Translations under genes and position numbers: made by a program | In this document: positions 1-6,200 of the stretch, piece after piece | Position numbering within the stretch: position 1 is the first letter of the stretch | Layout of the letters: each line of letters begins with the position of its first letter | The notes under the pieces: generated by a model | Database searches by the model: none | What the model saw: the letters and a program-made list of their open reading frames with translations, nothing else | What the model was told of the DNA's origin: nothing | Assembly: GCA_002779075.1 (NCBI GenBank) | Contig: PEXK01000016.1 | Location: 1 to 6,200, forward strand | DNA: 6,200 nt | Direction of reading: 5' to 3' | DNA from: Candidatus Diapherotrites archaeon CG08_land_8_20_14_0_20_30_16 | Lineage (GTDB): Archaea; Iainarchaeota; Iainarchaeia; Iainarchaeales; 0-14-0-20-30-16

Positions 1-103
1 TGTTCAACTCTCCCGAATACTTGGAGGGATTGATTTTTAGTGCAACGATGCCAAAGGCAAAAAATCAAAGTCGTGAGCCATATTAATTTAAAGAGGACAC
101 TTT

Positions 104-129
104 AGGACGGCGGGACGCAGTCCTTTTTT
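104..129 (+). terminator. GC-containing hairpin followed by a T-run, a possible terminator for an upstream plus-strand gene ending before position 87
   Basis: aggac (104-108) pairs with gtcct (120-124) around an 11-nt loop (ggcgggacgca). A T-run at 124-129 follows directly. The stem is only 5 bp, and archaeal termination mainly needs oligo-T, so this is tentative. Confidence 0.3.
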
Positions 130-179
130 ATAATAGAAATTGTTGTGTATTTTTGTTCTGTGAGTCGCCGCCTTTTTTG

Positions 180-202
180 CTTCTTTTTTTCTAAAAAAGA
201 AG
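180..202. terminator. Perfect 10-bp AT-rich palindromic hairpin about 20 nt downstream of the bPH_2 operon stop; candidate terminator or protein-binding palindrome
   Basis: cttctttttt (180-189) pairs with aaaaaagaag (193-202) around a 3-nt loop. On the minus strand it supplies an oligo-T tract just after the operon stop (222-224). A hairpin of different sequence sits at the homologous position in the right repeat copy (1345-1363). Confidence 0.4.
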
Positions 203-221
203 ATAATATTTTCGGGGGGGA

Positions 222-764
222 TTATAAGCCAGAACCATGAGTTTGTTTAACTCTTTTCATAACGAATTCTCTAATTTTTTCAGCACCATTGATATCTATT
301 GCAGGTAAATGCCCCTCACTTTGATATCTCCTATTGCCTCTTCTTCCAAACCTAAAACCATAATGGCTTCCACCATATCCTGATTGTCCAGCAGTTTCAA
401 TTTCAACAGTAGAAAATCCAAACATTCTCGCGATTATTCCTCTTCTAATATCTACATTTTGAACTCTTTCATAAGGAATAGAAGTATATTTTTTCCAAAT
501 TATACCTCTCTCTACTTTAACTGCATCGTGAGTTATTTCATAAAGATATCTATTATAAGACATACGAGCATAAATCTCGGCTACAATAATTACAAAGAAA
601 ATGTAAAAAATAATGGCGAGAACAAAACCAACTCCTGTTGAACCTCCAGCAATTATTCTCAATAATTGAAAACTCCACATTGTAACAAAAATTCCAAGAA
701 TTATTAGAGGATAGTAAGCCCGAAGTCTGAAAAGCCATCTTGCCCCAGGATGCAACTTATCCAT
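222..764 (-). CDS. YdbS/YdbT-like bacterial-type PH domain (bPH_2, formerly DUF304) membrane protein, paralog 1, 180 aa, with a Gly/Arg-rich loop insertion
   Basis: ORF-track protein. It has two N-terminal hydrophobic helices (YYPLIILGIFVTMWSF and VGFVLAIIFYIFFVIIVAEIY). These are followed by the bPH_2-type core YNRYLYEITHDAVKVERGIIWKKYTSIPYERVQNVDIRRGIIARMFGFSTVEIETAG ... LPAI ... AEKIREFV, which matches the architecture I recall for Bacillus YdbS. The ATG (762-764) lies 3 nt after the TAA stop (768-770) of the upstream paralog. AGGAG (775-779 on the minus strand) is 10 nt upstream of that ATG. Confidence 0.85.
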   Translation of the reverse strand: MDKLHPGARWLFRLRAYYPLIILGIFVTMWSFQLLRIIAGGSTGVGFVLAIIFYIFFVIIVAEIYARMSYNRYLYEITHDAVKVERGIIWKKYTSIPYERVQNVDIRRGIIARMFGFSTVEIETAGQSGYGGSHYGFRFGRRGNRRYQSEGHLPAIDINGAEKIREFVMKRVKQTHGSGL

Positions 765-767
765 TTT

Positions 768-1268
768 TTATTTTCTCCTGCTTGTAATTTTCTTCATTAC
801 AAAATTTCTAATCTCTTCAGCATGTTTCATTTCAATAGCAGGAATATTTCCCTCTGCTCCTGCTGGCCCTGAAAATCCAGCAGTTTGAATCATCACACTT
901 GAAAATCCAAACATTCTCGCGATTATTCCTCTGTGAACATCAACATTTTGTATTCTTTTATAAGGAACATTGCTGTATCTCTTCCAAATTATACCTCTTT
1001 CTAATCTCAAACCCTCATCGGTAAATTCATAAAACCAACGATTATAAGACATTTGGGCATATATCTCGCTGATAATTATAACAAAAAGAAAATAACCAAA
1101 AATAGAAAGTAAAACGATAGGTAAAATTGAACTAGAACCTGCCAAACCTAAAAACAAACCTGCAAGAGGGACGATAATCCACATTCCAAAAAATATTCCT
1201 AAGAACCCAAATAGGAAATATCCTCCAATACGAAATTGCCATTTTGCTCCAGGATGTAATTTGTTCAT
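768..1268 (-). CDS. YdbS/YdbT-like bPH_2 (DUF304) membrane protein, paralog 2, 166 aa
   Basis: Same architecture as 222-764. It has the conserved N-terminus MNKLHPGAKW, two TM helices, and the core YNRWFYEFTDEGLRLERGIIWKRYSNVPYKRIQNVDVHRGIIARMFGFSSVMIQTAG ... IPAI ... AEEIRNFV. A hand alignment of the PH core gives 41 of 62 identical residues with paralog 1. A TATA-like box lies about 27 nt upstream of the ATG. Confidence 0.85.
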   Translation of the reverse strand: MNKLHPGAKWQFRIGGYFLFGFLGIFFGMWIIVPLAGLFLGLAGSSSILPIVLLSIFGYFLFVIIISEIYAQMSYNRWFYEFTDEGLRLERGIIWKRYSNVPYKRIQNVDVHRGIIARMFGFSSVMIQTAGFSGPAGAEGNIPAIEMKHAEEIRNFVMKKITSRRK

Positions 1269-1290
1269 GTTACATAATTAAATAAGAACT

Positions 1291-1300
1291 TATTTAAAAA
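1291..1300 (-). promoter_or_regulatory. TATA-box-like element for the bPH_2 gene pair (leaderless-type spacing)
   Basis: The minus strand reads tttttaaata, centred about 27 nt upstream of the ATG at 1266-1268. That is the usual archaeal TATA-to-TSS distance. No Shine-Dalgarno sequence lies in between. Confidence 0.45.
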
Positions 1301-1316
1301 GCTTTGCAAAATTTTT

Positions 1317-1495
1317 GGGGTGGAGAAAATATTATCAATGAATTTCTTTTGTGAAACAAAAGACTATTTGTGCGAAGCACCAAGGCGGCTCACTTTTTAT
1401 TTACAACAATTTCTACAATTTAGGGGCGGGTGGTCGGGGGTTTTAAAGTGTCCTCTTTACTAACTTTTTACTCTTTATCTTTGGCTCACGATTGA
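1317..1495 (-). repeat. Right copy (inverted) of the modular repeat flanking the bPH_2 gene pair
   Basis: See the block list for 65-220. Read on the minus strand, this copy has the same block order. Its variable segments are C-rich (cccccgaccacccgcccc and ctccacccc), where the left copy read on the plus strand is G-rich. The copy lies between the thioredoxin stop (1519) and the predicted promoter of the bPH_2 pair. Confidence 0.8.
1345..1363. other. 8-bp palindromic hairpin in the right repeat copy, positional counterpart of 180-202
   Basis: tcttttgt (1345-1352) pairs with acaaaaga (1356-1363) around a 3-nt loop. Its arms have the same T-rich/A-rich character as the left-copy hairpin but a different primary sequence. 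This suggests structure is conserved rather than sequence. Confidence 0.4.
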
Positions 1496-1518
1496 GCATA
1501 ACACCTATTTCACGAACT

Positions 1519-3351
1519 TCATTTATATTTCTCAATTAAATCTTTTATTTGTTTCTCTGGGTAAGAGCCAACAAAGAAGTCTTTTGCTATCCCATCTTTA
1601 AAGAAAATTACTGTGGGTATAGACATTACACCAAACTCTTCTGCCAACGCTTCATTTTGCTCAACATCAATTTTCACTAATTTCACTTTATATTCATTGC
1701 ATAGCTTTTCTAATAAAGGACCTAAAACCTTGCAGGGGCCACAATTATGAACAAGAAAATCATTAGCAAAAAAGTTATGGGGTTCTTTTGTAGATATAAT
1801 TTGAACAGATTTTAGATAAATATTTTTAATTTTAGATATTTTATTCCAAAATAACCCACCATTAATATATTCTTTTTTTAGCCAATCTTTATATTTTTCA
1901 TAGTGTTTGAATGTTGTGGGTTTATTATTTCCTTTTATCCAACCAAACACAGTATCATAACTCAAATTTAATTTTTCTGAGATTTTTTTAATTGAATGGT
2001 TTTTAGTATATAATTGCATAGCTTTATTGTGTTTTTTTGTCCAACAGTGTCTTTCATAAATTCTTTTTTTCAAAAATTCCCCTATTTTTATTGCATTTTC
2101 TTGTTTTTGTTTGCAATAGCTATAACCTATTTTATTGCATAAATTAAATCCATTTTCATAATTTGTCGTAAATTGTAAGTGTATTATTTTTGGAGTAATA
2201 CCATCCTTTCTCACATATTTTTCATCTTCACTAAAAATATTTCTTATTTTTATTCCAAAATTTGAAAATAACTTTGATAATTGTTTAGCATATTTCAAAC
2301 CGTTTTTCAAAGATTTGGGATTTTTATGAAATTCAATATCATTTAATAATAGATGGTCACAAGGGCCTTTGTTTTCTTTTCTTTGTTCTAAAAGAATAGT
2401 TGGCTTTGGGCCATCACCCCCAATATATCCAGATAAAAACTCCTTTTGAATGTTTTTAGAAGCTTTCATTAACCAAGACGGTAGGATATAATCTGTATTT
2501 GTTTTATTTCCTATAGGTACTCCTAAAGATTTAAACAAAAGCCATAAAGAAGTAGAGCAACATTTAACCCCATAACAATGTGTTGTAAATTTCCTCCCAA
2601 AGAGATTATTCTCGCTTATTTTTTCTTTTATGTGTGTTTTAAATCCTAAAATATTTAAATCATTTTCTATTTCTTTTGCATCCTGTTTTGTTCCAACAGT
2701 AAACGATATTTCGCGATAATTATTTTTGCCAATATAAAGATTTCCATCACTAAAAAGGCTTCCAATTAATCTAGATAATATTGTAATACATTTATTATTC
2801 GTTTTAAGAGGGAGCAGCCCCTTTTTTTTTAATTCAGTAATATAATCTTTGTGAGTCATTCTTTTTTCCAGAAACTTTAATATTAAGTTTTCATCAACAA
2901 GAGTAGTATCTGAAATATCTTCTTTAAATTTTTCAAAAGAAGGATGTATAGCAACACAATCGTTAACTCTCAAATTTTCTGCGGATTTCCACCCTTTTTT
3001 TGTAAAAAATAAATGATCATTCGTAATTTTAATGTTTCTTCCATTTTCAGTAGTTATAAATTTACAATGCCCTGCTTTTTGAGATTCAAAACTTTTCAAA
3101 ATAGATGTTGTTGTCAATTTGTTTTTATTAAAGCAAAGTACATTAGAGTTTTTCTTTAAGTCTTTGGCTTTTATTATATCTCGGTTGGTTAAAGCAATAT
3201 AAGAATCAGTACTTACGCACCAACTAGCATAAAAATCAACAATTACCAATGCTTTTTTGCTAGGTTCAACTACTTCTTTGTTAATATCAAATGCTTTAGA
3301 CCCTTCCACGAAATCACCAAATTCAAAAATTAGTAAAGAAAGAAAATTCAA
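1519..3351 (-). CDS. trxA: Thioredoxin precursor interrupted by a large intein (610-aa precursor; about 118-aa mature protein from the TTG start, or 104 aa from an internal GTG)
   Basis: N-extein: ...SKKALVIVDFYASW. C-extein: CGPCKVLGPLLEKLCNEYKVKLVKIDVEQNEALAEEFGVMSIPTVIFFKDGIAKDFFVGSYPEKQIKDLIEKYK. Joined, they restore VDFYASWCGPCK plus the cis-Pro motif SIPT and the FFKDG strand of the canonical thioredoxin fold. The ORF-track start at 3349-3351 is TTG, not ATG (checked by hand), so the true start is uncertain. The stop is TGA at 1519-1521. Confidence 0.9.
   Translation of the reverse strand: MNFLSLLIFEFGDFVEGSKAFDINKEVVEPSKKALVIVDFYASWCVSTDSYIALTNRDIIKAKDLKKNSNVLCFNKNKLTTTSILKSFESQKAGHCKFITTENGRNIKITNDHLFFTKKGWKSAENLRVNDCVAIHPSFEKFKEDISDTTLVDENLILKFLEKRMTHKDYITELKKKGLLPLKTNNKCITILSRLIGSLFSDGNLYIGKNNYREISFTVGTKQDAKEIENDLNILGFKTHIKEKISENNLFGRKFTTHCYGVKCCSTSLWLLFKSLGVPIGNKTNTDYILPSWLMKASKNIQKEFLSGYIGGDGPKPTILLEQRKENKGPCDHLLLNDIEFHKNPKSLKNGLKYAKQLSKLFSNFGIKIRNIFSEDEKYVRKDGITPKIIHLQFTTNYENGFNLCNKIGYSYCKQKQENAIKIGEFLKKRIYERHCWTKKHNKAMQLYTKNHSIKKISEKLNLSYDTVFGWIKGNNKPTTFKHYEKYKDWLKKEYINGGLFWNKISKIKNIYLKSVQIISTKEPHNFFANDFLVHNCGPCKVLGPLLEKLCNEYKVKLVKIDVEQNEALAEEFGVMSIPTVIFFKDGIAKDFFVGSYPEKQIKDLIEKYK
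1744..3219 (-). mobile_element. Class-1 intein (492 aa, precursor residues 45-536) with an embedded LAGLIDADG homing endonuclease, inserted in the thioredoxin WC|GPC active site
   Basis: The intein starts with Cys1 (tgc, 3217-3219) in a block-A-like CVSTDSYIALTN. Block B is GRNIKITNDHLFF (TxxH). The C-terminal blocks are KEPHNFFANDFLVHN, ending in His-Asn (aat, 1744-1746). It is followed by the +1 Cys (tgt, 1741-1743), which is the first Cys of CGPC. Codon positions were verified by hand on the reverse complement. Confidence 0.88.
2092..2799 (-). other. LAGLIDADG homing endonuclease domain of the thioredoxin intein (boundaries approximate)
   Basis: There are two LAGLIDADG-type motifs with conserved acidic residues. 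LSRLIGSLFSDGNL is at aa 192-205 (nt 2737-2778). EFLSGYIGGDG is at aa 304-314 (nt 2410-2442). The spacing of about 110 aa is typical of a pseudo-dimeric single-chain enzyme. Confidence 0.8.
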
Positions 3352-3421
3352 AACATATATAAAGATAGTTTATACAATAGTAGAATAAACCCATATTTAA
3401 GAGGTTCATCTAATGTTAACC

Positions 3422-3429
3422 TTATATAT
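3422..3429 (+). promoter_or_regulatory. TATA-box-like element for mcm (leaderless-type spacing)
   Basis: ttatatat is centred about 25 nt upstream of ATG 3450. It lies in the 98-nt divergent intergenic region shared with the thioredoxin gene. Confidence 0.45.
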
Positions 3430-3449
3430 TTTTCTGTAAATATATAGGT

Positions 3450-6200
3450 ATGGTTGAAGATTTCCAGACAGAGCAGAAGGACAATGAAAACAAAGATTAT
3501 GCTGAGGATTTTGAGGATTTGGAAGACAAACTTGCCCCTAAAGCTAGCACTGAAACTAGTTTGCCTGAGAAAACAGAAGAGCTCGAGCCAGAATTTGAAG
3601 AAGATGATAATGTAAATCCTTTTGTTAAGAAATTTCAATACTTTTTTGATAAATATTATAAAACAAAATTAGAAAAACTAATTCAAGATTATCCCACAAA
3701 GAAAAGTTTGTACACTGATTTTAATACCATCGAACAATATGACCCTGATTTGGCAGATCAGCTTATAGATAATCCAGAATACGTGCTTGAAGCTATGCAA
3801 TTAGCAACTCAGAAGTATAAGTCTAGTTTATTAGAAGAAACAAAAGAATTTGAGCCAATTATAAGAGTAGGAAACCTGCCTAAAGATAAGCAGATTTTGA
3901 TAAAAAATATTTCTTCAAGACATATAGGCAAATTTGTTTGTGTTGAAGGTATTGTAAAGCAGTTTACAACTGTTTTGCCTAAAATAAAAAAAGCACATTG
4001 GATATGCAAAAAATGTGGTAGTGAACTAGATTTACATCAGGAAGGCCTAGATTTTAAAAAACCTAAAATGTGTCCTGAATGTAAACATAGGGAATTTATT
4101 TTAGATGAAAAAAATAGTGAATTTCAGGATTATCAAAAGTTAGAACTACAAGATCTTTTAGAAGAACTAAAAGGTGGAGAACAAGCAAGCACAATTCACG
4201 TATATGTATCAAATGATTTAGTAAATACATTTACTGCTGGTGAAAGACTAATTGCTACAGGAATATTAAAATTGAGAACACCACAAGATCTTAAACAAAC
4301 TGTTTTTGGCCAATATATTCTTTGTTCTTCTTTGGAATCAAGCAAGCAGGAATATGAAACTATTGAAATAACAAAAGAAGATGAAGAAAGAATAAAAGAA
4401 TTTTCAAAAAATCCAGAAATCTATGATTTGTTAATAGATTCTGTTGCCCCTCACATTTTTGGTCATAATGAAGTAAAAGAAGCAATCATTATGCAGTTAT
4501 TTGGAGGAATAAGAAAACATTTAATAGACAAATCAAGAATCAGAGGAAACATTCACGTATTGATAGTCGGTGATCCTGGAACTGGCAAAAGTAAACTTCT
4601 GTTAGCTGTAGCACAAATTGCTCCAAAAAGCATTTATGTCGCAGGTAAAACTGCTTCAGGAGCCGGTCTTACGGCAACAGCAGTAAAAGATGAATTTGGT
4701 GAAGGTGGTTGGACATTAAAAGCTGGTGCTTTGGTTTTAGCAAATGGCGGATTTGCAATGATTGATGAATTTGATAAAATGGATACTGAAGACAGAAGTG
4801 CAATGCATGAGGCACTTGAACAGGAATCATATCATAAAGATTTTGAAATTATGCTTTCTGATGGTACAAAAGAAAAAATAGGTAATTTGGTTGATAATTT
4901 AATTGAAAAAAACAAAACCAAAATTATACTGGGAAAAGACTGTGAACTATTAAAAGTAAATAATTTGAAAGTAATAACTACTGATTTCAAAAACACCTTT
5001 CCTATAAAAGTAAATCGAGTAAGCAGACATATTGCTCCAAATAAATTTGTTGAAATAACATATTCTAATGGTCGTAAAATAACTGTAACTCCGAGTCATC
5101 CTGTTTTTGTTTTTGAAAGCAATGAATTTATTGAAAAACCAGCAGATTCTCTTAAAGAAGGTTTGTTTTGCCCTTGTATAAATAATGGAAAATTAAAGAA
5201 ACAAAATATAATAAATTCAAACATAGGCCTTGTCTCAATTAAAAAAATACAAATTATTCCAAACAAAGATTCAAAATGGGTATATGATGTCACAGTAGAA
5301 CCTACAAAGACTTTTATCACTGGTGGTTTGGTGTTACACAATACAGTATCAATTGCGAAGGCAGGTATTGTAACATCTTTTAAAACAGAAACAACTGTTT
5401 TAGCTGCTGCAAATCCAAAATATGGTAGATTTGATGCTTATAAAACAATTCCTGAACAAATAGAAATACCACCAACATTAATGTCTAGATTTGATTTATT
5501 TTTTGTATTACAAGATATTGTTGATGAAAAAAGAGATAATGAAACAGTTTCTTCAATACTGAAAACACACAAATCTGGAGAATTGCTACAAAAAGGAAAT
5601 GTTGAAAGATTAACAGAAAGAGAAACAACAACATTGGAAAAAATAAGTTCAACACCTGCATTACCATCTGAATTTATACAAAAATATATTTCTTATGGCA
5701 GAACAAGAGTTTTTCCTGTTTTAACTGAGGCTGCTAGCAAAGCAATTCAGAAATTTTTTATTAATTTAAGGCAAAAAAGTCAGGGTGGAAGAGTTACTGT
5801 AACATACAGGCAGTTAGAAGCTTTAGTCAGATTGTCAGAAGCAAGCGCGAGAGTCAGACTCTCTGAAACTGTTGGTGAAGAGGATGCTAAAAGAGCAATT
5901 AGATTATACAAACGGTCAATGGAGCAGGTAGGTTTAGATCCTGAAACAGGAACAATTGATATTGATATTATAACAACAGGTCAATCACACAGCCAGGCAA
6001 ACAGAATGATGCGTGTTGTTGAAATAATAGGCAATATAATGAAGGAACAAAACGGCCAATGCGCAAAAATAGATACAATAGTTCAAGAAGCAGAAAAAGA
6101 AGGCATGGACAAAGGAAAAGTAAAAGAACTTGTTGAAAAACTTTTGAAAGTCGGAGATATCTATGAACCTCGAAGTTCTTGTTACATGACTACCAGCAAA
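3450..6200 (+). CDS. mcm: MCM replicative helicase, 3'-partial (917 codons open to the window edge, no stop), interrupted by a mini-intein
   Basis: Hand translation in the frame starting at ATG 3450, which is the first ATG after the in-frame TAA at 3417-3419. Zinc ribbon: CKKCG...CPECK (4005-4082). Walker A: GDPGTGKS (4569-4592). Walker B: FAMIDEFDKM. Then HEALEQE[intein]TVSIAKAGI, sensor 1 VLAAANP, arginine finger SRFDL, and sensor 2 VTYRQLEALVRLSEASAR. The C-terminal winged-helix-like end is LLKVGDIYEPRSS, so the gene is nearly complete. This ORF is not in the supplied ORF track. Confidence 0.95.
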   Translation, partial: MVEDFQTEQKDNENKDYAEDFEDLEDKLAPKASTETSLPEKTEELEPEFEEDDNVNPFVKKFQYFFDKYYKTKLEKLIQDYPTKKSLYTDFNTIEQYDPDLADQLIDNPEYVLEAMQLATQKYKSSLLEETKEFEPIIRVGNLPKDKQILIKNISSRHIGKFVCVEGIVKQFTTVLPKIKKAHWICKKCGSELDLHQEGLDFKKPKMCPECKHREFILDEKNSEFQDYQKLELQDLLEELKGGEQASTIHVYVSNDLVNTFTAGERLIATGILKLRTPQDLKQTVFGQYILCSSLESSKQEYETIEITKEDEERIKEFSKNPEIYDLLIDSVAPHIFGHNEVKEAIIMQLFGGIRKHLIDKSRIRGNIHVLIVGDPGTGKSKLLLAVAQIAPKSIYVAGKTASGAGLTATAVKDEFGEGGWTLKAGALVLANGGFAMIDEFDKMDTEDRSAMHEALEQESYHKDFEIMLSDGTKEKIGNLVDNLIEKNKTKIILGKDCELLKVNNLKVITTDFKNTFPIKVNRVSRHIAPNKFVEITYSNGRKITVTPSHPVFVFESNEFIEKPADSLKEGLFCPCINNGKLKKQNIINSNIGLVSIKKIQIIPNKDSKWVYDVTVEPTKTFITGGLVLHNTVSIAKAGIVTSFKTETTVLAAANPKYGRFDAYKTIPEQIEIPPTLMSRFDLFFVLQDIVDEKRDNETVSSILKTHKSGELLQKGNVERLTERETTTLEKISSTPALPSEFIQKYISYGRTRVFPVLTEAASKAIQKFFINLRQKSQGGRVTVTYRQLEALVRLSEASARVRLSETVGEEDAKRAIRLYKRSMEQVGLDPETGTIDIDIITTGQSHSQANRMMRVVEIIGNIMKEQNGQCAKIDTIVQEAEKEGMDKGKVKELVEKLLKVGDIYEPRSSCYMTTSK
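4827..5342 (+). mobile_element. Mini-intein (172 aa, no endonuclease domain) in MCM, Ser1 ... His-Asn with +1 Thr
   Basis: Removing 4827-5342 gives HEALEQE-TVSIAKAGI. This aligns position for position with the canonical MCM HEAMEQQTISIAKAGI. The insert starts SYHKDFEIMLSDGT (block A with Ser in place of Cys). It has block B RKITVTPSHPVFV (TxxH) and ends WVYDVTVEPTKTFITGGLVLHN, followed by Thr (aca, 5343-5345). Confidence 0.85.

Follow-up and report, generated by a model that had tools for sequence, protein, structure and literature searches.

The window (the whole 6,200-nt stretch of DNA that was analyzed) probably contains a single gene cassette that belongs to an integron-like system of site-specific recombination in Woesearchaeota and Pacearchaeota (DPANN). 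An integron consists of the integrase IntI, the attI site, and an array of cassettes, each of which ends in a folded attC site. The cassette system described here appears to be integron-like and associated with a Xer-type recombinase, which would act on a folded molecule of single-stranded DNA or RNA. Read on the minus strand, the window cassette runs in the order (G)TT, R arm, two bPH_2 genes, L arm, spacer hairpin, and an attC-like site ending in ...GATG/TT, where the slash marks the boundary. Its parts are as follows.

2-10, minus strand: R'' box, GAGTTGAAC, of the terminal attC-like site (site alignment and covariation)
8 to about -108, running off the window (3691-3819 of the extended contig L002): remainder of the folded site, down to ...TTAATCGCGATG/TT
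11-70, minus strand: spacer module Lext-a, hairpin GATTTTT...GCC-AAAG-GGC...AAAAATC, between the R'' box and the L arm
71-220, plus strand: L arm, end-module on the 3' side of the cassette; about 45 loci carry this conserved L-type (blastn map)
71-80 and 1482-1491: blocks B and B', exact inverted match TCGTGAGCCA, 10 nt
89-104 and 1444-1459: blocks C and C', exact inverted match TAAAGAGGACACTTTA, 16 nt
105-123: L-type GC hairpin of the L arm, GGACGGCGGGACGCAGTCC
134-146 and 1403-1415: blocks D and D', exact inverted match TAGAAATTGTTGT, 13 nt
161-173: block E of the L arm, GTGAGTCGCCGCC, followed by a T6 run
1384-1393: block E' of the R arm
167-174 and 1382-1389: exact inverted match GCCGCCTT, 8 nt, with GTGAG before it
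180-202: hairpin of the L arm, CTTCTTTTTTTCTAAAAAAGAAG
202-213 and 1325-1336: inner blocks F and F', cassette-specific, exact inverted match GATAATATTTTC, 12 nt; block F is followed by G7 at 214-220
222-1268, minus strand: cargo, a tandem pair of bPH_2 genes for membrane proteins (222-764 and 768-1268; Pfam PF03703, E 1e-18 to 7e-19)
1289-1300, minus strand: TATA-like box TTTTTAAATAAG, 21-32 nt upstream of the bPH_2 ATG (read from the sequence)
1317-1491, minus strand: R arm, end-module on the 5' side of the cassette (alignment of 28 long R copies)
1345-1363: hairpin of the R arm, TCTTTTGT-GAA-ACAAAAGA
1370-1380: hairpin of the R arm, GTGC-GAA-GCAC
1423-1440: R-type C-rich core, G-rich on the plus strand
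1489-1503, minus strand: cassette start and crossover region TGTTATGCTCAATCG, with GTT at 1500-1502

The inverted repeat that the first-pass annotation had reported was confirmed between positions 65-220 (plus strand) and 1317-1495 (minus strand), with all exact blocks collinear. The proposed homology of the two arms held in a MAFFT alignment, which recovered the same collinear blocks, and the 16-mer match was indeed beyond chance, as the expectation for 16-, 13-, and 12-mer inverted matches was 0.00 in 200 dinucleotide-preserving shuffles of the window. Five exact blocks of 10, 16, 13, 12, and 12 nt had been listed; the 10-mer, the 16-mer, the 13-mer, and one 12-mer were recovered, whereas the fifth block proved to be GTGAG-N-CGCC plus an 8-mer rather than a second 12-mer. 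The TAAAG-N6-CTTTA palindromes lie in blocks C and C', as claimed. GTGAGCC had been described as occurring twice in each arm, but the second copy of the left arm reads GTGAGTC in the window and GTGAGCC at most other loci. The G/C-rich inserts had been placed correctly, but their description as non-conserved cores was wrong: the arms are of two distinct and highly conserved types, R and L, and the GC-rich cores are specific to each type and fixed across about 100 loci.

These loci, which come from 22 species genomes of Woese-, Pace-, and Nanoarchaeota and from many metagenomes, bear out the suggestion of a dispersed family. The C-N28-D pattern was found in 28 stretches from the 22 species genomes, plus 72 metagenome stretches. 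Each facing pair (20/20) consisted of one R and one L arm, and the cargo of 1.1-3.9 kb between them was unrelated from locus to locus, in agreement with the earlier proposal that the arms bracket variable cargo. The cargo included type II restriction-modification systems, methyltransferases, APH, MFS, ExoVII, and others, and cargo families were 90-100% identical between loci. No transposase or integrase was seen in the cargo of the 20 facing pairs, and the suggestion of a non-autonomous mobile cassette without a transposase was upheld. The inner block F is cassette-specific, yet it matched between both arms in 11 of 12 cases, including GATAATATTTTC of the window; this matching was judged by motifs at fixed positions, a permutation test being confounded by AT-rich chance matches. 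An alternative B block, TTGCAAATTCTC, was shared by the two arms of each of the L017/L081 and L059 cassettes, and one cassette (L010) had mismatched B blocks. The hairpins of the R arm occurred in alternative compensatory versions among the 28 aligned long copies; RNAalifold on the R arm alone yielded 3 covarying pairs, and MAFFT misaligns the alternative hairpins. Many cassettes of the same arrays hold the core folded site alone; the arms are therefore an optional module. A full L arm beside a full R arm was never seen at a chromosomal junction.

Several other identities of the arms were considered and rejected. A viral origin was set aside because the arm pattern had 0 matches among IMG/VR viral contigs. 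The recurrence of the arms around unrelated cargo at about 100 loci led to the rejection of an archaeal replication origin (ORB elements with G-strings near MCM). A promoter/terminator pair for the cargo does not fit a cargo whose orientation is not fixed and that has TATA-like boxes of its own. Stems for rRNA processing, or fragmented rRNA, were considered for conserved inverted repeats around 1.4-3.9 kb, but neither the window nor any of 19 paired loci gave an rRNA match in Rfam. A tRNA or split tRNA was rejected, as none was found by ARAGORN.

The boundaries of the cassettes were defined by where conservation starts and stops. On the R side, the R copies are conserved from exactly (G)TT onward, which marks their outer edge (1500-1502 in the window). 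On the far side, it stops at GATGTT, about 190 nt past the L arm, which is off the window and inside the attC-like site. The cassettes of L068 and L106 are homologous exactly between both boundary points and differ in their flanks, and the same cassettes recur in different contexts; the bPH_2 cargo itself was seen in two further genomic contexts (L049 and L080), three in all. The TATA-like box of the window lies inside the arms and is a putative promoter of the bPH_2 cargo's own, and other cassettes have similar TATA-like boxes just inside R. The 15-mer TGTTATGCTCAATCG was found again at the far end of the cassette (L002 3806-3820) with 100% identity and a spacing of 1608 nt. The window cassette is atypical in that no xerA adjoins it and both of its junctions have the same 15-mer. 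No empty site was shown by synteny, as an exact-protein look-up with the thioredoxin led to nothing but the same locus and a contig ending inside R.

The site at the end of each cassette folds into three helices with 30 base pairs, forming a three-way junction of 115-190 nt. Pairing was found in 95.1% of cells, compared with 86.7% in shuffles, and 17 of the 30 pairs had changed on both sides, compared with 6.0 +/- 1.6 in shuffles (0/500 reached 17) and at most 8 in slid-partner controls. As an imperfect palindrome, R''-L''...L'-R', the folded site has extrahelical bases between its boxes, in the form of a GA bulge of 2 nt and another bulge of 1 nt. Its R boxes, GTTGAAC and GTTCAAC, agree with the attC consensus (RYYYAAC and GTTRRRY) at 6 of 7 positions, and the R and L boxes are nearly contiguous. 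A covariance model of the site had 139 matches in 598 kb, including that of the window cassette (L002 3691-3819, 138.5 bits). In every locus with at least two sites, all were on a single strand and arranged head-to-tail, with at most 8 per locus (maps including L100, L079, L055, and L063). The R'' box fitted the start of its own cassette better than that of the next one in 17 of 19 informative cases, with means of 5.16 and 3.32 of 6 positions, respectively. This own-start rule reaches outside the main family, as in GCGTATAAC with GTTATACGC; the start of the window cassette, GTTATGCTC, goes against it, being unpaired with its own R'' box. Such pairing of a terminal site with the start of its own cassette implies a unit that is, or at one time was, circular, being cut and rejoined at G/TT.

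The arms most likely extend the stem of this folded recombination site. In a circular or single-stranded cassette, the two arms would be the halves of a long stem, which would lengthen the folded site to a rod of about 585 nt with helices B, C, D, E, and F and arm-specific GC-rich side loops. Such a stem may stabilize or present the site, or serve as an accessory sequence. The spacer Lext-a is kept in 30 extended L-type copies and is missing in L066, where the L arm directly abuts the R'' box. The joined L-site-R junction folded into a single rod, with z = -11.7 for DNA and -9.1 for RNA; this folding follows by construction from the inverted repeat and is therefore not independent evidence.

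The most recurrent protein of the loci was a XerA-type tyrosine recombinase (19 locus entries, about 17 distinct). In 9 distinct loci, xerA lies 45-110 nt outside the first cassette and is directed away from the array. IntI is a tyrosine recombinase with an additional IntI-specific domain around patch III. The recombinase of the loci, 261-292 aa in length, scored 225-258 bits with NCBIfam NF040815 (recomb_XerA_Arch, cut-off 220) and 187-214 bits with TIGR02249 (IntI), below the cut-off of 265; the latter match was in two pieces, skipping profile positions from about 179 to 236, so the IntI-specific insert is absent. Its closest solved structures in the PDB were XerA of P. abyssi and T. acidophilum. 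Between xerA and the first (G)TT was a dif-like palindrome or TAATAGATGTT, a layout that fits attI. The palindrome is intact and outside the array, which begins 1-3 nt past its right arm. The dif-like palindromes vary with the XerA clade and the cassette cores do not, which makes it doubtful that XerA recognizes the cassette site by its sequence. XerA or a paralogue would be the candidate that catalyzes cassette insertion and excision. Adjacent XerA proteins were 43-74% identical, whereas adjacent R arms were 92-99% identical in DNA, and loci with related XerA had no other genes in common. Arms and cargo that are near-identical across hosts with very divergent XerA point to a horizontal spread of the cassettes.

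The strong structure of the arms and the site could also mean that they are transcribed and act as RNA, either as long processing stems, like the helices flanking archaeal rRNAs, that lead to cleavage or circularization of the cassette transcript, or as independent ncRNA genes. The helices are rich in compensatory changes between invariant single-stranded blocks, loops of the C-UUC-G type (CTTCG) recur, the junction folds strongly as RNA, the first gene is directed away from R in 12 of 18 cassettes, and the conservation of the arms is extreme relative to that of the host XerA. However, neither the arms nor the site matched any family of Rfam 15 (E <= 10 for the window and E <= 5 for L001/L002), and at gathering thresholds the 19 paired loci gave a sole match, an unrelated tRNA in L067. 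The counts of G.U versus A.C showed no consistent bias for the strand of folding, the cargo orientation is reversed in L063, L084, and L086, and TATA-like boxes belonging to the cargo lie inside the arms. A function as RNA alone would leave the GTT boundaries, the own-start rule, the arrays, and the link to a recombinase unexplained, and this reading is considered unlikely.

The remaining two explanations treat the arms as repeats. Passive intergenic repeats, that is, REP/BIME-like mosaic palindromes that were homogenized or spread in genomes and have no present mobility, would make the cargo simply the genes between them. This agrees with the modular make-up (hairpin T, the L core, Lext, and the inner section of R are found fragmented and variously combined) and with decayed copies such as that left of the window; it is quite improbable in view of identical cassettes with identical boundaries in different contexts, the own-start complementarity, the perfect co-orientation of the sites, and the similarity of arms and cargo between hosts with very divergent XerA. 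A non-autonomous transposon, MITE-like or composite, with the arms as terminal inverted repeats and a transposase acting in trans, would account for variable cargo between long imperfect inverted repeats and for contigs that frequently end at the arms, as a multicopy repeat would cause. The first-pass annotation had likened the arms to such termini. This comparison failed, as conserved sequence continues about 190 nt past the L arm to a unit end at GATG/TT in the folded site, and the inverted repeats are therefore not terminal. Apart from the GTT shared by both junctions, there was no target-site duplication, and in about 100 loci (about 600 kb), no transposase was found among the 25 ORF clusters that recurred most often or, in the best 25 of 50 matched Pfam families, among 43 cassette proteins. 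The enzyme associated with the co-oriented site arrays is a XerA-family tyrosine recombinase rather than a transposase, and its gene lies outside the array. A transposon is thus very unlikely, and an integron-like cassette is the preferred reading.

Little is understood of how DPANN archaea, which are host-dependent and have tiny genomes, acquire and exchange accessory genes. The integron-like system may, as a more tentative proposal, represent a gene-capture platform of Woese- and Pacearchaeota that was not recognized before, with a Xer-type recombinase without the IntI domain, a folded three-way-junction site, a rod of about 585 nt in many cassettes, circular and probably single-stranded intermediates, and a pool rich in restriction-modification systems that is common to very divergent hosts. 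No published description of an integron-like cassette system of this sort was found in the literature searched. If the integron-like reading is right, it would describe a concrete and widespread route of horizontal gene flow in DPANN via cassette arrays tied to a Xer-type recombinase. It would also mean that the integron principle works without the IntI-specific domain, provide a natural and very long structure-specific recombination site to study, and explain both the assembly breaks seen here in DPANN and the integrase-less attC clusters known from these orders. Purified XerA and synthetic folded sites would make the system open to a direct test.

The arms resemble REP/BIME and MITE/foldback elements in that they are intergenic, palindromic, modular, multicopy, and assembly-breaking, but differ in their precise GTT boundaries, whole gene cargo, own-start pairing, and arrays tied to a tyrosine recombinase. 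The pdif modules of Acinetobacter are likewise discrete accessory-gene modules between inverted recombination-related repeats, attributed to Xer and without a recombinase of their own; however, pdif sites are simple 28-bp duplex sites (XerC/D, plasmids) of alternating orientation, whereas here all sites are folded palindromes that point the same way, and the inverted arms form long accessory modules. IMEX (CTX-phi, TLC-phi, and VGJ-phi at the Vibrio dif site) are integrase-less elements that borrow a host Xer-type recombinase and accumulate in tandem beside a dif-like site, and in CTX-phi, Xer is able to act on a folded single-stranded hairpin. IMEX insert into the central region of dif, with 11-6-11 dif-like sites left at each junction. 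Unlike IMEX, the elements here are simple cassettes rather than phages, with no match among viral contigs; their junctions are of the form ...TTAATCGCGATG/TTCAACTCAATCG rather than 11-6-11 dif-like sites, and the dif-like palindrome remains intact outside the array.

Parallels with integrons are numerous: co-oriented arrays of promoter-poor accessory-gene cassettes with the site at the 3' end; an imperfect palindrome with bulged bases that ends each cassette, conserved in structure and variable in sequence; a crossover at G/TT with an R'' complementary to the first bases of its own cassette; and a tyrosine recombinase gene at the head of the array that is directed away from it. On the other hand, the recombinase here is XerA-type without the IntI-specific insert, the R boxes (GTTCAAC and GTTGAAC) agree with GTTRRRY and RYYYAAC at 6 of 7 positions, R and L boxes lie almost back to back without an unpaired spacer of 5-6 nt, and the site, of 115-190 nt, takes the form of a three-way junction. 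In many cassettes, conserved arms of 150-300 nt on each side would bring the stem to about 585 nt. The cassettes are often 1-4 kb with 1-7 genes in either orientation, and between very divergent hosts the sites share at least 90% identity. Ghaly et al. (2022; PMC9668308) described integrons of archaea together with CALINs, which are attC clusters without an integrase, and listed Pace- and Woesearchaeales genomes that have 2-4 attC sites but lack IntI. The CALINs of Pace- and Woesearchaeales in that study may be the same arrays as those described here.

The DNA of the window is archaeal and AT-rich, and contains two tandem bPH_2 genes between the two arms of an inverted repeat.

Features of the window and collinear matched blocks of its arms, from outer to inner
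About 106 nt before position 1 (off the window): end of the cassette
71-220, + strand: L arm
1317-1491, - strand: R arm
1500-1502, - strand: GTT, start of the cassette
1519-3351, - strand: thioredoxin gene with an intein (Pfam Intein_splicing)
3450-6200, + strand: MCM helicase gene with an intein (Pfam Intein_splicing), cut off by the window end
Block B: TCGTGAGCCA
Block C: TAAAGAGGACACTTTA
Block D: TAGAAATTGTTGT
Block E: GTGAG.CGCC
Block F, window version: GATAATATTTTC

Blocks B, C, D, E, and F are exact and common to 65-220 (+) and 1317-1495 (-), and shuffled windows indicated that zero inverted matches of 16, 13, or 12 nt are expected by chance. Neither Rfam nor ARAGORN provided a match to the arms. 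Block comparison confirmed the arm coordinates and motifs of the first-pass annotation apart from small corrections: a single 12-mer match was found instead of two, and GTGAGCC, reported twice per arm, is not repeated in the left arm, whose second copy is GTGAGTC. The bPH_2 genes are a tandem duplicate (379-625 versus 868-1114, 73% identity over 247 nt of DNA). Both housekeeping genes flanking the cassette (thioredoxin and MCM) are intein-bearing.

A search pattern consisting of blocks C and D with a gap of 15-45 nt was identified in 28 stretches of 22 species-representative genomes, nearly all of which were Woese-, Pace-, or Nanoarchaeota MAGs, and in 72 metagenome stretches; the arms thus form the dispersed family that had been envisaged. 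Numerous arm matches were located at contig ends, the pattern that a multicopy repeat should give. Arms were also present on contigs labelled 'bacterium' (L021, L022, and L031) and 'Staskawiczbacteria' (L026), i.e., bacterial or CPR; these labels likely result from mis-binning or mislabelling, and cross-domain transfer is possible. Reading of the copies revealed two distinct types, both highly conserved: the L type is marked by GGACGGCGGGACGCTGTCC as its core and by the hairpin CTTCTTTTTTTCTAAAAAAGAAG, and the R type combines AAACCCCCGACCACCCGCCCC as its core with several successive hairpins. The GC cores, previously described as variable, are therefore fixed signatures of the arm types. The R-arm core (window 1423-1440) is in all loci a C-rich tract, CCCCC-N-ACCACCC-N-CCCC, which is G-rich on the window + strand; its C runs are kept and the interrupting bases are variable (G/A/T). 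This tract is conspicuous against DNA of ~30% GC, and might act as an i-motif, a G-quadruplex, or a binding pad.

Facing arm pairs consisted of one R and one L arm in 20/20 loci, and enclosed 1.1-3.9 kb of cargo that differed from locus to locus without relation, including type II restriction-modification systems, SAM methyltransferases, APH kinase, MFS transporter, GNAT, DnaJ, exonuclease VII, and S-layer-like proteins, with genes in both directions. The window cassette had been noted to lack a transposase, and no transposase or integrase was found among the cargo of the paired loci either. In aligned extended copies, conservation continued beyond the L arm for ~190 nt further out and broke off abruptly at ...CTTCCCTTAATCGCGATGTT; on the R side, it started precisely at (G)TTCAACTCAATCGTGAGCC, and the flank was variable up to that base. 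The cassettes of loci L068 and L106 carried 90% identical cargo, with homology exactly between the (G)TT start and the GATG|TT end and unrelated flanks. The bPH_2 cassette was found in three contexts: downstream of the thioredoxin gene in the window, adjoining a recombinase gene (L049), and within an array, following a Cys-rich protein gene (L080). The longer contig of the window locus (L002) reaches 1 kb past the left edge of the window. In this contig (3810-4574), GAGTTAGTTGCAATT lies between a 49-aa ORF and a MazG gene and matches the post-crossover flank of L010, and the spacer-module piece GCACTAAAAATCAATCTCT recurs within the end of the 49-aa ORF; this stretch looks like further decayed cassettes.

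The ~125 nt preceding GATG|TT contained an imperfect palindrome, an attC-like terminal site composed, in order, of R'' (GAGTTGAAC), L'' (AGCGATTAAAG), two internal hairpins, L' (CTTAATCGCGAT), and R' (GTTCAAC), with one 2-nt and one 1-nt bulge. Only its R'' box lies inside the window (2-10). RNAalifold predicted three helices from 22 distinct copies, and these are supported by pair counts: 95.1% of the cells were paired versus 86.7% in shuffles, and both-side changes occurred in 17/30 pairs versus 6.0 ± 1.6 in shuffles (17 was reached in 0/500), or at most 8 pairs when the partner was slid by 1-3 columns as a control. According to integron logic, R'' should pair with GTT and the first six bases of its own cassette, not those of the next one. 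The own start was the better match in 17 of the 19 informative cassettes (mean of 5.16 versus 3.32 of 6), and such matches were not confined to the main family (GCGTATAAC with GTTATACGC, GAATATAAC with GTTATATTC, and TCGTTGAAC with GTTCAACGA). Such pairing is the classic hallmark of units that form circles and undergo recombination at G|TT.

A covariance model detected 139 terminal sites in 598 kb of fetched loci. The sites were co-stranded in every locus holding at least two, with a maximum of eight per locus and a spacing of 0.7-3 kb. Many cassettes carried the terminal site without arms, which makes the arms an optional part. Among the proteins of the loci, a tyrosine recombinase of 261-292 aa recurred most often (19 locus entries, ~17 distinct). 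In nine distinct loci, its gene pointed away from the array, at a distance of 45-110 nt outward from the start of the first cassette. The protein passed NCBIfam recomb_XerA_Arch (225-258 bits versus a cut-off of 220), and its closest solved structures were XerA of P. abyssi and T. acidophilum. The integron-integrase model was failed, with a two-piece match that skips the IntI-specific segment. The stretch separating xerA from the first (G)TT contained a TATA-like box together with a site of one of two kinds: in many cases a dif-like 11-6-11 palindrome (e.g., ATGGCATCATAA-CTTTAT-TTATGATGCCAT), and in another XerA clade TAATAGATGTT. The dif-like palindromes directly adjoin xerA before the first cassette (L068 985-1014, L028, L032, L023, and L063), and their versions differ by XerA clade (CATAA-N6-TTATG or ATATAACC-N6-GGTTAATAT). 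Such a pair is comparable to a xerA-dif module such as xerS-difSL of streptococci.

The XerA proteins were 43-74% identical, whereas the adjacent R arms were 92-99% identical in DNA and cargo families were 90-100% identical across loci. This disparity in sequence points to a cassette pool that would be common to the hosts and move horizontally. Furthermore, one MAG (CAYQQA01) harbored two XerA paralogues with 41% identity (L010 1419-2204 and L012 3889-4695). The two genes adjoin cassette starts of different site subfamilies (GTTAGTTTC and GTTCAACTC), which may mean that recombinases and sites have co-specialised or that the bin is mixed.

Circularisation of a cassette would bring the L arm, spacer, site, and R arm together into one contiguous stretch. 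The joined sequence folded into a single 585-nt rod (z = -11.7 as DNA and -9.1 as RNA), in which blocks B, C, D, E, and F were paired and the arm-specific cores bulged out; this fold is not independent evidence because it is given by construction from the inverted repeat. The innermost block F was cassette-specific (GGGGCACTCTC, CGGGAGTTTCG, GGGGAGTTCTG, GGGCACTTTAC, and GGGGCAGATTTT, besides the window version), yet agreed between the two arms of a cassette in 11 of the 12 cases that could be read. In one subfamily, block B was changed to TTGCAAATTCTC in both arms, and R'/R'' co-changed to GTTAGTTTC/GAAACTAAC. In L066, the L arm directly abutted R'', mirroring the R arm that abuts R'. From these three observations, we infer that the arms are an extension of the folded recombination-site stem, or an accessory sequence. 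No strand-consistent wobble bias was found in the helices of the site and arms; what folds may be RNA, single-stranded DNA, or a cruciform. A full L arm beside a full R arm was never seen in the chromosome among the mapped loci, possibly because a long perfect palindrome is avoided. In L038, L058, L061, L064, L091, L102, and L106, the R arm after the crossover is preceded by an L module without its core (blocks B'-E').

Several points do not fit this scheme. The window cassette has no adjacent xerA, its start (GTTATGCTC) is unpaired with its own R'' box, and the same 15-mer (TGTTATGCTCAATCG) occurs at both of its junctions; the latter two suggest that the cassette inserted at a secondary site, or that the exchange involved an overlap of 7-8 bp. 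The B blocks of the two arms are mismatched in L010. In addition, the cassette cores are constant while the dif-like palindromes follow the XerA clade, which casts doubt on sequence-specific recognition of the cassette site by XerA.

By analogy, the cassette system appears to work like an integron. However, the integron family is defined by IntI, and the present system is not a member. IMEX elements and pdif modules borrow a Xer-type enzyme, as the present system would, but the junctions here are not dif-like. Archaeal integrons with true IntI have been described, together with Pace- and Woesearchaeales genomes that contain 2-4 attC sites without an integrase (Ghaly et al., 2022; PMC9668308). 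These integrase-less attC sites may be the cassette arrays reported here. In the literature searched, neither cassette arrays linked to xerA nor the arms were described for DPANN archaea.

Follow-up and report, generated by a model that had tools for sequence, protein, structure and literature searches.

The intein structures most similar to the element described here are those of TliVMA and PhoVMA (PDB 7qss and 7qst), PI-TkoII (2cw7), PI-PfuI (1dq3), and PI-SceI (1vde), in which a Hint splicing domain is interrupted by a two-motif LAGLIDADG endonuclease accompanied by an accessory DNA-binding module; they reside in V-ATPase, DNA polymerase, and ribonucleotide reductase. Other inteins combine a homing endonuclease with an HTH module and are found in archaeal aRF1, RNA polymerase B (RpoB), ribosomal protein uS12, RtcB, and a HerA-like ATPase. 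Some characterized inteins that lack the Asp residue of block F still splice. Homing endonucleases also occur outside inteins: free-standing homing endonuclease genes that adjoin their target genes, a selfish arrangement termed intronless homing, are known from T-even phages, and yeast HO is an intein-derived endonuclease.

Redox control of splicing has been documented in several systems. In the intein of Pyrococcus abyssi (Pab) MoaA, as in an engineered Ssp DnaE trap, a disulfide between Cys-3 and Cys1 on the N-extein side blocks step 1, as shown experimentally, whereas the Cys1:Cys+1 bond belongs to the Pab PolII intein (PMC3922620, PMC10663303); the initial annotation of the DNA examined here was right to cite MoaA and Ssp DnaE as redox-trapped inteins but had assigned the Cys1:Cys+1 bond to MoaA. 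The Mma PolII intein contains an internal disulfide, and in both PolII inteins, whose hosts are replication proteins, oxidation controls activity (PMC3922620).

We analyzed a 6,200-nucleotide stretch of DNA (the window; positions 1 to 6,200 of contig PEXK01000016.1, assembly GCA_002779075.1) from Candidatus Diapherotrites archaeon CG08_land_8_20_14_0_20_30_16. We consider it likely that the insert in its thioredoxin (trx) gene is a genuine bifunctional intein, composed of a Hint splicing domain, a two-motif LAGLIDADG endonuclease, and an HTH module, and that it represents a selfish mobile element in a DPANN archaeal thioredoxin gene.

RESULTS

Across its two junctions the precursor reads ...VIVDFYASW / CVSTDSY...FLVHN / CGPCKVLG..., and excision of the intein restores DFYASW-CGPCK (Table 1). 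The insertion site therefore lies between the Trp and the first Cys of the thioredoxin WCGPC motif, with the nucleophilic Cys of thioredoxin as the +1 splice residue and the resolving Cys at +4. The initial annotation had placed an intein that splits WCGPC at exactly these boundaries, which our analysis bears out. The spliced product aligns colinearly with intein-free thioredoxins through WCGPC; its ten best matches are all intein free (59 to 72% identity, the range found for the syntenic ones; nine of 98 to 100 aa and one of 143 aa), and a divergent MCM neighbor was present at all three of the intein-free orthologue loci examined. The length of the mature thioredoxin, previously put at 118 aa, requires revision. 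We doubt the TTG start because the syntenic orthologues begin at the position equivalent to precursor residue 19 and because residues 1 to 18 have pLDDT values below 50 in the AlphaFold2 model and are predicted to be disordered; the TTG codon is probably too far upstream, and initiation at the GTG codon would give a mature protein of about 104 aa. An assembly chimera was ruled out by the presence of the identical protein in independent NCBI, JGI, ENA, and Logan assemblies. The GC content of the intein is 26%, compared with 33% for the exteins.

TABLE 1 Features of the interrupted thioredoxin gene and its MCM neighbor, with coordinates in the window
Feature	Coordinates	Strand	Description
Thioredoxin-intein precursor ORF	1519..3351	-	610 aa from TTG at 3351; likely true start GTG at 3309
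N-extein (VEGSKAFDINKEVVEPSKKALVIVDFYASW)	3220..3309	-	Thioredoxin helix alpha1 and strand beta2, last residue the Trp of WCGPC; AF2; intein-free orthologues L088, L090, and L092 align from here
Intein, Cys1 to His-Asn	1744..3219	-	1476 nt, 492 aa; HMMs, alignment, Foldseek
N-terminal Hint (splicing) lobe	2914..3219	-	Cys1 at 3217-3219; matches Ssp DnaB intein 1mi8, E 1e-6; AF2
Gly94-His95-Cys96 signature	3064..3072	-	Specific to thioredoxin-hosted inteins; hairpin strand opposite block B (AF2)
Block B, T110-N-D-H113 (TxxH)	3013..3024	-	Homologue alignment
LAGLIDADG homing-endonuclease core	2122..2913	-	Foldseek (I-DmoI, E-DreI, bI3 maturase, PI-PfuI); dN/dS ~0.1
LAGLIDADG motif 1, RLIGSLFSD202G	2743..2772	-	D and G invariant in 55/55 aligned homologues
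LAGLIDADG motif 2, FLSGYIGGD313G	2410..2439	-	GGDGP invariant in 55/55 aligned homologues
Helical/HTH module between endonuclease and C-terminal Hint lobe	1864..2121	-	HTH_28/HTH_23 below threshold; AF2 helices 414-494; W471 invariant
C-terminal Hint lobe, blocks F and G (KSVQIISTKEPHNFFANDFLVHN)	1744..1863	-	Block F Asp position is Ile518
C-extein	1519..1743	-	Cys+1-Gly-Pro-Cys+4 at 1732-1743, remaining thioredoxin, stop codon; Pfam, Foldseek
MCM helicase gene	3450..6200	+	Divergently transcribed; extends 9 nt beyond window end; syntenic neighbor of trx in intein-free relatives
172-aa mini-intein in MCM (second intein in window)	4827..5342	+	EQE / SYHK...LVLHN / TVSIAKAG

Profile searches recognized both the host and the insert. 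The precursor scored 81.7 bits against Pfam Thioredoxin (PF00085; cut-off 23.5) and 63.3 bits against Intein_splicing (PF14890; cut-off 35.8), and the intein models TIGR01445 (intein_Nterm, 27.1 against 24.5) and TIGR01443 (intein_Cterm, 18.9 against 15.6) also exceeded their cut-offs; the thioredoxin model TIGR01068, scored on the split precursor, gave 92.7, slightly below its cut-off of 96.8. The AlphaFold2 model of the precursor had a mean pLDDT of 90 and a pTM of 0.83. The host has a thioredoxin fold in which splicing would create WCGPC, its IPT loop (P579, the cis-Pro loop) is invariant in homologues, and the C-extein superposes on thioredoxins with an rmsd of 1.1 to 1.5 Å over 75 columns in Foldseek. 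Searched against the PDB, the model had as its best matches the endonuclease-bearing inteins TliVMA/PhoVMA, PI-TkoII, PI-PfuI, and PI-SceI (E values of 3e-16 to 1e-9), and comparison with mini-inteins gave an rmsd of about 2 Å. The thioredoxin intein shares the general architecture of those structures but is only 10 to 16% identical to them, has as its accessory module an HTH domain located after the endonuclease, and has no Asp in block F. Full-length homology, at 26 to 36% identity with the same domain order and HTH module, was found with the inteins of aRF1, RpoB, uS12, RtcB, and the HerA-like ATPase, and the NCBIfam model RtcB_rel_intein (NF038162) scored 205 bits; these relatives differ in host and site, have kept the Asp of block F, and are without the His-Cys pair described below. 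In a neighbor-joining tree of Kimura distances, the thioredoxin-hosted inteins formed one clade, separate from all five of these groups.

Apart from the block F Asp, every canonical splice residue is present and shows no variation across 18 to 55 homologues. Cys1 (precursor Cys45) is a Cys in all 58 thioredoxin-hosted sequences that extend over this residue, the T and H of block B are found in 66 and 67 of 67, respectively, block F has its His (H525), and H535-N536 of block G is followed by C537 (+1), the HN-C string being invariant in the alignment. The block F Asp, by contrast, occurs in 1 of 57 thioredoxin-hosted inteins versus 120 of 125 relatives in other hosts, and the residues at this position vary within the clade (K, R, V, I, and others). 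The converse pattern is seen for His95 (64/67 thioredoxin-hosted inteins versus 5/119 in other hosts) and Cys96 (65/67 versus 9/119). Neither the Asp nor the GHC motif is found in P0068, a distant member. Since the clade is without the block F Asp, its splicing mechanism may differ from the canonical one, or the reaction may proceed slowly or only under certain conditions, and the loss of the Asp together with the gain of the His-Cys pair hints at coadaptation of intein and extein around the thioredoxin cysteines.

None of the Pfam LAGLIDADG models reached threshold (PF14528, LAGLIDADG_3, gave 15.4 bits against a cut-off of 22.5; E = 0.02). Foldseek matched the endonuclease with a probability of 1.0 to I-DmoI, E-DreI, I-WcaI, and bI3 maturase (216 to 300 columns; target-normalized TM of 0.45 to 0.61), and the secondary structure pattern of the AlphaFold2 model agrees with the alpha-beta-beta-alpha-beta-beta-alpha fold of this family. 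The HTH module that follows is probably an additional DNA-binding domain. Together they form the best-conserved part of the precursor (46% versus 39 to 41% identity). Estimates of dN/dS were about 0.10 to 0.12 for the endonuclease and about 0.1 to 0.18 across the Hint and endonuclease domains, rough values that come from the three sufficiently close pairs, in which dS was saturated (1.8 to 2.8). The earlier impressions that the endonuclease is apparently intact and that the element may still be mobile accord with the invariance of D202 and D313, with purifying selection on the endonuclease, and with the empty site in syntenic relatives. A candidate target site, GTNGAYTTYTGGGCNNNNTGG / TGYGGNCCNTGYAAR, was predicted from 19 junctions and three empty alleles. 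The nucleotides of the homing site are under no constraint other than that imposed by coding, as third codon positions are free to vary.

Homologous inteins interrupt thioredoxin at this position in about 46 other protein clusters (90% identity) from DPANN archaeal metagenomes and in at least 20 further metagenome loci, with a shared pattern of W / C...HN / C(G/P/S/N/A/M)PC in precursors of roughly 600 aa. Named carriers are metagenome-assembled genomes of Woesearchaeota, Nanoarchaeota, and Diapherotrites, and a scan of genome collections found, among the matches listed, at least one species representative with a thioredoxin intein (L008, Woesearchaeota). In public databases these precursors have no annotation or are labeled "thioredoxin," "thioredoxin domain-containing protein," or "hypothetical protein." The suggestion that thioredoxin is an undescribed intein host stands insofar as literature phrase searches for a natural thioredoxin intein returned no relevant description and the main text of the principal prokaryotic intein survey does not mention thioredoxin; the element is not a singular occurrence, however, given the number of clusters that share the insertion. 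The thioredoxin intein is real and belongs to a known class of selfish elements, in which it is apparently new to the literature.

Intein-bearing exteins elsewhere are 32 to 45% identical to those of the locus in the window. Among 44 full-length members, intein and extein divergences were of similar size and showed a moderate correlation (Mantel r, 0.46), and much of the history of the intein has therefore been one of long vertical coresidence rather than frequent transfer. In one pair, L107 and L110, the divergence of the intein was half that of the exteins (dN of 0.25 versus 0.50). A mini-intein from which the endonuclease has been deleted (P0105) occupies the same thioredoxin site. No endonuclease relative was found on viral contigs, and hence there was no sign of a viral vector.

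Genes for free-standing homologues of the endonuclease (P0050 to P0055 and P0063) directly precede intact trx genes, abutting or overlapping them, in four lineages. Motifs encoded by the adjoining trx genes include WCSSC, WCSPC, and WCFPC. Both catalytic Asp residues of the LAGLIDADG motifs are invariant in these forms, which branch inside the intein endonucleases in neighbor-joining trees; this suggests an endonuclease that left its intein, a direction read from distance trees only. A split-intein or "fractured gene" arrangement was ruled out, as the adjoining trx genes are intact and the endonuclease genes have no flanking Hint remnants. The arrangement resembles that of T-even phages in that free-standing endonucleases adjoin the gene presumed to be their target, and it recalls yeast HO in the suggested departure from an intein; it differs in its location on an archaeal chromosome, in the lack of Hint remnants, and in that activity and target are putative.

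DISCUSSION

The element, sporadic in its distribution, is probably a mobile homing intein, and it behaves as a parasite. The precursor would be translated whole, and the intein would excise itself by class 1-type protein splicing: Cys1 would form a thioester with Trp-1, the nucleophilic Cys of thioredoxin (+1) would attack that thioester, the terminal Asn would cyclize, and an S-to-N shift would restore WCGPC in the mature thioredoxin. Homing would proceed through cleavage of intein-less trx alleles across ...GAYTTYTGGGCN NNN TGG / TGY GGN CCN TGY..., with repair of the cut allele copying the intein in. Such a site would combine a motif that is nearly universal in DNA and protein, lasting as a homing target and impossible to delete imprecisely, with the Cys required at +1. 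A conserved DNA target and the requirement for Cys at +1 are enough to explain the position of the intein without a regulatory role. Its long persistence could also mean that the host benefits from it.

One proposal that draws on the remodeled catalytic core, and that we regard as rather doubtful, is that splicing is assisted by the extein: the low-pKa thiolate of the thioredoxin Cys at the N-terminal end of helix alpha2, the His95-Cys96 pair, or both would replace the block F Asp and would require a prefolded C-extein. The contrasting distributions of the Asp and of the His-Cys pair between thioredoxin-hosted and other inteins are as this proposal would predict, the AlphaFold2 helix spanning residues 539 to 553 already starts at CGPC in the precursor, and in class 1 inteins the missing Asp stabilizes the Cys1 thiolate and assists the +1 attack, thereby serving steps 1 and 2 (PMC10663303). 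However, the clade has a single phylogenetic origin, which reduces the correlation to one event, the variability at the block F position reveals no single substitute, and P0068 dispenses with both Asp and GHC. That other inteins splice without this Asp also counts against a need for special assistance. A broader version holds that the thioredoxin-hosted inteins are an old DPANN clade of single origin whose catalytic core was rebuilt around the redox center of the host, so that splicing would depend on the thiolate of Cys+1 and on whether a cluster of Cys1, Cys96, Cys+1, and Cys+4 is reduced or oxidized; this too we advance only tentatively.

Redox gating, suggested in the initial annotation, appears unlikely in its adaptive form, in which a Cys+1:Cys+4, Cys1:Cys+1, or Cys1:Cys96 disulfide would block trans-thioesterification and the intein would be retained by selection for that control. 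In that case only reducing conditions would allow the release of active thioredoxin, perhaps reinforced by positive feedback from the mature protein. The idea is chemically plausible, but the sequences neither support nor require it. Three or four conserved cysteines lie at or near the splice junction (Cys1, Cys+1, Cys+4, and Cys96, which is invariant within the intein), and intein and extein have long resided together. The remodeled core of the clade, which suggests adaptation of the intein to its thioredoxin extein, slightly raises the standing of the idea. Disulfide traps, moreover, have precedents. As in Pab MoaA and the Ssp DnaE trap, a catalytic intein Cys has a flanking extein Cys no more than a turn away, and a disulfide could hold the precursor until reduction; the candidate Cys+1:Cys+4 pair differs in lying on the C-extein side and in being the redox center of the host enzyme itself. 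Like the PolII inteins, the thioredoxin intein has Cys1, Cys+1, and an internal Cys, but its disulfides are hypothetical. Against gating, thioredoxin function alone accounts fully for the conservation of Cys+4, and the closest syntenic orthologues work intein free, which indicates that the intein is dispensable. The higher conservation of the endonuclease fits selection for homing better than selection for regulation, and the changes in the catalytic core amount to a single evolutionary event. Sensitivity to oxidation in vitro is common to any intein with Cys1 and Cys+1 and so would be no proof of adaptation.

It is very unlikely that the endonuclease and HTH module have been domesticated for host use, as a DNA-binding regulator of trx or in some other genome function, with the free-standing copies as examples. 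Their leading conservation in the precursor and the location of the free-standing homologues in four lineages would fit such a role; retention of both catalytic Asp residues in the free-standing forms points instead to nuclease activity, the distribution is sporadic, and an endonuclease gene beside its target recalls the selfish arrangement of phages. Hardly credible is a dead insertion that no longer splices and leaves the trx copy a pseudogene or inactive fusion, as the absence of a canonical catalytic residue and the disordered N-terminal 18 residues might imply, since more than 50 homologues at about 40 to 50% identity maintain open frames, intact exteins, Cys1, TxxH, HN, and C+1, dN/dS in the Hint and endonuclease domains is low, and the gene occupies the orthologous trx position beside MCM.

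With the selfish homing intein as the preferred reading, a small redox enzyme joins the natural intein hosts, outside the replication, repair, and ATPase proteins that dominate the catalogues, and an annotation gap comes to light in which intein-bearing precursors carry labels such as those quoted above. The element should be easy to express, with a precursor of about 600 aa and a product of 104 aa. Because the extein splice cysteines are the redox pair of the host and the clade has its own catalytic changes, it provides a clean system in which to weigh inteins as environmental switches against inteins as parasites; if the rebuilt-core proposal is true, this would be a natural conditional intein wired into the thiol-redox system. 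Alleles with an empty site, complete inteins, a mini-intein, and free-standing endonucleases, all around one gene, open the homing cycle and the entry of endonucleases into inteins, and their exit, to study, and the free-standing endonuclease beside trx could capture the transition from intein to free endonuclease or the reverse. The neighboring MCM gene, which itself carries a mini-intein in the window, shows the same dynamics of intein presence and absence as trx, at two other intein sites.

Structure of the precursor and its predicted splicing

The precursor is encoded by a single long ORF whose junctions read ...ALVIVDFYASW/CVSTDSYIAL...NFFANDFLVHN/CGPCKVLGPLLE..., and its translation reproduced exactly the 492-residue limits that the initial annotation had proposed for an intein lying inside the WCGPC motif of thioredoxin (coordinates are in the table). 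Domain models, structure, and splice residues agree with that placement. The Pfam Thioredoxin and Intein_splicing models matched at 81.7 and 63.3 bits (cutoffs, 23.5 and 35.8, respectively), the N-terminal and C-terminal TIGR intein models each scored above their cutoffs, and the top NCBIfam match was to the intein region of a model for RtcB that includes an intein (205 bits). An AlphaFold2 model computed with 55 homologs (mean pLDDT, 90; pTM, 0.83) matched archaeal and yeast endonuclease-bearing inteins best among PDB entries, followed by mini-inteins, free LAGLIDADG enzymes, and thioredoxins. The sequence has Cys1, T110xxH113 of block B, the His of block F, H535-N536, and Cys+1 (residues are numbered from the TTG start). 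Both LAGLIDADG motifs (RLIGSLFSD202G and FLSGYIGGD313G) retain the Asp, as had been read from the sequence, and it is invariant in 55/55 homologs; a helix-turn-helix (HTH)-like helical module (residues ~411 to 496) lies C-terminal to the endonuclease.

The mature thioredoxin is likelier to comprise ~104 residues than the 118 originally proposed, with translation starting at a GTG, because intein-free syntenic orthologs begin (MTLDLNKD...) at the position aligned with precursor residue 19 and residues 1 to 18 have a pLDDT of <50 in the AlphaFold2 model. Both the mechanically called TTG start and the NCBI 615-residue call are probably too long. In NCBI, the precursor is annotated as a hypothetical protein and comes from a Candidatus Diapherotrites MAG, on a contig of 6,200 nt; the identical protein is found in NCBI, JGI, ENA, and Logan assemblies, which rules out an assembly artifact.

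We consider it likely that the element is a homing intein of the ordinary sort whose host is unusual. Its precursor would be translated whole and then undergo class 1 splicing, with the nucleophilic Cys of thioredoxin serving as the +1 nucleophile and WCGPC being regenerated; the endonuclease would cleave alleles without an insertion where they encode the conserved WCGPC, and repair would copy the intein in. Its position would be explained by the two things that inteins usually require, namely, strong conservation of the target and a Cys at +1. We infer splicing, DNA cleavage, and the target sequence, and mechanistically, the element is a homing intein until proven different.

Features of the window and of the loci compared
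Feature	Position	Strand	Remarks
Precursor ORF	1519-3351	-	
Intein, 492 aa	3219-1744	-	ORF translation
Likelier start, GTG	3309 (region 3307-3351)	-	Ortholog starts; AlphaFold2 disorder
Gly94-His95-Cys96	3064-3072	-	Precedes block B
Ile518	1798-1800	-	Block F Asp position
Tandem paralogous membrane proteins, bacterial PH domain (bPH_2)	222-764, 768-1268	-	E, ~1e-18 to 1e-19
MCM gene	3450-6200	+	Divergent neighbor of trx
Second intein, 172-aa mini-intein in MCM	4827-5342	+	HEALEQE/SYHKDF...GGLVLHN/TVSIAKAG
MCM with different full-length LAGLIDADG intein	L088 1036-4782	-	Other site, ASGAGL/C...VHN/TATAV
Free-standing endonuclease+HTH homologs	L003 6001-7074, L005 3652-4821, L007 736-1785, L113 1-900		Upstream of trx
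Free-standing endonuclease+HTH homologs, further loci	L094-L096		Upstream of trx

A family of thioredoxin-hosted inteins

A database search with the precursor recovered ~46 further clusters of ~600-aa proteins (40 to 49% identity), each of which pairs Thioredoxin and Intein_splicing domains; the few that are named come from Nanoarchaeota or Woesearchaeota MAGs. The insertion site, W/C...HN/C-x-P-C, is common to all, x being G in most and P, S, N, A, or M in the remainder. More-distant members, P0068 (with a CMPC motif) and P0075, were taken from a 50%-identity representative library. A 239-aa thioredoxin precursor, P0105, carries at the same W/C...HN/CGPC site a mini-intein of ~125 aa from which the endonuclease and HTH have been cleanly deleted and whose Hint (splicing-domain) sequence resembles that of the P0013/P0017/P0018 group. 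The same architecture occurs, at 26 to 36% identity, in aRF1, RNA polymerase subunit B, ribosomal protein uS12, RtcB, a HerA-like ATPase, and other hosts. In uS12 precursors of ~650 aa (P0087, P0092, P0103, and P0116), a related endonuclease-plus-HTH intein is located at ...RKC/V(A/T)PDT...(S/G)N/CVRVQL. When 154 inteins were placed in a distance tree, all those hosted by thioredoxin, P0068 included, grouped in a single clade, which points to one probable, ancestral invasion of the WCGPC site.

Phrase searches of the literature for a thioredoxin intein returned nothing relevant, a broader combined search found only papers on engineering or on unrelated subjects, and the text of the main prokaryotic intein survey does not mention thioredoxin. 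The insertion site appears to be undescribed in the literature searched; numerous sequences of such inteins are already public, without intein annotation. The host and insertion site appear to be new; the homing intein as such is well known.

Empty sites, mobility, and selection

The best 10 matches to the spliced thioredoxin are all intein free (59 to 72% identity; nine of 98 to 100 aa and one of 143 aa), and intein-bearing exteins share just 32 to 45% identity with the extein of the window. Three of these intein-free trx genes adjoin a divergently transcribed MCM gene, as in the window; at these orthologous loci, the insertion site is empty, which is evidence of a mobile and dispensable element. 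The orthologous MCMs at these loci (L088, L090, and L092) lack the MCM mini-intein of the window, which has Ser1 and Thr+1. In L088, the MCM that adjoins the intein-free trx ortholog has an intein of its own at a separate site; thus, close relatives differ at three intein sites over two adjacent genes. The bPH_2 pair downstream of trx in the window is not conserved beside the intein-free orthologs.

Among 44 full-length members, inteins and exteins have diverged to a similar extent, with a moderate correlation between the two (Mantel r of 0.46; 0/2,000 permutations) and with nearest neighbors agreeing in 16 of the 44, indicating a probable history of long coresidence mixed with gain or loss. 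For one pair of loci (L107/L110), nonsynonymous divergence is 0.25 in the intein versus 0.50 in the exteins, which suggests that the intein was transferred between diverged alleles. Mean identity is highest in the endonuclease and HTH (46%), followed by Hint (41%) and the exteins (39%), and dN/dS for the endonuclease and HTH is ~0.10 to 0.12, with dS saturated. The GC content is 26.2% in the intein, 33.3% in the exteins, 31.9% in MCM, and 33.6% in the bPH genes. Nineteen junctions and three empty alleles gave the candidate homing site GTNGAYTTYTGGGCNNNNTGG/TGYGGNCCNTGYAAR, in which third codon positions are free to vary. No relatives of the endonuclease were found in the viral contigs searched.

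Variant catalytic core and proposed redox gating

The block F Asp, which is reported to stabilize the Cys1 thiolate and to help the +1 attack (PMC10663303), is present in 1 of 57 thioredoxin-hosted inteins versus 120 of 125 relatives in other hosts, its replacements being K (18), R (15), V (10), I (7), and others. Conversely, Gly94-His95-Cys96 is close to invariant in the thioredoxin clade (His in 64/67 and Cys in 65/67) and rare among inteins of other hosts (5/119 and 9/119, respectively). Strands 96 to 101 and 106 to 110 of the AlphaFold2 model form a hairpin ending in block B, and this secondary structure would place His95 and Cys96 beside the active site. The Asp loss and the His-Cys gain trace to one clade and so amount to one event in evolution. 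We regard extein-assisted or otherwise altered splicing chemistry as unlikely. This core is one of two unexpected features of a genuine and tidy system that lends itself to experiments, the other being the free-standing endonucleases, and its variant catalytic features merit such work.

The initial annotation went further and proposed that splicing is gated by redox state. Such gating is chemically reasonable and has documented precedents, namely, a Cys-3:Cys1 disulfide in an engineered Ssp DnaE intein and in the native Pab MoaA intein, a Cys1:Cys+1 disulfide in Pab PolII, and an internal disulfide in Mma PolII (PMC3922620, PMC10663303); the Cys1:Cys+1 bond had been wrongly attributed to MoaA. 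The clade-specific changes in the core are the sole hints of coadaptation between intein and extein. No sequence evidence shows whether such a switch has evolved or whether any sensitivity to thiol state is incidental. The conservation of C+4 reflects the function of thioredoxin itself, close orthologs manage without the intein, and the signal of selection is strongest on the endonuclease. Adaptive gating seems to us quite improbable. The original observation of an intein with the catalytic Cys at +1 is confirmed, and its interpretation is supported in part.

Free-standing endonucleases

Proteins P0050 to P0055 and P0063 (337 to 389 aa) are homologous to the endonuclease and HTH part only (44 to 48% identity) and contain no Hint blocks. 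In four distinct lineages, an intact trx without an intein directly follows the free-standing gene, which overlaps it, abuts it, or is at most 30 nt away, and the active-site motifs of the adjoining thioredoxins are WCGPC, WCSSC, WCSPC, and WCFPC. Neighbor-joining bootstraps recovered these genes as monophyletic in 92/100 replicates and placed them inside the intein endonucleases in 92/100, which suggests that the endonuclease left its intein and stayed beside its target gene, although trees built from distances with remote outgroups provide weak grounds for the direction. On contig L121 (1-858 and 906-1301), which stops before any trx gene, a P0054-like free-standing endonuclease gene has a reverse-transcriptase-like ORF with a YVDDFV motif just upstream of it. 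A lone 150-codon fragment covering the second-motif region of the endonuclease, in an unrelated context (L120, 2501-2950), looks like a decayed copy.
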